A program made the translations under genes and the position numbers. This document shows, piece after piece, positions 1-59,791 of a DNA stretch of 59,791 nucleotides (the stretch's first letter is position 1; every line of letters starts with the position of its first letter). The notes below the pieces were generated by a model. That model did no database searches and had not been told where the DNA came from. It saw nothing but the letters and a program-made list of their open reading frames with translations. Source of the stretch: a virus (taxonomy: Duplodnaviria > Caudoviricetes); IMG/VR virus record IMGVR_UViG_3300049846_002562, positions 1 through 59,791 of that record. One strand, given 5' to 3'.

Positions 1-2
1 TC

Positions 3-455
3 ATTACCGCCGCTGGCACGTATAGCTTCGTGGGCAACACGTTCAGCGGCTACGGCGCGGGCGGATCGACCGACGCGGCCATCTATAACAACAGCGGCGG
101 GGCGGTGACGCTCAACATCAGCGGCGGCGGCGGTACGCCGACCGTCCGCAACGGGGCGGGCGCCAGCACCACGGTCAACAACACGGTCAGCATAGAAATC
201 GTGGCAAACGTCACCCTTTCGGGTGCGGAAGTGCGAATATATGACTTCGACAACACGCCGGCCGGCACCTACGGCACCGCCCTGGCGGGGACTGAAAGCC
301 ATGGATCGGCGACGTACACCTACAGCGGTGCCGGCGGCAATACGATTTGGATTCAAATTATGAAAGACGGATATGTTGAGTTTGGCCAGCAGTACACCAT
401 GCCGGGTGCAAACGGTACGTTGAACATCACCCTCGTCGCAGACACTAACGCTTAA
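3..455 (+). CDS. Virion structural/tail-associated protein, 5'-truncated
   Basis: The frame is open from the window edge. The product is Gly/Thr/Asn-rich and beta-strand-like, and an AAGGAG RBS for the next gene follows. Confidence 0.6.
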   Translation: MTAAGTYSFVGNTFSGYGAGGSTDAAIYNNSGGAVTLNISGGGGTPTVRNGAGASTTVNNTVSIEIVANVTLSGAEVRIYDFDNTPAGTYGTALAGTESHGSATYTYSGAGGNTIWIQIMKDGYVEFGQQYTMPGANGTLNITLVADTNA

Positions 456-469
456 AGGAGCGCGCCACC

Positions 470-1972
470 ATGGCACTGATTGACCATACCAACTATGCCA
501 CTACGCTGAAGGAGTCGACCAACCCGCGCGGCTCGACACCGAACGGCAACGTCTATTTCGACGCGGCTAACAACGAGATTCAGTTGATCGGCGTCAACGA
601 GCTGGCCACCGTCGACTTTGGCTCCGGCCCGGTCACCAACCCGTTGAACAACACCGACGGCATCACCCTGCGCGCGCTGTACAACTTTGAAAACAGCCGC
701 CGTCGCGTCAATGAAACCCTGCGAACCTACGAGCGCGGTACGGCCGGTAACTACCGCTTCGCCGGCGCGTACTCATTCGTCAACGGCGTCAAGCTGGACG
801 CCAGCGATCGGAACAAAATCCGCAGCTCTGGCTGGATCGAGTTTGCCAACACCGGCGACGGTGCGACCGACGTGGACCGCATTTACCACGGCGTCGTCTC
901 GCTGGTGGATGTGCAGGCCGCCACGGTTCCGTATTGGTCGCTGGTCACCGCGACCGACGAGACCACTCTACAGGCCGCGACCTGGACCAACTTCGTCCGC
1001 GCCGGTGACATCAACGAAGCCGTGCAAGTGTACGGCAGCACAGCGTTTGGCGACACTGGTGCCGGTAACTTCGACTACACCACTCGTACCCTTGTGGTGC
1101 GCGTGCGCAGCTGGGGCTACAATCCTGGCGAAACCACGTCGGTGGCGTCCGGTATTTCGGAATTCTCCGGTAACTCGGCCGGCTACGGTGTCGGCGAGTC
1201 GCTGAACCCGTCAAACAGCTACGCGCTGGCCGACGTCTTCGGGGGCGCGGCGATTGCACCGTGGTCGACCATGACCTTGGAAAAACTGGCCAGTCCGCAG
1301 ACCGAAACCGGATTCAACGAGTCCAACGGCAACTTTACCTGGGTCTTGAACAACCCGGCCGGCGGCACCGTGCAGCAGTGCGCTGCGTATCTGGACGCGC
1401 TGACCCTGCAGAGCACTGACATTGACTCCGGCGCTGGCAGTTATATCGGCACCAAAGGCCGCGTCTGGTACACCCGCAACGCGGCCGGTAAAGTGGTCAC
1501 CAGCTCGATCGGCGGCGCGGGTCTGTTCATTGAAGGTTTGAGCACGGCCGAGAAACAGAACGTGATCATGACCGACAACGCCGGCGCGACCAAAACCTAC
1601 CCGTTCTTCCCGGACGTGCGGATTACCGTCGGTGCCGCGGCCATCGCCGACACCAACGCCTGGTACCACGTGTTCTACGTGGATGGCGCAGCTGGTGCCG
1701 ACTTCGATACGGCCAGCGCAGTGACCGTCAATGACTCCGCCGGTAATCCGGTCAAAGGCAATGTCGCAGCCAACGTGTCCGGCGGTAAGATCAGCTTCGC
1801 CTACGCCTACGACACCAACACCCAGGCTGGACTCGCCGCCGGCGTAGACAAATCCTGCGTGGTGATTGTCGAAGGCGACGGCGGTGCAGCGCAAGCCATC
1901 ACATACTTCACCATTACCCGCAGTACGGTTGTTGCCGTTACCTGCGCCCCGCCGTCGGACAACAACGCGTAA
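470..1972 (+). CDS. Virion structural protein (tail appendage region), 500 aa
   Basis: AAGGAG RBS, Thr/Gly/Ala/Asn-rich composition, typical codon bias, located in the tail-fibre cluster. Confidence 0.65.
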   Translation: MALIDHTNYATTLKESTNPRGSTPNGNVYFDAANNEIQLIGVNELATVDFGSGPVTNPLNNTDGITLRALYNFENSRRRVNETLRTYERGTAGNYRFAGAYSFVNGVKLDASDRNKIRSSGWIEFANTGDGATDVDRIYHGVVSLVDVQAATVPYWSLVTATDETTLQAATWTNFVRAGDINEAVQVYGSTAFGDTGAGNFDYTTRTLVVRVRSWGYNPGETTSVASGISEFSGNSAGYGVGESLNPSNSYALADVFGGAAIAPWSTMTLEKLASPQTETGFNESNGNFTWVLNNPAGGTVQQCAAYLDALTLQSTDIDSGAGSYIGTKGRVWYTRNAAGKVVTSSIGGAGLFIEGLSTAEKQNVIMTDNAGATKTYPFFPDVRITVGAAAIADTNAWYHVFYVDGAAGADFDTASAVTVNDSAGNPVKGNVAANVSGGKISFAYAYDTNTQAGLAAGVDKSCVVIVEGDGGAAQAITYFTITRSTVVAVTCAPPSDNNA

Positions 1973-1984
1973 GGAGACAGTCGT

Positions 1985-2674
1985 ATGGGCATTGTTACCC
2001 GTGCGGGTAAAGGACAAGCGCTGACGCACGCGGAGCTCGACAATAATTTTGTCGAGCTCCGTGATCGGCCCGATGGGCAGGTTTATCCGGCCGCGTCGGG
2101 CATCGGGCTGAAGCTCGATACCGACACGCCGGACTACGGCTGGCACGACTTGACCGGCGAGATCCACCAAGACTTGAGCAACAGTCTGTCGACGCCGGCG
2201 GTGTATGTCGGCGGCATCAAGCAGTATCAGTTTGACGTGGGCAACGAAGCGGTCATGGAGTTTCACATGCCGCACGACTACGCCCCGGGCACGAACATGT
2301 TCATCCACGCCCACTGGTCGCACAACAACAACGCGGTCACGACCGGCTCGGTGACGTGGCAGTTTGAGATCATTTACGCCAAAGGCCACAACCAAGCGGC
2401 GTTCTCGACCCCGTTGCTGGTGCAGGCGGTACAGACGGCCAGCACCATCCGCTACCAGCACATGATTGCCGAAACCCAGGCGTCGTCGGCCGGCGGCGCT
2501 GGCGGCATGATTGATACTGGTCAGTTGGAAGTGGACGGTATCATGATCGTGACCGTGCGTCTGCTGGCCAACACCATGGACGCCGGTGCCAAACCGTTCC
2601 TGCACGCCGTCGACCTGCATTACCAGTCCACCAGCTTGCCGACCAAGAATAAGGCTCCGGTTTTCTATGGCTGA
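1985..2674 (+). CDS. Tail fibre-associated structural protein
   Basis: AAGGAG RBS. The N-terminal TRAGKGQALTHAELDNNF resembles a phage fibre attachment motif. Confidence 0.6.
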   Translation: MGIVTRAGKGQALTHAELDNNFVELRDRPDGQVYPAASGIGLKLDTDTPDYGWHDLTGEIHQDLSNSLSTPAVYVGGIKQYQFDVGNEAVMEFHMPHDYAPGTNMFIHAHWSHNNNAVTTGSVTWQFEIIYAKGHNQAAFSTPLLVQAVQTASTIRYQHMIAETQASSAGGAGGMIDTGQLEVDGIMIVTVRLLANTMDAGAKPFLHAVDLHYQSTSLPTKNKAPVFYG

Positions 2675-3347
2675 CATCGTCACGCTCTATGTTGACGCCG
2701 GATATGTAGTTGAAGGCTACATGGCGGACTACGCGACGACGAAAATTCACCACATGGATCTGGCGACCAAGCGGATATACCTGAACCCCGGCGTCACCGA
2801 ATACCATCCGGTCGACGACATTTACAAGGAAGTCCGGTTCATCCGTAGTCAGGACATTTCGCTGCGGGTGGCTTTGCTACCCGTGCGCGCGGAAGGCTCG
2901 ATTCCTAAAGGCGGCGGGAAATTCACGCCACGGCTGGCCGTGTTCCAGCACGGCTGGCGGATCGTGCCGGCCGACGAGACCCACTCCCTGTATATCACTG
3001 GCGAGCAGATCACCGACGACGGGCAGTCCGGCCCTGCCGTGATGAACACGGCCGTACTGTCGCCCGGGACCAATGTGACCATCCACTACGAGCCGCCGGC
3101 CGCTGAGCTGGTCGGTGCCGAAGGCGGCACAGCGCCGACGGCCGCGGAAGTGGCTACGGCCGTCCGGTCTGAGCTGGCTGCCGAGCTGCTGCGGGTCACT
3201 GAGCTCTGGCAGAAAGAAGGCCTGTCGCCCGACCTGGCGGTCACGGTCACCAAAACAAAAATCACGGCTGGAGACCCCCTATCGCCCACAATTGAAATAT
3301 TATTGTCGGGAGATCTGCGGAACACGACCACCATGGAGCGCCAATGA
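2667..3347 (+). CDS. Hypothetical virion protein (start MADIVTL at 2667)
   Basis: ATG overlaps the end of the upstream gene and is in frame with ORF 2586..3347. Confidence 0.55.
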   Translation: MADIVTLYVDAGYVVEGYMADYATTKIHHMDLATKRIYLNPGVTEYHPVDDIYKEVRFIRSQDISLRVALLPVRAEGSIPKGGGKFTPRLAVFQHGWRIVPADETHSLYITGEQITDDGQSGPAVMNTAVLSPGTNVTIHYEPPAAELVGAEGGTAPTAAEVATAVRSELAAELLRVTELWQKEGLSPDLAVTVTKTKITAGDPLSPTIEILLSGDLRNTTTMERQ

Positions 3348-4030
3348 GCACCAGCTTGGGCATCGCCACTGAAGGACTGCTGCAAGAAGAAGGCGGCGGC
3401 GGGAGCTGTGTCAAAGTCGTTGCGCGCGAAAACATCACGCAGAAAGTTTCTCGGTCTGTTGAGCAGCGCACGGCGACGCGCGCAGCCAACGGTAATTCCG
3501 CCGCGCGAGTATCGGTGCAGAACAGCGCGAGTCAGCAGACCAACCAAGTTGCCGCTGCCCGGCTTAAGACCGCTGCGGTTGTCGTGACGACAGCCTGCCC
3601 CGCAACGGCAACTCCGACCCCTGATCCCCCCGCCGGCAGCGGCACTCTTGATACGGTGTCCAAAGTGAACGGGCACATCCAGCCGATGTACGCAGGCCAA
3701 GTAGTCTGCTCGGTAGCCGGCGAGTGGCAGCCGGCCGCATCCACGCTGTCGCGGTTTGAAGCAGTGGGCATGCTGGTCGATGAAGTGCTGCTCGCCGGCG
3801 CGGCCGGCCGCGCGCAGACCACCGGCGTCATTACTTTGACCGCCCCGCAGTGGGACTTGGTGCAGACCAATGTTGGTGGGCTGGTGCCGGAGTCCGACTA
3901 TTACCTGCATCCGGCGGGTAAAATCACGCACGATCCGGATCTGATCGGCACTGCCGTTTTGGTACGTGTCGGGTACGCTATCAACAACACGCAGTTTTCA
4001 CTCGACATCGAACCCCCTATTCTTCTATAA
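3344..4030 (+). CDS. Hypothetical virion protein; C-terminal domain resembles that of the downstream fibre protein
   Basis: ATGA overlap. QWDLVQTNVGGLVPESDYYL resembles [20 protein letters not shown] in 4043..5794. Confidence 0.55.
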   Translation: MSTSLGIATEGLLQEEGGGGSCVKVVARENITQKVSRSVEQRTATRAANGNSAARVSVQNSASQQTNQVAAARLKTAAVVVTTACPATATPTPDPPAGSGTLDTVSKVNGHIQPMYAGQVVCSVAGEWQPAASTLSRFEAVGMLVDEVLLAGAAGRAQTTGVITLTAPQWDLVQTNVGGLVPESDYYLHPAGKITHDPDLIGTAVLVRVGYAINNTQFSLDIEPPILL

Positions 4031-4042
4031 GGAGCTCCAATC

Positions 4043-5794
4043 ATGGCCGCAAAAACCCCAATTACCCTGTATGCCGGTCAGCTTGGGCAGCTGCAGACTG
4101 GCGATTACGTCGACATCGCATTCGGCGGTACGGGCGCGACCACTGCTGCCGGCGCGCGAACCGCGCTTGGTCTGGCGATCGGCACCAATGTCCAAGCCTG
4201 GGACGCCGACCTCGACGCCCTGGCTGCTCTCGCTGCAACGGGCGGCATGCTCTCGCGCACCGGCGCGGGCGCTTTTGCCGTCCGTACTATTGCCGGCACC
4301 GCGTCTGAAATTGCGGTAACCAACGGCGATGGCGTTGCTGGCGCACCGACCATCGGGCTGGCGACGTTTGCCAACGGTTCCGGCGGTACGTTCCTGAAAT
4401 TCACCCGCGACACTTACGGCCGCATTAGCCAAACCACCGCTGTCGTCGCCGGCGACATTACCGCGCTGGTCAACGGCACTTACGCCCCGATCGCCAGCCC
4501 GACCTTCACCGGTACGGTCACGCTGCCGACTTCGACCCCATCGGCCGCGCTGGAAGCGGCGTCGAAAGGCTACGTCGATGCCATGGTTGCCGGCCAGCGA
4601 GTTCAAGACTCGGTACGCGTCGCCACCACCGCCAACGGCACCTTAGCGACCGCGTTTGCCAACGGCCAGTCGGTCGATGGCGTGACCCTGGCCACCAACG
4701 ACCGGATCTTGATCAAGAACCAGTCGACCGGCGCTGAAAACGGCGTCTACATCGTGCAGGCGTCCGGCGCTCCGGTCCGCGCGACCGACTTTGACGGCAA
4801 TAGCTCGACCGGTGAAGTGGTCGGCGGCGCAACGTTCTGGGTCAATGAAGGTTCGACCCAAGCCGACACCGGCTGGACTCTGACCAACGACGGCACCATC
4901 ACCGTCGGCACTACGGCGCTGACCTTTACCCAGTCTTCGGGTCTGGGCCAGGTTACCGCCGGCAACGGTCTGACCAAAACCGGCAATACGCTCGATGTCG
5001 GCACCGCGTCCAGCGCCCGCATTGTGGTCAACGCGGACAACATCGACTTGGCGACCGTTGCCAACGGCGGCACCGGCACGCTGTACAAAGTGACCGTCGA
5101 TGGTTACGGCCGTGTCACCGGCTACGTGGCTCCGGTCTTTGCCGACCTGCCGATGGACGCTACGCTGACAGCGCTGGCTGGCTTAGATGCTACCGCCGGT
5201 ATGGTAGTGCAGACAGCTGCCGACACGTTTACCAAACGCACCATTACCGGTACTGCCGGCCGCATTGGTGTCACCAACGGTGACGGCGCTTCTGGCGCGC
5301 CGACGATCGATCTGGCCAGCGGTGTTGCTACCCCCGGCACTTACACCTCGGTCACCGTCGACACTTACGGCCGCGTCACTTCCGGCAGTACCGGCGGCGG
5401 CGTAATGACCACCGACGCTTTCACCAACGGCGAGGCGTCAGCCATTGCCATCGGCCGCGCGGTTTACTGCTCGGCTGCAGGTTCGGTCAAACTGGCCAAC
5501 GCCAACGCTGCCGGCACGACTATTGTGGTTGGTTTGGTCGCTGCGACTTCGATCGCGTCTGCGGCATCTGGCGCTATTGCCAACTCGGGCTTTTTGACTG
5601 CGACCACGGGTGAGTGGGACGCTGTCACCGGCCAGACCGGCGGGCTGACTTTTGGCGCGACCTATTATCTGGACAACGCGACGGCCGGTAAAATAACCAG
5701 CACCGCGCCTGGATCTGGGTATGTCGTCGCCGTCGGCGTGGCGATGTCGACCACGAAGCTCGCCATTCAGATCAACCGTCCGATCCAGCTGTAA
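4043..5794 (+). CDS. Tail fibre protein with internal repeats
   Basis: AAGGAG RBS. Repeated VTNGDG.AGAPTI and T.D.YGR(V/I) motifs, and a [17 protein letters not shown] fibre/decoration motif. Confidence 0.75.
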
Positions 5795-5797
5795 GCC

Positions 5798-6670
5798 ATG
5801 CCTGATTTTGTATCTCTCCAGTCAGGGCTTTTGAAAGTTGCGGCAGGCAGCGCGTCGGCACAGGTCGACGTGTTTACTGCGTCTGGTACATGGACTAAAC
5901 CGTCTGGCGCAAAATCCGTCGAGATTATTGTCATTGGCGGCGGCGGCGGCGGTGGTGCGGGGTGTAAACGCGCTGCAGGCACTACTCGATACGGTGGCGC
6001 AGGGGGTGGTTCTGGCGGCAGGTCGCATGTTTTTACTTCAGCTACAGGACTTGGCGCAACAGAAACTGTTACTGTCGGTGCGGGCGGCGCAGGCGGAACT
6101 TCTGCTACAGCAAATGACACAACAACAGGCAACGCAGGTACTGGTGGCGGCACTTCATCTTTTGGGTTAGTACTCAAAGCGACAGGCGGCGGTGGCGGTG
6201 GTGGCGGTGCACCAACACAACCTACAGGTGGAACTGTAGGTACAGGCAGTTTAAGCTCAGGCGGCACTGGTGGCGGCAGCCAACCTACGTACGCGTCAAC
6301 TGGTGGCGCAATATCAAATCAGATCACTAATGCTAACGCATATTCTCCTACGGCAAACGGCTTTGCGTCTGGTTCAGGCGCAGTAATAACTTACGCGAAT
6401 TTGGGTAGTGGAGATCTCGCCGCCGGCGCAGGTGGTGTTGGCGCTGGAGCTACCGGCGGTGCAGGCGCATCTTTAGACGCTCCGTACTTTTTAGCGTCAG
6501 GCGGGGGCGGGGGAGCATGCAACATGTCTGGAAACGGTGGCACTGGCGGCGCTGGGGGTGGATACGGTGCTGGCGGTGGCGGCGGTGGCGCTGCTACAAA
6601 CTCTGTTGGAAATAGCGGCGCAGGTGGACTTGGCTCTGACGGCGCAGTCATTGTAATCACATATTTCTAA
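5798..6670 (+). CDS. Glycine-rich tail fibre tip/adhesin-like protein
   Basis: VFTASGTWTKPSGAKSVEIIVIGGGGGGG and C-terminal GSDGAVIVITY are typical of phage glycine-rich domains. Codons are more AT-rich than in neighbours. Confidence 0.7.
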   Translation: MPDFVSLQSGLLKVAAGSASAQVDVFTASGTWTKPSGAKSVEIIVIGGGGGGGAGCKRAAGTTRYGGAGGGSGGRSHVFTSATGLGATETVTVGAGGAGGTSATANDTTTGNAGTGGGTSSFGLVLKATGGGGGGGGAPTQPTGGTVGTGSLSSGGTGGGSQPTYASTGGAISNQITNANAYSPTANGFASGSGAVITYANLGSGDLAAGAGGVGAGATGGAGASLDAPYFLASGGGGGACNMSGNGGTGGAGGGYGAGGGGGGAATNSVGNSGAGGLGSDGAVIVITYF

Positions 6671-6678
6671 GGATCGAT

Positions 6679-7080
6679 ATGCGTATAGCTCTTATCCAAG
6701 ATTCAATCGTAGTCAATGTTATCATCGCGTCCGAAACCTGGACCGCGCCCGATGGGTACATTGCGTACCCGCTGCCCGAAGGCTCGACTGTCGGTATCGG
6801 CGACGTGTACGACGGCGTCGACGGTTTTGCAAAAGCTGCTTCGCCCGCACCTTCTGCAATTATGTCGAAGCTCACGTTCATGCGGCGCTTCACGCCTGAA
6901 GAACGCATCGCTATTCGCCAAGCTGCTGTGCAAGATGTCGTACTTGCCGACGCGCAAGAGTTACTGAACCTAGCGCTTGAAATCGATCTCAACGATCCGG
7001 ATACCGTGCGCACACTGCAATACATGACGTTTCTCGGGCTTGTTACCGCAGAACGCGCTACTGAAATTCTCACCCCGTAG
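6679..7080 (+). CDS. Tail fibre assembly/chaperone-like protein
   Basis: Follows the Gly-rich gene. Motifs VVNVIIA, VGIGDVYDG, F.RRFT.EER and GLVTAERATEIL are common in genes at this position. Confidence 0.55.
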   Translation: MRIALIQDSIVVNVIIASETWTAPDGYIAYPLPEGSTVGIGDVYDGVDGFAKAASPAPSAIMSKLTFMRRFTPEERIAIRQAAVQDVVLADAQELLNLALEIDLNDPDTVRTLQYMTFLGLVTAERATEILTP

Positions 7081-7091
7081 GAGCTCGCCCC

Positions 7092-7508
7092 ATGATTACC
7101 AGTGCACAGTGTTTGAAAGTGATTGGCCCACCGGAACTTGAAAAAGACATGGTGGTGTTCGACGTCCCGACGCACCTTGAAATGGGCGTCATCCCTAAGA
7201 AGGTGTACTGCAACAAGCGCATGGTTGGTCCGCTGACTCAGGCGTTCCAGAACATCGTCAACCGCGGGCTGGTTACCCAGCTCAAGACCTGGGATGGCTG
7301 TTTCAACATTCGGAAAAAGCGCGGTGCCGGATCTCCGTCCCTGCACAGCTGGGGTCTGGCCATCGACATCAATGCCGCGTGGAATGGTTTTGGCAAGCCG
7401 CCGACCATGTCCAAAGAGCTGGTGAAGTGCTTCACCGATGCCGGCTTCGACTGGGGTGGCGTCTGGGGCAAGCCGGACGGCATGCACTTCCAGCTGTCCA
7501 GCCTATAA
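7092..7508 (+). CDS. Endolysin, M15-family Zn peptidase
   Basis: SLHSWGLAIDIN and WGG.W...DGMHFQ motifs, AGGAG RBS, first gene of the lysis cassette. Confidence 0.9.
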   Translation: MITSAQCLKVIGPPELEKDMVVFDVPTHLEMGVIPKKVYCNKRMVGPLTQAFQNIVNRGLVTQLKTWDGCFNIRKKRGAGSPSLHSWGLAIDINAAWNGFGKPPTMSKELVKCFTDAGFDWGGVWGKPDGMHFQLSSL

Positions 7509-7593
7509 AAAACTCCTAGGCGAAGGGGTTTCGCCGAAAAGTTTCTGATAACATCAGCTTACACGTCAACGCACTGAACAAGGAGATAGGGGA

Positions 7594-8022
7594 GTGCTTA
7601 AGGAATCCACCGTAGCAATCACAATCGGGGCGCTTAATGCCTTGGGCGTCGCCACCAGTGCGACAATTTTTGGCGTATCCGATCAGGCGTTGCAGCCGTT
7701 TATCGGCACGACTGTCAGCGCGTTCATTATGGCAGTGCTGGGGGCGCTGCTGGCCATGGGCGTTGCCAAGCCGTTGACCCCGCGTTCGCACATGTGGCTG
7801 ATCTTTGTCGCATCCTTTGTGCTGGGCGCTGGGCTGACTGCGCTTACGCCGCACCTGCCGGTGATAGGCGATGGCTTAGCCAAAGCCCCGGCCGGCCCGA
7901 TGGCGCTGTTGACCAGTTTCTTTTCCCGCTGGGCGCTGCCGGTAGCGATTGAAGAAGTGCCCAAGCGTCTCAAATCCGTAATCAGCGGCAATCCCGTACC
8001 CAAAGAACCATCAGGAGAGTAA
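7594..8022 (+). CDS. Putative holin
   Basis: Several hydrophobic TM segments, charged C-terminus, located between endolysin and spanins. Confidence 0.6.
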   Translation: MLKESTVAITIGALNALGVATSATIFGVSDQALQPFIGTTVSAFIMAVLGALLAMGVAKPLTPRSHMWLIFVASFVLGAGLTALTPHLPVIGDGLAKAPAGPMALLTSFFSRWALPVAIEEVPKRLKSVISGNPVPKEPSGE

Positions 8023-8026
8023 AGCC

Positions 8027-8368
8027 ATGTTCCTCGCATACGCTATCATTTTTGCCTGTTTCATTATTTTGGTGAATCTGGTGCCCCGCATTAACGACAT
8101 GCGCGGGCACGCGATTTGGAAAGACCAACGAACAGCCGCGCGATTCATTGGGCTGTGCCTTACCGCGCTGGCGTGTCTCTGGGTCAGTTTTGCTATACTG
8201 TCCCCAGCCGTGCTTGGCCAAGACTACGCTATCCTGTGCTTGTTGATCGGCGTCGGCATCACCTGGACTACGTCGCCGAGCATTAGCAAAAGCTGGATTG
8301 ATTACATGTTCCACTCCGGTGAAATGACCCCGCGCCGCCGCGTTACTGACAAAGTCGAGCAAAAATGA
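8027..8368 (+). CDS. Putative holin/antiholin (about 3 TM segments)
   Basis: AGGAG RBS, three hydrophobic stretches, basic C-terminal tail. Confidence 0.55.
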   Translation: MFLAYAIIFACFIILVNLVPRINDMRGHAIWKDQRTAARFIGLCLTALACLWVSFAILSPAVLGQDYAILCLLIGVGITWTTSPSISKSWIDYMFHSGEMTPRRRVTDKVEQK

Positions 8369-8748
8369 ACCCGATCCCCTTCTACCAGCGTCCTTTGTTT
8401 ATCGTCTCCGCCGCGCTCGCGTTGTCCGCGCTGCTGAATGTCGGTTTCCTTGTGTACACTGGTTGGCAATGGGGTGAGAAAAAAGCTGAAGCCCAGCTCG
8501 CGGCGACCAAGTCCCAGCTTGCAGCGGCCAACACCGCGCTCGCCGTGACTGGCGTAATGGCTGAAAAAGCCGAAGAACGCCGACTGCAGGTACTTGACGA
8601 GCTGGCCGCAATCGCCGAACGCTCCCGCGAAACGCGGGTGATTTACAAAAACGCGGCCGCTGCCGCACCTTTGGACGCCAGCTGCAAGCCCGGAATCGGA
8701 CGCGTCCAAGCCGTAAACGCCAATCTTGGCCCGGGAGATAAACCGTGA
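8365..8748 (+). CDS. i-spanin (Rz-like)
   Basis: Single N-terminal TM segment, Ala-rich coiled coil and a C-terminal Cys. Confidence 0.75.
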   Translation: MNPIPFYQRPLFIVSAALALSALLNVGFLVYTGWQWGEKKAEAQLAATKSQLAAANTALAVTGVMAEKAEERRLQVLDELAAIAERSRETRVIYKNAAAAAPLDASCKPGIGRVQAVNANLGPGDKP

Positions 8749-9038
8749 AGCCACTGACTTTACTGCTGCTGTTGGGACTGACCGCCTGTGCCGGCCGTCA
8801 AGTAAAGGTCGAACCGCCGACATTTGCGTGTCCTGACGCTTGCGCCACGCCCTGTGTCGCCGAAAACGGCGACACGGGCATCCGCTGGGAAGCCGATCCG
8901 GACAGCCCCGAAGCATGGGACGACCTGGCCGGCAGCGTGCTCGATCTGCTGGTGCAGAAGCTCCGTACCTGCGAAGTGAACCGGAGCACCTGCAACAAGT
9001 GCATCCAGAATTTGAAAGACCAAGGGGTTATCCAGTGA
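8745..9038 (+). CDS. o-spanin (Rz1-like lipoprotein)
   Basis: Lipobox LLLGLTAC, Pro/Cys-rich, overlaps the i-spanin stop. Confidence 0.8.
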   Translation: MKPLTLLLLLGLTACAGRQVKVEPPTFACPDACATPCVAENGDTGIRWEADPDSPEAWDDLAGSVLDLLVQKLRTCEVNRSTCNKCIQNLKDQGVIQ

Positions 9039-9508
9039 GCGCGCTTGAAATTGAAGCGCTCAGCACCCTGGCCGACGATGAAGCCAACTTTGTCTACAAC
9101 GTCGAAATCCTGAATCTCCCGACCAAAAAAGCCGCCGATCTGGCCGGCATGGAAGCCCACAAAATATACGCCCCCCACGTCAAACAAGCGCGCGAAGTCG
9201 TCCGCGCCGAATTGAACAGTCGAGTCAATATCAGCAAAGACGACGTGGTGCGGGGCATGCGCGACGCCATTGGCCGTGCCCAGATCCTTGGCGAGCCCAT
9301 GACCGAGATCGTTGGCTGGGAGAAAATCGCCAAGCTGCTGGGATACGAAGCCCCGCAAAAACACGACGTCAACGTTACCGCCACCATCGAAGCTCTGCAG
9401 GGCAATCTCAAAAGCCTGCCGGACAGCGAACTGTCGAAGCTGGTCAACGCCAGCGACATCATTGACGTTGAATTTTATGTGGTAGGTAATCGTGACCAAA
9501 CCAGTTAA
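9035..9508 (+). CDS. Putative terminase small subunit (GTG start at 9035)
   Basis: Directly upstream of TerL, with an HTH-like N-terminus and an EKIAKLLG motif. Confidence 0.6.
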   Translation: MSALEIEALSTLADDEANFVYNVEILNLPTKKAADLAGMEAHKIYAPHVKQAREVVRAELNSRVNISKDDVVRGMRDAIGRAQILGEPMTEIVGWEKIAKLLGYEAPQKHDVNVTATIEALQGNLKSLPDSELSKLVNASDIIDVEFYVVGNRDQTS

Positions 9509-11402
9509 AAAGCGCAGTCTGGTTGTCGCCAAGCCCCAACTGGACGCTGGCGTCGAGTGTCGTGCCTGCGGCGAACGCCGCGAACTGGTCGACTTCCGCG
9601 TGTTCCAGCCCGGGCAGCCGCCGGTCTACATGGACTTTTGCTCGTATTGCGAGCAGCAGCACGGCACGCTGGTGTTATATCGCCGATACAACGCCTACGG
9701 CACCGCCGACGTAATCCGCGCCGTATTCGCCGCCAACCGCACTCCGGAAAAGCACCGGACGGCCGAGCAGATCCGTTTGCTGGTCCAGCCCAAAAAGATC
9801 GAGCTCCCTGAGAATCGGGAAGCCATGGTCATGCAGGAAATGGCTCGCCGCGAGCTGGCGCGTCGCCGGCTGATCTATTTTACGACCACCTTCAAGCCCG
9901 GATACATGCCGGGGTGGGTTCACCAAGACATCTGCCGCCGGCTGGAGAAATTCGTGGCCGATGTTGAGCAGGGGCTGTCGCCGCGGTTGATGCTGTTTCT
10001 CCCCCCGCGTACCGGCAAGTCCGAGTTGGCGTCCGATCAATTCCCGTCCTGGGTGCTGGGCAAGCACCCCGACTGGGGCATTATTTCGACCAGCTACGCC
10101 CAGTCCCTGCCGGTCGGTTTCAGCCGGAACATCCGGACGCGCCTGCGCGACCCTGAATACAACGCCATTTTCCCCGATACCAAGCTGGCGCCCGACAGCC
10201 AAGGTATCGAAGCATGGCACACCACCAAGCACGGCGGGTACATCGCGGCCGGTATCGGCACCGGTATCACCGGTAAGGGCGGCAACATTCTGATCTGCGA
10301 CGACCCCGTCAAAGACCAAGAAGCCGCCGACTCCGAGCTGATTCTCGAGAACACATACAACTGGTACCAGTCCACGTTCCGCACCCGTCTCGCCCCGGGC
10401 GGCGGAATCTTGATCATTCAGACCCGCTGGAAGTTTAACGACCTGTCCGGCCGGCTGCTGGAAGACGACGAAGCCTTGAAAAAAGCCGGCGTGCCGGCCG
10501 TCGAGCGCGAAAACTGGGAAGTGGTCGAGTACGCGGCCCTGGCCGAGTCCAACGAATACTTGCTCAAAGACGGCACCATTCTGCAGGGCGAGCCCTACGA
10601 TATGGGCGAAGTCAGCCGGCTGCTGCGGTCAAAAGGTGAAGCCCTGCACCCCGAACGATACAGCACCCAAGACATGCGCCGGCTTCGGAACGTCCTGTCG
10701 GGCTCGATCTGGACGGCGCTTTACCAGCAGAAACCGACCCCCGACGAAGGCGATTTCTTCAAGCGGGACGACTTTGTGTACCGCTGGCTCGATCCGGCGT
10801 ACCGGCCGCTGTGCAACATTTTCCTCTGCGTGGACTACGCCATCGGCAAAAAAGAACGCAACGACTTCACCGTAGCGGGGGTTTTTGCCTTAGACTCTGC
10901 TGACAATCTCTATGTTTTGGAGATCCGCCGCGGCCGCTGGGGTACTATGGACATCGTGAACAACGTGACAGCCCTGATTGAGCGACACAAACCCCAGGTC
11001 TACGCTGGGGAGCGCGGCTCACTCCACATGGCAGTCTGGCCGCTGATCGAAGCTGCCTTGCAGGCCAAGCGCCTGTACATCACCGTCGACGAGTCTTTGG
11101 TTCCGATTCAAGACAAACAAGTCCGTGCCCGCCCCCTACAAGGCCGAATCCAACAGCGAAAATTTATCTTCTCCCATGACGAAAGTACCCGTCCGGAGAT
11201 ATATGATATAACCGAGCGCGAAATGCTGCAGTTTCCAAACGGCCAGCACGACGACATTGTCGACTGTCTGGCCTGGGGCGCACGTCTCGCATTGAACTTG
11301 TCGCTGCCTAACGCGCAAGCCGTTCCGAAGACTCACGCCAGCTGGAAAGATAAGCTCAACGGCATGACTTCCAGCGGCGGGCGCAACTTCATGATAGGGT
11401 AA
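9492..11402 (+). CDS. terL: Terminase large subunit
   Basis: Walker A PPRTGKS, Walker B ILICDD, IQTRW, ALYQQKP and nuclease HDDIVD. Also has an N-terminal CxxC...CxxC extension. Confidence 0.95.
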   Translation: MTKPVKKRSLVVAKPQLDAGVECRACGERRELVDFRVFQPGQPPVYMDFCSYCEQQHGTLVLYRRYNAYGTADVIRAVFAANRTPEKHRTAEQIRLLVQPKKIELPENREAMVMQEMARRELARRRLIYFTTTFKPGYMPGWVHQDICRRLEKFVADVEQGLSPRLMLFLPPRTGKSELASDQFPSWVLGKHPDWGIISTSYAQSLPVGFSRNIRTRLRDPEYNAIFPDTKLAPDSQGIEAWHTTKHGGYIAAGIGTGITGKGGNILICDDPVKDQEAADSELILENTYNWYQSTFRTRLAPGGGILIIQTRWKFNDLSGRLLEDDEALKKAGVPAVERENWEVVEYAALAESNEYLLKDGTILQGEPYDMGEVSRLLRSKGEALHPERYSTQDMRRLRNVLSGSIWTALYQQKPTPDEGDFFKRDDFVYRWLDPAYRPLCNIFLCVDYAIGKKERNDFTVAGVFALDSADNLYVLEIRRGRWGTMDIVNNVTALIERHKPQVYAGERGSLHMAVWPLIEAALQAKRLYITVDESLVPIQDKQVRARPLQGRIQQRKFIFSHDESTRPEIYDITEREMLQFPNGQHDDIVDCLAWGARLALNLSLPNAQAVPKTHASWKDKLNGMTSSGGRNFMIG

Positions 11403-11404
11403 CA

Positions 11405-13519
11405 ATGGCTACCGAATTCGACACCGTACAATCTCAGTACCAGAATTACCGTTTCTGCTATGACAACGGACATTCTGATTGGCTGCGCACCGCCAAGACC
11501 TGCTTCGATTTCTACTCCAACAAGCAGTGGGATCCGAAGGACAAGGCCAAGTTGGAACGCGAAGGCCGTCCGGCGCTGACCTTGAACGTGATCGAATCGC
11601 TGGTTCGCTCGATGCAGGGTATTCACCGTTCGCTGCGCAATGACGTGCGCTTTGTGCCCGTGGCTGACGCCAGTATGGCTGACGCAACCCTGCGCAATCA
11701 GACATGGCTGCACATCCAGCAGCAGAACGACTTTGACTACCTTGAGTCGCACGTATTTAAGAAAGGCCTGATAATGGGGCGCGCGTATTACGACACGCGC
11801 ATGAAATTCGACGAGAACCTGCAGGGCGAAGTCTGCATTACCAGCCCACGCAGCCAAGACGTCATTCTGCACCCATCGGTCGACGAATACTCGCCCAAAA
11901 CCTGGCCGGAAGTTTTTATTCGCCGCTGGGTCAGCGCCAATGACATTGAAGCGCAGTTTGGCAAAGACAAAGCCAAATACATCATGAACTCACCGATCCC
12001 GGACTTCTACGACTATGAAGACACCTTCATGGCGCAGCAGATGGGGAACCTGCCGTATTATCAGCACCACCATATCGACACCACGCTTATGCCGCACAAT
12101 CGCGGCCACCTGCTGCTTGACCGGCAGTACATCAAGGTCAAGCGCAAAGAGCACTTTATTGACCTGAAGACCGGCGATACGTCCGAGATCCCTGAAAACT
12201 GGGACCGCAACCGCATCGCCGCGTTCCTTGAGAAAGTCCCGGGCATCAGCACCATCAAACGCGACGTCAAAACGATCTGCTGGGCAGTCACGGCCGGCGG
12301 TATCGTGTTGCACGAAGAAGACAGCCCGTACAAGAATTTCACCATTGTGCCGTTCTTCCCGTCGTTTATTGACGGCATCACCATGGGCGCAGTCGAGTCG
12401 CTGATCGATCCGCAGCGCATGTACAACAAAGTGACCAGCCAGGAACTGCACATCATCAACACCACCGCCAACAGCGGTTGGAAAGTCCGGCGCGGTTCGC
12501 TGAAAAACATGACCATTCAAGAGCTGGAACAGGTCGGTGCCAAGTCGGGCTTTGTCGCCGAGCTGGACGATATTGCTCAAATGGAGAAAATCACCCCGAA
12601 CAGCACCCCGCAGGGGCACGACCGTCTGTCGTTCAAGGCCGACGCCATCATGCGCAACCTGTCTGGTATCTCCAATCAAGGCCGTGGTTTTGCCCGGGAA
12701 GACGTGGCCGGCGAAGCCATCATGGCCAACCAAGCCGCCCAAGACATCAACTTTGCCGACTGGCTGAGCAACCTGCACTACTCAAAAGTGCTGGTCGCCC
12801 GCAACTGCATGGACCTGGCGCAGACCTATTACACTGAAACCCGCGAAATCATGATCAACCGCGGAACGGCGCTGGCTCCGGAAATGGAGTCCGTAGTGCT
12901 GAACCAGCCGGCCCCGCAAGAAGAAGGCATGCCCATGGGCGCGCCTGATCAGCCTGCTCCGCCCCCGACACTGCTCAACGACATGACGCGCGGTAAATAC
13001 AGCTGTGTTCTGGTGCCCTCGCCAATGCGCACCTCGATGGCCGAAGGCGACTTCAAGTTGCTGCTGGAACTGCGTCAACTGGGTATTGGCATCGACGACA
13101 AGCTGCTTATCGAGCTGTCGCCGGCGATCAACAAGACTCAGATTATGGACAAACTGGTCGGCGACTCCAACCAGCAGCAAGCCGAAGCTGCGGCGCAGCA
13201 GGCACGTATTGCTCAGCTGGAAGAAGCGCTCATGCAAGCTCAGGCCGAAAAAGAAGCGGCTGCCGCCAAACTCAACAGCGCCCGCGCCGACAAGTTTGCC
13301 GTGGAAGCCGTTTCCGACCCAGACGCCAGTTACGAGCGTATTGAGCAACAGCGCATTGAGCGTGAAGACGCCCGCGACACTCAGCGCATTGAGCTTCAGC
13401 GCCAGAAACAAATCCAAGATTACGACGTGGCCAAAGAAGCCAACGCCATCAAACGGGAGCAGGCGAAGCGCAGCGCCAGCTCACCCCCTAAAAAATCTGC
13501 GCCCCAAAAACGTAAGTAA
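11405..13519 (+). CDS. Portal protein (P22/N4-like)
   Basis: 704 aa after TerL. FYSNKQW, GRPALTLN, F.IVPF and LIDPQRMYNK motifs, and a Gln/Ala coiled-coil C-terminal barrel. Confidence 0.9.
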   Translation: MATEFDTVQSQYQNYRFCYDNGHSDWLRTAKTCFDFYSNKQWDPKDKAKLEREGRPALTLNVIESLVRSMQGIHRSLRNDVRFVPVADASMADATLRNQTWLHIQQQNDFDYLESHVFKKGLIMGRAYYDTRMKFDENLQGEVCITSPRSQDVILHPSVDEYSPKTWPEVFIRRWVSANDIEAQFGKDKAKYIMNSPIPDFYDYEDTFMAQQMGNLPYYQHHHIDTTLMPHNRGHLLLDRQYIKVKRKEHFIDLKTGDTSEIPENWDRNRIAAFLEKVPGISTIKRDVKTICWAVTAGGIVLHEEDSPYKNFTIVPFFPSFIDGITMGAVESLIDPQRMYNKVTSQELHIINTTANSGWKVRRGSLKNMTIQELEQVGAKSGFVAELDDIAQMEKITPNSTPQGHDRLSFKADAIMRNLSGISNQGRGFAREDVAGEAIMANQAAQDINFADWLSNLHYSKVLVARNCMDLAQTYYTETREIMINRGTALAPEMESVVLNQPAPQEEGMPMGAPDQPAPPPTLLNDMTRGKYSCVLVPSPMRTSMAEGDFKLLLELRQLGIGIDDKLLIELSPAINKTQIMDKLVGDSNQQQAEAAAQQARIAQLEEALMQAQAEKEAAAAKLNSARADKFAVEAVSDPDASYERIEQQRIEREDARDTQRIELQRQKQIQDYDVAKEANAIKREQAKRSASSPPKKSAPQKRK

Positions 13520-13528
13520 GGAGTTTCT

Positions 13529-14488
13529 ATGAACATCGAAAACCAACCGCTTGGCGGTGACGAAGACGATCTCAGCACCGCTGATTTCGGGAATGACCTG
13601 AATCCACCGGCAGCTGAACCGCCGGCTGACCCGCCGCCGGCCGATCCGGCGGGCGACCCCGCTTCTGCGGATGGTGGCCCGCCGGCGGGCGGCGACCACG
13701 AAGGTGAAGACCCCGAAGCCAGCTCGGTGCCCTACGGCCGGTTCAAAGAAGTCAACGACGCCAAAAAGACGCTGGCCAGCCAGCTGGCTGAGCGCGAAGC
13801 TGAAATTGCCGCCTTGAAAGCGGCGCAAGCTCCGCCACAGCCGGCCGCGCCGGCAGAGCCGCCGGCTGATCCGATCGCTCAGTTGGGAAGCCAGCTGGAC
13901 GAGCTGTATGACCAAGTCGAAAGCTTGCGTTTGGAAGGCGAAACCAAAGAAGCCGCTAAAGTACAACGCCAGATTGACGGTATCAACCAAGAAATTCTTT
14001 TGGAAAAATCCCGCCGGATTGCCGCCCAGACCAATTCTGTAACCAAAGTGGCTGAGCAGTACAATAAATATCTGGACGCTCTGGAAAGCGCGTTCCCTGA
14101 ACTGGTCAAAGGCACCGACGCGTTCGACCCTGCAAAAGTCGAAGACATCAATGTCACGGCAGGTGCCTATGAAAAAGCAGGCATGCACCCCCTGAACGCC
14201 ATCAAAAAAGCGACCAAGTTGGTGTTGGGCCAGACGTTGGAAGACCGTCTGGCTGCGGCCGCAAAAGCTGCCGCCCCGCCAGATAAACCAGCCGCCCCGG
14301 CTGCCCCGGCGACCAAACCGCGCGATCTGAACAAGGCGGTCGATGCCGCCAACCGTCAGCCGCCGGATATGACCACCGCCGGCGTCAATCGGGACGACAC
14401 CAAAATCGACGTTTCCCGTCTGTCGGACGAAGAATTCGACAAACTCCCCCTGTCCAAACAGCGGGAGCTCCGCGGAGACTTCGCTTAA
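13529..14488 (+). CDS. Capsid scaffolding protein
   Basis: Lies between portal and capsid genes. Acidic Pro-rich N-terminus, VPYGRFKEVN motif and C-terminal LSDEEFDKL. Confidence 0.8.
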   Translation: MNIENQPLGGDEDDLSTADFGNDLNPPAAEPPADPPPADPAGDPASADGGPPAGGDHEGEDPEASSVPYGRFKEVNDAKKTLASQLAEREAEIAALKAAQAPPQPAAPAEPPADPIAQLGSQLDELYDQVESLRLEGETKEAAKVQRQIDGINQEILLEKSRRIAAQTNSVTKVAEQYNKYLDALESAFPELVKGTDAFDPAKVEDINVTAGAYEKAGMHPLNAIKKATKLVLGQTLEDRLAAAAKAAAPPDKPAAPAAPATKPRDLNKAVDAANRQPPDMTTAGVNRDDTKIDVSRLSDEEFDKLPLSKQRELRGDFA

Positions 14489-14498
14489 AAAAATATGG

Positions 14499-14535
14499 GA
14501 AAGCCCTTGCAAACGCAGGGGCTTTCTTTTATCGT
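14499..14535 (+). promoter_or_regulatory. Terminator-like hairpin overlapping a sigma70-like promoter upstream of the capsid gene
   Basis: GAAAGCCC...GGGCTTTC followed by a T run. TTGCAA (14507-14512), a 17-nt spacer, then TATCGT (14530-14535). Confidence 0.5.
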
Positions 14536-14688
14536 TATCTCAGCCCGACCAGTGGCGTCAAACTGGCCCGTCTCGTAGCGCGGATCAAAGCATACGTATC
14601 ATCGCCGGTGCTGCCCTGGGCGATAACAGAGGCGGAACAGTAATATCGTTCTTTTCACTTCCCCTTTTACTTTTCAGGAGCACATAGT

Positions 14689-15810
14689 ATGGCAACCACC
14701 AACTTCGCTGCCCTTACTGACGAGCAATATACCGTATGGTCTCGCTCGTTCTGGAAGGAAGCTCGCAACAAAACCTTCATCATGTCGTTCGCCGGTTCCG
14801 ACAGCAACGCCATGGTCCAGCGCATTACCGAACTCCGCAACACCACCGACGGTGCCCGCGCAGTGATCACCCTCGTCAATGACAGCACCGGTGACGGCGT
14901 GGTTGGCGACAACACGCTGGAAGGCAATGAAGAAGCGCTGAAATCGACCGATATGGTCATTCAGCTGGATCAGTGGCGTCACGCCCACAAGTCTGCCGGC
15001 CGTATGTCCGAGCAGAAATCCATCGTCATGTTCCGCGAAGAAGCCCGCGACAAACTGTCGTACGCCGCTTCCCGCGTGATGGACGAGCTGGCTTTCCTGA
15101 CCCTGTCCGGCGTCAGCTACGCGTTCAAGCCCGATGGCTCCGCCCGCGTCGGTTCGCAGCTCCCGCAACTGGCTTTTGCCGGTGACGTCGCTGCCCCGTC
15201 GGCCAAGCGCCACATCCGCTGGGACGCCAGCACCGGCATCGAAGTCGGTGACACCAGCCAAGTCGCTGTTGCCGACACCCCGTCGTGGGAAATGCTGGTT
15301 GAATTGAAGGCCCACGCGGTCGACAAATTCATCCGTCCCATGCGCAGCGCTGACGGCGTCGAGTGGTACAACGTCTTCATGTGCCCGCAAGGCATCGCCA
15401 AGCTGAAGCAAGATCCGAACTTCCTGGCCGCATGGCAGCATGCCCAGAAGCGCGGTGATGACAACCCGTTGTTCTCCGGTACCGCCCACGGCGGCAAGAA
15501 AGGCATCTACATCGATGGCCTGAACATCCTGGAATACCGCAACGTGTACAACACCAAAGGTGCCGCCAGCGGTGCCAAGTGGGGTGCCGGCAGCGCCATC
15601 GACGGTCAGCGTGTGCTGGTCTGCGGTGCTCAAGCTCTGGCCTTCGCCGACATCGGTACTTCGGACTGGAACGAAGAAGAATACGACTACGGTAACCAAC
15701 TGGGTATCGCCGTCGGCAAGATCTTCGGTCTGCTCAAGCCGAAGCTTTTCTCCACCCACGCACAGTCCAAGGAAGATTTCGGTGTCCTGGTCTGCGACAC
15801 TGCCATCTAA
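14689..15810 (+). CDS. Major capsid protein (N4-gp56-like family)
   Basis: Follows the scaffold gene, strong codon bias and AGGAG RBS. Motifs GDGVVGDNTLEGNEE, DQWRHA, NPLFSG and EEEYDYGN. Confidence 0.9.
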   Translation: MATTNFAALTDEQYTVWSRSFWKEARNKTFIMSFAGSDSNAMVQRITELRNTTDGARAVITLVNDSTGDGVVGDNTLEGNEEALKSTDMVIQLDQWRHAHKSAGRMSEQKSIVMFREEARDKLSYAASRVMDELAFLTLSGVSYAFKPDGSARVGSQLPQLAFAGDVAAPSAKRHIRWDASTGIEVGDTSQVAVADTPSWEMLVELKAHAVDKFIRPMRSADGVEWYNVFMCPQGIAKLKQDPNFLAAWQHAQKRGDDNPLFSGTAHGGKKGIYIDGLNILEYRNVYNTKGAASGAKWGAGSAIDGQRVLVCGAQALAFADIGTSDWNEEEYDYGNQLGIAVGKIFGLLKPKLFSTHAQSKEDFGVLVCDTAI

Positions 15811-15822
15811 GGAGACATCACC

Positions 15823-16209
15823 ATGGCACAGACTCAAATCGTCGAACGTCAATACGCTCTGTTCGCAGTAGCCGACGTCGGAATTGACAACATGGGCGCC
15901 GGTAACGAAGCGGTTATTCCGCTTCCGCCGAACGCAATGCTGATCAATCTGACTGTCGATACCGTCACTGCGTTCAACAGCGCTACCACTGCAACCATCA
16001 ACGTCGGCGACGGTACCACTACCTTCGTCAGCGTTGAAGACGCCAAAACCGCCGGCCGTGAAACTGCTGACGCTGTCAGCAAATTCTATCCGTCGGGCGG
16101 TGATCTCACCGTGGCTCTCGCTCAAACCGGTGCTGCCGCTACTGCCGGCCGCGCCATCGTTGTCGCTACCTACATCATCGTCGGTCGCCAGAACGAAATG
16201 CAATACTGA
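15823..16209 (+). CDS. Capsid decoration/cement protein
   Basis: Small beta-rich protein directly after the capsid gene, with strong RBS and codon bias. Confidence 0.65.
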   Translation: MAQTQIVERQYALFAVADVGIDNMGAGNEAVIPLPPNAMLINLTVDTVTAFNSATTATINVGDGTTTFVSVEDAKTAGRETADAVSKFYPSGGDLTVALAQTGAAATAGRAIVVATYIIVGRQNEMQY

Positions 16210-16243
16210 GTTTTGGGGCGCAGCGTTTTCTAGCTGCTTCGTT

Positions 16244-16279
16244 GCGCCCCCCGGACTACCCCCGGGGGGCGCTTTTTTA
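16244..16279 (+). terminator. Rho-independent terminator
   Basis: 11-bp stem GCGCCCCCCGG/CCGGGGGGCGC followed by a T run. Confidence 0.9.
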
Positions 16280-16326
16280 TAATTAAGGGTAGACAACAAC
16301 CCCCCAACAAAAATTAGGAGCTTCAC

Positions 16327-16893
16327 ATGCCCAAGATGATTTCCCTTCGTGATTTCCGGCTGGCCACCATGTCCGGCCATGTTTTGATTTTTGAGTCGCG
16401 TGTTGCGCGCGACGTGCCGGCCGCTGCAGTTGAAGACGCTCTGGCCGCCGGTTGCGCCATGATCAATGCCAACGAAACTCCCGACTTTGATACCATGGAA
16501 CTGAAAACCCGTTTCGATCTGGAAGCCGACCTGCGCCAGTCCGTCATTTTCTTGGTTTGCAAAATGCTGGCTGAACAGAACAAAGTGCAGCACTTCGACG
16601 GCGGCGGCGCCCCCCGCGAAGGTGTCGTTTCCGACATACTGGGCTTTGAAGTCGGCAAAAAAGAACTGGTTACCGTCTGGCAGATCTATCTGGCCGCCAA
16701 GTCCGAAGGCCGCGAACACGGTCTGCATGCCGACGCGGTGTCGGTGCTTGAAATCATCCAAGCCGAGACCAAGAACGACCTGCTGGACATCGCCAAAGCC
16801 CGGGGCATCCCGGACGAAGAAGTCGACGGCAAACAGGCCAAAACCATCCGTGCGTACCTGTTGAAGCAATTCCCTGGTGCCATCCTCGCGTAA
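16327..16893 (+). CDS. Hypothetical protein with small C-terminal helical domain
   Basis: AGGAG RBS. C-terminal TKNDLLDIAKARGI resembles Rho-N/HeH motifs. Confidence 0.55.
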   Translation: MPKMISLRDFRLATMSGHVLIFESRVARDVPAAAVEDALAAGCAMINANETPDFDTMELKTRFDLEADLRQSVIFLVCKMLAEQNKVQHFDGGGAPREGVVSDILGFEVGKKELVTVWQIYLAAKSEGREHGLHADAVSVLEIIQAETKNDLLDIAKARGIPDEEVDGKQAKTIRAYLLKQFPGAILA

Positions 16894-16902
16894 AGGTGAC
16901 CT

Positions 16903-17577
16903 ATGCTTGCCCTCGACACTACTGAGCTCGCCCGCGTATTCCGGTCTGAAGTCGATGACCCGCTGAAAGCGGACTGCGGTGATGAAGACTGTCTGTGGAA
17001 AGACTCAGACGTCTATTACTACATGACCGAAGCGTTTGACGCGGTCATGCGGGGTGTCGGGGGCGTAGCAGGGCAGGTTTCCGTGCCGTACGCCATTGGG
17101 CAGTCGACTATTACGCTGCCCAAAAAGGTCTTTGAGATCTCGTCGGCATGGCTGGCGTCAGGCAAAGCCCTGCGCATTACCAACCTGTCCGACGCCGGCT
17201 ACAACCGCCAGTTTCCTGAGCGCGAGCTCGATCTGGGCAAAGTCGACATTCCCGACTCGTTCATGACCGAAAACGGCTACAACCGCGGCGTGCTGTATCC
17301 CGCGCCGTCTGAAGCCGGCACGCTCAACATCATGGGGCGGTTCACGTTAGCGTTCCCGCTGGAAGCCGGCATGCCGGTGCCGCTTCGGGACATTCCCGAC
17401 CAGCGGCTGGTTCTGACCTACATGAAATACCTGGCCTACGCCAAGCACGACGCCGAGACCTATGACCTTGGCCGATCGAGCCGGTACCAGTCGGAATTTG
17501 ACGTAAAAATTATGGACCGTGAAGTCGAGCTGCGGCGCAACCGCCGTCGCCCGGGCACGGTGCGGATGGATTACTGA
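16903..17577 (+). CDS. Head-tail adaptor protein
   Basis: Position after the head genes, N-terminal FRSEVDD...LW, LYPAP and YLAYAKHDAET motifs. Confidence 0.65.
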   Translation: MLALDTTELARVFRSEVDDPLKADCGDEDCLWKDSDVYYYMTEAFDAVMRGVGGVAGQVSVPYAIGQSTITLPKKVFEISSAWLASGKALRITNLSDAGYNRQFPERELDLGKVDIPDSFMTENGYNRGVLYPAPSEAGTLNIMGRFTLAFPLEAGMPVPLRDIPDQRLVLTYMKYLAYAKHDAETYDLGRSSRYQSEFDVKIMDREVELRRNRRRPGTVRMDY

Positions 17578-18887
17578 TGGCGGGCGTCGATGACAAAGAA
17601 CTACTCCGTTTCGCAGGCTTCCCGAAAGGGATTGACAACGTTAGCCCGGAACAGTCTGTGCCTAGCGGTGCTCTCCGCGCTGCGGTCAATGTTGTCCTCG
17701 ACGACGCCGGCAAACCCGCCCGCCGACCAGGGTTCGTGAAAGTGGTCGACGTTGACGGCATCCATTCGCTGTATTCCGATCCCCGCGTCGCTTTTATGCT
17801 GGCCGTGACCGACGCCGGCCTGTGCACGATCGATGACACCCTGACTTTCACCCCGATTGCCCCCGTGTCGCGGCTGACCGCCCCGATGCACTATGAAACG
17901 GGGGAATTCCACATTCTCTGCGGCAACGGTCTCGAGAATTTCCGTATTGGTCTGGACGGCGAACTGACCCCGCTGTCGCCGCCCCAGCCGGCCGGCCAAC
18001 CGACGGTAACGGCAAATCCCACCGCCGGCGGCCTGACGGCCGGCACGTACCAAGTCGCCATCACGTTCATCATGGCTGACGGCCGCGAGTCCGGCAGCAC
18101 GCTGGCGGCCGTGGTCGATGTCCCTGAGAACGGGGGTATCGCCCTGTCGAACTTCCCGTTCGACGCCAACGCCGCTGCCACCGCGATCTACATGACGCAC
18201 CCGAACGGCGACACCCTGTACCAGTACGAAGTGTCCCCGAACCCGATGCCAGTCAGCCGCCTGCTGTCTCGGCGCGAGCTCGGCCGGCAGCTGGACACCC
18301 AGTTTCTTGTCCCGCTGCCCGGGCTGCAGAACCTGGCGCTGGCCAACGGCCGGCTGCACGGCTCCTACGGGCGCCTGCACATCTGGTCGGAAGCTCTGAA
18401 CTACGGCTTGACCAATCAAGCTACCAACTACGCGATGTACAACGACGACATCACGCTGATTGCCCGTATGGGCGACGCGTCCCAGTCCGGCATGTACCTC
18501 GCTGCCGGCAAGCGCACTTATTACATGGATGGCCCTACCCCTGCGCAGTGGCAGCGCGTGGTCGCGCACCCTCATGGGGCAATTCCTGGCTCTCGGATCT
18601 ACGTCGAAGCGTCTGAGCTTGGGCTCGATGTCATCGGCGTCGTGCCGGTCTGGATGGACACCCGTGGCGAAATGGTCGCCGGTCTCCCGGGCGGCCGCAT
18701 CGCCCGTTTGCACAAAGACACCTACCTTGGGCCGGAAAATGCTGACAGCGCGGCAGCGCAGCTAGTCAGCATGAACGGTTCGATGCAACTGCTGATGGTG
18801 GCGCAAGGTGGCTCTATGGCAAACACTGCCGCTTTTGGCGACAGCGTAGACGCGGAGATCTGCCGTAATGGCGTCGTCGTTGGCTGA
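17577..18887 (+). CDS. Tail tubular/nozzle-like protein
   Basis: N-terminal GIDN...AVNV.LD..G...RRPG is typical of podoviral nozzle proteins, and it follows the adaptor gene. Confidence 0.6.
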   Translation: MAGVDDKELLRFAGFPKGIDNVSPEQSVPSGALRAAVNVVLDDAGKPARRPGFVKVVDVDGIHSLYSDPRVAFMLAVTDAGLCTIDDTLTFTPIAPVSRLTAPMHYETGEFHILCGNGLENFRIGLDGELTPLSPPQPAGQPTVTANPTAGGLTAGTYQVAITFIMADGRESGSTLAAVVDVPENGGIALSNFPFDANAAATAIYMTHPNGDTLYQYEVSPNPMPVSRLLSRRELGRQLDTQFLVPLPGLQNLALANGRLHGSYGRLHIWSEALNYGLTNQATNYAMYNDDITLIARMGDASQSGMYLAAGKRTYYMDGPTPAQWQRVVAHPHGAIPGSRIYVEASELGLDVIGVVPVWMDTRGEMVAGLPGGRIARLHKDTYLGPENADSAAAQLVSMNGSMQLLMVAQGGSMANTAAFGDSVDAEICRNGVVVG

Positions 18888-19050
18888 AAAAAAGGCTGGA
18901 TACGCGCAAAAGCGCTGGGAAATATGCAATACTTGCCCTGAGCTGCAGCGATCGGTAAAACCTCTGGAACGCTGTCGGCTTTGCGGGTGCTTTATGCGGG
19001 CGAAGGTTCAAATTCCCGGCGCGAAGTGCCCGAAAGGGCGATGGACTTAA
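18868..19050 (+). CDS. Small Cys-rich protein (DUF6171-like)
   Basis: R..IC..CP...C..CGCF..AK......CP..RW pattern. Confidence 0.65.
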   Translation: MASSLAEKKAGYAQKRWEICNTCPELQRSVKPLERCRLCGCFMRAKVQIPGAKCPKGRWT

Positions 19051-19072
19051 CCACTTTTACGAGGCACATTTT

Positions 19073-19588
19073 ATGACCGATAACCAAATCACCAGCAACA
19101 ACCCCAGCTTGGCCAACGGCCACTTTGAAGTGTCCGTCGACGGCGGCAAGACCTGGGAAATCGAACCCAACCTGATTGTCACCGAAGGCTTGAACTACAT
19201 GCTCAACGCCGCTTTCGACGGCGGCACTCCGATCGTCACTTTCTACGTCGCCCTGTTCGGCGGCAACGTGACGCCGGCTCTGGGCTGGACCGGCGCCAAC
19301 TGGGTGGCCAACGCCACCGAATTCACCAACTACGACGAAGCCACTCGCCAAACTTGGTCGAACGATGCCGTATCCGGCGCTGCCATCGGCAACTCTACCA
19401 ATCCGGCCGTGTTCACCATTGCCACCGGCGGCGGCACCGTCCGCGGTGCGGCTCTGGTCGAGAACGCCACCAAGTCGTCCACTGCCGGCAAACTGATCGC
19501 CGCGGCTCGTTTTGCTACTGACAAAGTCATGTCGGCCGCTGAAGAACTGCGCGTTCGCTACGTTCTGTCTGCACAAAACGCCCCGTAA
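19073..19588 (+). CDS. Virion structural/tail protein
   Basis: GAGG RBS, NLIVTEGLNYML motif, strong codon bias. Confidence 0.65.
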   Translation: MTDNQITSNNPSLANGHFEVSVDGGKTWEIEPNLIVTEGLNYMLNAAFDGGTPIVTFYVALFGGNVTPALGWTGANWVANATEFTNYDEATRQTWSNDAVSGAAIGNSTNPAVFTIATGGGTVRGAALVENATKSSTAGKLIAAARFATDKVMSAAEELRVRYVLSAQNAP

Positions 19589-19593
19589 TGTAA

Positions 19594-22182
19594 ATGGCCC
19601 GCGATTTCGATGATGTTCGCATCACGTTCTCGGGCAACGTCGAGTTAGCTCGGCAATACGTGTCTGAAGCCCGCAAGTATCTCGGCGGGCTGAAAGACGC
19701 CAACAACACAAACAGCGCATACCGTCACATTACAAACTCTGACGGTGTGCGCTTTTTTGTGGCCAATTACGTCGGGCAAAAACAGATCGAGATCTGGGCT
19801 CCCGGCGGTGAAACCGACGAAAAGTCAAAACTGTTCGTAATACAAGGGTACATGCTTGCGCCACGCACGTTAGCGTCGATTACTGCTTACAGCATAAACC
19901 CTTACACAATTTCAAGTCCTGCGCCTGGAAACGCTGCGCCGTGGAAAACATATTTTTACACAAATCCAGGCGCTTTAACGCCAAGTACGCATCCTACAAA
20001 CGCGTTTGTAGACACGTTTAAAACATACGAAACTGCGTTCTCAAATGCTACCGCTGCCGGTAACTCTTTTTCATCGCTCGTTTTTAACTCGATGTCTTGG
20101 AACAATGCTGACGAAGATCTGTTTGTGTACTGGTCTAACTTGAATTACATAAACAGCGGCAGCTTTAATAATTTGGGCACAGTGTACATAAACGGATCGT
20201 CTGTATTTAACATCAGCACATATTTAACCGAATACACTTCGCGCCGGCTTACTGGTATTTCTGCTGTGCGGACAGGCACCGGTCTTACTGTATACGGAAC
20301 CGCTGCTTGCTTTAGCTCTGGTGCAGGGTCAAACATTGTTCTTTTCCGCGCGACGCTCGTACCTACGACCGCCGAAGTTACCCGCTTGGCTAAACTTGAA
20401 AAGTCTTTAGCACCAGGAGAAAAGCTACAAGGGTATGCCAATGCGTACGTTGTTTCTGAAGCGCCAGTAATTCTTAAAGTGCATTCGATAAGCAACTCGT
20501 ACAATACGTATAGCGCATACGTTTTTAATCAAAGCGCAAACGAATGCCGTGGTATCCACACTGTTACAGTGTCTAACGTATTAACTGTCTACGAAACAGT
20601 TTTTGATCTGCGGCCGTATCTTATTAGCGGAAACGCGCTTGATATTACTGTTACGCAAACAGCTATTGCTACAGGCACTGGTACGCAAACTAATGTAAAA
20701 AATTACGACAGTACGTCTGTAGACGCTCGTACGAGCGACGTACGGATCCAGCTTGGTTGGGATCCGTACGTCATGCCCGATATAGATACGACGTATAGCT
20801 ATACAGAGTCAACAGCACCAATAGTTGAGTATTCGTATAAAACGTATGGTACCGGCAGCACGTATGACGTTTGTAATGGGTATACTCAAGACACTGCAGA
20901 TACGTTTACAGTCAGTTGGTTTAAAGCGTTTGTTGATTATATAAACGACGCGCCAGTGTACGGGTATATTAAGCCGCTTACAAAACAGCGCAACGACACG
21001 TCGCAGATACTTAATTATCCAACAGCGTCGGAAACAATAACAGCCGTGATGAATCTTACGTCATACGCTACAGGGACTGGCGTACCAAATGTTGTAAGCA
21101 CCTATCGCAGCAACACAAAAACGCACGTGCGAAACCCGTCTAATGTGTCGATAACTACCGATCGCGCTGACGAAGCGTTTGCGCTACGCTGCGACTATTA
21201 CGACGAAAACGGCGCTTTTGCTGGATATTGGACAGATTTAGTATACGTGACAGAAGAAAAACGTCGACGCACTGTTACTAGCAGTTATTCATCTACAAAA
21301 CTTACTGTAACGCAAGACACTACCGGCACGTATCCTAATCCCTGGGACGGCAATTCGTTTAATGCGTCGTACTCAGAAAACGTGTCTGCGCCGCTTGTAG
21401 ACAACTACACTGCAACAAAAACTATTGCAGTGCACCACATTAATTTACGTACAAAATCACTGGCGTTAACCGTCACAACCAGTAAAACGTCAAATTTAAA
21501 CTCTACAGCTTGCTCAGGGTCTGTCAGTATTACTGGCGTAGGTACGGCTACCATACCGTACGTGACTACTTCGCAAACTACTACAGAAACAAAACGACAG
21601 ACATTTATTATGCACGCCGGCACGACAGTGTTTCTTTCTTCAGAAGTCGTGTCTGCGTCTTCTACTCCTAGTCCGACAGTAACAAATAGCACTGTAAGTT
21701 TTCAATCACTTTCTGGAATTCAAACACAATATATGAGTGCGGCGTCACTTGTGCCGCAATTTTCCCGCGTCGTTTCGGCTGACGCTGCTGCACTCGATGC
21801 TTACGCAACTGCAAATACGCAGCCTACTTTGGAACCTACCTATCCATACACGCATGGTACGATTGGGCTGTCACCTGCTGATATTTCAACGTCTGTTGCG
21901 CGGTCTCCATTTTCAAACATTGTATCTCCGACTGTATCGTCGTGGCCTGGACTTAACAGCGAGCCGTCAAACACAGAAGCTATGGCTACCCGTGTAAATT
22001 CGTACGTAATTAACGGTTCGTATTACACAGGCATAAATACTCGCGCGCCTATACGCCTGACATCGCATAATGTGATAGGGTTTGCAGGTACAATTGACTA
22101 TATTACTGGCGCGCATACGTCACCGTTTTTTACGTCACCGTTTAATATTTCTGCAATAGCAGACGCTGTAAAAAAAGCATAA
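19594..22182 (+). CDS. Large Ser/Thr/Tyr-rich virion protein, possibly receptor-binding
   Basis: 862-aa ORF in the tail module. Codons are GC-rich in the N-terminus and AT-rich for the remainder. Confidence 0.55.
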   Translation: MARDFDDVRITFSGNVELARQYVSEARKYLGGLKDANNTNSAYRHITNSDGVRFFVANYVGQKQIEIWAPGGETDEKSKLFVIQGYMLAPRTLASITAYSINPYTISSPAPGNAAPWKTYFYTNPGALTPSTHPTNAFVDTFKTYETAFSNATAAGNSFSSLVFNSMSWNNADEDLFVYWSNLNYINSGSFNNLGTVYINGSSVFNISTYLTEYTSRRLTGISAVRTGTGLTVYGTAACFSSGAGSNIVLFRATLVPTTAEVTRLAKLEKSLAPGEKLQGYANAYVVSEAPVILKVHSISNSYNTYSAYVFNQSANECRGIHTVTVSNVLTVYETVFDLRPYLISGNALDITVTQTAIATGTGTQTNVKNYDSTSVDARTSDVRIQLGWDPYVMPDIDTTYSYTESTAPIVEYSYKTYGTGSTYDVCNGYTQDTADTFTVSWFKAFVDYINDAPVYGYIKPLTKQRNDTSQILNYPTASETITAVMNLTSYATGTGVPNVVSTYRSNTKTHVRNPSNVSITTDRADEAFALRCDYYDENGAFAGYWTDLVYVTEEKRRRTVTSSYSSTKLTVTQDTTGTYPNPWDGNSFNASYSENVSAPLVDNYTATKTIAVHHINLRTKSLALTVTTSKTSNLNSTACSGSVSITGVGTATIPYVTTSQTTTETKRQTFIMHAGTTVFLSSEVVSASSTPSPTVTNSTVSFQSLSGIQTQYMSAASLVPQFSRVVSADAAALDAYATANTQPTLEPTYPYTHGTIGLSPADISTSVARSPFSNIVSPTVSSWPGLNSEPSNTEAMATRVNSYVINGSYYTGINTRAPIRLTSHNVIGFAGTIDYITGAHTSPFFTSPFNISAIADAVKKA

Positions 22183-22197
22183 TCTACCGAGGGCTGT

Positions 22198-23301
22198 ATG
22201 GACGAAACTATCAACGAGCTGTTAAACCTTGATGAATCCGCTGTCGACGAGCAGATTACGATTTTGCGCGATCGGTACCAGCTCTCCGAAGCCACAGTCA
22301 CGCTGTTTGTCTATGCGCTTCAAGATACCGTCAATACTGACGACAGTCTGACCGCCACGGCAACGTATCTTGGCACCTGCCAAGAGCTGCTGCACCAGAT
22401 GGACAATCTGTCGGTGCTGTACGAAGCCACCGTGCCGGAACTGCTGAATATCACTCCCGCACTGACGGCGACATTGGTGCGCAGTGCCGCCCTGCTGAAC
22501 CAGCTCTACATGCTCGATCGGCCGTCTGCCGGTGTCGGATCGAGTGTGTCGGAGACGCTGGCGGTCATGGACGTGCTGACCCGGATCCAAGAGGGCGCGG
22601 TTCTGGACGAAGCCCAGATCAGCGAGCTGCTGCAAGAGCAGGTAGCGTTCTACCAAGCCCTGCTGGACACTGTGCTGATGTCCAGCGACCTGGCCGGTAT
22701 GGGCGTATTTCTGCTGCAGCTGGACGACACCATCCAGCTCGACGGGGAATTCCTGACCGTCACCAGCTTCTTTGGGGCGCTTGAAGAATCCCTGCACGTC
22801 TCCGTCAGCCTGTCGCTGGACGGCTTGCCGTATGTCGGCATGGCGCTGAACACCACCAACAAGAGCGTGACCGAATTCCGCCCCTACGCGTTCAACTCGC
22901 TGGGTACGCTTCGTGGCAAGGTTTACGGCGCGCGCTCGGACGGCCTGTATCTGCTGGAAGGCGCGGACGACGCCGGCACCGACATCGATGCCTACGTCCG
23001 TACCGCCCTGACCCGGATCGCTGGCGGCCGGAATGCCCATGTCGACTCGGCCTATTTGGGCTACAGCGCCGACGGCCAGATGCAGATCAAGGTCATTACC
23101 ACCGAAGCCACCGGCAGCAAAACCAGCCGGGTCTATCAATTAAATGCCCAAAATGCCGACACAAACCGCGCCGGACGCATTAAGATTGGCAAAGGTGTGC
23201 AGTCGGTCTACTGGGCGTTTGAGCTGAGCAACGTGCTGGGGTCGGACTTCACCATCGATGTCATTGAACTGCGCGTTTTGGCGCTCTCCCGACGGGTGTA
23301 A
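22198..23301 (+). CDS. Virion structural protein
   Basis: Acidic repetitive N-terminus and beta-rich C-terminus, in the tail module. Confidence 0.55.
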   Translation: MDETINELLNLDESAVDEQITILRDRYQLSEATVTLFVYALQDTVNTDDSLTATATYLGTCQELLHQMDNLSVLYEATVPELLNITPALTATLVRSAALLNQLYMLDRPSAGVGSSVSETLAVMDVLTRIQEGAVLDEAQISELLQEQVAFYQALLDTVLMSSDLAGMGVFLLQLDDTIQLDGEFLTVTSFFGALEESLHVSVSLSLDGLPYVGMALNTTNKSVTEFRPYAFNSLGTLRGKVYGARSDGLYLLEGADDAGTDIDAYVRTALTRIAGGRNAHVDSAYLGYSADGQMQIKVITTEATGSKTSRVYQLNAQNADTNRAGRIKIGKGVQSVYWAFELSNVLGSDFTIDVIELRVLALSRRV

Positions 23302-23303
23302 AT

Positions 23304-25205
23304 ATGCCAGGATCTTTCCAAAATCGCTGTAACTCCATCGAAACCGATCCGGCGCTGGCATTTGTCTCCGCCGGCTGGGACACCTTCAGTCAGTACGCGG
23401 CAGACGGCTATTCGCTGGCTGTCGAGCAGACCGGCAAACTGAACGACTTCAACGTCGACTACATCACGTGGAATGCCCAGTTTGAAGCTGACGGCGTGCT
23501 GGGCGGCTTTATCCGGCCGACCCGCCCGGACATCCCGGAAATGGTCATCCCCGACCTGACGGTCAACATTCCGGCTGCGCCGTCCGTGGACACCGCCCCG
23601 ATCGTCATTGGCGACGCACCGGCCGAACCGGCCGACCTGTTGAACCCGCCGGTTATCAACGTCCCGGCCGCGCCCGGTGAATTCACCGTGGCCAGCCCGG
23701 GCGATGCCCCGACCATGGACGTGTTCACCCTGCCGGAAGCGCCGGCGCTGGAAAGCATTCTGCCCCCGTCGTTGGTCTCGATTCTGGTGCCGGATGCCCC
23801 GAACATCGTCATTGACCAGTTTGCCGAGCCGCTGCCCATCTTTGAGGGCACCGCCCCGTCTGGGCAGTTTGACTTCACCGAGCGCCCGTACGAGTCCGAC
23901 TTTCTGGACGAAATTAAGGCCAAGCTTCAGCATTGGATCGCCACCGACGGCCGCGTCCCCATGGCGCTGTCCGACGCGCTGTGGGGCAAAGCCGCCAGCC
24001 GCGCTGACGAAACCGACCTGAAACTGCACCAAGAAGCCCGCGACGCTTTCGGCGCCCGTGGCTGGAGCGAGCCCAACGGCATTCTGCGGGATACCTTGCT
24101 GCAGGTGCAGCAGCAGAACCGCAATGCCCGCATGGGCCTGGTCCGCGACGTCTACATCCAAGAAGAAACCCTGGCGATCGAGAACCTGAAATTCGCCATC
24201 CAGCAGGGTCTGCAGCTGGAAACAACGTACCTGCAGGCTTGGTTGACCGTTGAACAGCGCCGGTTTGAAGTGGTCAAAGCCGCTTCCGACCTGACCATCG
24301 CCGTATTCAACGTCCAAGTCCAGCAGTACAACGTCGCTATCGCCGGTTACAACGCCCGGGTCGATGCATACAAAGCCTATCTGGACACCCTGCGCACGCA
24401 GGTGGCGGTTTATGAAGCCGAAGTCAGCGCCGCCCGGGTCAAGGGTGAACTGAATACCCAGCTGGTGCAGGCCTATGCCGCCCAGATCCAAGCGCAAGGC
24501 TATTACGCCGACCTGTACCGTAGCCAGATCGAGGGTTTCAAAGCCCGGATTGATGGCGAAAAGGCCAAAATCGACGGCTACCGCAGCGAAGTAGAAGCCT
24601 ACCAAGCCCGCGTGCAGGCCTATGGCCAAGAGTGGGATGCGTACAACAGCCGCCTGCAGGCTGAAGTCCAGAAAGGCCAGCTGTACGGCGTCATGGTCGA
24701 CGCCTACGGTAAGCGCGTGCAGGTGTGGCAGACCCAAGCCGGCGTCAAGATCCAAGAGAACCAAGCCAACCTGGCCACGATTCAAGCCCGCCTGCAACAG
24801 TACGACGCGCAAGTCCGCGGTGTGCTGGCTCGGCTGGAAGCGGCCAAAATCAGCATCGATGCCCAAGCCAGCCGAAACAATTCGCTGGTGCAGGTCTACA
24901 GCACCGACGCCACCGTAGAGTCCACGGCGGTCGACGCTGACACCCGCGTGTTCCAAGCCCAGACCGAGCGCGAACGCGCCAAGCTGGAACTGCTCTTTAA
25001 AGATGCGGAACTTCAGATCACGCAGATCAACCAGCGTGCTAGTCTGTTGCTGCGTGCGTACGAGTCCGCTGCCCAGTCCAGCTCGCAATTGGCAGCATCG
25101 GCTTTCAGCGCAATGAACTTCTCGGCTGGCTTAAGCAGCAGCCAAGGCAAGAGCCAATCGTGTTCGACAAGCTTCAGCTTCTCGGGCGAAATTGCAGATT
25201 CGTAA
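23304..25205 (+). CDS. Virion structural protein (Pro-rich segment and long coiled coil)
   Basis: 633 aa, with a Pro-rich segment followed by Tyr/Ala/Gln periodic helical repeats. Confidence 0.6.
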   Translation: MPGSFQNRCNSIETDPALAFVSAGWDTFSQYAADGYSLAVEQTGKLNDFNVDYITWNAQFEADGVLGGFIRPTRPDIPEMVIPDLTVNIPAAPSVDTAPIVIGDAPAEPADLLNPPVINVPAAPGEFTVASPGDAPTMDVFTLPEAPALESILPPSLVSILVPDAPNIVIDQFAEPLPIFEGTAPSGQFDFTERPYESDFLDEIKAKLQHWIATDGRVPMALSDALWGKAASRADETDLKLHQEARDAFGARGWSEPNGILRDTLLQVQQQNRNARMGLVRDVYIQEETLAIENLKFAIQQGLQLETTYLQAWLTVEQRRFEVVKAASDLTIAVFNVQVQQYNVAIAGYNARVDAYKAYLDTLRTQVAVYEAEVSAARVKGELNTQLVQAYAAQIQAQGYYADLYRSQIEGFKARIDGEKAKIDGYRSEVEAYQARVQAYGQEWDAYNSRLQAEVQKGQLYGVMVDAYGKRVQVWQTQAGVKIQENQANLATIQARLQQYDAQVRGVLARLEAAKISIDAQASRNNSLVQVYSTDATVESTAVDADTRVFQAQTERERAKLELLFKDAELQITQINQRASLLLRAYESAAQSSSQLAASAFSAMNFSAGLSSSQGKSQSCSTSFSFSGEIADS

Positions 25206-25215
25206 GGAGAGCTTT

Positions 25216-26361
25216 ATGGCCGACTATCTCAACCGACGCGTTCCCACTACTGCCGAAATCAATGCCGGCATTACCCAATTCAACAATGCGCAACAGCGTA
25301 AACCTGGCGCAACATTCAACATATCAAAAGATCTGTACGGTCCAGCTGTTGGCCCTGCGCCGGTGACGGGGCTTGGGTCATTTAATACCCGCCCCGCCGC
25401 GACACGTCCGCGTCCGCGTCCGAAGCCTGCTGCTGCAGCTACTGCGGCTGCTCCCGTTGCCGCAGCTCCGGCCGCTGCTGCTCCCGCAGCTAAACCCGCT
25501 GCGGCATCCCCTTGGTCGGCAGGTAATCTTTGGGGAGACGCCAAAGACTTGGCAATTTTGGGTGGCGGTGCTTTAGCGCTTCCGGCCGCAGCTACGGGCG
25601 ACTTGCTTGCGCAAGGCGCAACGTACGCGCTTGGCGGCGACCCAGACACATTGGAAGGCGGCCGTTGGGCTGCCAGCGAAGCCGTACGCGGTGCCATGGG
25701 TGACGCGTGGAGTCGTGGAAGCGACCGCGCCAGCGCTCAAAATGCCAGTTTGCTGCGCATGATTGGTGCAAAACCAGCGGTTGATCCGAACCAAGTCGCT
25801 GCTGAAGCTGGTGCTGCGCAAGCCCGTAAACGCCGTGAAGCTATGGCGGCAAATACGGCTGCCGCACCTGCTACTGCGGCTGCTGCGCCTGCTGCTGCCA
25901 AACCTGCCGTGACTGCGCCTGCAGCGCCGCAAGTTGATTGGCGCGGGGCTACTCCGCAAGGAAAAGTCACCAACAACGGAAGCTATTACATTGGCGGCGA
26001 CGGCGTTAAACGCATGATCTCCTGGGACGAAAAAGGAAATCTTGGTCGGCAGGTTGTACCTACTACGGCTGAAGAAAATGCAACGTATCAACGTGGTTTA
26101 CAAGAGCAAACACTTGCGCGTAAACAACAGTCGGAAGCCGAAGCACTTGACCCAACATCGCGGTATGCTGCGCGTAAAGCTGCAGAAGAAGCGCAGCTTA
26201 TGCAAACGATGCGCGATCAAAAACTCGATTATGGTGTCCGCGGAACAACTTTCGTAGACGGCGTGCAGTATACAAATACCAATCAAAAAGGCTGGATTTC
26301 TGCAGACGGTACAACGCTTGACGAATACAAAGCAAAACGCGCTGCGCGAAACAATTTTTAA
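25216..26361 (+). CDS. Internal virion/ejection protein 1
   Basis: AAGGAG RBS before the ATG at 25216, Ala/Pro-rich, no Cys. Confidence 0.55.
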   Translation: MADYLNRRVPTTAEINAGITQFNNAQQRKPGATFNISKDLYGPAVGPAPVTGLGSFNTRPAATRPRPRPKPAAAATAAAPVAAAPAAAAPAAKPAAASPWSAGNLWGDAKDLAILGGGALALPAAATGDLLAQGATYALGGDPDTLEGGRWAASEAVRGAMGDAWSRGSDRASAQNASLLRMIGAKPAVDPNQVAAEAGAAQARKRREAMAANTAAAPATAAAAPAAAKPAVTAPAAPQVDWRGATPQGKVTNNGSYYIGGDGVKRMISWDEKGNLGRQVVPTTAEENATYQRGLQEQTLARKQQSEAEALDPTSRYAARKAAEEAQLMQTMRDQKLDYGVRGTTFVDGVQYTNTNQKGWISADGTTLDEYKAKRAARNNF

Positions 26362-26372
26362 GGAGACACCCA

Positions 26373-27515
26373 ATGGTTATGTCCGTTCGTAAAGGCGCTA
26401 CCCAAGAAGAAATGGCTGCTGCCGTCAACATGCCCCCGGCTCCGCCCCCGGCCGATCCGCGCCAAGTTGCTGCTTACGACGCCGGTACCGCTACTGCCGG
26501 CGTTGCCGCAGGTGCGCGCTTGGCTCGCCAAGACCCCAGCATGTTCGCCATGGGCGGTGACGGTGCTGTGCGTCGTGAAGCCCCTGCTTACCGTCAGTCC
26601 AACATTGCCGGCGGCTTGAACCGTGACGAGTTGGTGCGCCGTATGGAAATGGCGGCAAGCTCGATGCGCGGGTCTCCGTCGGCGCGTGCGGCCGTCATGG
26701 GCGTTTACGCCGACCAGATCAAAGCGCTCGACCAGGGTGAACTGGCCAAAAACCAAGGCAACATCGACACCGACCAGTTGGCGCTCAAAACCAACATGGA
26801 CGCCAACATGCAGCAGGCGGCCGGCAAGCAGGCGTTTGGCAACGACATGGGCGTGCTGAACCGCAAAGGCGTGCTCGATATGCAGGTTGCCCAAGCCAGT
26901 GCTGACCCGATTAAGAACTACTGGGACAACAAGCTGAAAGAAGCACAAGCTCGTAAAATCAATTTTGACATCGCAACCGGCAGCGATCGGTATGACGTGA
27001 ACGCCAAAGCCGAAGCAGACAAAGCGTTGAACGTTTATATCGACCAGCTTGTAAAAGCCGGCGTTCCCCCAGAACTTGCGCTAGCAAAAGCCGGCCGTGA
27101 CGCGCTTAACAGGGGCGACCTGAACTCGACACAGTCTGAGCAGACGTACAAAGCAGACTCCATGATGCTGGCCGACTCGTTCAACAATACCGGCTGGGGC
27201 GGTATCTGGGCCGACAACAACGACCTGCAGGCCGGCGGTTTGGCCCCAGGAACTCAGCTCGACCCGTTCAGCGTCAAATTTGATACCACCGGCGGTAGCG
27301 GCAATCTGTACAACGACTACATTGCCAACTGGATGCCGTTTACTGAAAAAGATCAGCGGATGGTTTACACTGACCCGAAGACCGGCAAACAATTGGAAGC
27401 GTGGCTTGACTTGTCGGAATCGCGGGACAAACAGATATACGACGCGTTCAGTACCTACAGCAACAACCCGGATGCTGAAAAAATGCGCCGTAAGATTCTC
27501 GAAAAATACAAGTAA
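26373..27515 (+). CDS. Internal virion/ejection protein 2
   Basis: AAGGAG RBS, Ala/Gln-rich helical composition, no Cys. Confidence 0.55.
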   Translation: MVMSVRKGATQEEMAAAVNMPPAPPPADPRQVAAYDAGTATAGVAAGARLARQDPSMFAMGGDGAVRREAPAYRQSNIAGGLNRDELVRRMEMAASSMRGSPSARAAVMGVYADQIKALDQGELAKNQGNIDTDQLALKTNMDANMQQAAGKQAFGNDMGVLNRKGVLDMQVAQASADPIKNYWDNKLKEAQARKINFDIATGSDRYDVNAKAEADKALNVYIDQLVKAGVPPELALAKAGRDALNRGDLNSTQSEQTYKADSMMLADSFNNTGWGGIWADNNDLQAGGLAPGTQLDPFSVKFDTTGGSGNLYNDYIANWMPFTEKDQRMVYTDPKTGKQLEAWLDLSESRDKQIYDAFSTYSNNPDAEKMRRKILEKYK

Positions 27516-27534
27516 TCCATAAGGTATCGACAAC

Positions 27535-30500
27535 ATGGCAGACTTTCTCCAGCGGTATGCGGGTAACATCGACCCAAACGATGAATCGATACCGCAGTCC
27601 ATCCGCGATAAGCTGACTGGAGCCAACATTCCTGGCGTTCACGTCGGCGACGCGCTCGATGCCCGTATCGGCGATCGTAGCTGGGGGCAGAAAACTGCCA
27701 GTGGCGTTACCCAAGAGCTGCTTGGGCAGCGCCACCTTGCTTTGGGGCTGGGCAATTATCTGCTGGGCGACCAAGACGCCGCTGTCGCACGCCTGAAGCG
27801 CTGGGAAGAAAACAACCAGCGCGTCAATGAAATTGCACCCGAATTTAAAGACTTTGAGCAGATCAAAGACTTCCAATCCGGTGCCAGCGTGCTGGGTTAC
27901 CAGCTGGCTAAACTGGCGCCCGACGCCATTCTTGGTCTGGGTATTGGCGCGATCGGCAAAAAAGGTGCGACTGCTGCTGCCGAAGCGGCCGCTGTTGAAG
28001 CTGCCGCCCGGGTACTTGCAACGTCTGCCGCTAAAAAAGAAGCGCTGGTCATTGCCGAAAAGCAAGGACTGGATGCGCTGAAAGAGACGGCCGGATACAA
28101 AGCCGCCGACGCCGCCAAGCGGACTGCCATGGAACAAGGCCGTCTGCAGCAGGTTCGTGAAACTGCAAAAGACGGTTTGTTGGCCGAAGCCCGCAAAAAA
28201 CTGTCGCCGGAAGCGGTAAAAGCCATCGGCAAGCGCGGCGACCTTGGGTTTGCCATTGGCGCAACCGTTGGTAGTATTCCGTCGAACCTGCAAGACCAAG
28301 GCCAGTTTATGCTGGAACGGCCGGATCTGACGCGCGAAGAAGCGCTGAAACTCCTGGCCGGCACCACGGCGTCAGCCAGCACCGACTTCATTCCGTTGGC
28401 CGGCTGGCTCAACCGCTTCTCAAAAAAAGGCGTCGAAGCTGCCCGCAAAGCGGACGAGCTGTTCACTCCGCGGTTTGTCAAAGCCGTCGTGAAACAAGCC
28501 GGCGCAGAAGGCGGTCAAGAAGCCGTGCAGGCTATGATTACGCGTCAGTCCCAAAACTGGGTCGACGAAAACATCAATATGTTCGACCAAGAAGCCATGC
28601 AGGAATACTTCATGAACTTCGTGGCCGGTGGTCTGCTCGGCGGTACCATGGGCGGTGCCGGCGAGATCGGCAGCACGACCAGTAATGCAATCGGCAACCT
28701 GTTCAAAGCGTCGTTCAAAAAAATGGAAGCCGCCCGACTCGATCGGGAAAACGCACGTGCGCAAGCTGAGCGCGATCCGAACACCATCAATGTCCCGCCC
28801 GGGGGCTTTTCATCGGCTGATCCAACCAGCGGTACTCAAGCCGCTGCCGCTGCTGCCCAAGCCAGTGGCCGAACGCTGAATCCGCAAGCCGCGGCCGTAC
28901 TCAACGGCGACGCCCCGCAGTCCGGCGACCTGGGCAGCCAGATCAAATTCAGCCAGCGCATTGACGAGCAAAGCACGGACTTGCTGACTGAGTGGCAAAA
29001 CCGCGTTGCTGCGTATCGGACTGGCGGCGTCAATGCCGCCGCGCAAGGATACGACGCCGGCGTTACCGACGTGTTGTTTCCTGTAGGCATTCGTCTGGGC
29101 GAAGAAAGCCTGCCGTTTGCCAATATCGCTGCAGGGTTTGGTTTTACCAACACCAATAAAACGTCTGAACAGCTGAAAGCCGACCCTTTGTACATCTACG
29201 GCATGCGCGCGCTTGAAAAAATCATGCGTTTTGGCATGGACAGCACCGCAGTCACCAAAGAAGACAAAGAGTATTACGCCGACCTTGTCAGTATGTCAGC
29301 AGAACCGTGGCGGTTTTCGGTAGTCACTGCGCTCCGCGACTTGAACCCGACTTTGCACGCTGAAACTCTGGCCGGAATCGACGACCGTTTGGCTGCGCTC
29401 AAGCAGCAGACGCAGAAAGAAGACTTCAACCTTGCTGAGTCCATGGGTGTCAGCCGTGACGAAATCGCCAACGTCACCGGCCAGCTCGATCCAGAAGGAA
29501 CGGAAGGTGGTCCTGAAGGGGCTGGCGCAAATCCTGACGCCATGGCGCTGACGACCAATCAGCGTACGTCCATGCTTGACCGCGATGTGACTTCGGAAAA
29601 CCGTGCCAATGCCCTGGCTTATTTGTTGAACGGCCGAAAACGTGCGTTTGACGACGGTACTGAAGACAAATCCCGCCCGCTGGGTGCTGGCGAGATCCTG
29701 ACCCGTGAGGAATTTGAGCCGGCGCTGGTCGAAGCTTTGAAAGACCCTGCAGTCATCGCGCAGCTGGGCGGCCGCGATGCCGCCATTGGCGCGTACGAGC
29801 GCTTGCAGCAGATGCTTGAGGAAAAAGCCCGCTTGATGCAGGGCAGCTATCGCCGTGAAGACGGCACACCGACCAATACGCAAGAGCGCGTCAAGCAGCT
29901 GAACAAACGCTTTGAAGCCCAAGTCATCCAAAACAAAACGCTCGATGCGTTGGCCAATATCATCCGCGCTCGGGTCATGGCTGCAGCAGATGCCAAAACC
30001 CGCGCTGAAGTGTCCGCAAATAGCGGCGTGTTCCCGAACTACAATCAAGTTGCTTTTGACGAGCGTAAAAACAACGAGACTGAAAACTCCGCATACGCTG
30101 TGTCTGACGAGCGTAACCTGATCGACCTGGGTAGCCAGATGGCACGGTTTATCTCGTCGGCTGACGGTAAAGAAGAACGCGCCGGTAAAAAGTCCGGTGC
30201 AAACGCGATTCAGCAACAGCTTGCGCTGCTGGCGCAGTTGTCAACTAATCCGCAGTTGCCGATCGATCTCGACACCGTGCCTTGGGGTAAGAAATTCACC
30301 ATCAAACGTTTTGGTGACCGTGAGTTTGTATTCAACAAAAAGCCGGACAATTTCGACACGTTTGTCGAACCTGCCCGCAAAAAAGGCGAGAACGATCTTG
30401 CGTACGCAAAGCGTACTAAGTTTCTGCGCGACAAGCACGAAGCCAATCAGCGCAAAATGGTCGCTGAAAGCCTTGCTGCGTTTGTAGCCAAGTACGGCAA

Positions 30501-33500
30501 GACCGCAGCGGAAAGCAAAACTGTCCAGAAGCAGGTTCAAGAACGCGAAACCAAAAAAGCAGAGCTTGCCAAAAAAGGCGCTGCTTTGAAAGAAAAGCGC
30601 GCCAACACGCCGCCGGAAAAACGGGTATACGAAACACCGACGTCCCTGGCTGTCGACGAAATTGGCAGCGGTGGCGGTGCAGACGCCGAGCGCGTCAGCC
30701 TTGGCGATTTTGTTTCTACGGACGCCAATGGCAACATACTGGTTGAAGAACTCCAGCCGTACAATGCCAGCGGGCTGAAAGACGAAGAAGTGGTTCCGGA
30801 AGGTCGCTCGCCGTCTCAGGAAGCCCGTAAGCTTATCCGGGCGATCAACCGCGACAAAGACGCCGCGTTTATCCTGAACATTCTGGACAAGTTGGGCATT
30901 CCTGACGCAACGCAGTTGAAATGGGACGCTGCTGAAAACGGCTGGCGCGTGTTCGTCGGCAAAGAACTTCAAAAAGGCATTCTGTCCGTGGCAGAAGTCG
31001 AAGCAAAAGCGCCGGAAATGCTGACCAATCCAATGATGAACATTTTTGGGTTTGAAGCCGGTAACCCCAAAAAACAAAACGTCACCATTGGCCGGAAAGA
31101 ACGCCCGAAGACATCGGCGGATCTTGCCGCGTTTGTAAAAGACCTGCTGATCAAAAAAATCGACGGCAACGCTTCTGCGCGCTCGATCTCGCAGCAAACC
31201 CAACGCATTATGGATATGCGTGGCCCCGCCTTGCGTAAAGCTCTTGACGACGTACTGGCAGGCGACTACGACACCGGCGCGTATCGCGCTACCGAAGAAA
31301 CGTCGCAAGAATACAAAAAACCGGAAAACGTGCGCGATGAATTTGGCGACGAAGTTGTCAGCGACGCCGCCAATCAAGAAAAGATCGACGCTTTGGAAAA
31401 CAAAGAGTCGTTTGTCGCAGACGACTTGCGCAACCTGGCGCTTGCATACGCCCGCAAAAAAGGCGTAGAAGACAAGTACGTTCTTTGGGTATTCAAGCAA
31501 GCCAACGCCATTGCCAACAATCCGAACTTCAAAACGTCGGACCAGCGCTTGAACGCGCTTGGCAATGCCATTAACGTCATGATTGAAAAACGTGGCGAGT
31601 TTGGAGACGGCCTGCGTTCAATGATGCGCGACATGAACGTCGACTTCAATCTGCAGAAACCGAAACCGGAAACGAAACTCCGCGACAACGAAAAAGCCGA
31701 TACGGACGTTCCGGCGGGCAAAGCAAAACTCGTCCCGACATATATGTCGCCGGAAACGAAAGAAAAGCTCGACAAAGAAGCTGCCAAAGAAGCTGACTTT
31801 GACGCAACGCTGACTGAGTTTGCACAGCTGATGCGCGTGTGGATGTCTAAAAAGAAACCGCTGACTGATAAGCAGCGCGTCCGTGCCGCGTTTACTAAAG
31901 TTAAACAAGACACTACGCAAAACGTAGGCATTACTAAAGAAGAAGCTGCCAAAGATACGACTGTTCTGCCTAAGAAAGACCCGCTGCGTCCGCAGACTGA
32001 TATGCGCGGATGGATTGAAAGCGCTGTCCAAGCATTTATTCAACGTCAAGTTGATGTTGGTCTAAAAACTGCTGAAAAAGCAGACAAAGTGTCTCGTCCT
32101 GTAGCTGCGGCATTAGATACGCCGTTTGCCTGGGCGTATAAACTTAAAAAAGCAGAGGAAAAAGCAAAATCTGCGCGTGCACAGTTTGACACGGACGAGC
32201 TGGTGCAAGATCTTAAAGCGCTTAATACTCCGCAAGCAATCGAGTTTGTAAAGCGCTTAGAAGCCGCGAGCAAACTGTTTGTAACACCCGCTGCGGAAAA
32301 TAAGTTTAATAAAGAGTTGACGTCGGAAATTGACGCGCTACGCGCAGTCGCACCCGCTAATGACCCTGCTAACGTAGAAAAGTACTTTGACGCTGTAGAG
32401 CGCGCATACGACGCTGCGTTTGCAAAACGTTCAGAGCGCGTTTCAAAACTGCTGGCGTCTCCGCTTGCTAAAACTGTACAAGCACAGCGCAACAACCCTG
32501 CGCTTAAAAAACCAAAGCTGCCGGAAAACATTACTCCGAGCAAGCAAGTTAATAAGCCTGATCCGCGCGCTGCTGCGCGTGCGCGTCTGTCGAAATTTAC
32601 CGCTGCCGAGCAAGCACGCCTTAAAGCAGCTTGGGATAAACTGCCGGATCAATGGAAAGAAAAAATCCTTGACGGTACGCTCAAACTGCCGAAGTCGCTG
32701 GCTACGCAGATCCAACAGGCGTGGCAAAAGCGTGCTGTGTCCAAAGTCGATCCGACGCAAAAAGCCACAAGTGCAACCGACGGGCAAGTAGCAATGCTAA
32801 GCGGCGCGCAAATGACCGAGCTTATGCGCGAAATGTTCACCCCCGGACTAGGGCGGATTGAAGGCCCAGTGACGGTTACCACTGCTTCGGACTCCCTTGC
32901 GGTCAATAATCCGAAACTCAAAGCCAGTATCGCTGCCGACTGGCAGCAACGCCCGCTGACTCAGCCGGAGCATAAAGCTACTGTTGCCGCGTTTGTGAAA
33001 AGCCTTGCCGACTTGATCGGTTCGGACGCCGCGCAAGCCATGGTCAAAACCGGCATGCTGAGCTTTGTCACCCGCGACAACCTGCCCCCGTTTGCTTCCC
33101 ACATCGGCAACGGTGTCCAGGCATACGAATACGAGGGACGCATTTACGTGCTGGCCGACGCTCCGATTGGCAATGCCAGCGGCGTGCTGCTGCATGAATC
33201 GTTCCATGCCTACGCAAAAAGCTTGTTGGGTGAAGACTACATTCCGCTGTTGCAAGAGCTGGCAAAAGAAGCCGGACTGGCAGCACCGGTTGTTGATACC
33301 AATACGGTCATGGCCAGCGAACTGGCAAACTCTGCGCCTGGACTTACTTCTATTGAAAAAAATCTTTTTGATCGTGCGCTTGCGCAATTAAACGCTAAAG
33401 AAGTTAATTTAATAAAAACAGAACTTGGTTCAGCAATCGCCGAGGGTCAAAAAGACTCTCAGCGTTTTGCTGCAGTAGTGCTTTTCAAACGCGCGACGCA

Positions 33501-36500
33501 GATGCTTAAACAAAAAGCAACTGACTATAAAACTATTGAAAAAGGCGTTCGCGTGCAGCCTGAATGGGTTATCGCGGCTAAAGCACTTGAAGACGCGTTT
33601 AGCGCATCTGAAAAGAAGCTTAACGACCTTTTGGAAAAACGAAAAAAATACCGAGATACGTATAATACGGTTTCTTCAAAGTTAACATTTAAAGAAACCG
33701 TTGAAAACGTAGAATTTAAAAAAGCGTCTATGGCGTTCAGGTATGCTAAAGACCTTTTTGTGCGTGAATTTCAAAAAAACATATCTGAAATTCAAATGCC
33801 TTCGGCAGCGCGAACTACTGCGAACATGTTTGTCGGTGACATAACATTTCAACTTGATCAGATAGAATCTGAGTTTACGCTATTAACTGCTGACGCCATT
33901 TTCAATAAACTTCGTGATATGCGCGTGCAAGAAATCCAGTATCTTCGCGGAGAAGCTTTTGTGCGTGAAGAAACTGCGGTAGATGGCGCGAATGATGGTG
34001 CTGTGGTAGAAGATTTTGTGCGAGCGCTTTATGTATACGGATCGCTTGGCAGTCTAAGTAGCGAACGTGTGCCGCGTTCTGTTAATAACGCAGCAATCTC
34101 GCAAGTAGTTAGCGAACTTGAAAAAAACCCACGTGCACATATTGTAAATACGTATAACGACATCGTTAACCGCACTATGCAGCAGTACATTGCGTATACT
34201 ACTGACGACGGTAATGTCTGGCGTAAGCACGTAAAAACAAAAAAAGGAACTGCCGATTTTGACATTGCTGCGAGCTCTATACAAACAAACTCGCATACTA
34301 ATTGGTGCATTAGCGGAGAATCGTATTCTCGCATGTACCTTAACGACGGTGATATATGGTTGCTTAACTCTAAAGATGGCAACTCGATGCTTGCTATTCG
34401 GTTTTTCAATGATGAAATTGCTGAAATTAAAGGGGTATCAAACCAGCGACAGCTTACTAACTACGAACAACGTCTTGCTGCAGAGCTTGCGCGTACTGGT
34501 CTAGTCGGTAAAAAAGAAGTGCTGCGTTATGCAAACGCTTGGGGGCTCACCGAGCTTGCATCGATTGTTGGATCTCAGGCTGATGTAGATGCTGCAACTA
34601 AATCCGCTAAGTTAGCTGCGGATGCCCGAGAAAACGGTTTTGCCATTGACGACGATGGTAATGTACTTGACGTTGCGGTTGCGGAGTATCGTGACCGTGA
34701 CTGGGACGGTGACGACGTCGGGCCTGAAGCGTTTGACGCTTTTTGGGTGCCAGATCAAAATAATTTCCAAGTACAACGCGAACGCGAACGCGACGAAATC
34801 CGTGCGAACAATCTTGTACGTCGTGAATTAAATATGCGTTTAGAAAATCGCAACGAAGCTCGCGGTGATGTTGCGGGCGAACGAAATGATGATGTGCCTT
34901 TCAGCGTCCGTGCCGACAGTCCGTCCGAAGCTGCCGACAGCGACTGGATCGCACAAGCCAAGCTGCGGGTGAAACTGGCCGGCGTGTCTCCTGAACACCA
35001 GGCCGAGGAATTTGCGGCGTACGCCATTGAAAACTACGAAAGCGCGCCGAAGAATATCCAAACCATCATCGACAAGCTGTTTGCCAAAATGAAACTGGCG
35101 CTGGCAACCATGCTGCGCAAGCTGAAAGTGGCACCGAAGTACCGCGTTGCCCTGCTAAAAGACCCGGCGGTTCTCCGGGAGATCGCGCTGAAAGGTCTGC
35201 GTCAAGCCGGCAAACGTGCCGAAGGGCATACCAATTTTGGTGCGGGCAGTATCCTTGCCGACGTTGCCATAAGTGCGCAGTCTGCAGTAACCCGCGTGTT
35301 TGGCAAAGTCTACGGCAGCGTTCAATCCGAGCGTATTGTCGCCGGCGCGCGGCAGTTTGCCAGTGAGCGCATGCGCGGATACCAAGCGCCTGGAAACGAC
35401 ACCACTATCGGTGAAAAACTCGACGTTCACAATTTGAACCAGTTTTTGCAGGAAGTGCTGACTCCTGAGCAGCGCAACGCGATGTACCAGCTGGCGCATA
35501 CGACTTTCCGTGAGGTATTCCGTCAGCTTCCGGAAAACTACGCGCTGATGCTGAACAGCAAATACGGCTTTGAATACACGATGTACAATCTGTACCACGC
35601 GTATATCAACGGACAGCTTGGCGATCAAGAAGCAATCCGGCCGTTCTTCATGCTCAACAAGGCCAAAGCCAAAGCCCGTGAGTTGCTGGACATCTATACC
35701 GACGATGACCTGGCGCTGCAGATCCTGAAAGACATGTCTGACGGCACGCTGATGAACGCAGCCAAGTCGCCGTATCCGTACATGCCGGAAATGCGTCTGA
35801 AGCGTAAGCAGACCAAAGCCGGCAGCGTGTCGCAGAAAATCAATGACGCTGCAGTCAAAGCCGGCGACGTGTTTGAGCGTATTTTCTACAGCGACTACGA
35901 CCGTGCGCGCTCGTCAGGCATTGCCGCGTATCAGGAAATTATCAACCGGATCCAGTACCGTTCCGGTGACCGCCCGACTATTAATCCAGACGGCACGGTA
36001 AACCGTGGCCTGCTGCCGGCTATCGCTCACCAGACGGGTAAATTCCTTCAGCAGTTTGATACCGCGGTCAAGGGGCTTTCAAAAGAAGCTCAAGAGCGCG
36101 TCGTCCGTGAAACCTATTTCAATATGCCGAACCCGCGCCCGGGCAAACTGTCCGAAGCGGAAACCGAAGCGTTCTACAAAATCCGCAAAATCTACAGGGA
36201 CGCCGGTGCTTACGGCGTAGCCGGCGGCACGCTCGATGCTGGGCAGATCGAAAACAATCCAGACTACACGCCGGTCATTTTTGACATCGGTGGCGACGTT
36301 AAGACTCACAAAGTCAATCTGCGTATGCTGCTTGACCAAGGCGTTATCAACGAGAAAAACGGCGTTAAAAAGTACAAATACCAGCGTACGCTGCAAGCCA
36401 TTTACGAGTTAAAGAACCCCCGTCGCCATCCGACTGACCCTGAGCCTGATTTCAGCGTTTTGGACATTGCTGCGCAAAAAGCATTCATTGACCAGGTGGT

Positions 36501-38100
36501 TGACTACGCGTTCTTTGATCCGAGCAGCGTTATGCTTGACGACCAGTTGGGCAAACAGTTTAAGCATGCGCACGCCCGCTTGTTCAACGACATCTTTGAA
36601 AACTACAAAGACGGCGACAAAGCCGACTTGGAAACCCTGGTTGCCATGCTTGAGCCGTCGCTTGGTCAGCAAGCGGTTCAGTATATTGAACCGTTGGTAA
36701 TTCGCACGGAATACGAAAAAGCGTTTCCAAACGGGTTGGACAACAAGCTGATCGAGCAAATGCGCCGGCAAGGTGCCAGCAAAGCGCAGCTTGCCGCTGC
36801 GGCACGCGTGCTTGACGCCGCCCGCAACAAGTTTACGTTCCCGATTTTGAACGACAAAGGCGAGCGCGGCAGCCCGACCATTGCGATGCTCAACAAAACC
36901 CTGGCGACCAAAATGCACAACCGTGAAACCTTGACGGCTATGCAGAATCTGTCTGCGTGGCAGAACCTGCGCCTGTTGCCGCTGGCTCTGCTGTCCAGTC
37001 TAGTTGACCCGCAGGGCATTGCCATTCGTTCCGGCGGTGACATGGGCGCGTCGTTCTTTGCGCTGCGCACCGGTATTGCGGGACTTTTTGATCAAGGCCT
37101 GCAAGACCAGTTGCATGCCATGGCCGAAGCGGCCGGTTACTCCGCGGAGATCAGCGCTGCCCAAGCGCTGCATGATGGCTTTGGCGCCGGATCTCGTACG
37201 CCGTGGGCGCGCAAAGTCAACAGCTTTGTGTTCAAGTGGAACGGACTGGAGACTTGGACTCGGCAGACCCGATACATGGCGCTGGTCGCTGGCCACGAAA
37301 TGCTGGCCAAATGGCAATCTCAGGCGCGTGGCGAAAACGCGACTGAGCAGCAGCAGGCCAACGCCCGACGCTACTTGTCTGAATTAGGTGTCAAAGTAGA
37401 CGACATCCGAGTCGGAGCACTCTCCGACGGCCCGCTTGCGGGCCGTCGGCAGGTGCTACTGTTATCTCCCGAACAGCGGCTCAATGCCACAAAAGAACAG
37501 CTCCTTGCCGACGACCGCGTAAAAGGCGCGCTCGTTCAGTTTGTTGATGAAGCCATTCTTCGGCCGAACATCTTGCAGACGCCCGGGTACTTCAAAGACC
37601 CGTTCATGTCGATATTCACTCAGTACAAGAATTTCAGCTACGCCATTTACGAGCAGATCGGTCGCCGGCTGGCTCTGGAGCTTGACCACGGTAACTACCA
37701 TGTGGTCACGGCAGCACTGAGCTATTTGCCGGTGATCTTGTTGGCTGAGTTGCTGCGCGAATTCCTTCAGTGGGGTACGGAAGGTAATCCGCAGCGGGAA
37801 CAGTGGGGTGTGCCGGAGTACACGGGCCTGGCCATTGCCAAGACCGGTTTTGCCGGTCCGCGTATCGAATACGCCAGCAGCGTGAAGAAAGACGCCGAAA
37901 TGGGCAACGTTCCGGGTACCAGCGCGCTGGGCCCGACAGTCGGAGCTGTGGGCATGATCAAAGACAGCGCCACAGGCCAGCGGTCTTGGGGAGCTACCGG
38001 AGAGTCTTTAGCCCCCGGTTCTGCGCTCTGGAAGAACTGGAACAACGACAACGCGCCCCCGGCAGGTGGGGGACTACAGCGGAAGGCTGTCGATGCCTAA
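27535..38100 (+). CDS. Giant internal virion (ejection/polyvalent) protein, 3521 aa, with zincin-like HExxH domain
   Basis: Last late gene. N-terminal EGGQEAVQ/GGLLGG region, HESFH motif, and C-terminal FTQYKNF resembling the QFKSF motif of podoviral internal virion proteins. Only one Cys. Confidence 0.75.
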   Translation: MADFLQRYAGNIDPNDESIPQSIRDKLTGANIPGVHVGDALDARIGDRSWGQKTASGVTQELLGQRHLALGLGNYLLGDQDAAVARLKRWEENNQRVNEIAPEFKDFEQIKDFQSGASVLGYQLAKLAPDAILGLGIGAIGKKGATAAAEAAAVEAAARVLATSAAKKEALVIAEKQGLDALKETAGYKAADAAKRTAMEQGRLQQVRETAKDGLLAEARKKLSPEAVKAIGKRGDLGFAIGATVGSIPSNLQDQGQFMLERPDLTREEALKLLAGTTASASTDFIPLAGWLNRFSKKGVEAARKADELFTPRFVKAVVKQAGAEGGQEAVQAMITRQSQNWVDENINMFDQEAMQEYFMNFVAGGLLGGTMGGAGEIGSTTSNAIGNLFKASFKKMEAARLDRENARAQAERDPNTINVPPGGFSSADPTSGTQAAAAAAQASGRTLNPQAAAVLNGDAPQSGDLGSQIKFSQRIDEQSTDLLTEWQNRVAAYRTGGVNAAAQGYDAGVTDVLFPVGIRLGEESLPFANIAAGFGFTNTNKTSEQLKADPLYIYGMRALEKIMRFGMDSTAVTKEDKEYYADLVSMSAEPWRFSVVTALRDLNPTLHAETLAGIDDRLAALKQQTQKEDFNLAESMGVSRDEIANVTGQLDPEGTEGGPEGAGANPDAMALTTNQRTSMLDRDVTSENRANALAYLLNGRKRAFDDGTEDKSRPLGAGEILTREEFEPALVEALKDPAVIAQLGGRDAAIGAYERLQQMLEEKARLMQGSYRREDGTPTNTQERVKQLNKRFEAQVIQNKTLDALANIIRARVMAAADAKTRAEVSANSGVFPNYNQVAFDERKNNETENSAYAVSDERNLIDLGSQMARFISSADGKEERAGKKSGANAIQQQLALLAQLSTNPQLPIDLDTVPWGKKFTIKRFGDREFVFNKKPDNFDTFVEPARKKGENDLAYAKRTKFLRDKHEANQRKMVAESLAAFVAKYGKTAAESKTVQKQVQERETKKAELAKKGAALKEKRANTPPEKRVYETPTSLAVDEIGSGGGADAERVSLGDFVSTDANGNILVEELQPYNASGLKDEEVVPEGRSPSQEARKLIRAINRDKDAAFILNILDKLGIPDATQLKWDAAENGWRVFVGKELQKGILSVAEVEAKAPEMLTNPMMNIFGFEAGNPKKQNVTIGRKERPKTSADLAAFVKDLLIKKIDGNASARSISQQTQRIMDMRGPALRKALDDVLAGDYDTGAYRATEETSQEYKKPENVRDEFGDEVVSDAANQEKIDALENKESFVADDLRNLALAYARKKGVEDKYVLWVFKQANAIANNPNFKTSDQRLNALGNAINVMIEKRGEFGDGLRSMMRDMNVDFNLQKPKPETKLRDNEKADTDVPAGKAKLVPTYMSPETKEKLDKEAAKEADFDATLTEFAQLMRVWMSKKKPLTDKQRVRAAFTKVKQDTTQNVGITKEEAAKDTTVLPKKDPLRPQTDMRGWIESAVQAFIQRQVDVGLKTAEKADKVSRPVAAALDTPFAWAYKLKKAEEKAKSARAQFDTDELVQDLKALNTPQAIEFVKRLEAASKLFVTPAAENKFNKELTSEIDALRAVAPANDPANVEKYFDAVERAYDAAFAKRSERVSKLLASPLAKTVQAQRNNPALKKPKLPENITPSKQVNKPDPRAAARARLSKFTAAEQARLKAAWDKLPDQWKEKILDGTLKLPKSLATQIQQAWQKRAVSKVDPTQKATSATDGQVAMLSGAQMTELMREMFTPGLGRIEGPVTVTTASDSLAVNNPKLKASIAADWQQRPLTQPEHKATVAAFVKSLADLIGSDAAQAMVKTGMLSFVTRDNLPPFASHIGNGVQAYEYEGRIYVLADAPIGNASGVLLHESFHAYAKSLLGEDYIPLLQELAKEAGLAAPVVDTNTVMASELANSAPGLTSIEKNLFDRALAQLNAKEVNLIKTELGSAIAEGQKDSQRFAAVVLFKRATQMLKQKATDYKTIEKGVRVQPEWVIAAKALEDAFSASEKKLNDLLEKRKKYRDTYNTVSSKLTFKETVENVEFKKASMAFRYAKDLFVREFQKNISEIQMPSAARTTANMFVGDITFQLDQIESEFTLLTADAIFNKLRDMRVQEIQYLRGEAFVREETAVDGANDGAVVEDFVRALYVYGSLGSLSSERVPRSVNNAAISQVVSELEKNPRAHIVNTYNDIVNRTMQQYIAYTTDDGNVWRKHVKTKKGTADFDIAASSIQTNSHTNWCISGESYSRMYLNDGDIWLLNSKDGNSMLAIRFFNDEIAEIKGVSNQRQLTNYEQRLAAELARTGLVGKKEVLRYANAWGLTELASIVGSQADVDAATKSAKLAADARENGFAIDDDGNVLDVAVAEYRDRDWDGDDVGPEAFDAFWVPDQNNFQVQRERERDEIRANNLVRRELNMRLENRNEARGDVAGERNDDVPFSVRADSPSEAADSDWIAQAKLRVKLAGVSPEHQAEEFAAYAIENYESAPKNIQTIIDKLFAKMKLALATMLRKLKVAPKYRVALLKDPAVLREIALKGLRQAGKRAEGHTNFGAGSILADVAISAQSAVTRVFGKVYGSVQSERIVAGARQFASERMRGYQAPGNDTTIGEKLDVHNLNQFLQEVLTPEQRNAMYQLAHTTFREVFRQLPENYALMLNSKYGFEYTMYNLYHAYINGQLGDQEAIRPFFMLNKAKAKARELLDIYTDDDLALQILKDMSDGTLMNAAKSPYPYMPEMRLKRKQTKAGSVSQKINDAAVKAGDVFERIFYSDYDRARSSGIAAYQEIINRIQYRSGDRPTINPDGTVNRGLLPAIAHQTGKFLQQFDTAVKGLSKEAQERVVRETYFNMPNPRPGKLSEAETEAFYKIRKIYRDAGAYGVAGGTLDAGQIENNPDYTPVIFDIGGDVKTHKVNLRMLLDQGVINEKNGVKKYKYQRTLQAIYELKNPRRHPTDPEPDFSVLDIAAQKAFIDQVVDYAFFDPSSVMLDDQLGKQFKHAHARLFNDIFENYKDGDKADLETLVAMLEPSLGQQAVQYIEPLVIRTEYEKAFPNGLDNKLIEQMRRQGASKAQLAAAARVLDAARNKFTFPILNDKGERGSPTIAMLNKTLATKMHNRETLTAMQNLSAWQNLRLLPLALLSSLVDPQGIAIRSGGDMGASFFALRTGIAGLFDQGLQDQLHAMAEAAGYSAEISAAQALHDGFGAGSRTPWARKVNSFVFKWNGLETWTRQTRYMALVAGHEMLAKWQSQARGENATEQQQANARRYLSELGVKVDDIRVGALSDGPLAGRRQVLLLSPEQRLNATKEQLLADDRVKGALVQFVDEAILRPNILQTPGYFKDPFMSIFTQYKNFSYAIYEQIGRRLALELDHGNYHVVTAALSYLPVILLAELLREFLQWGTEGNPQREQWGVPEYTGLAIAKTGFAGPRIEYASSVKKDAEMGNVPGTSALGPTVGAVGMIKDSATGQRSWGATGESLAPGSALWKNWNNDNAPPAGGGLQRKAVDA

Positions 38101-38471
38101 GAATGCGTCTGAGAGCGATTTAGCAACATAGACCCGTTCAGCGCCGCCTCTAGCTCGGCAATTTCTTCTAGTAACCGCGAAACACAGGCTTCTACGGTTT
38201 CATCGTTGAGCATGCCGGCGGTTGCGGGGGCGTGCAAGTCAGCCTTCAAGATCTCGATGGTCTGTTGGATGGGAAACAGGTTGATAGTGTAATGGGCGGC
38301 GTCGCAGTTGCCGCAGTAGAAGCTGTCGGAGTGGTCAAAAATCCACTCCTGGGCGGCAAAATCCCACCGGCCGGAGCCTTCTTGCCGCAGATCGATTGAG
38401 TGGCACTCTGCGCAAGAGGGCCACAAAAGTGTGACGGAGTTCACAGTTTTGGGAGATTCGGGAGTCGGCAT
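38097..38471 (-). CDS. Hypothetical Zn-ribbon protein
   Basis: CAEC...CGNC pairs; converges on the giant gene. Confidence 0.5.
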   Translation of the reverse strand: MPTPESPKTVNSVTLLWPSCAECHSIDLRQEGSGRWDFAAQEWIFDHSDSFYCGNCDAAHYTINLFPIQQTIEILKADLHAPATAGMLNDETVEACVSRLLEEIAELEAALNGSMLLNRSQTHS

Positions 38472-38505
38472 GTGAATTTTCCATTAAAAAAAGGTTAAAT
38501 TTGGC

Positions 38506-38690
38506 GTCGTGTCACAGATTTCAGCGTTTTTGTCACAAAAAATAGTCAATAAAATCAACGATGTCACAAATGTCACACTATTTACATACTCTACTACTTT
38601 TTATATATATATATTTTTTAGGGGGGAATAGAGCAGACGGTGACTTTTGTGACATGCTTGTTTTTGTTAGCTTTTTTTCTGTGACACGAC
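38506..38690. repeat. Putative replication origin: inverted iterons around an AT-rich core
   Basis: 13-bp inverted repeat GTCGTGTCACAGA (38506-38518)/TCTGTGACACGAC (38678-38690). Four TGTCACA on the left, three GTGAC(A) on the right, and a central TATATATATA tract. Confidence 0.65.
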
Positions 38691-38771
38691 TGCTTGATCA
38701 GCCCTATTTTCGTTAAGTTTGCGTTAAACCGACGCGACGACTGCTTTTTTGGAAGTCGTTTTTGTGACAGA

Positions 38772-39299
38772 TCACAGTTTTTTGAGTTCAAATGCTGCCC
38801 GCCAGAGCAGCTGCACAGCTTCAGCCAGCTTGATGTTCGCCCCTTTGGTGCTTTCCGGGTCGTAGACGGTCTTTTGGAAATCCAGAATATCGTCTCGCAG
38901 TTGGTCTACTCGGCTGACAGGATTTTCTGGCATACCTACCCAGTCTTTGTCGACTTCGACAACCTGTCCGTGCTGCGATGCGGCATTCTGCACTTTGCCG
39001 TGGCGCAGTTCACTCAAACGTACGTCTTGGACTGGGATTTCGCCCAGCAGCTCTTTTTCAGTTAGGCGGGCGTACCCGATGATGTCGGTCCAGCTGTCGA
39101 CGTAATAAGGGTCGCCGTTGACGATTCGGCCGATCTTGTGGGCGATCATGTCCAGGGTTTCTTGCATGTGCGGATTGCAGCTGTCCCAGCTGCGGCCGCT
39201 GTGGATTGCCCGCTTGATGTCCTGGGTGATCATGGCGTGGTCAGGGTACTCGCCGTAGCGTTTACCGCGTTCGTACAGAACCTTTTCGATGTCAGACAT
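38772..39299 (-). CDS. DUF6378-like protein
   Basis: ERGKRYG...DMIAHKIGRI.NGDP...DSWTDIIGYA pattern. Confidence 0.7.
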   Translation of the reverse strand: MSDIEKVLYERGKRYGEYPDHAMITQDIKRAIHSGRSWDSCNPHMQETLDMIAHKIGRIVNGDPYYVDSWTDIIGYARLTEKELLGEIPVQDVRLSELRHGKVQNAASQHGQVVEVDKDWVGMPENPVSRVDQLRDDILDFQKTVYDPESTKGANIKLAEAVQLLWRAAFELKKL

Positions 39300-39546
39300 T
39301 TTTCTTTTCCTTACCGTGGATGATGTTGTCGTGCATCATTTTGCGAAGGGTCTGGGCGCCTTGCTTTGCCCCCTGCAGCATGATGGCGGTGTTGATGGAT
39401 TCTCGACGATTGAATTCGTCGATCGTAGTCAGGCCTTCCTTGAGCGCCTTCCGGCAAAAGTCGTAGCTGCGGGCGGTGTAGATTTTGCTGACTTCTTTCG
39501 CGGTGCGGTATTCCCCTTCAAAGAGGTATCGTTTTGCAGTTGGCAT
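39292..39546 (-). CDS. Hypothetical protein
   Basis: Coupled to the downstream gene within the - strand operon. Confidence 0.5.
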   Translation of the reverse strand: MPTAKRYLFEGEYRTAKEVSKIYTARSYDFCRKALKEGLTTIDEFNRRESINTAIMLQGAKQGAQTLRKMMHDNIIHGKEKKNV

Positions 39547-39803
39547 TCGTACTGGTCCAATTGTTTGAGAATTTTGGTATACATCTTGAAGTCGGGTTCA
39601 GCTTCCTTGCGGCTGCGCTCGCCGTCTTGCAGCAGGTTTTCGTCTTCCAGAAGCATTTCGATGTGCCCCCGGAGTGTGCGCCGGGACGCCAGTTTGGTCA
39701 GATCTGCGAGTTCACCTTCCAGCGGCTCACGGCCGTACATGGAATTGATACTCAGCTTTGCTCGCTGGTTGAGTAACGCTACGAAATTAGTAAGTTCTTT
39801 CAT
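39429..39803 (-). CDS. Hypothetical protein (start MKELTNF)
   Basis: GAGG upstream of the ATG at 39803. The 3' end overlaps the next ORF substantially. Confidence 0.4.
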   Translation of the reverse strand: MKELTNFVALLNQRAKLSINSMYGREPLEGELADLTKLASRRTLRGHIEMLLEDENLLQDGERSRKEAEPDFKMYTKILKQLDQYECQLQNDTSLKGNTAPRKKSAKSTPPAATTFAGRRSRKA

Positions 39804-39903
39804 CGGATGTACCGTCCTCGGGGTGGTTTCCGCGATTTGAACGCGGCAATGATAACGATTGCGTTGAACACGATGGCTGCGCCAGCTTTGATCAAAGTCC
39901 AGT

Positions 39904-40203
39904 TCATTCGATAGGGGTCTCAAGGTTTTCTTCAGGAGTGGTGGTAGAAGGCTCGGCAATTTCGTCTTCGACTTCTTCGTCGAGCTCGGCTTCTACTTCT
40001 GGCGCTTTGGTTTTGTTTTTGCCACGCTGCTTGGCGTTAGAGTAACCTGACGCGGTGGCTTTTTTGACAGATTCAAGCCGTTCTTGTTCGGACTTGTGCT
40101 CGATCACCTGGATCTTACCGCCGTTTTTTACGAACGTTTCGATGTCCTGTTTGATCTGATCCGACTTAACTTGATTCACTTTGGCGAGGGTACGAGCTTC
40201 CAT
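39904..40203 (-). CDS. Hypothetical protein with acidic tail
   Basis: IETFVKNGGKIQVI motif, reminiscent of small SutA-like/phage proteins. Confidence 0.5.
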   Translation of the reverse strand: MEARTLAKVNQVKSDQIKQDIETFVKNGGKIQVIEHKSEQERLESVKKATASGYSNAKQRGKNKTKAPEVEAELDEEVEDEIAEPSTTTPEENLETPIE

Positions 40204-40588
40204 GGCAGTAATCCCATATTTCTAAGGCAAGAGTTTGGTGAGATACCGCTGTGGCGATAGGAGTTCCCATCGTCCACTGAAACGGCATGGTTTGAATAAC
40301 GACGGTTCGGTTTGGAAGTCCGACAACGCCCCAGACATTATTGCCTGTTTTTGCGCGCCGGCGCATCCACTCCAGCTGCAGCTCTGAAAAGTCACCGCGA
40401 ACAATGCCCGACCGCGGCATGCTGGTCAGGCGCTTGAATTCAATCCATAGGTCTGCTTTGGCACCGTCGTAGTACCGGTCAGGAGTGCCGTTCATTGACA
40501 GCGAGCCAAAAGTCATAGACTGGCTGTGCAGCTTGCCCAGCTTTTTGAGCTGGTTGTTGACGGCCTGGATGTGGGCTTTCTCGAGCAT
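40166..40588 (-). CDS. VRR-NUC/Holliday junction resolvase-like nuclease
   Basis: GTPD...WIEFK...SELQLEW PD-(D/E)xK motif. Confidence 0.75.
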   Translation of the reverse strand: MLEKAHIQAVNNQLKKLGKLHSQSMTFGSLSMNGTPDRYYDGAKADLWIEFKRLTSMPRSGIVRGDFSELQLEWMRRRAKTGNNVWGVVGLPNRTVVIQTMPFQWTMGTPIATAVSHQTLALEIWDYCHGSSYPRQSESS

Positions 40589-41166
40589 CAGATGTTCAGC
40601 GGCACGCCCGGGCCGACCAGCTCCTGCAGGGCTACCAGATAGGCGATCTGGTTGGCGGCGTCGTCGGCCGCATTGTGGGGAGTCCCTTCAAACGAGGGCG
40701 CCAGCCGGTAATCGGGGTCAAGAATGGCCCGAACGGTGCGGAAACAGCGCTCGTTGCCGTAAGACCACGGTTTCACGTGGAACAAATTGGTCAAAATCGG
40801 CAGGTCGAACATGGCCGGCGCTGCCCAGACCAGCGGATCGTACAGCTGGATAATGCCCTGCAGGTGCTCAAACAGGTGTGTTGGGTGGATGGTGGGGTAG
40901 GTATCGCCAAACACGGCGTCCTGAGCCTGCTTGGACTGCTTAGACCACCATTTGAGGGTGGAAGGGCAGATGTGGGCGTGCTCTTGGCCGTCGGCGTGTA
41001 CGCCGTACGTGCCGTGAATCAGGGTTTCACGCTTGTCGAAGTCGTACAGCACCCAACCGATCTGGGTTACAAACGCCGTCGGTTGGGTCGACAGGGTCTC
41101 CAGATCGATCATCAGGGCGTAACGCTTGGGCTTTTTGGTGAAAAGCGTCGAGATAGAATCAGACAT
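40588..41166 (-). CDS. DEDD 3'-5' exonuclease (DUF5051/Rv2179c-like)
   Basis: MIDLETL, FDLPIL, RCFRT and HNAADDA motifs. Start at MSDSIS. Confidence 0.85.
   Translation of the reverse strand: MSDSISTLFTKKPKRYALMIDLETLSTQPTAFVTQIGWVLYDFDKRETLIHGTYGVHADGQEHAHICPSTLKWWSKQSKQAQDAVFGDTYPTIHPTHLFEHLQGIIQLYDPLVWAAPAMFDLPILTNLFHVKPWSYGNERCFRTVRAILDPDYRLAPSFEGTPHNAADDAANQIAYLVALQELVGPGVPLNI
40769..40784. promoter_or_regulatory. parS: parS-like site 1 (GGTTTCACGTGGAACA)
   Basis: One mismatch to the consensus TGTTNCACGTGNAACA. It lies inside the exonuclease CDS, encoding LFHVKP. Confidence 0.7.
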
Positions 41167-41455
41167 TGCCGGGATTCTCCACAATGTACCAGTCGTAGGC
41201 CGCCATGTCGCCATGGCTGGCCAGCCAAACGCCAACAGAACCGTCAGCGTAGCGCATGTCGTAGTGCGGCCGGTAGGTGATTTCAGTGCCTTCGGGGAAA
41301 ATGCCCAGAAGGGGCGGGCGATTCACGACAAACGTCGATCCTGGCACTTTGAATACGAACATGCCTTTGCCGTTCCAGCCAGCGCGGGCCATGCAGAGCC
41401 CGTTATTGAGCATGTTCATGGCTTGTGAGAAGGTGTAGTAACCGTCAGAATTCAC
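41159..41455 (-). CDS. DUF2829/Tad2-like anti-defence protein
   Basis: F..A...L..G..M.RAGWNGKGM and W.ASH.DM.A.DW signature, with an AGGAG RBS. Confidence 0.8.
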   Translation of the reverse strand: MNSDGYYTFSQAMNMLNNGLCMARAGWNGKGMFVFKVPGSTFVVNRPPLLGIFPEGTEITYRPHYDMRYADGSVGVWLASHGDMAAYDWYIVENPGNV

Positions 41456-41463
41456 GTGAAACT
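41448..41463. promoter_or_regulatory. parS: Degenerate parS-like site 2 (GAATTCACGTGAAACT)
   Basis: TTCACGTGAAAC core with one good half-site, overlapping the start codon of the Tad2-like gene. Confidence 0.45.
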
Positions 41464-41466
41464 CCT

Positions 41467-41499
41467 AAAAAAGCGGCCTGTTCCACGTGGAACAGGCCG
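41467..41499 (-). terminator. Rho-independent terminator whose stem contains parS
   Basis: 26-bp palindrome CGGCCTGTTCCACGTGGAACAGGCCG followed by CTTTTTT on the - strand. Confidence 0.75.
41479..41494. promoter_or_regulatory. parS: Perfect parS site 3 (TGTTCCACGTGGAACA)
   Basis: Exact 16-bp palindrome matching the chromosomal ParB-binding consensus. Confidence 0.8.
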
Positions 41500-41576
41500 G
41501 TTGGGGGAGCAAATACCGGCCAGAAGGGATGGGGGGCATCTGCCGGCGTGCTTGGGGCACAGCGCTCCCGAAAGGC

Positions 41577-41924
41577 TTAGGCGGCTTTGTCTTTGCCTTG
41601 GAGCTTGGCCAGCTTGGCTTGAGCCACCTGGACAGCGCCGTAGGCCGAGTTATGGACTTTCCGCGCTTGGCTGAGCTGTTCTGAAGCTTCTTTCAGACCC
41701 AGTTTCAGGGTGCTCAGATTGGCTTTGACATCAGCGATCTGGGCTTTCTTGGCGGCAGCGGCGGCTTTGGCTTTTTCAGCGGCAGCAGCGGCTTTGGCTT
41801 TTTCCTTGGCGGCTTTGTCAGCGGCTTTGGCTTTGGCCTTGATTTCGGCAGCGGACGGGCCGGCTTTCGGGACGCGTTTGGCGGCGCGCGGGGCGACGTT
41901 GGTGACAGCGGTATCGAGACTCAT
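41577..41924 (-). CDS. Lys/Ala-rich histone H1-like basic protein
   Basis: KAKAKAADKAAKEKAKAAAAAEKAKAAAAAKK, with an AAGG RBS. Confidence 0.65.
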   Translation of the reverse strand: MSLDTAVTNVAPRAAKRVPKAGPSAAEIKAKAKAADKAAKEKAKAAAAAEKAKAAAAAKKAQIADVKANLSTLKLGLKEASEQLSQARKVHNSAYGAVQVAQAKLAKLQGKDKAA

Positions 41925-41954
41925 GGCTTATTTACCTTGTATTTTTGGGGAGAA

Positions 41955-42749
41955 TTACCGGCGACGGCCGGCGGTGGTGCCACGGACGGGTGCCCGCGGT
42001 TTGGCTTTCGGAGCAGACTCCACAGCGGAGTAGTCCGGCTTGCGCATCAACAGGTCTTCGCATTCCGCACGACGGGCAAAATTTGCCGCATAGTCCGGGT
42101 TCGGGACCGGGTCGACGAACGAGATTGCCGCGTACGTGCCGGCGTTTTTGGCAGTGACCGATACGATCGCTTTGATCGGCGGGCCACCCAAGGAACGCAT
42201 CACGTAGCCCACGAAGCCGTCAAACGATTTGATGGCGGTAGGCGGCAGCGACATGGTGTAAATCGGAGCAGACGGATCCAGGTGAGCTTGGTCGTCATTC
42301 GGGTCGAGCAGCAGCACGGCAAGTTCACGGGTGTTCTTGCAGGCTTTGCCTTTGCCGTTGGCTGCAGAACCGAATTGATTCAGTTCGCAGGTGGAGCACT
42401 TGTCGTTCATTTTTTCCGGCGACAGGTCGTCAGGCACCATGTCATTGAGCGACCGGCCGAGCGAGAAGCAGTCGGGCGGGGAAATGACGTTCGGGTTGTA
42501 GGCGCTGGCGTAGTAACGGTTGGCCGAAATGAAGTCGAGTACAACGACTTGAATTTCGTTGCCGAGCGTCTGCCCGTCAGGAAGTTCAATGTCGCCACTG
42601 GCTTGGAATTTGATCTTGTTGCCGGACGGCTGAGAGATCTGCGATTTCATCGCTGCGATTTCGTTGGCCAGTTCTGCGTCAACGGTTGCGATGGAAGTGT
42701 TGCCTGCACGCTTTGCAACGGCAGTGGAAGGGGCTTTCTTTGTTGCCAT
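41955..42749 (-). CDS. Putative ssDNA-binding/annealing protein
   Basis: AAGGAG RBS and strong codon bias. YY...Y.P....PPDC and C..C..NQFGS...GKACKN motifs of a widespread phage replication family. Confidence 0.55.
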   Translation of the reverse strand: MATKKAPSTAVAKRAGNTSIATVDAELANEIAAMKSQISQPSGNKIKFQASGDIELPDGQTLGNEIQVVVLDFISANRYYASAYNPNVISPPDCFSLGRSLNDMVPDDLSPEKMNDKCSTCELNQFGSAANGKGKACKNTRELAVLLLDPNDDQAHLDPSAPIYTMSLPPTAIKSFDGFVGYVMRSLGGPPIKAIVSVTAKNAGTYAAISFVDPVPNPDYAANFARRAECEDLLMRKPDYSAVESAPKAKPRAPVRGTTAGRRR

Positions 42750-42754
42750 GTGAC

Positions 42755-43141
42755 TTACTCCTTAGAGACTTTGCGGACGGAGAGCTTAACCTGAGTGAAT
42801 TCGCCCAGACCAGGAACATCTTTGCCTTTGAGCGATTCTTTCATTTCAGCGTATGCTTTTGAAGAAATGCGACGCTCAAACAGGTGAAGCGCTTTCTTGC
42901 GGAGAACGAAAGTACAGAACGCTTCGTAATCGACAAGTTGGGGTTTGACGCTCCTGGTAATTGAAATTGTATCATATTTTCCGCGAAAAGCATCAAGACT
43001 TTGCGCTTCCATTGCGTTGATTAATTGCGATTCCAAATCGCGTTTTTCGTTCTCGATTTCTTCGACGGCTTTGTTGGCTTTTTCCAATTTGGCACGGATG
43101 TCATGCAGTTTATCGGCGAGATCGCCCAAGGCTGTGCTCAT
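42755..43141 (-). CDS. Conserved phage replication-region protein
   Basis: N-terminal coiled coil and LFERRIS...VPG motif; directly upstream of the SSB-like gene. Confidence 0.6.
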   Translation of the reverse strand: MSTALGDLADKLHDIRAKLEKANKAVEEIENEKRDLESQLINAMEAQSLDAFRGKYDTISITRSVKPQLVDYEAFCTFVLRKKALHLFERRISSKAYAEMKESLKGKDVPGLGEFTQVKLSVRKVSKE

Positions 43142-43335
43142 TTTTTTCTCTCAGGGTTGGTATGTTTGTTGTACGCGGTTAGCAAGCTCACTTTGTTGCC
43201 TTTAGTGAGCTTGAGTTTGTCCTGTTCGGACGGTTTGCCTTCGCTGGCTTGCTTGTAACCAAGCGCGTAGGCTTCGCTGGAAATGCGCTCGATCAGTTCA
43301 TGTACGAATTTCCAGTCAGTTGCATTAAGCGACAT
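43138..43335 (-). CDS. Hypothetical protein (start MSLNATD)
   Basis: Overlap-coupled with both neighbours. Confidence 0.45.
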   Translation of the reverse strand: MSLNATDWKFVHELIERISSEAYALGYKQASEGKPSEQDKLKLTKGNKVSLLTAYNKHTNPERKK

Positions 43336-43741
43336 CGGAATATTCCACTTTTCCTGTCCACGGGGCTGCCCAGTAACGCACGCCAAGCTCGGCGTACTCA
43401 AATTCAAATCCGCCGGCATAGCCGACCCAGCGTACCCGGCTTGCACCCGGCGGAATTACGACGGTAGCTACGGCGCTGTGGTCAATGCTCAAGTATGGCG
43501 TCGCGCCGGCAATAACGTCGCGGACGGCTTCGGCAATGTCGGGATAGCGGTCTTCGACTTTGCCTTTGAGCATGTCTTCCAGGTTTTCGACAAGATCGTC
43601 ATATTTGCGCTTTTCCGTGGCAATCAAATCACGGCAGTCTTCACGGGCTTCTTCTAGTTCTTGACGCGCGAAAGTCAATGAATTTTCGAGATCTTCAATA
43701 TGAGCAAGTAGGTCCGTTTTGGTCGGTTTTTTTGTAAGCAT
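43325..43741 (-). CDS. Hypothetical coiled-coil protein
   Basis: Contiguous - strand operon with a GAGG RBS. Confidence 0.55.
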   Translation of the reverse strand: MLTKKPTKTDLLAHIEDLENSLTFARQELEEAREDCRDLIATEKRKYDDLVENLEDMLKGKVEDRYPDIAEAVRDVIAGATPYLSIDHSAVATVVIPPGASRVRWVGYAGGFEFEYAELGVRYWAAPWTGKVEYSDVA

Positions 43742-43744
43742 CAG

Positions 43745-44272
43745 TTAGTCCTCGACAAAAGTGATTTCAAGCACGTCAAAATTGTATACATTTTGGTCAG
43801 ATACACTGATACGGTCACGTGCCCACTCACCGACGTGCGGGTTGTCACCACGGAAATCACCGCCGCCGCGTCCGTTACCTTCACAAGTCAGCAACGACAG
43901 CGGGTGGACTATCCACAGATCGAGTTCGTCTTTAGGAATAGCAACTGCCAATTTTTTGTCGTGGTTCAACACCCATTTGGCATCGACAGGTTTTTCACCG
44001 TATTGGAATGGCAGGATTTCTTCAGTTGCCAGACGGCGCTCTGCCAAAGCGTATAAATTGATCTGCGTATCAGGTTCATCGTCAGCGTAATCACCGGCCC
44101 AGACAACACGTTGCGGATTGTTAAACAGTGCATGTTCCATGCGTTGCATAACAGCGTTGCCAACATAGCTGTGTTCCATCAGCTTTAATCCGTTGTCGAA
44201 CGCATGTGTATCAATAAACAGTGCAGGTTGATTATTCGCGTCCAGAATCATCGGTTTGTAATACTGTCCCAT
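43745..44272 (-). CDS. Conserved hypothetical phage protein
   Basis: MGQYY...GLKLMEHSY...VWAGDY...HPL.LLT..GNGRGGGD...G.WA.D pattern, with an AGGAG RBS. Confidence 0.7.
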   Translation of the reverse strand: MGQYYKPMILDANNQPALFIDTHAFDNGLKLMEHSYVGNAVMQRMEHALFNNPQRVVWAGDYADDEPDTQINLYALAERRLATEEILPFQYGEKPVDAKWVLNHDKKLAVAIPKDELDLWIVHPLSLLTCEGNGRGGGDFRGDNPHVGEWARDRISVSDQNVYNFDVLEITFVED

Positions 44273-44495
44273 CGTTGGGCTCCTGTGGTTTGGTTGAATG
44301 GATGTCGAAAGCTTCTAAGATCTGTTCGTCAGTCAAATGGCCGAAGCCGTTAGCTTGTAAGAAAAGCACTGCCAAAGGCACGGTTCCAAAGACCATGGGG
44401 TTGTTGTTGTCGTCCAACAGGTATTCGTAACCGTTGATACTGACGCCGTCAATCGGCCGGCGAACCAAAAATAACTCTTGTGCATGGGAGTTCAT
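44232..44495 (-). CDS. Hypothetical protein
   Basis: TAATG coupling with the polymerase stop; SING.EYLLD motif. Confidence 0.55.
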   Translation of the reverse strand: MNSHAQELFLVRRPIDGVSINGYEYLLDDNNNPMVFGTVPLAVLFLQANGFGHLTDEQILEAFDIHSTKPQEPNDGTVLQTDDSGRE

Positions 44496-46399
44496 TATTT
44501 ATCGTACCTTTGTGAGATATGGGCATCCACCGCAATAGGCAGACCGACAGCCCATTCAGGGCTGAGACTCATAATCTCGTTGGTGAGTTTGAGTGCTTTG
44601 TCTGCGTAGCGGTTGGGAACAATTTGAACAATTTCGTCATGGGTGGACATGACGATCTGTGACCAGGGCATTGCGTCTTCAATCATTACCATCTGGTGGC
44701 CGATGACGGAACGAGCAAGCGCCTGCGTATTGTTTTCAACGATCAATCCGCCGTACAGCTTTTGGCGCAGCTCAGTGACGTCGCCGGTACGCTTGTTGAC
44801 GGTGCGCTTGGTGACATACGTAAGATCTGCACCACCCTGCACACCGTCGTAGCGGATGTACGTGCCATCTGGCAACACGGTAATGCCGCGTTTGCCATCG
44901 CCTTGGTAAGTGACGAATTCATCATCAACACTGCGGCCTTGGATAAACGCGTCGGTCATCAAAGTCTGCTGGGTTTTCCAGTTGGTAACAATCTTGTGGT
45001 TGGCCTGTCGCCACGCGTTCACAATGGCGTAAGCTTCGTTGTCGCTAATATCAAGCGGGGGTCCAAACGCGCCGACACGCAGCATTTCAGCGTATCGCAT
45101 TGCGCCGGCACCGTAACCGAGTGCCAGAACGGCAACCTTGCCGACAAAGCGTTCCAGTTTGTCTGCGGGCGTGATGGTGCGACCGTAAATCTTACTGGCA
45201 GCAAGGCAGTATACGTCTTCTCCGCGAGCGAACGCGTCGACGATGTCTTGCTGATACGCCGTGTACGCATTCATCCGGGCTTCAATCTGCGAGAGATCCG
45301 CGATGATAAGTTTGTGAGTGGAAGGAGCGTAGATAGCGGTACGCATATCGGAGCCCCGGGATAGATTCTGCCAGTTGGCTTTGTCACCGCCCGACCAACG
45401 GCCGGTTTTGGCACCCCAGTAGTTGAGATAAATCGGTTGTACGCCGTGCGTCGAGCGTACGGCCATGCGTTTGGAGCGCGTTTCGACCGTGCTGCTTTTA
45501 AGTGCAAAGCGAGCTTGTACCAGCGTGCGCAGCTCAGGGTCTTCGTGGGACAGCAGTTTCTTGAATTCCAAGTCGCTTTTGGACAGCGCCATGGCGTCTT
45601 TGCCGGTCGTTTTGCTGATTTTGTACGGGACGCTGTAGCCCAGTTCGTTCATCAGTTTGGCGAATTTGTCGTTACTGACCAGCTCGCCGGCTTCGATGGG
45701 GCGTTTGAATATTTTGCTGACTTCATCGACTTGGCTGGCTTTGCCTGCGATGGTGTCGTCGTGCAGCTTGCTGACCAGCTCGGTGTCGATCATCAGCCGC
45801 GGTTGCGCGTACATCTTGATCGTGGTGTTGATCAGCCGCAGTTCCTGGGGGATGGTGTGCGGCAGCAGACGGTCAAACAGGAACCAGCAGTCTTCGATGT
45901 CGTCACCGGCGTACGGAGCCAGTTCGGCATATTGCTTTTTAGTCAGCACGCGTATGCCGTCAACGTTGGTCAGCGCGCCGGCTTTCTGTTTAGATTGCCG
46001 GCCGAACGCTGCGCACAATGAGAACAAGCTCATGTTGACGCCGACGGGCATGACGGGGCGCGCCATGGATATGGTGTCGAAGTACGCTTTGGCTTTGACT
46101 TTGAAGTGCCGGCTGGCGATCAAGCCATCAAATTGAGCATGATGTGCCAGGATACCGGCGCGTTCCCAGTTAATACCTGCAGCCCAGATTTTGAATTGTG
46201 CCGGCGTCATGACGCGCGGCTTTGCCCAGCCGTTTTTCATGACGGCAACCATGTGCGCATTGAAGCGCTTGTCAAAGATGTATTCCGTAGTCGCCATGCT
46301 TTTCAGGGAATACTTTGACTTGGTGCAGTAGTAAGTTTCCCAGTCGATGCCGTAAATGGCGTCGATGTCAAACAGCTTCAGTACATCTTTAATTTCCAT
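44495..46399 (-). CDS. DNA polymerase family A with 3'-5' exonuclease
   Basis: Exonuclease DWET and HHAQFD, TGRWSG, motif A DLSQIEAR, motif B RFVGKVAVLALGYG and motif C THDE. Confidence 0.95.
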   Translation of the reverse strand: MEIKDVLKLFDIDAIYGIDWETYYCTKSKYSLKSMATTEYIFDKRFNAHMVAVMKNGWAKPRVMTPAQFKIWAAGINWERAGILAHHAQFDGLIASRHFKVKAKAYFDTISMARPVMPVGVNMSLFSLCAAFGRQSKQKAGALTNVDGIRVLTKKQYAELAPYAGDDIEDCWFLFDRLLPHTIPQELRLINTTIKMYAQPRLMIDTELVSKLHDDTIAGKASQVDEVSKIFKRPIEAGELVSNDKFAKLMNELGYSVPYKISKTTGKDAMALSKSDLEFKKLLSHEDPELRTLVQARFALKSSTVETRSKRMAVRSTHGVQPIYLNYWGAKTGRWSGGDKANWQNLSRGSDMRTAIYAPSTHKLIIADLSQIEARMNAYTAYQQDIVDAFARGEDVYCLAASKIYGRTITPADKLERFVGKVAVLALGYGAGAMRYAEMLRVGAFGPPLDISDNEAYAIVNAWRQANHKIVTNWKTQQTLMTDAFIQGRSVDDEFVTYQGDGKRGITVLPDGTYIRYDGVQGGADLTYVTKRTVNKRTGDVTELRQKLYGGLIVENNTQALARSVIGHQMVMIEDAMPWSQIVMSTHDEIVQIVPNRYADKALKLTNEIMSLSPEWAVGLPIAVDAHISQRYDK

Positions 46400-46637
46400 C
46401 AGTGATTTCCGTACCAGTTAGGTCGCAGTCGTCTGCATACATGCGTGCTATTGGGTTACGATCTTCAAACTTGCGTTCGTACAGCTCGACTTCAATGCCT
46501 TCTTTTTTACGGCGTATGTATACCGAAAAATTACCGACGCCAAGCCACATGCTGCAAAAATCGCTGCTTTCTGCTTGCAGGCCGAGGACTTCAAAATCGT
46601 TATCGCCAAGATGTTCAACTTTCAATTGACTTGACAT
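46389..46637 (-). CDS. Hypothetical protein
   Basis: Overlap-coupled between the TIM-barrel gene and the polymerase. Confidence 0.5.
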   Translation of the reverse strand: MSSQLKVEHLGDNDFEVLGLQAESSDFCSMWLGVGNFSVYIRRKKEGIEVELYERKFEDRNPIARMYADDCDLTGTEITDGN

Positions 46638-47407
46638 ACCATATCCCGTTGGTTGCTTTCGCTGAAAACCGTAGTATACCGTGTGTCCAGTAAACTTTCG
46701 TTAAAAGCGTTCAGCCAAAACGGTGGGTTGTTTTTGAACAACAGCTTGTGCTGATCACGGGTACCGTCGTTGTCGGACACATGGACTTCGATGGTGTTTT
46801 TGTGCTCAAGCCAGTTGCGTAAAACAGCTTGCGTGAACGGCATCGGTTTGAGCAGGTTGAGGTGCGACAGGTCGAGCGCCACAAAGAACCCGCAGTCGTA
46901 AACTTTCTGATAGGCTTCCCAGGTGTCCATGTGCTGCGGCTTTGCTGCCAGCGGGTACAGGCCTTCGATACCGACAGGGATGTCGTTGAACAGCTCTTGA
47001 ATACGTGCGACGTTGTCAAGCATCGTATTAAAATCACAGTTTTCTTTGTACCCTGCGTGCAGCGTGTACGCCGGAGCGCCAAGGCGTTTACTGATAAACG
47101 CCATCTGCTCAAAGTACGGTTTGGTCATGTTGAAGTCGTCGCTGGCATCCCACTTGACGATGTGCGGCAGCACACGGACGTTGGCGTGCAGCCGGAATTT
47201 TGTGTTAGGGAATGTTTCAAGCAGCTGATCGACCAGTTCTTCGTCAACAAAGCCACGGTTTTGCGGGCAGAGCTGCATGTGGTCGGTGTAAATCGGCCCT
47301 AGCAGATCTTCACGTGTCGGATTTTCATGCAGAAGCTTGACAGCTTCATACATGAAAATGCCAGGAAGTGATGCGGTTGACGCGTTAAGCCGTTTTTGTG
47401 CCTGCAC
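46622..47407 (-). CDS. AP endonuclease 2/xylose isomerase-like TIM-barrel protein
   Basis: Metal-ligand motifs TLHAG, IEGLYP, LDLSH and EVHVSDNDG..DQH. Confidence 0.75.
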   Translation of the reverse strand: MQAQKRLNASTASLPGIFMYEAVKLLHENPTREDLLGPIYTDHMQLCPQNRGFVDEELVDQLLETFPNTKFRLHANVRVLPHIVKWDASDDFNMTKPYFEQMAFISKRLGAPAYTLHAGYKENCDFNTMLDNVARIQELFNDIPVGIEGLYPLAAKPQHMDTWEAYQKVYDCGFFVALDLSHLNLLKPMPFTQAVLRNWLEHKNTIEVHVSDNDGTRDQHKLLFKNNPPFWLNAFNESLLDTRYTTVFSESNQRDMVCQVN

Positions 47408-47954
47408 GTTTGCGCTCCTTACGAACGAGTTTGCATCCTGGCCATTTATCGACGGTATCGAGAACGGTGTCTTCGCGTTGCTCGTATTGGTACATGTTAA
47501 AGCTGCGTTCGCCAGTAGTCAGATCCAGTTCCCACGATCCGCCACCGCCGTCGTTGTTGTACCAGTCGTGGCCGCTGTCCATGGCTTCGCCATGTACGAG
47601 ATCTTCGATGAATTCATCGACGTTGTTAAACGTACGGACTTCAGTGTACTTTTGCTGTTTCATCGGAAACGTGCCATTAAACACGTAACGGACTGGTTCA
47701 GCTGTGCAGGTAATCGGAAACGCGACGTGGTTGAACATCGTCAGTTTGCCGATTGTGTAAGTGTCTGACGGGTCTTTTGTCATTCCCCACTTTGGCATTT
47801 CGTCGACGATTTCTTTACCGTCTTTGTCGTAGTATCCCGGACGATTGATGTCGCCGCTGTCGCCGCCACCTTGGAAAGTGACTTCGATGCGGACAACCGG
47901 CGTGCCGGTAAAGATTTGTTTGATCAGTTCACGTTGCTGCTTGGTAATAGGCAT
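47385..47954 (-). CDS. DUF6878-like protein
   Basis: EVTFQGGGDSG and DWYNNDGGGG motifs. Confidence 0.6.
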   Translation of the reverse strand: MPITKQQRELIKQIFTGTPVVRIEVTFQGGGDSGDINRPGYYDKDGKEIVDEMPKWGMTKDPSDTYTIGKLTMFNHVAFPITCTAEPVRYVFNGTFPMKQQKYTEVRTFNNVDEFIEDLVHGEAMDSGHDWYNNDGGGGSWELDLTTGERSFNMYQYEQREDTVLDTVDKWPGCKLVRKERKRAGTKTA

Positions 47955-47966
47955 GCTAAGTTCTCA

Positions 47967-48707
47967 CTATTTATAGATCCCTTTGATCCATCGACGCATA
48001 TCTACGCGGCGATTTTCAAAAGTACGGTAGTCGGAATGTGATCCAGAAAACGTAAATCTTTTTTCGCGGCCGTCTGGACTTCGACAGCAAACATGGATGT
48101 GTCCTCTGTGAATGTAACGTTCAAGCACAGTGACGTTGAATTCTTCAAACAGCTCGTCAAGTTGTTTGAAGTTTTGCTTTATTGTGGTCATATTTGCTTT
48201 ATTGTGGTCATAGACGGCCGATGCCCTGTCGATAACGTCGGTTTCAATTGCTTCGTCCCAGTCGTTCAGTCTGTCGTCGACAAGATTATCGAGAATGCTG
48301 ACAAGCGTTTCCAGGCGTTCTTCGTTCAGCTCGTACCCGTATTTTTCACTGAGCATGCTCCAGAATACGGGGCCGTTCGGGTCTTCGTCTTCGTCGATGT
48401 CCAACTCGTTAAACTCGCTTTCCAGCCAGTATTCAAGACTGGCTAAACCGTCTGACAAATCGCTTTGCTCAGAAAACGTAATGGCCGGCTTGTCAGTGTT
48501 GGCAAGCTTGATGCTGATGTCTTTCTTGACAGGAAAGTAGCTTTCGTCGTCGTAGTATTGATCGTTGACCCAGTATACGATGGCACCGCTTTGGCCAAGG
48601 AACGTGTACAGACCGAGCATGTGCAGTTCAAGACGTTGCTTTTTCAGCTCGCGGATTTCGGTCGTCAGCCGGTGAAGCTCGACGTCGATGCGTTCAAAAT
48701 CATCCAT
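47967..48707 (-). CDS. Acidic hypothetical protein with a C-terminal small basic domain
   Basis: AAGGAG RBS before MDDFER. The C-terminal GH...PDG...SGSHSDYR...N segment looks like a separate small phage domain. Confidence 0.55.
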   Translation of the reverse strand: MDDFERIDVELHRLTTEIRELKKQRLELHMLGLYTFLGQSGAIVYWVNDQYYDDESYFPVKKDISIKLANTDKPAITFSEQSDLSDGLASLEYWLESEFNELDIDEDEDPNGPVFWSMLSEKYGYELNEERLETLVSILDNLVDDRLNDWDEAIETDVIDRASAVYDHNKANMTTIKQNFKQLDELFEEFNVTVLERYIHRGHIHVCCRSPDGREKRFTFSGSHSDYRTFENRRVDMRRWIKGIYK

Positions 48708-48717
48708 TGCGTTCTCC

Positions 48718-49710
48718 TTACGCGGCTTCCAGAGCCAGCTGCATGATGCGTTGTTTGATGCGCTCGCCTTGGCCGAACCAAGCGCGGTCGAGTTTGACAT
48801 CCGGGCTGCGCCGGGACGTGTGATCGACGTCGTAGGTTACAACATTGACCAGTCCCCAGAGCGTGCCGTTGGCGCTGTCAGTGCGCGCGCCTGGGGCGGC
48901 TTGGCTGATCTTCCAGGTGCGTTCCAGCAGCTTTTCCAGACGCTTGGTATTGTCGCCATTGCGTGTGAAGTCGACGACTTCGTCAGTTTTGAGATCGAAG
49001 TACGCCTGCAGCAGCAGGTTGACGGACTTGTCGGCGTCAACTTTGGCTTGCGAGAGCTTCTTGGTTTGGTATTGGAATTCAGACCACGTCGGGCCGATGT
49101 TGAGGTCAAGTTTGACCTGTGACGCGTCGAATTTGGTACTGTGCGGCACGGTAACGTTGGCTTTGCCTTCGGCGCGCGCCATGGTCAGCGTGTTATTGCA
49201 CACGACACGGACGCTGGTGAACCGCGCTTGCGTCGCCATCGAGCTGTCGTAGCTAGTAGCAAGCAGCAAATAGCCTTTCATCTTGTCGTCCGGGTCGAGG
49301 TTGAATGCTTCGTTGGTGTTGGCCAGTGCCCAGATCTTGCGACCGCCCCGCAGCGCACCGACGACTTCGATTTGGAAGCCGTAATCGGACACCAGATCAC
49401 GGTAGAATTCGACAACTTCAGACGGCTGTACGACTTGATACTTGCTGCCGACCACGCTGAGCGCGTCGCCGGTGTCGCTGCGGTGCAGCACAAAGCTGCT
49501 CGGGTCGGTTTTAGTGGTCCTTTCGCTGCCAAACGGCTGGCAATCGTACAGCACCGGCGTTTTGATTACGTCGTAATCCAGGCCGGCTTTGACGCGAATG
49601 TCTTCCAGACTGTCATCGGGAAGGATGTTTTCGCCGAGTCCGTGCCACGGTACAGCGCCACGGAATGCGATGGCCGCTTGGCCGGTAGTCATATCAAGTT
49701 CATGTGCCAT
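48718..49710 (-). CDS. DUF932/DUF945 family phage-plasmid protein
   Basis: MAHEL...VPWHGLG, G.L.GGR.IW, SYDSS, RVVCNNTL and GTLWGLVN.VT motifs. Confidence 0.9.
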   Translation of the reverse strand: MAHELDMTTGQAAIAFRGAVPWHGLGENILPDDSLEDIRVKAGLDYDVIKTPVLYDCQPFGSERTTKTDPSSFVLHRSDTGDALSVVGSKYQVVQPSEVVEFYRDLVSDYGFQIEVVGALRGGRKIWALANTNEAFNLDPDDKMKGYLLLATSYDSSMATQARFTSVRVVCNNTLTMARAEGKANVTVPHSTKFDASQVKLDLNIGPTWSEFQYQTKKLSQAKVDADKSVNLLLQAYFDLKTDEVVDFTRNGDNTKRLEKLLERTWKISQAAPGARTDSANGTLWGLVNVVTYDVDHTSRRSPDVKLDRAWFGQGERIKQRIMQLALEAA

Positions 49711-49728
49711 GTGATGCTCCCAGTTGAG

Positions 49729-49989
49729 TTAAGTGCAGAAAAACAGTTCACCGTTGTTTGCCCACGTTTTGACGCAAGCGTTTTCAACGATGGTAACCAT
49801 GCTGCCGTTGATCAGTCCGTTTGCGTAATATTGTGCATACGGGTCGCTGTTGGTTTTCAACGCAGCCAGCACAGCTGCGTTGTCGACGATTGTGCAGCCG
49901 ATGATCGGCGTATGCGTAAACGCGATACGCACGTCAGGGTACATCGGCAGCAGTTTGCGGTAATATCCAGGCGCGGGGCGTTCCATCAC
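49729..49989 (-). CDS. Hypothetical protein
   Basis: Overlap-coupled to the upstream gene. Confidence 0.4.
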   Translation of the reverse strand: MMERPAPGYYRKLLPMYPDVRIAFTHTPIIGCTIVDNAAVLAALKTNSDPYAQYYANGLINGSMVTIVENACVKTWANNGELFFCT

Positions 49990-50588
49990 GCCACCGCTTC
50001 TTGATATTTTTCAGACGGAATTTTAAGCGCAGCTTTCAACGCAGCGATTTGCACAGACGGCAGGCCGGTAGTTGTTGACGGCATGTTTGCCGGTTCAAGC
50101 TGCGCAGCGAGTTCGCGCAGCTCAGGAAACGCTTCGTACAGCTTGGCGAACGTCGTACAGCTTTCAACAAACGAGCTGATTTGGCGTTTGATGTCGTCGT
50201 GGCGTTCTTCTTTTTCAAAATGCTTGCGAGCAAAATCAAGAACGGTGTTTTTCATGTCTTCAGACAGATCGATGCAGTCTACCCAGTAGCTTCCGTTACT
50301 GGGCCACGGCGCGCCGTACGCGCAATTGTAATAGATGGTTTGGTTTGGATAACCAATGCTTGAAAAACCGGTAAGCCGTAAGTACATCTGATTGTCGAGC
50401 ATTTCCGGATCGTAGTTGTAGATCTGTACGACGTGTTGATAGACGCTGCCCCAGAGATATTCCGAAATCTTTTGCAGCAGCAGCCCGGCTTCGCGTGTAA
50501 ATTCGATTTCTTCTTCACCAGTTGCTCTGATAATCAGCGTGTTTTTGATGTCTTCTTTCATCGTTTTGGTTAAACGTACAGATGCCAT
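49986..50588 (-). CDS. Nmad5-like protein (nucleotide modification-associated domain 5)
   Basis: N-terminal RLTK..KEDI and C-terminal TT..KL.E.FPE pattern. Start at MASVRL with a GGAG RBS. Confidence 0.6.
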   Translation of the reverse strand: MASVRLTKTMKEDIKNTLIIRATGEEEIEFTREAGLLLQKISEYLWGSVYQHVVQIYNYDPEMLDNQMYLRLTGFSSIGYPNQTIYYNCAYGAPWPSNGSYWVDCIDLSEDMKNTVLDFARKHFEKEERHDDIKRQISSFVESCTTFAKLYEAFPELRELAAQLEPANMPSTTTGLPSVQIAALKAALKIPSEKYQEAVA

Positions 50589-50589
50589 G

Positions 50590-51147
50590 TCATGCTCCAA
50601 AAGTGCGCGCTTCCCAAGCAGCGCGAATTGCGTCATGATCTTCCTTGGGGAAGTTGTCGAGAATGCCGTTGGTTTCGATGTCGCTACCGGTAAAGCCGCC
50701 AAGACAATCAGTATTACCGGTTTCGTCAGTCCATTCGATCAGCCAGTTATTACCTTGCATCCAGTCGTCGTAGTGTTTGATAAAACTACGCATGGCGTCG
50801 AGTGCGTCGTCAGGGCGTTCGTATCTGCAGCCGCTTTTTTCAAGCGAGTCTTTGGTGTAATAAATCGCGCCGACGATACCACTGTCCCAACGGCAGCTAA
50901 ACGGCGTGGTGCTGATCGTTTGCCCGCTGTGGTCATACATGTAGACCGTTAGGCAGTCAATAACGCCAGGAATAAGCTCACCGCTGAATGGATTGTCGTC
51001 AACCCATGGCGATACGGCGTCTTTGTGCCCGCCGGTGTACCGGCTGTGATTGAAGAAAAACAGAAACGGGCTGTACCCGCCATCATTGTGTACAGCGCAC
51101 GGGTTATCCGCCCACTGGTCTTGTAGGATTTTAAAAGTGCCGGTCAT
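50590..51147 (-). CDS. Conserved hypothetical phage protein
   Basis: VYMYDHSG.TIS..PFSC.WDSG.VG motif, GAGG RBS. Confidence 0.65.
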   Translation of the reverse strand: MTGTFKILQDQWADNPCAVHNDGGYSPFLFFFNHSRYTGGHKDAVSPWVDDNPFSGELIPGVIDCLTVYMYDHSGQTISTTPFSCRWDSGIVGAIYYTKDSLEKSGCRYERPDDALDAMRSFIKHYDDWMQGNNWLIEWTDETGNTDCLGGFTGSDIETNGILDNFPKEDHDAIRAAWEARTFGA

Positions 51148-51154
51148 AGCATCC

Positions 51155-52507
51155 TCAGTCTTTGAGTAAGTCGAGTAAATTCATCATGCGGTCGTACTTA
51201 TCGTTAAGACGTGCGTAGACTTTGGCTTCGACAGTGCCTTTGGCTTCGATAAGTATGGTGTTAGTGGCTTTATTTTGATCGCCACGGTAAATACGGTGGA
51301 TAGCTTGTTTGAGCATATCCGCTTCGTATATTGGTGAGCTGATGATCGTGGTAGTACCACGGGTCAGCGTCAGGCCATGCGCACCGGTACGCGGATGCAG
51401 CAGCAGCGTTTGATATTTGCCGGCTTGGTAGTCGGCGACGATTTGCACGCGCTCAGCTGTTTTGACGTTACCGTCAATGATGGCGAATTTGATGTCGCGT
51501 TTCTCGAATTCTTCAGCCAGCATGTCGCGCTGGTGCTTCCAGTTGAAGAACACAATGCTGTGGTCACGTTCTTCAACCAGCTCGGCGATCAGCTCATAAC
51601 GGCCGCGATCGATGACGACGTAGTGGCCGTCTTCCTGCCCGCTGTAGACTGCACCGGACGCAATTTGCAGCAGCTTGGTACGCAAGCTGGCGGCATGCAC
51701 GGCGCTGATACCTTCGGACTGCAGCATGCAGTTCATGCGCATTTCTTCGTAGCGTTTCCAGGCGTTTTTGGTCAGGTTGAACGCCCTGGTGCTGCGATGG
51801 TTGGCCGGCACGTGCGACATGACGGTTTCAAAGTCGTGGCGCACGGTCATGGGCGCCAGAATCTCGCGGATGGCGATGTCGGCACCGGGTTTGTCGTCCC
51901 AGCGCACGTGCTCAGGCTTGGGTCCGATCTGCGTCGGCTGCTGGACTTTATTGCGTAACGCTGTGTAGCTGGTACCCAGAGAACGGCCGCCGTCAATGAT
52001 TTTGGTCGGGTGAAACAGTTCCATGACTGTGTTCGGCGTTGGCGTACCCGTCAGCAGGCGTTTGTGAGTAAAGCCTTTGCTGATTTTCTCCATGGCTTTG
52101 GATCGTTTGCTTTGCGGGTTTTTGAACGCGTTGGACTCGTCAATCACCAGATGGGTGAAGTGCTTGAGGTACGGCGTAAATTCCTTGGCGGTCAGCTCTT
52201 TGACGCCGTCGGTATTGATGATAACGACGTCCGTTTGCAGCGTGAATGCGTCAAGGCGCGCGCCGGCGTAAGCGTAAGAGACGGTCAGTTTGGGTGCGTA
52301 TTCTTCGATGTCTGCGCCCCATGCGGTTTGCATAAGGGTCTTGGGCGCGACGATCAGCATGCGTTTGCGGGTTTTGCACTCTGCAAACGACTCGATCTGC
52401 ACACGGGTTTTGCCAGTACCAGGGTCGGAGAAATCGAATCCGCTTTGGACTTTGCTGAAGAATGTAATCGAATGGTCTTGATGTTTCCAGCGTGGCTTAT
52501 TGGACAT
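51155..52507 (-). CDS. SNF2-family helicase
   Basis: DPGTGKT, IDES, LTGTP, KLLQIASG, GAHGLTL and QAIHRIYR motifs. Confidence 0.92.
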   Translation of the reverse strand: MSNKPRWKHQDHSITFFSKVQSGFDFSDPGTGKTRVQIESFAECKTRKRMLIVAPKTLMQTAWGADIEEYAPKLTVSYAYAGARLDAFTLQTDVVIINTDGVKELTAKEFTPYLKHFTHLVIDESNAFKNPQSKRSKAMEKISKGFTHKRLLTGTPTPNTVMELFHPTKIIDGGRSLGTSYTALRNKVQQPTQIGPKPEHVRWDDKPGADIAIREILAPMTVRHDFETVMSHVPANHRSTRAFNLTKNAWKRYEEMRMNCMLQSEGISAVHAASLRTKLLQIASGAVYSGQEDGHYVVIDRGRYELIAELVEERDHSIVFFNWKHQRDMLAEEFEKRDIKFAIIDGNVKTAERVQIVADYQAGKYQTLLLHPRTGAHGLTLTRGTTTIISSPIYEADMLKQAIHRIYRGDQNKATNTILIEAKGTVEAKVYARLNDKYDRMMNLLDLLKD

Positions 52508-52529
52508 TGGACTTTGCTCTAAGTAATTA

Positions 52530-52758
52530 AGGGCCCCGGTACAGCGGTCAGGGGGGCGAGGTCTGGTTGATCCGTATGACGGGGGAAGTCGTCACGTCCG
52601 CTTGTTTCTCGGAATAGGCGTTTCCGAGATCCGAATCCCGGTGGAAGAATCAGGCTTTCGCCTGCCCCAGACGCCGTTCTAGGGATGAAGTCTTCACCGA
52701 GAATATAACATGAAACACCCGGTTTGCCCGCCGGGTACGGGTACGTTTCAGTGGCCCT
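52530..52758 (-). ncRNA. Putative structured RNA/long leader, family not recognised
   Basis: Intergenic, with nested stems, a CAGGC-GAAA-GCCUG tetraloop hairpin and a G-U pair that favour the - strand. Confidence 0.5.
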
Positions 52759-52764
52759 ACCACT

Positions 52765-52983
52765 TCACGTTTGGTCACGCAGTCGCACGGCGATACTCGG
52801 CACACGGATGTACGGAGTTTCCCAGCGCCCACGCTTGAATCCGTGGTCAACATACCGTTGGGGAAGCCGAAGATACTCCTTTTCGTCAATCCCCAAGAAA
52901 CTATGATACACGAAACCGTTTATCAAGTAACTGGCATGTTTTGCTTTGCTTTTGAGCTGCACGTCGACAAAGACTATGTTCAC
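52765..52983 (-). CDS. Hypothetical protein
   Basis: Directly follows the exonuclease stop on the same strand. Confidence 0.45.
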   Translation of the reverse strand: MNIVFVDVQLKSKAKHASYLINGFVYHSFLGIDEKEYLRLPQRYVDHGFKRGRWETPYIRVPSIAVRLRDQT

Positions 52984-52984
52984 G

Positions 52985-53692
52985 TTACACCCCTACAGGA
53001 CAGACACCAAGTTCACGTGGCCCGTACGGACAGTACCGGCACGTCTGCTTTGTTGGATTGGGGCGGAAGTGTTTGTCGTTGTATAGCTTCTGAACGCGCT
53101 GATCGAAGTGATCAACGAATTTCAGAGCCCGATCTTTGTTGTAGTTGATGGCTTTGACGTGGCCTTCGTCAACGTACCAGAGCTCGGTACGGATGAAATC
53201 GAAGTAAGGAAATTTGAGCGTGGCGCAGGCTGCATACAGCTGCGTCTGCTGGATGTGCTCGATGGCTTTGTACATGGACTTGCCGGACTTGTAATCGCCG
53301 ACGATCAGCGTGCCGGTGTCGTCGTCGAATACAAGAAAGTCGAGCTTTGACCAGAGCCAAACGTCGTCACGGGAGCATTCAAACCAGTCTTTGTCGAAGA
53401 ACCAATTGTCTTCGGCAGTGGCCTGGTTATTGGCGTACAGCAGTTGCAGGTTTTCCAGCGCCGGCTCAAACACATCGAGCTTTTTGGCTTCGTTCTTTTC
53501 CAGAGTCTCGGTGCCTTTGACGTAGGCTTCTAAGTTGTTATGGATCCGGTTACCGCGTTCCATGGGGTTGTCAGGCGGTCGTTCCGGTTCGGGAATGCGG
53601 TCAATGTATTGGAGTTTGAAGCGGAAAGCGCAGGTCTCGTACTTGGTGAGTTTGCTGAAAGACCAGTTAATTGGCTTTGCTTCAGTGGACAT
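52985..53692 (-). CDS. Cas4-like PD-(D/E)xK exonuclease
   Basis: WSFS...TC, RGNRIH, KLD...GDYKSG, Q..LYA and C-terminal CRYCPY......C. Confidence 0.88.
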   Translation of the reverse strand: MSTEAKPINWSFSKLTKYETCAFRFKLQYIDRIPEPERPPDNPMERGNRIHNNLEAYVKGTETLEKNEAKKLDVFEPALENLQLLYANNQATAEDNWFFDKDWFECSRDDVWLWSKLDFLVFDDDTGTLIVGDYKSGKSMYKAIEHIQQTQLYAACATLKFPYFDFIRTELWYVDEGHVKAINYNKDRALKFVDHFDQRVQKLYNDKHFRPNPTKQTCRYCPYGPRELGVCPVGV

Positions 53693-53906
53693 GCGCTTGC
53701 TCCAGTTTTTCGTCCGTTTCTACCAGTGTCGCTTTCCCTTTCAGGTTGTTGCGCAGGTATACATTGAACAGGGTGTGTATTCCGTTGGGTTTCAGCTGAT
53801 ACTCACGGGCTTTGACGGCGGCTTCTTGCGGGCTGGCAGCGCGCAGATCGATCGCCCAAATCACGCGGTATTCCGTTTGATCGTCGTCGTTAAATTCTTC
53901 AGTCAC
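53682..53906 (-). CDS. Hypothetical protein
   Basis: YRV.W.ID..A.SP.EAA motif; overlap-coupled. Confidence 0.55.
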   Translation of the reverse strand: MTEEFNDDDQTEYRVIWAIDLRAASPQEAAVKAREYQLKPNGIHTLFNVYLRNNLKGKATLVETDEKLEQAHVH

Positions 53907-56301
53907 GGGTTACACCACGCAGTTTGACGACTTTGTCGGTCTTGTCAGTCACTTCGATTGGGAATTCCGGCGCTGTCCAGTTGACCATGATGCCACGATG
54001 GCGCTCGGACGGTTTACCGGGCATACGATGCTGCCGGTCAACGTCAAGGCCAATGGCTTTGTAGTGGCGTTTGCGCCAGGTCTTGCTGTCTTGGAAATAG
54101 CGGTTGTCGGTAATCAGCGTGCGGAACAGGATGAACACCTGTTCTTCCGTGAGCAGCATGACTTCGCCTTTCTCAGCATTTTGCTGGCACTGGGCAATTA
54201 GCGACTTGTAAATCAACAACGGGTTGAAACGGTTGTGGAAGTCAGCCGCGGCTTCATTGTCAGACGGCGTCCGGTCGATGAAGAATTGCAGGTCGCCATG
54301 GATAATGGCTTCGGCGATCAGCTGGTTAATGCCGGTAGTGGCTTCGTGAATGTCGACTTTGGCTTGGCTGTCGATCACTTTTGACGCTGCGATGCGGTCA
54401 ACCGGCCAACGGTGCAGAACGTCGGCGAAAGCGTCCAGCTCAGTACCCTCAGACAAGGCGTACAGCTCGTTGGGAGTGTATATGATCTTGTTTTCTTGCC
54501 GGTTGGCGATGTTGAAACGGCGGTCGTCGTCGGTGATATTGACTGGCGTGCGCTCGTTGGAGTTGAAAATGAAGTTGCTGTAGCTCGGTGCTGCGTAGGT
54601 TTTGATGCCTTTCTGGTTGATCTCAATCGGGCTGTCAGTGATCCAGTGCTTGAGCTTGGCCATTAAGTCGGAGTGGTTGTCGACCGCTTTGGTATCGGAT
54701 TCTTCAAATACTACGAACAGCGTGTTCTCAAGGAACGCGTTGAATTGGTTGGTAACCTGCCCGAATTGCACGACTTTGACGTGCTCAGGGCCGAACAGCG
54801 GTGTCAGCACGGCGCGGATGAACATGGACTTACCCGTACCAGACGCGCCGTGCAGCACCCACGCAGCCCCGCTTTTGGAGCGTGTCTGGAAAATAAACGC
54901 CAGCCAGTTGATATAGTGAATCAGCAGGTCGTCGTCTGGGTTGCCCAGCATTGACCGGATGGTTTTGTTTATGGCCGGCGGGATTTCGTGCAGTTTGGAA
55001 ACGCTTTCAGTGGTTTTGGGTTTCATCATGTAATCCGAAGCGCGAAACGTGTTGATCAGAGTACCACCAGGCATGTATTGAATGTCGCTTTGCGGGTCGA
55101 ATACGACTTCCACGTGGGGCAGAAAGCCTTTGTGCGGAATGCTCCACTCGTTGAGCCAGCCTTTGGCGGGCGTTTCGCTGGAGTTGTTGAGATCCAGTTT
55201 GCGGGTGACTGGCGAATACTGCCCGATGTAAACTGCGGACGAACGATTTGTTGCGTAGAACGCAAAGACGTCAGCGTCTTCGTCCAATGGCGCTGACGCT
55301 ACCGTTTTTGGGGCGGTTTTTTTTAATGTTTTGTAGAGCTCCGGCGCAGCTTCGTCCGTACGTAAGAACGGCTCGCCTTTGAAATTGCCGATAAGGCCGG
55401 GATTTCGCAGGTCGATGTAATAAGCGTAGCTATCGCCCCCATTGAGATTGAACCGGAGAAAGTGTTCACCTGACTGGCGAACACCATGAACCTCGCATTC
55501 AGCGGCATCCAGCATGACTTCAACGCCGTTATGCGTTTGGATATTGTAGTCAAGTGGCGGCTCGTTGAGTTTCGCACGGAGTTCATTGATCTTTACTCGG
55601 ATGTCATGATGGGTGATGGCTTCAAACAGCGGTATCGCAAGCGATGGCGTCTTTTTCTTGACCAGCGTAAACGCTTTGTCTTTGCTGATTTTCGGTGTGA
55701 AACCGGCGCAGATTGGTGGCGCGATATAGATGATTTTGGAGCAGTCCGCGACAGTGCGATCCAACGGCCAACGCAGTGCTTGCAGCGAGTCAGTCAGTGA
55801 CAGGCTTTTGGCCAGTGCAGGTACTTTGAAGTTCAAGTGCTCAAACCATTGCTTGAGCACTTTCTCCGGCACCGGCGTTTTCAGCAGCATGAAGATGTGG
55901 CCAGACCAGTGTGTCGTGTCAGGTTTGAACATCGACGCAGATGGCTGCACGATGTAGCTGACGTTCTGGCACGTGTCGGGCAGGTACTTTTTAACCACGT
56001 CTTCATGGTCTTTGGCATCGACTTTGTCGAAGTCAAAGCATACCCAGGTGCGGTCATTCTTGATCGTCTTGCCTGCACGCGATTCATCGACCAACGGATG
56101 CTGCAAGTGACCGCTGAACAAACAGCGATTGTGCTTTGCAGCATCGATCAGCGCTGCATGGAAATCCTGCAGCGTTTCGATCTCTACGTTATGGGAAGTA
56201 ACCCGACTGACAAGCGGATAGGGCTTGCTGATAAGTTTGCCGTTTTGGATTGCGAATGTCTTGGTAAGCGGAACGCGTGCGCTTAAAAAAACCAAGTGCA
56301 T
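53899..56301 (-). CDS. AEP primase/polymerase fused to SF3 helicase (DUF5906/NrS-1-like)
   Basis: N-terminal FDFD and SGHIF, Walker A GASGTGKS, Walker B VVFEE and DDDRRF. AGGA RBS before MHLVFL. Confidence 0.85.
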   Translation of the reverse strand: MHLVFLSARVPLTKTFAIQNGKLISKPYPLVSRVTSHNVEIETLQDFHAALIDAAKHNRCLFSGHLQHPLVDESRAGKTIKNDRTWVCFDFDKVDAKDHEDVVKKYLPDTCQNVSYIVQPSASMFKPDTTHWSGHIFMLLKTPVPEKVLKQWFEHLNFKVPALAKSLSLTDSLQALRWPLDRTVADCSKIIYIAPPICAGFTPKISKDKAFTLVKKKTPSLAIPLFEAITHHDIRVKINELRAKLNEPPLDYNIQTHNGVEVMLDAAECEVHGVRQSGEHFLRFNLNGGDSYAYYIDLRNPGLIGNFKGEPFLRTDEAAPELYKTLKKTAPKTVASAPLDEDADVFAFYATNRSSAVYIGQYSPVTRKLDLNNSSETPAKGWLNEWSIPHKGFLPHVEVVFDPQSDIQYMPGGTLINTFRASDYMMKPKTTESVSKLHEIPPAINKTIRSMLGNPDDDLLIHYINWLAFIFQTRSKSGAAWVLHGASGTGKSMFIRAVLTPLFGPEHVKVVQFGQVTNQFNAFLENTLFVVFEESDTKAVDNHSDLMAKLKHWITDSPIEINQKGIKTYAAPSYSNFIFNSNERTPVNITDDDRRFNIANRQENKIIYTPNELYALSEGTELDAFADVLHRWPVDRIAASKVIDSQAKVDIHEATTGINQLIAEAIIHGDLQFFIDRTPSDNEAAADFHNRFNPLLIYKSLIAQCQQNAEKGEVMLLTEEQVFILFRTLITDNRYFQDSKTWRKRHYKAIGLDVDRQHRMPGKPSERHRGIMVNWTAPEFPIEVTDKTDKVVKLRGVTRD

Positions 56302-56375
56302 AGATAATTCCTGAAGTGAAGTTGATGGATAGGGCCGACATTCATTTTGCACCTATCCGAGTCGTTTTGCAACGG

Positions 56376-56684
56376 TTACCCCATCACGGGAAGCGTGCCT
56401 TGTACGGCTTCAATTGCCGGGTTAACGAAACCTTTACTGTTGCCAAGAGCAAACAGCGCGCCCGGGCCGTTGCCTTCGTCGTCTTGCGACGGCGCCCAGA
56501 TGTCGCCGTTGTCGAGCTCGACCCAAAGTGCACCGTCAAACGCAGTGTCTTCAAGGTCATTGGCTTTGATTTCAGCGCGAGTGGGATACCAGGCTTTGAC
56601 GATGGTGCGGCCGACGAGCGCATCTTTGGCGGCGTCAGACCAGTATTTCAGGCGTTTTGCAGGGGTGGAAAGATCAGCAGTCAC
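56376..56684 (-). CDS. Hypothetical phage protein
   Basis: LVGRTI...PSQDDEGNGPGALF motif, GGAG RBS. Confidence 0.65.
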   Translation of the reverse strand: MTADLSTPAKRLKYWSDAAKDALVGRTIVKAWYPTRAEIKANDLEDTAFDGALWVELDNGDIWAPSQDDEGNGPGALFALGNSKGFVNPAIEAVQGTLPVMG

Positions 56685-56699
56685 GGATTGCTCCCAGAG

Positions 56700-56894
56700 T
56701 TAATTGGTGGTGGTCCACACCGTCGTGCGTTCGATGGTGTGATAACGGGTGAAAACACGGATACGGCGCACGTCGGTATTGGCTTTAAGTTCGTTGAGCT
56801 TTGTTTCCAAATCCGTATCAGTTTCGATACGGATCAAACCGCCGTCGCTGCCACGATCGCCGGCGTACTGGACTTCGATGATGGCCGTACACAT
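56700..56894 (-). CDS. Hypothetical protein
   Basis: Contiguous - strand ORF. Confidence 0.45.
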   Translation of the reverse strand: MCTAIIEVQYAGDRGSDGGLIRIETDTDLETKLNELKANTDVRRIRVFTRYHTIERTTVWTTTN

Positions 56895-56897
56895 GGC

Positions 56898-57536
56898 TTA
56901 TTGCTTCGCTTGCTTGGCGTCGAAACGATCGTCCAGGAATTTGATGACTCCAGCCAATTCTTCTTCGCGCTGTTTGATCATCGCTTGGACTTGCTTGGTT
57001 TGGAATTTGCGGGCTTTCAGTTCTTCGATGGCTTGTTCTTCAAGAACAAGTACAGCATCGATTTCTTGATTGTCCATGTATTCGATGTTGTTGCCGTTGA
57101 GGTAATAGCGTTGTTCAAATTTCATGGATTGTTCCTTGGTGGTGGGTGAAACGGTGGGTAAAAGGGTTACTCCGTAAATAAAATTACGTGTGAACGGTGC
57201 TTGTTGAGCAGTTCCGCCAGACCAATAGCCGGACTTTGTGCATTGAAGTAAAAGATCGTTAGCTGTTATTTTTGGCTTTGAAACACGCGTTGATACGGAC
57301 TGGGGAGAGTTGGTAAAGATGTCTGAGTAATACCACTCAATCGTGCCATCACGATAACAAAAACCGTATTTACACCCTGTACAATTGTCAGATACGTATA
57401 CGTCAGTAGTGAAAGCTTTTGTTCGACTGCGCATGAATGCTTCTAACGCTTCTATGTTGTCGAACGACGCCGCTTCGTCAACCATACCGATGTTAGAAAA
57501 ATGGAATACAAATGCTCGTGCTACTGGTGTGGTCAT
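56898..57536 (-). CDS. Hypothetical protein with a likely internal start at 57125
   Basis: Coupled to the upstream gene; internal AAGGA RBS before MKFEQRYY. Confidence 0.5.
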   Translation of the reverse strand: MTTPVARAFVFHFSNIGMVDEAASFDNIEALEAFMRSRTKAFTTDVYVSDNCTGCKYGFCYRDGTIEWYYSDIFTNSPQSVSTRVSKPKITANDLLLQCTKSGYWSGGTAQQAPFTRNFIYGVTLLPTVSPTTKEQSMKFEQRYYLNGNNIEYMDNQEIDAVLVLEEQAIEELKARKFQTKQVQAMIKQREEELAGVIKFLDDRFDAKQAKQ

Positions 57537-57793
57537 GTTTTACTCTCGTATTTGGCTAGGATGGAGTTAAGAACAAGAAGGTCAACAACTAGGTATGTGG
57601 CATTAGGCTTTATCTGACTACGCAACTCCGCAATCAGCGCGGCCTTTTCTGCCAGAAGTTCTTTCTCGCGGGCTTCGGCAATGTCGGCTATGTCGCTCTT
57701 GGCATAATCGTATCCGCAATGCTTGTTGCTTCCGTCGCGTGATATATCATCATACGGATTCGGCAAAGACAAAATCTGTTCACGAACACCCAT
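57533..57793 (-). CDS. Small early protein C2 (paralogue of 58484..58780)
   Basis: Shares VREQI, DIAEAREKELLA, AALIAEL and IL.KYE with its paralogue. Confidence 0.6.
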   Translation of the reverse strand: MGVREQILSLPNPYDDISRDGSNKHCGYDYAKSDIADIAEAREKELLAEKAALIAELRSQIKPNATYLVVDLLVLNSILAKYESKT

Positions 57794-57978
57794 CACGCAC
57801 CGCCTTTTAATTCAACATAGCTTCTACATGTTTCGCTGTCATCACTAACGGCAATTGGCGCGTTAGGTTTTCCCCACCACTTTTCAGCCTCTGCCTTCAC
57901 CTTATCTGTGAGCATTAAAGGACAGCTTGCGTTTCCACAGGCCGCATTGCAGAATGTCATATCTCTAAAGCACATCAT
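57793..57978 (-). CDS. Small Cys-rich early protein B2
   Basis: C.RDMTFC...C....C pattern, ends KGGA, TGATG coupling. Confidence 0.55.
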   Translation of the reverse strand: MMCFRDMTFCNAACGNASCPLMLTDKVKAEAEKWWGKPNAPIAVSDDSETCRSYVELKGGA

Positions 57979-58487
57979 CACGCACCGCCTTGCAGATAGG
58001 CGCGAATGTCGCGGAGTAGGATTTCTAAATTTTCGCCATCGCCTACTTCATCAATTCTGCCTATTAAATCATTCCGCTTCATGGCATCACGCAACGCCAC
58101 GCGCTCGGCATCGGCTTTCGGCACAAACGGCAACAGCGTGTCATGCGGAATCGGCTTGCCAGTTGCGCTTGCTGAAAGGTTGTCAAGGACGGGAACAAGG
58201 TTAGACTGTCCGTTCCATAGCGCACCGACAACTTGATAGACTTCGCCACACACGGCACAGCCATCGGCATCGGCTTTCGGTGGGCGGGCGTAGAGAAGAC
58301 TTCCATCTTCAATGTCGCAGAACCAAAGGAAAAGCCCTGCTTTGCCGTCATTCATGCGTTGCATTTCGGCAGTCATTTTCATGCCAACAGGCTCGGCATC
58401 GGCTTTTGTTCGTGTGGTGACAATGTAAAACACTACTTCGTCAGGGTTGATGTTGTTTTCTGCGTATTTTCCAGTAATGGTCATCAT
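57978..58487 (-). CDS. Modular early protein A2
   Basis: Three KADA(E/D) motifs; ends YLQGGA like 58938..59246. Confidence 0.6.
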   Translation of the reverse strand: MMTITGKYAENNINPDEVVFYIVTTRTKADAEPVGMKMTAEMQRMNDGKAGLFLWFCDIEDGSLLYARPPKADADGCAVCGEVYQVVGALWNGQSNLVPVLDNLSASATGKPIPHDTLLPFVPKADAERVALRDAMKRNDLIGRIDEVGDGENLEILLRDIRAYLQGGA

Positions 58488-58780
58488 GGCTTGGCCTCGT
58501 ATTTGTCAAGAATTGCGTCAATGCGGTGCGCGTCAGTTAGGTTGCACCAATTAAGCCCGCTCAACTCAGCAATCAGCGCGGCCTGTTTCGCCCTTTCTTG
58601 ATTCAGGTCAAACTGGTATTCGGTTGCTGTGAACAGCACTTTGTTTTCCAGTTCGGTAATTTTCGCCAAAAGTTCTTTCTCGCGGGCTTCGGCTATGTCG
58701 GCGGCTTGTTTCAGAGCAATGTTAAACCCTAACTTATTCGGCGGGCAGGGTATCGCCATAATCTGTTCACGAACACTCAT
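58484..58780 (-). CDS. Small early protein C1
   Basis: Paralogue of 57533..57793. Confidence 0.6.
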   Translation of the reverse strand: MSVREQIMAIPCPPNKLGFNIALKQAADIAEAREKELLAKITELENKVLFTATEYQFDLNQERAKQAALIAELSGLNWCNLTDAHRIDAILDKYEAKP

Positions 58781-58938
58781 AACGCACCACCTTTTGAAGC
58801 GCGACCAAAGAAAAACGCGCAACCTGTATAAAGCGCGGCGGCAAGCGAATATTTATAGTTTCCGCCTGACGCGCCAAGCGCGGTAATTGCTTGGAAAAAA
58901 AACACAATAGTAAATAAAACGAACGGGTATATTTTCAT
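58777..58938 (-). CDS. Small membrane protein B1
   Basis: Two hydrophobic segments, ends KGGAL, TGATG coupling. Confidence 0.5.
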   Translation of the reverse strand: MKIYPFVLFTIVFFFQAITALGASGGNYKYSLAAALYTGCAFFFGRASKGGAL

Positions 58939-59246
58939 CACGCACCGCCTTGCAGATAGGTATGGACGGCCCATAACACTTCTTCGGCATCTTGAAGTGG
59001 GTTCTCTGTGTCGCCCTTGAGCCATTTGTCAACATCGGCCAACAACGCCACGCGCTCGGCATCGGCCTTCGGAAATATACCTTGCTCAATTAGCCATTCG
59101 CCCATTGCTTCGCGCTCGGCATCTTTCGGCATGGCTAGGGCTTCTTCCACGGCTTCCCATTGCGCTAATGGGATTTCAACACAATCACCCATGTCAAGCG
59201 AATTGCATTTCATCAGCGCCTGTTCAATCGCTTCATTCCTGTTCAT
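58938..59246 (-). CDS. Modular early protein A1
   Basis: PKDAER and PKADAERVAL motifs; ends YLQGGA. Confidence 0.6.
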   Translation of the reverse strand: MNRNEAIEQALMKCNSLDMGDCVEIPLAQWEAVEEALAMPKDAEREAMGEWLIEQGIFPKADAERVALLADVDKWLKGDTENPLQDAEEVLWAVHTYLQGGA

Positions 59247-59521
59247 GTGGATTCCTTTGTGGCTTCAAGCATGGCTTTGTAAACCGCTACCGCCAAGCCA
59301 ATATCTTCATGCTCAGTTTCGCCATCACCATAAAGTGCGCCAGCCAAACACATAGCCCTTGTCGGCTCTCTAGGCACAATCACCAAGCCCTGCGACTCGA
59401 TACGGGCAAGGACGGCTTGCTCGGTAGCGTCAACAACGGCTGTCTGACTATGTGAGAGAATGCAATTGCGGCGGTCAATCGCCATCTTTTCTTCGTGTGT
59501 CATCGGCACATATGCGCTCAT
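59243..59521 (-). CDS. Small early protein
   Basis: VIVPREPT.AM and YKAMLEA motifs common in small phage accessory proteins. Confidence 0.6.
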   Translation of the reverse strand: MSAYVPMTHEEKMAIDRRNCILSHSQTAVVDATEQAVLARIESQGLVIVPREPTRAMCLAGALYGDGETEHEDIGLAVAVYKAMLEATKEST

Positions 59522-59790
59522 TTTGCAAATCCTTTGGCCAGGGCAGCTTTAATGTCATCGCGTGCTGTTTCACTGTCACCGTACATGGCCCACAGACGTG
59601 TGCCATCATTACACGTAACGCGCAGCGGCTGCAGATCTAGGATAGCCGTAATCACGGCTTCTTCGTCGAACACGGGCGTAGCTATGGCGGTAACGTGATC
59701 AACAACAGCACGCAGGCCGGCAGCGTGGGATTCAGTTTTGGCACCAATGCCAAAACGGCGCGAGAATTCCAGGCGTGCTGTGTAATACAG
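59518..59790 (-). CDS. Hypothetical protein, 5'-truncated
   Basis: Open frame from the window edge ending ...AMYGDSETARDDIKAALAKGFAK*, with an ATGA overlap to the next gene. Confidence 0.5.
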   Translation of the reverse strand: MYYTARLEFSRRFGIGAKTESHAAGLRAVVDHVTAIATPVFDEEAVITAILDLQPLRVTCNDGTRLWAMYGDSETARDDIKAALAKGFAK

Positions 59791-59791
59791 A

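Follow-up and report, generated by a model that had tools for sequence, protein, structure and literature searches.

Phage record and genes at the locus

The stretch of DNA that was analysed (the window) comprises all 59,791 bases of an IMG/VR record. The presence of terminase, portal, major head and DNA polymerase genes in the record assigns it to a tailed phage. CheckV completeness was 94%, which leaves about 6% of the genome unseen, and both ends of the record are cut inside ORFs. Its closest relatives in culture are KPP25-type phages of P. aeruginosa, whose major head protein is 54% identical. In search of a clue to the host, tRNA genes were sought in the record and none were found; the metagenome runs with related sequence are labelled freshwater, river or sediment.

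Across the full 59,791 bases of the record, partition genes were searched for in six frames. For ParB no matches to PF02195 (ParB_N) or PF17762 (HTH_ParB) were obtained, with positive controls, and for ParA no matches to PF13614 (AAA_31) or PF01656 (CbiA). Likewise, the Phage_integrase profile gave no match in six frames of the whole record, and no sign of a lysogeny module was seen in these 94% of the genome. This agrees with the original prediction, in which no parA, parB or integrase had been visible. The phage is of lytic type, and its 94%-complete record does not contain a self-contained ParABS cassette with a ParB gene and a ParA-type ATPase gene. Due to the completeness of 94%, a ParB could be encoded in the unseen part of about 6%.

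Table 1. Genes, parS-like sites and hairpin elements at the locus (positions of the window)
Feature	Position	Strand	Basis
Rv2179c-like 3'-5' exonuclease gene	40588..41166	-	Pfam PF16473 1.2e-26; phrog_255 5.5e-34
Site A, parS-like with one mismatch (outermost base), inside exonuclease CDS	40769..40784		motif scan
Tad2-like (Thoeris anti-defence 2-like) gene	41159..41455	-	Pfam PF11195 3.5e-18
Site B, half-parS (right half and CACGTG core), 4 mismatches	41448..41463		motif scan
CTTTTTT tract directly after hairpin on gene strand	41467..41473	-	read from sequence
26-bp perfect palindrome containing site C, predicted terminator hairpin	41474..41499	-	palindrome search, folds
Site C, perfect match to chromosomal-type parS	41479..41494		0 mismatches
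Conserved non-coding stretch, C-rich, predicted structured, from stop of upstream gene to hairpin	41500..41576	-	fold and relative
Upstream gene, 115-aa Ala/Lys-rich protein, no known family	41577..41924	-	ORF and family searches

The original prediction had named three parS-like strings, here called sites A, B and C, and all three were confirmed at their positions (Table 1). All of them lie on one transcribed strand.

Site C is embedded in the longest perfect palindrome of the window, which reaches 5 bp beyond parS on each side. As RNA, this palindrome forms a hairpin with an 11-bp stem, in which 8 of the 11 pairs are G-C, and a 4-nt loop, followed by CUUUUUU. The hairpin is present in both the MFE and the centroid fold, ranks first among the terminator-like sites of 36-48 kb and is located 78 nt after the stop codon at 41577 on the same strand. 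With its G+C-rich stem-loop, its U-tract and its position after a stop codon on the gene strand, it is a predicted intrinsic (Rho-independent) terminator, at which the transcript of the Ala/Lys-rich gene would end. The terminator had not been part of the original prediction; the perfect parS string forms the core of its stem. The non-coding stretch before the hairpin has a fold z-score of -3.4, and a comparison with Rfam gave only sub-threshold matches, to mmgR (RF00519; 20.9 bits, gathering threshold 41) and sX13 (RF02232; 16.8 bits, gathering threshold 50).

Site B shares bases with the GTG start codon (41453-41455) of the Tad2-like gene and with the spacer between this codon and its AGGAG ribosome-binding site (41462-41466). 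The string that had been called 'degenerate' is thus the translation start region of this gene, which had gone unmentioned. Site A is located inside a coding sequence, as had been noted before, and this sequence encodes the Rv2179c-like exonuclease. The probable start codon of the exonuclease is the ATG at 41166, as inferred from homologue P0001, while the longest ORF begins with a TTG at 41235. The codons of site A read L-F-H-V-K-P, in a loop that varies across the exonuclease family: FHVK was found in 1 of 17 aligned homologues, the 97% relative P0001. A conserved protein motif forcing site A was therefore rejected, FHVK being present only in the window protein and this relative among the 18 aligned sequences.

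Match of the sites to parS and expectation by chance

Mismatches were counted against the 16-bp chromosomal parS TGTTNCACGTGNAACA. Site C (TGTTCCACGTGGAACA) matches at 16 of 16 positions and site A at 15 of 16, the sole mismatch being the outermost base; both are found within 710 bp. Site B has four mismatches in this window. Elsewhere in the window no match better than three mismatches was detected. Under Markov models (order 0-3) trained on the window, a perfect parS is expected 1.7e-4 to 5.4e-4 times per window and a site with at most one mismatch 0.007-0.019 times. Two of the latter were found, which confirms, in the comparison with composition proposed together with the prediction, that such sites are in excess. 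The probability of at least two per window is 3e-5 to 2e-4 (Markov order 0-3), a value to be read with the choice of the window from about 250,000, across which chance should yield a few windows holding two near-perfect sites (arithmetic). For two control palindromes no site with at most one mismatch was present in the window.

At lower stringency the signal disappears. Five sites with at most three mismatches were found versus 3.37 expected, and 23 of 100 shuffles reached five, so this count is uninformative and the signal resides only in the two best sites. Site B is one of 19 sites with at most four mismatches in the window and hence does not rise above background here. The parS cluster of the original prediction is therefore upheld for site C (no mismatch) and site A (one mismatch), and not for site B in this window. 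The half-parS heptamers were also counted: 6 of the 21 in the window lie in 40769-41494, and five of these six belong to sites A, B and C. Half-site enrichment was rejected, as the single extra heptamer (41024) is not significant.

By direct reading, the likeness among sites A, B and C is limited to the 16-bp motif, and their flanks are unrelated, which fits a protein-binding site and not a duplicated segment. With their match to the motif, and with more and more closely clustered sites than composition predicts, sites A and C are by sequence of the chromosomal parS type.

Conservation in relatives and recurrence in viral DNA

A relative of about 94% identity was available as one metagenome contig (run X6, record 28). 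The Tad2-like gene, present in the window, is absent from it: the contig lacks 41140-41452 and carries 18 different letters in its place, the last five of which restore the left half-site. As a consequence, site B of this Tad2-less form matches parS at 15 of 16 positions, the outermost base being the sole mismatch. No difference is listed in 41453-41579, compared to about 5% substitutions in the coding flanks, and none is listed in site C. Between 40759 and 41139 there are 20 differences, two of which have no listed position and are perhaps near the end of the contig, where site A lies. In this relative, accordingly, sites C and B are kept, and B is improved. An association of parS with Tad2 genes was considered as well and rejected, since a site with at most one mismatch occurred in 1 of 80 Tad2-anchored viral loci.

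In more distant phages the sites, whose presence in relatives had been suggested as a check, were partly recovered. Four of nine cultured relatives whose records were searched, all KPP25-type phages, carry one perfect copy each, identical to parS2/parS3 of P. aeruginosa, and the records of the other five have no site with at most one mismatch. The KPP25-type site is situated between a stop codon and a terminator, at a locus different from that of the window. ParB_N is absent in KPP25 and phiR18, the two of these four carriers that were tested (complete records). Among the three closest IMG/VR relatives found, no site with at most two mismatches occurs in the whole records; in one of them, L122, with a DNA polymerase of 47% identity, the gene block with the sites is missing altogether.

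The searches for further close relatives gave little. blastn against isolate phages produced one 117-bp match only, and IMG/VR searches with the exonuclease, the DNA polymerase and the 115-aa ORF returned only L122, L123 and L001. In JGI metagenomes, the protein of the neighbouring 264-aa ORF led to a single contig of 1 kb, which extends over the wrong side, a search of genome contigs with the DNA polymerase gave no relative, and an exact 24-mer of the conserved spacer was found neither in viral contigs nor in genome contigs.

The exact 16-mer is present in at least 120 IMG/VR stretches, versus 3 for a mirror palindrome and 12 for a halves-swapped palindrome. It is thus at least 10-40 times commoner than these two matched control palindromes, and chance consequently accounts for few of the perfect sites in viral DNA. 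By flanking sequence, the 120 matches listed fall into 91 clusters, that is, at least 91 unrelated IMG/VR lineages. Among the matches listed, 11 of the 120 loci have at least two sites with at most one mismatch. ParB_N was counted in 61 of the 120 carrier records listed and found in 0 of 11 multi-site records and 2 of 50 others, so that 59 of the 61 were without ParB. In the subset of carrier records at least 90% complete (including those with DTR or 100%), it was detected in 0 of 2 multi-site records and 0 of 9 others. By its motif, orphan parS of the host type accordingly recurs widely, both in viral contigs that are unrelated to each other and in P. aeruginosa phages among the cultured relatives. 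The extended palindrome of site C is rare: among the matches listed, it reaches at least 4 bp further in only 2 of the 123 perfect sites at viral loci other than this one. Proximity to transcript ends is favoured, with 23 of the 123 located within 60 nt of a terminator-like hairpin, compared to 2.3% of random positions.

Interpretation and comparison with known systems

We judge it somewhat better than an even chance that the sites are real docking sites for host ParB, superimposed on a terminator, a start region and a coding loop, as a Gram-negative variant of the phi29 case. The original prediction is partly supported. At the level of sequence, its claim of host-type parS without phage ParAB is borne out by the chance probabilities, the relative of about 94% identity with its better site B, the negative profile searches and the recurrence in viral DNA. 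Among the observations that weigh against docking sites, a terminator function would by itself keep site C conserved and palindromic, given its 5-bp extensions and T-run, and parS is absent from all three closest IMG/VR relatives found and from the records of five of nine cultured relatives.

One rival is a terminator only, which may also form the 3' end of a small C-rich RNA, with the parS match and sites A and B as coincidences of scanning very many windows. This appears rather unlikely. No terminator-like site in 36-48 kb is better than the hairpin, which is also the longest palindrome and a stable fold and follows a same-strand stop codon by 78 nt, and such sites are missing from the distant relatives; by arithmetic, a palindromic hairpin needs only about nine chance-matched positions to equal parS. 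Site A and site B of the relative remain unexplained in this way, however. Given site C, the expected number of second sites with at most one mismatch in 730 bp is 2e-4 to 5e-4, and for a third it is of the same order again. Moreover, the sites share just the 16-bp motif, and the excess of the 16-mer in IMG/VR over matched palindromes (at least 10-40 times) leaves few perfect sites in viral DNA to chance. A role of the hairpin in regulation at the RNA level is most improbable. Here the repeated palindromes would act in the transcript, as the terminator and a hairpin sequestering the start codon, possibly with alternative pairing, and would control both read-through and translation of the Tad2-like and exonuclease genes, with an incidental likeness to parS. 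The position of all three sites on one transcribed strand, the overlap of site B with the ribosome-binding-site spacer and start codon, the structured intergenic region (z = -3.4), unchanged in the relative of about 94% identity, and a weak likeness to the C-rich sRNAs mmgR (20.9 bits) and sX13 (16.8 bits) are in line with it. Neither Rfam score comes near its gathering threshold (41 and 50 bits), though, site B cannot act as an antiterminator since it comes after the T-tract, and such regulation neither requires this particular 16-mer nor accounts for its enrichment in unrelated phages.

Alternatively, a protein of the phage itself could use the sites as operators or as a centromere, either a ParB in the unseen 6% or an unrelated DNA-binding protein recognising the palindrome. 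In favour of this, the record is only 94% complete, with an interrupted ORF at either end, plasmid centromeres are likewise clustered at a single locus, and several neighbouring genes are without known function. We nevertheless regard this as very unlikely: no ParB_N, HTH_ParB or ParA was found in six frames of the 59.8 kb, and ParB_N is lacking in all 11 carriers of the 16-mer with at least 90% completeness and in the complete KPP25 and phiR18. Furthermore, the motif is the near-universal chromosomal parS, which to our knowledge is not used by plasmid- or phage-type ParBs such as that of P1.

If host ParB does dock at the locus, sites A and C, and site B in its Tad2-less form, would be genuine chromosomal-type parS loading host ParB, and each would overlie another functional element of a compact genome. 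Site C would be the stem of the terminator ending the transcript of the Ala/Lys-rich gene, site B would cover the start region of the next gene, and site A would occupy a permissive loop of the exonuclease. Host ParB dimers would nucleate at the sites and, on binding CTP, form closed clamps that slide onto neighbouring phage DNA, and host ParA and/or the SMC machinery may then treat the phage genome as if it were chromosomal DNA near the origin. The most likely benefit would be that the phage genome is positioned and faithfully inherited during a delay of lytic growth, as might occur in starved, slow-growing freshwater hosts in a carrier or pseudolysogenic state; Spo0J-dependent entrapment of phi29 in spores would be the precedent. 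A second possible effect is that ParB is titrated away from the host origin. A bolder extension, which we consider decidedly unlikely, is that the borrowing of host ParB via orphan parS is a widespread phage strategy and that, in this phage, occupancy of the hairpin by host ParB acts as a switch. ParB, as a clamp or roadblock on the hairpin, would then tune read-through into the Tad2-like and exonuclease genes, and phage gene expression and genome inheritance would be coupled to the host chromosome cycle.

Docking of host ParB would mean that lytic-type phages of Gram-negative, non-sporulating bacteria possess a cis-only plug into the host segregation and condensation machinery. It would bear on the persistence of 'virulent' phages in slow-growing natural populations (carrier state, pseudolysogeny) and on the behaviour of ParB-CTP clamps on foreign DNA. 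In practical terms a testable system is gained, as KPP25-type phages carry the best parS of their host and ParB genetics as well as ChIP tools exist for P. aeruginosa.

The stems of intrinsic terminators carry no conserved sequence. The hairpin described here resembles them in its G+C-clamped 11-bp stem, 4-nt loop, U-tract and position downstream of a stop codon, and differs from them in that its stem spells a perfect parS, with near-copies of the 16-mer nearby. The phage-plasmids P1 (parABS) and N15 (sopABC) encode their own ParA and ParB and have their own centromere sequences. Centromere-like repeats on a phage genome are common to them and the phage of this study, whereas in the latter no ParA or ParB of its own was found in the 94%-complete record, nor any sign of a lysogeny module.

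Like chromosomal parS, the phage sites are clustered, within about 0.7 kb; unlike it, they are located on a phage, not beside oriC or parAB, and have no ParA/ParB genes in cis. In P. aeruginosa, according to PMC4368675, ParB binds parS2/parS3 best and parS1/parS4, with a mismatch in the outermost base, only slightly less well than the perfect sites. Site C is identical to parS2/parS3 as given there, and site A and site B of the relative share the outermost mismatch with parS1/parS4. SGI1 is reported to hijack the parABS of an IncC plasmid through its own parS-like sites (PMC10954446). A mobile element with only a cis site that borrows the ParAB of another replicon is also proposed here, but SGI1 is an integrative mobilisable element and borrows plasmid, not chromosomal, ParAB.

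In the literature searched, no description was found of host-type parS on ParB-less phages of Gram-negative hosts, which does not prove its absence; 'parS' was not found in literature naming KPP25, Kochitakasuvirus or phiR18, among the matches listed. The parS sites of phi29 and their use of Spo0J were reportedly first described by Meijer et al. 2005. For a cis-only parS there is precedent in phi29, which, according to PMC2731898, has five parS sites used through host Spo0J. As in phi29 and Nf, the putative host chromosome-type parS sites are several and are found on a lytic-type phage without a ParB gene or an integration module. phi29 exploits a host segregation protein to place its genome, which is here proposed from sequence alone, and its host is a spore-former, with entrapment in the spore as the pay-off. 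The present phage, by contrast, is of about 60 kb, comes from freshwater and has KPP25-type kin, the known members of which infect Gram-negative, non-sporulating hosts. Unlike in phi29, one of its sites is fused with a terminator, and this parS-terminator fusion, together with the natural presence/absence variant of the Tad2-like gene, is what distinguishes the locus.

parS-type sites in the phage record

The window is an entire IMG/VR record, that of a tailed phage with a length of 59,791 bases, without terminal repeats or tRNA genes and with a completeness of 94% as estimated by CheckV. The closest cultured kin are KPP25-type Pseudomonas aeruginosa phages (54% identity of the major head protein and 32% of the DNA polymerase), and the public runs containing this DNA are labelled as freshwater, river or sediment metagenomes.

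The three strings of the originally predicted parS cluster were all present as stated. Site C is a perfect match to TGTTNCACGTGNAACA, while site A differs from it by a single mismatch at the outermost base, and the claim that the window holds no comparable match elsewhere was borne out, all other window sites having at least three mismatches. Under Markov models (orders 0-3) derived from the window's own sequence, the expected number per window was 1.7e-4 to 5.4e-4 for perfect sites and 0.007-0.019 for sites with at most one mismatch; two of the latter were found, and the proposed comparison of the count with composition yielded a probability of 3e-5 to 2e-4 for at least two such sites. For two composition-matched control palindromes no window site was found at up to one mismatch. 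The predicted three-site cluster stands for sites A and C but not for site B, whose four mismatches are a level reached by 19 sites in the window and which, within the window alone, is noise. The count at up to three mismatches (5 found vs 3.37 expected, 5 being reached in 23 of 100 shuffles) carries no information. The predicted lack of parA, parB and integrase genes also held, as six-frame domain searches of the 94%-complete record, in which positive controls were detected, gave no match to ParB_N, HTH_ParB, AAA_31, CbiA or Phage_integrase.

Positions of sites, genes and other features (window coordinates unless a record is named)
Feature	Position	Strand	Remarks
Site A	40769-40784		
Site B	41448-41463		
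Site C	41479-41494		
26-bp perfect palindrome	41474-41499		core is site C; longest palindrome in the window
115-aa Ala/Lys-rich ORF	41577-41924	-	AKAKAA runs, histone-H1-like composition
3' non-coding stretch before terminator	41460-41576	-	C-rich loops CCCCCC and CUCCCCC
Tad2-like (Thoeris anti-defence 2-like) gene	41159-41455	-	PF11195, 3.5e-18
Rv2179c-like 3'-5' exonuclease	probable ATG 41166	-	after Tad2-like gene; PF16473, 1.2e-26
99-aa ORF	39904-40203	-	weak SutA RNA-polymerase-binding domain match (PF20661, 23.2 bits, below the 29.3 cut-off)
Terminase, portal and major head genes, 3,521-aa virion protein		+	
Replication module	59.8 kb down to 38.1 kb	-	family A DNA polymerase, primase-like protein, SNF2 helicase, PD-(D/E)XK nuclease, DUF932
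Another clean intrinsic terminator	16244-16272	+	11-bp G+C stem then TTTTTT, after head genes
11-bp perfect hairpin	37424-37449		no T-run; within 3,521-aa ORF
Low-G+C stretch	20001-22000		G+C 0.45 vs 0.55-0.6 in adjoining DNA; within 862-aa ORF
862-aa ORF	19594-22182		no Pfam or PHROG match
KPP25-type parS	NC_024123.1 16588-16603 (L224/L226)		same place in phiR18, CRPAP1904 and YMC17/07/R4900a
parS with one mismatch	L127 1468-1483		~1.5 kb upstream of a Tad2-like gene

The low-G+C 862-aa ORF may encode a tail or host-recognition protein that was acquired recently.

Gene context of the sites and a close relative

The palindrome at site C is the top terminator-like site in 36-48 kb, lies 78 nt after the stop of the 115-aa Ala/Lys-rich ORF and, in the order of the minus strand, is followed by CTTTTTT, AGGAG, six bases and the GTG start of the next gene. 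A hairpin with an 11-bp stem and a 4-nt loop is predicted in the MFE structure as well as in the centroid one. The reading of site C as the stem of a terminator is solid, and site B is a translation start region. Site A, which codes for L-F-H-V-K-P, is located in an exonuclease loop that is variable across the family; as FHVK was present in only 2 of 18 aligned sequences, namely the protein encoded in the window and a 97% relative, protein conservation does not force the DNA of site A. The probable ATG of the exonuclease overlaps the end of the Tad2-like gene. For the 115-aa protein neither a Pfam or PHROG family nor a relative in IMG/VR was found.

Logan contigs from four sequencing runs were aligned to 40400-42100. 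Near-identical DNA was obtained from three of them (no differences in the X2 and X5 pieces, six in the X3 contig, none within a site), and run X6 contained a ~94% identical relative (record 28, 960 nt). In the latter the Tad2-like gene is absent, with 18 different letters in place of 313 bp (41140-41452), and its ribosome-binding site and GTG start serve the exonuclease instead. This accessory gene was either inserted or deleted precisely at the start codon, which constitutes a presence/absence polymorphism. Because the last five of the 18 letters are TGTTC instead of the GAATT of the window, site B in record 28 is a parS with a mismatch at the outermost base only. Among the differences listed, none fell within 41453-41579, and at ~5% divergence the probability of 127 unchanged bases was estimated arithmetically at ~1e-3; the next 118 nt had at least 17 substitutions plus indels, and 40794-41139 had at least 18 of the 20 differences in 40759-41139, the other two being perhaps at the contig end near site A. 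In a more distant relative (L122, DNA polymerase 47% identical) the genes from the 115-aa ORF through the exonuclease are missing as a block between conserved neighbours.

Two side observations concern this region. The most divergent part of the 115-aa protein in the ~94% relative is its C-terminus. The C-rich stretch before the terminator, the same in this relative among the differences listed, gave sub-threshold Rfam matches to two C-rich sRNAs, mmgR (20.9 bits vs a gathering score of 41) and sX13 (16.8 bits vs 50), and may represent a structured 3' UTR or an sRNA encoded by the phage.

parS in viral DNA and in cultured relatives

The exact parS 16-mer was found in at least 120 IMG/VR stretches, exceeding the two control palindromes, its mirror image (3 stretches) and its swapped halves (12), by a factor of at least 10-40. 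The 120 loci listed form 91 clusters by flanking sequence, and 11 of them have at least two sites with up to one mismatch, compared with ~0.16 expected by an arithmetic estimate; two of these eleven, L093 and L100, derive from complete DTR records. ParB_N was absent from 59 of the 61 records tested (0/11 multi-site records and 2/50 others with a match; 0/2 and 0/9, respectively, in records at least 90% complete). Some of the parS-bearing contigs may contain host DNA, which is excluded for the terminal-repeat records. Chance is not the usual explanation for perfect parS in viral DNA. Since extension by at least 4 bp into a longer palindrome was seen for just 2 of the 123 perfect sites at the listed loci, fusion of parS to a terminator is unusual. 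A terminator-like hairpin was present within 60 nt of 23/123 perfect sites vs 136/6,000 random positions (2.3%) in the same loci, in part because the sites prefer intergenic DNA (55 of 120 outside long open frames). Among 80 Tad2-anchored viral loci, one carried parS with one mismatch (L127) and the other 79 had none at up to one mismatch.

In nine records of cultured or complete relatives, searched at up to one mismatch, one perfect TGTTCCACGTGGAACA each was present in KPP25, phiR18, CRPAP1904 and YMC17/07/R4900a, all KPP25-type P. aeruginosa phages. In all four it comes straight after the stop codon of the gene that precedes the major head gene, with a single base between it and a downstream terminator hairpin. 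ParB_N was not found in KPP25 and phiR18. TGTTCCACGTGGAACA is identical to parS2/parS3 of P. aeruginosa, the best ParB-bound sites, and parS1/parS4, with an outermost mismatch, are bound slightly more weakly (PMC4368675). Conservation among related phages was mixed: site C is kept and site B is better in the ~94% relative, but three distant related records had no site at up to two mismatches, and five cultured or complete ones (Rhizobium RHph_TM3_14A, Pseudomonas Rollin, Acidovorax AP1, Aeromonas phiA008 and a spring-water podovirus) had none at up to one. The trait is thus lineage-specific in this group and its sites occupy non-homologous places, which looks like independent acquisition.

Interpretation and known precedents

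We lean towards genuine docking sites for host ParB that overlap a terminator, a translation start region and a coding loop. A plain terminator that resembles parS by coincidence would suffice for the palindromy and conservation of site C, but it leaves unexplained the perfect parS in the stem, the 15/16 copies with unrelated flanks at distances of 710 bp and, in the relative, 15 bp, as well as the enrichment of the 16-mer in ParB-less viral DNA; we regard it as unlikely, and these same observations favour docking. Recognition of the sites by a phage protein or an unseen phage ParB is more doubtful still, given the empty domain searches, the loophole being that a ParB or another partition gene may be located in the remaining ~6% of the genome; an RNA-level device seems the least probable.

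By analogy with phi29, docking of host ParB would position or partition the genome of the phage while lytic growth is delayed, and ParB titration and modulation of read-through might be consequences. The cultured P. aeruginosa relatives offer a route to a direct test of the docking reading; in the papers found on KPP25-type phages, the term parS does not occur.

Borrowing of another replicon's ParB is already known. The Bacillus phage phi29 has five parS sites and its genome enters the spore through host Spo0J (PMC2731898), and SGI1 follows the same principle, but with plasmid ParAB (PMC10954446). In a limited literature search, which is not proof of absence, no description of the principle was found for phages whose hosts are Gram-negative and do not sporulate. 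The features particular to the phage studied here are the fusion of parS with a terminator and the natural presence/absence variant of Tad2.
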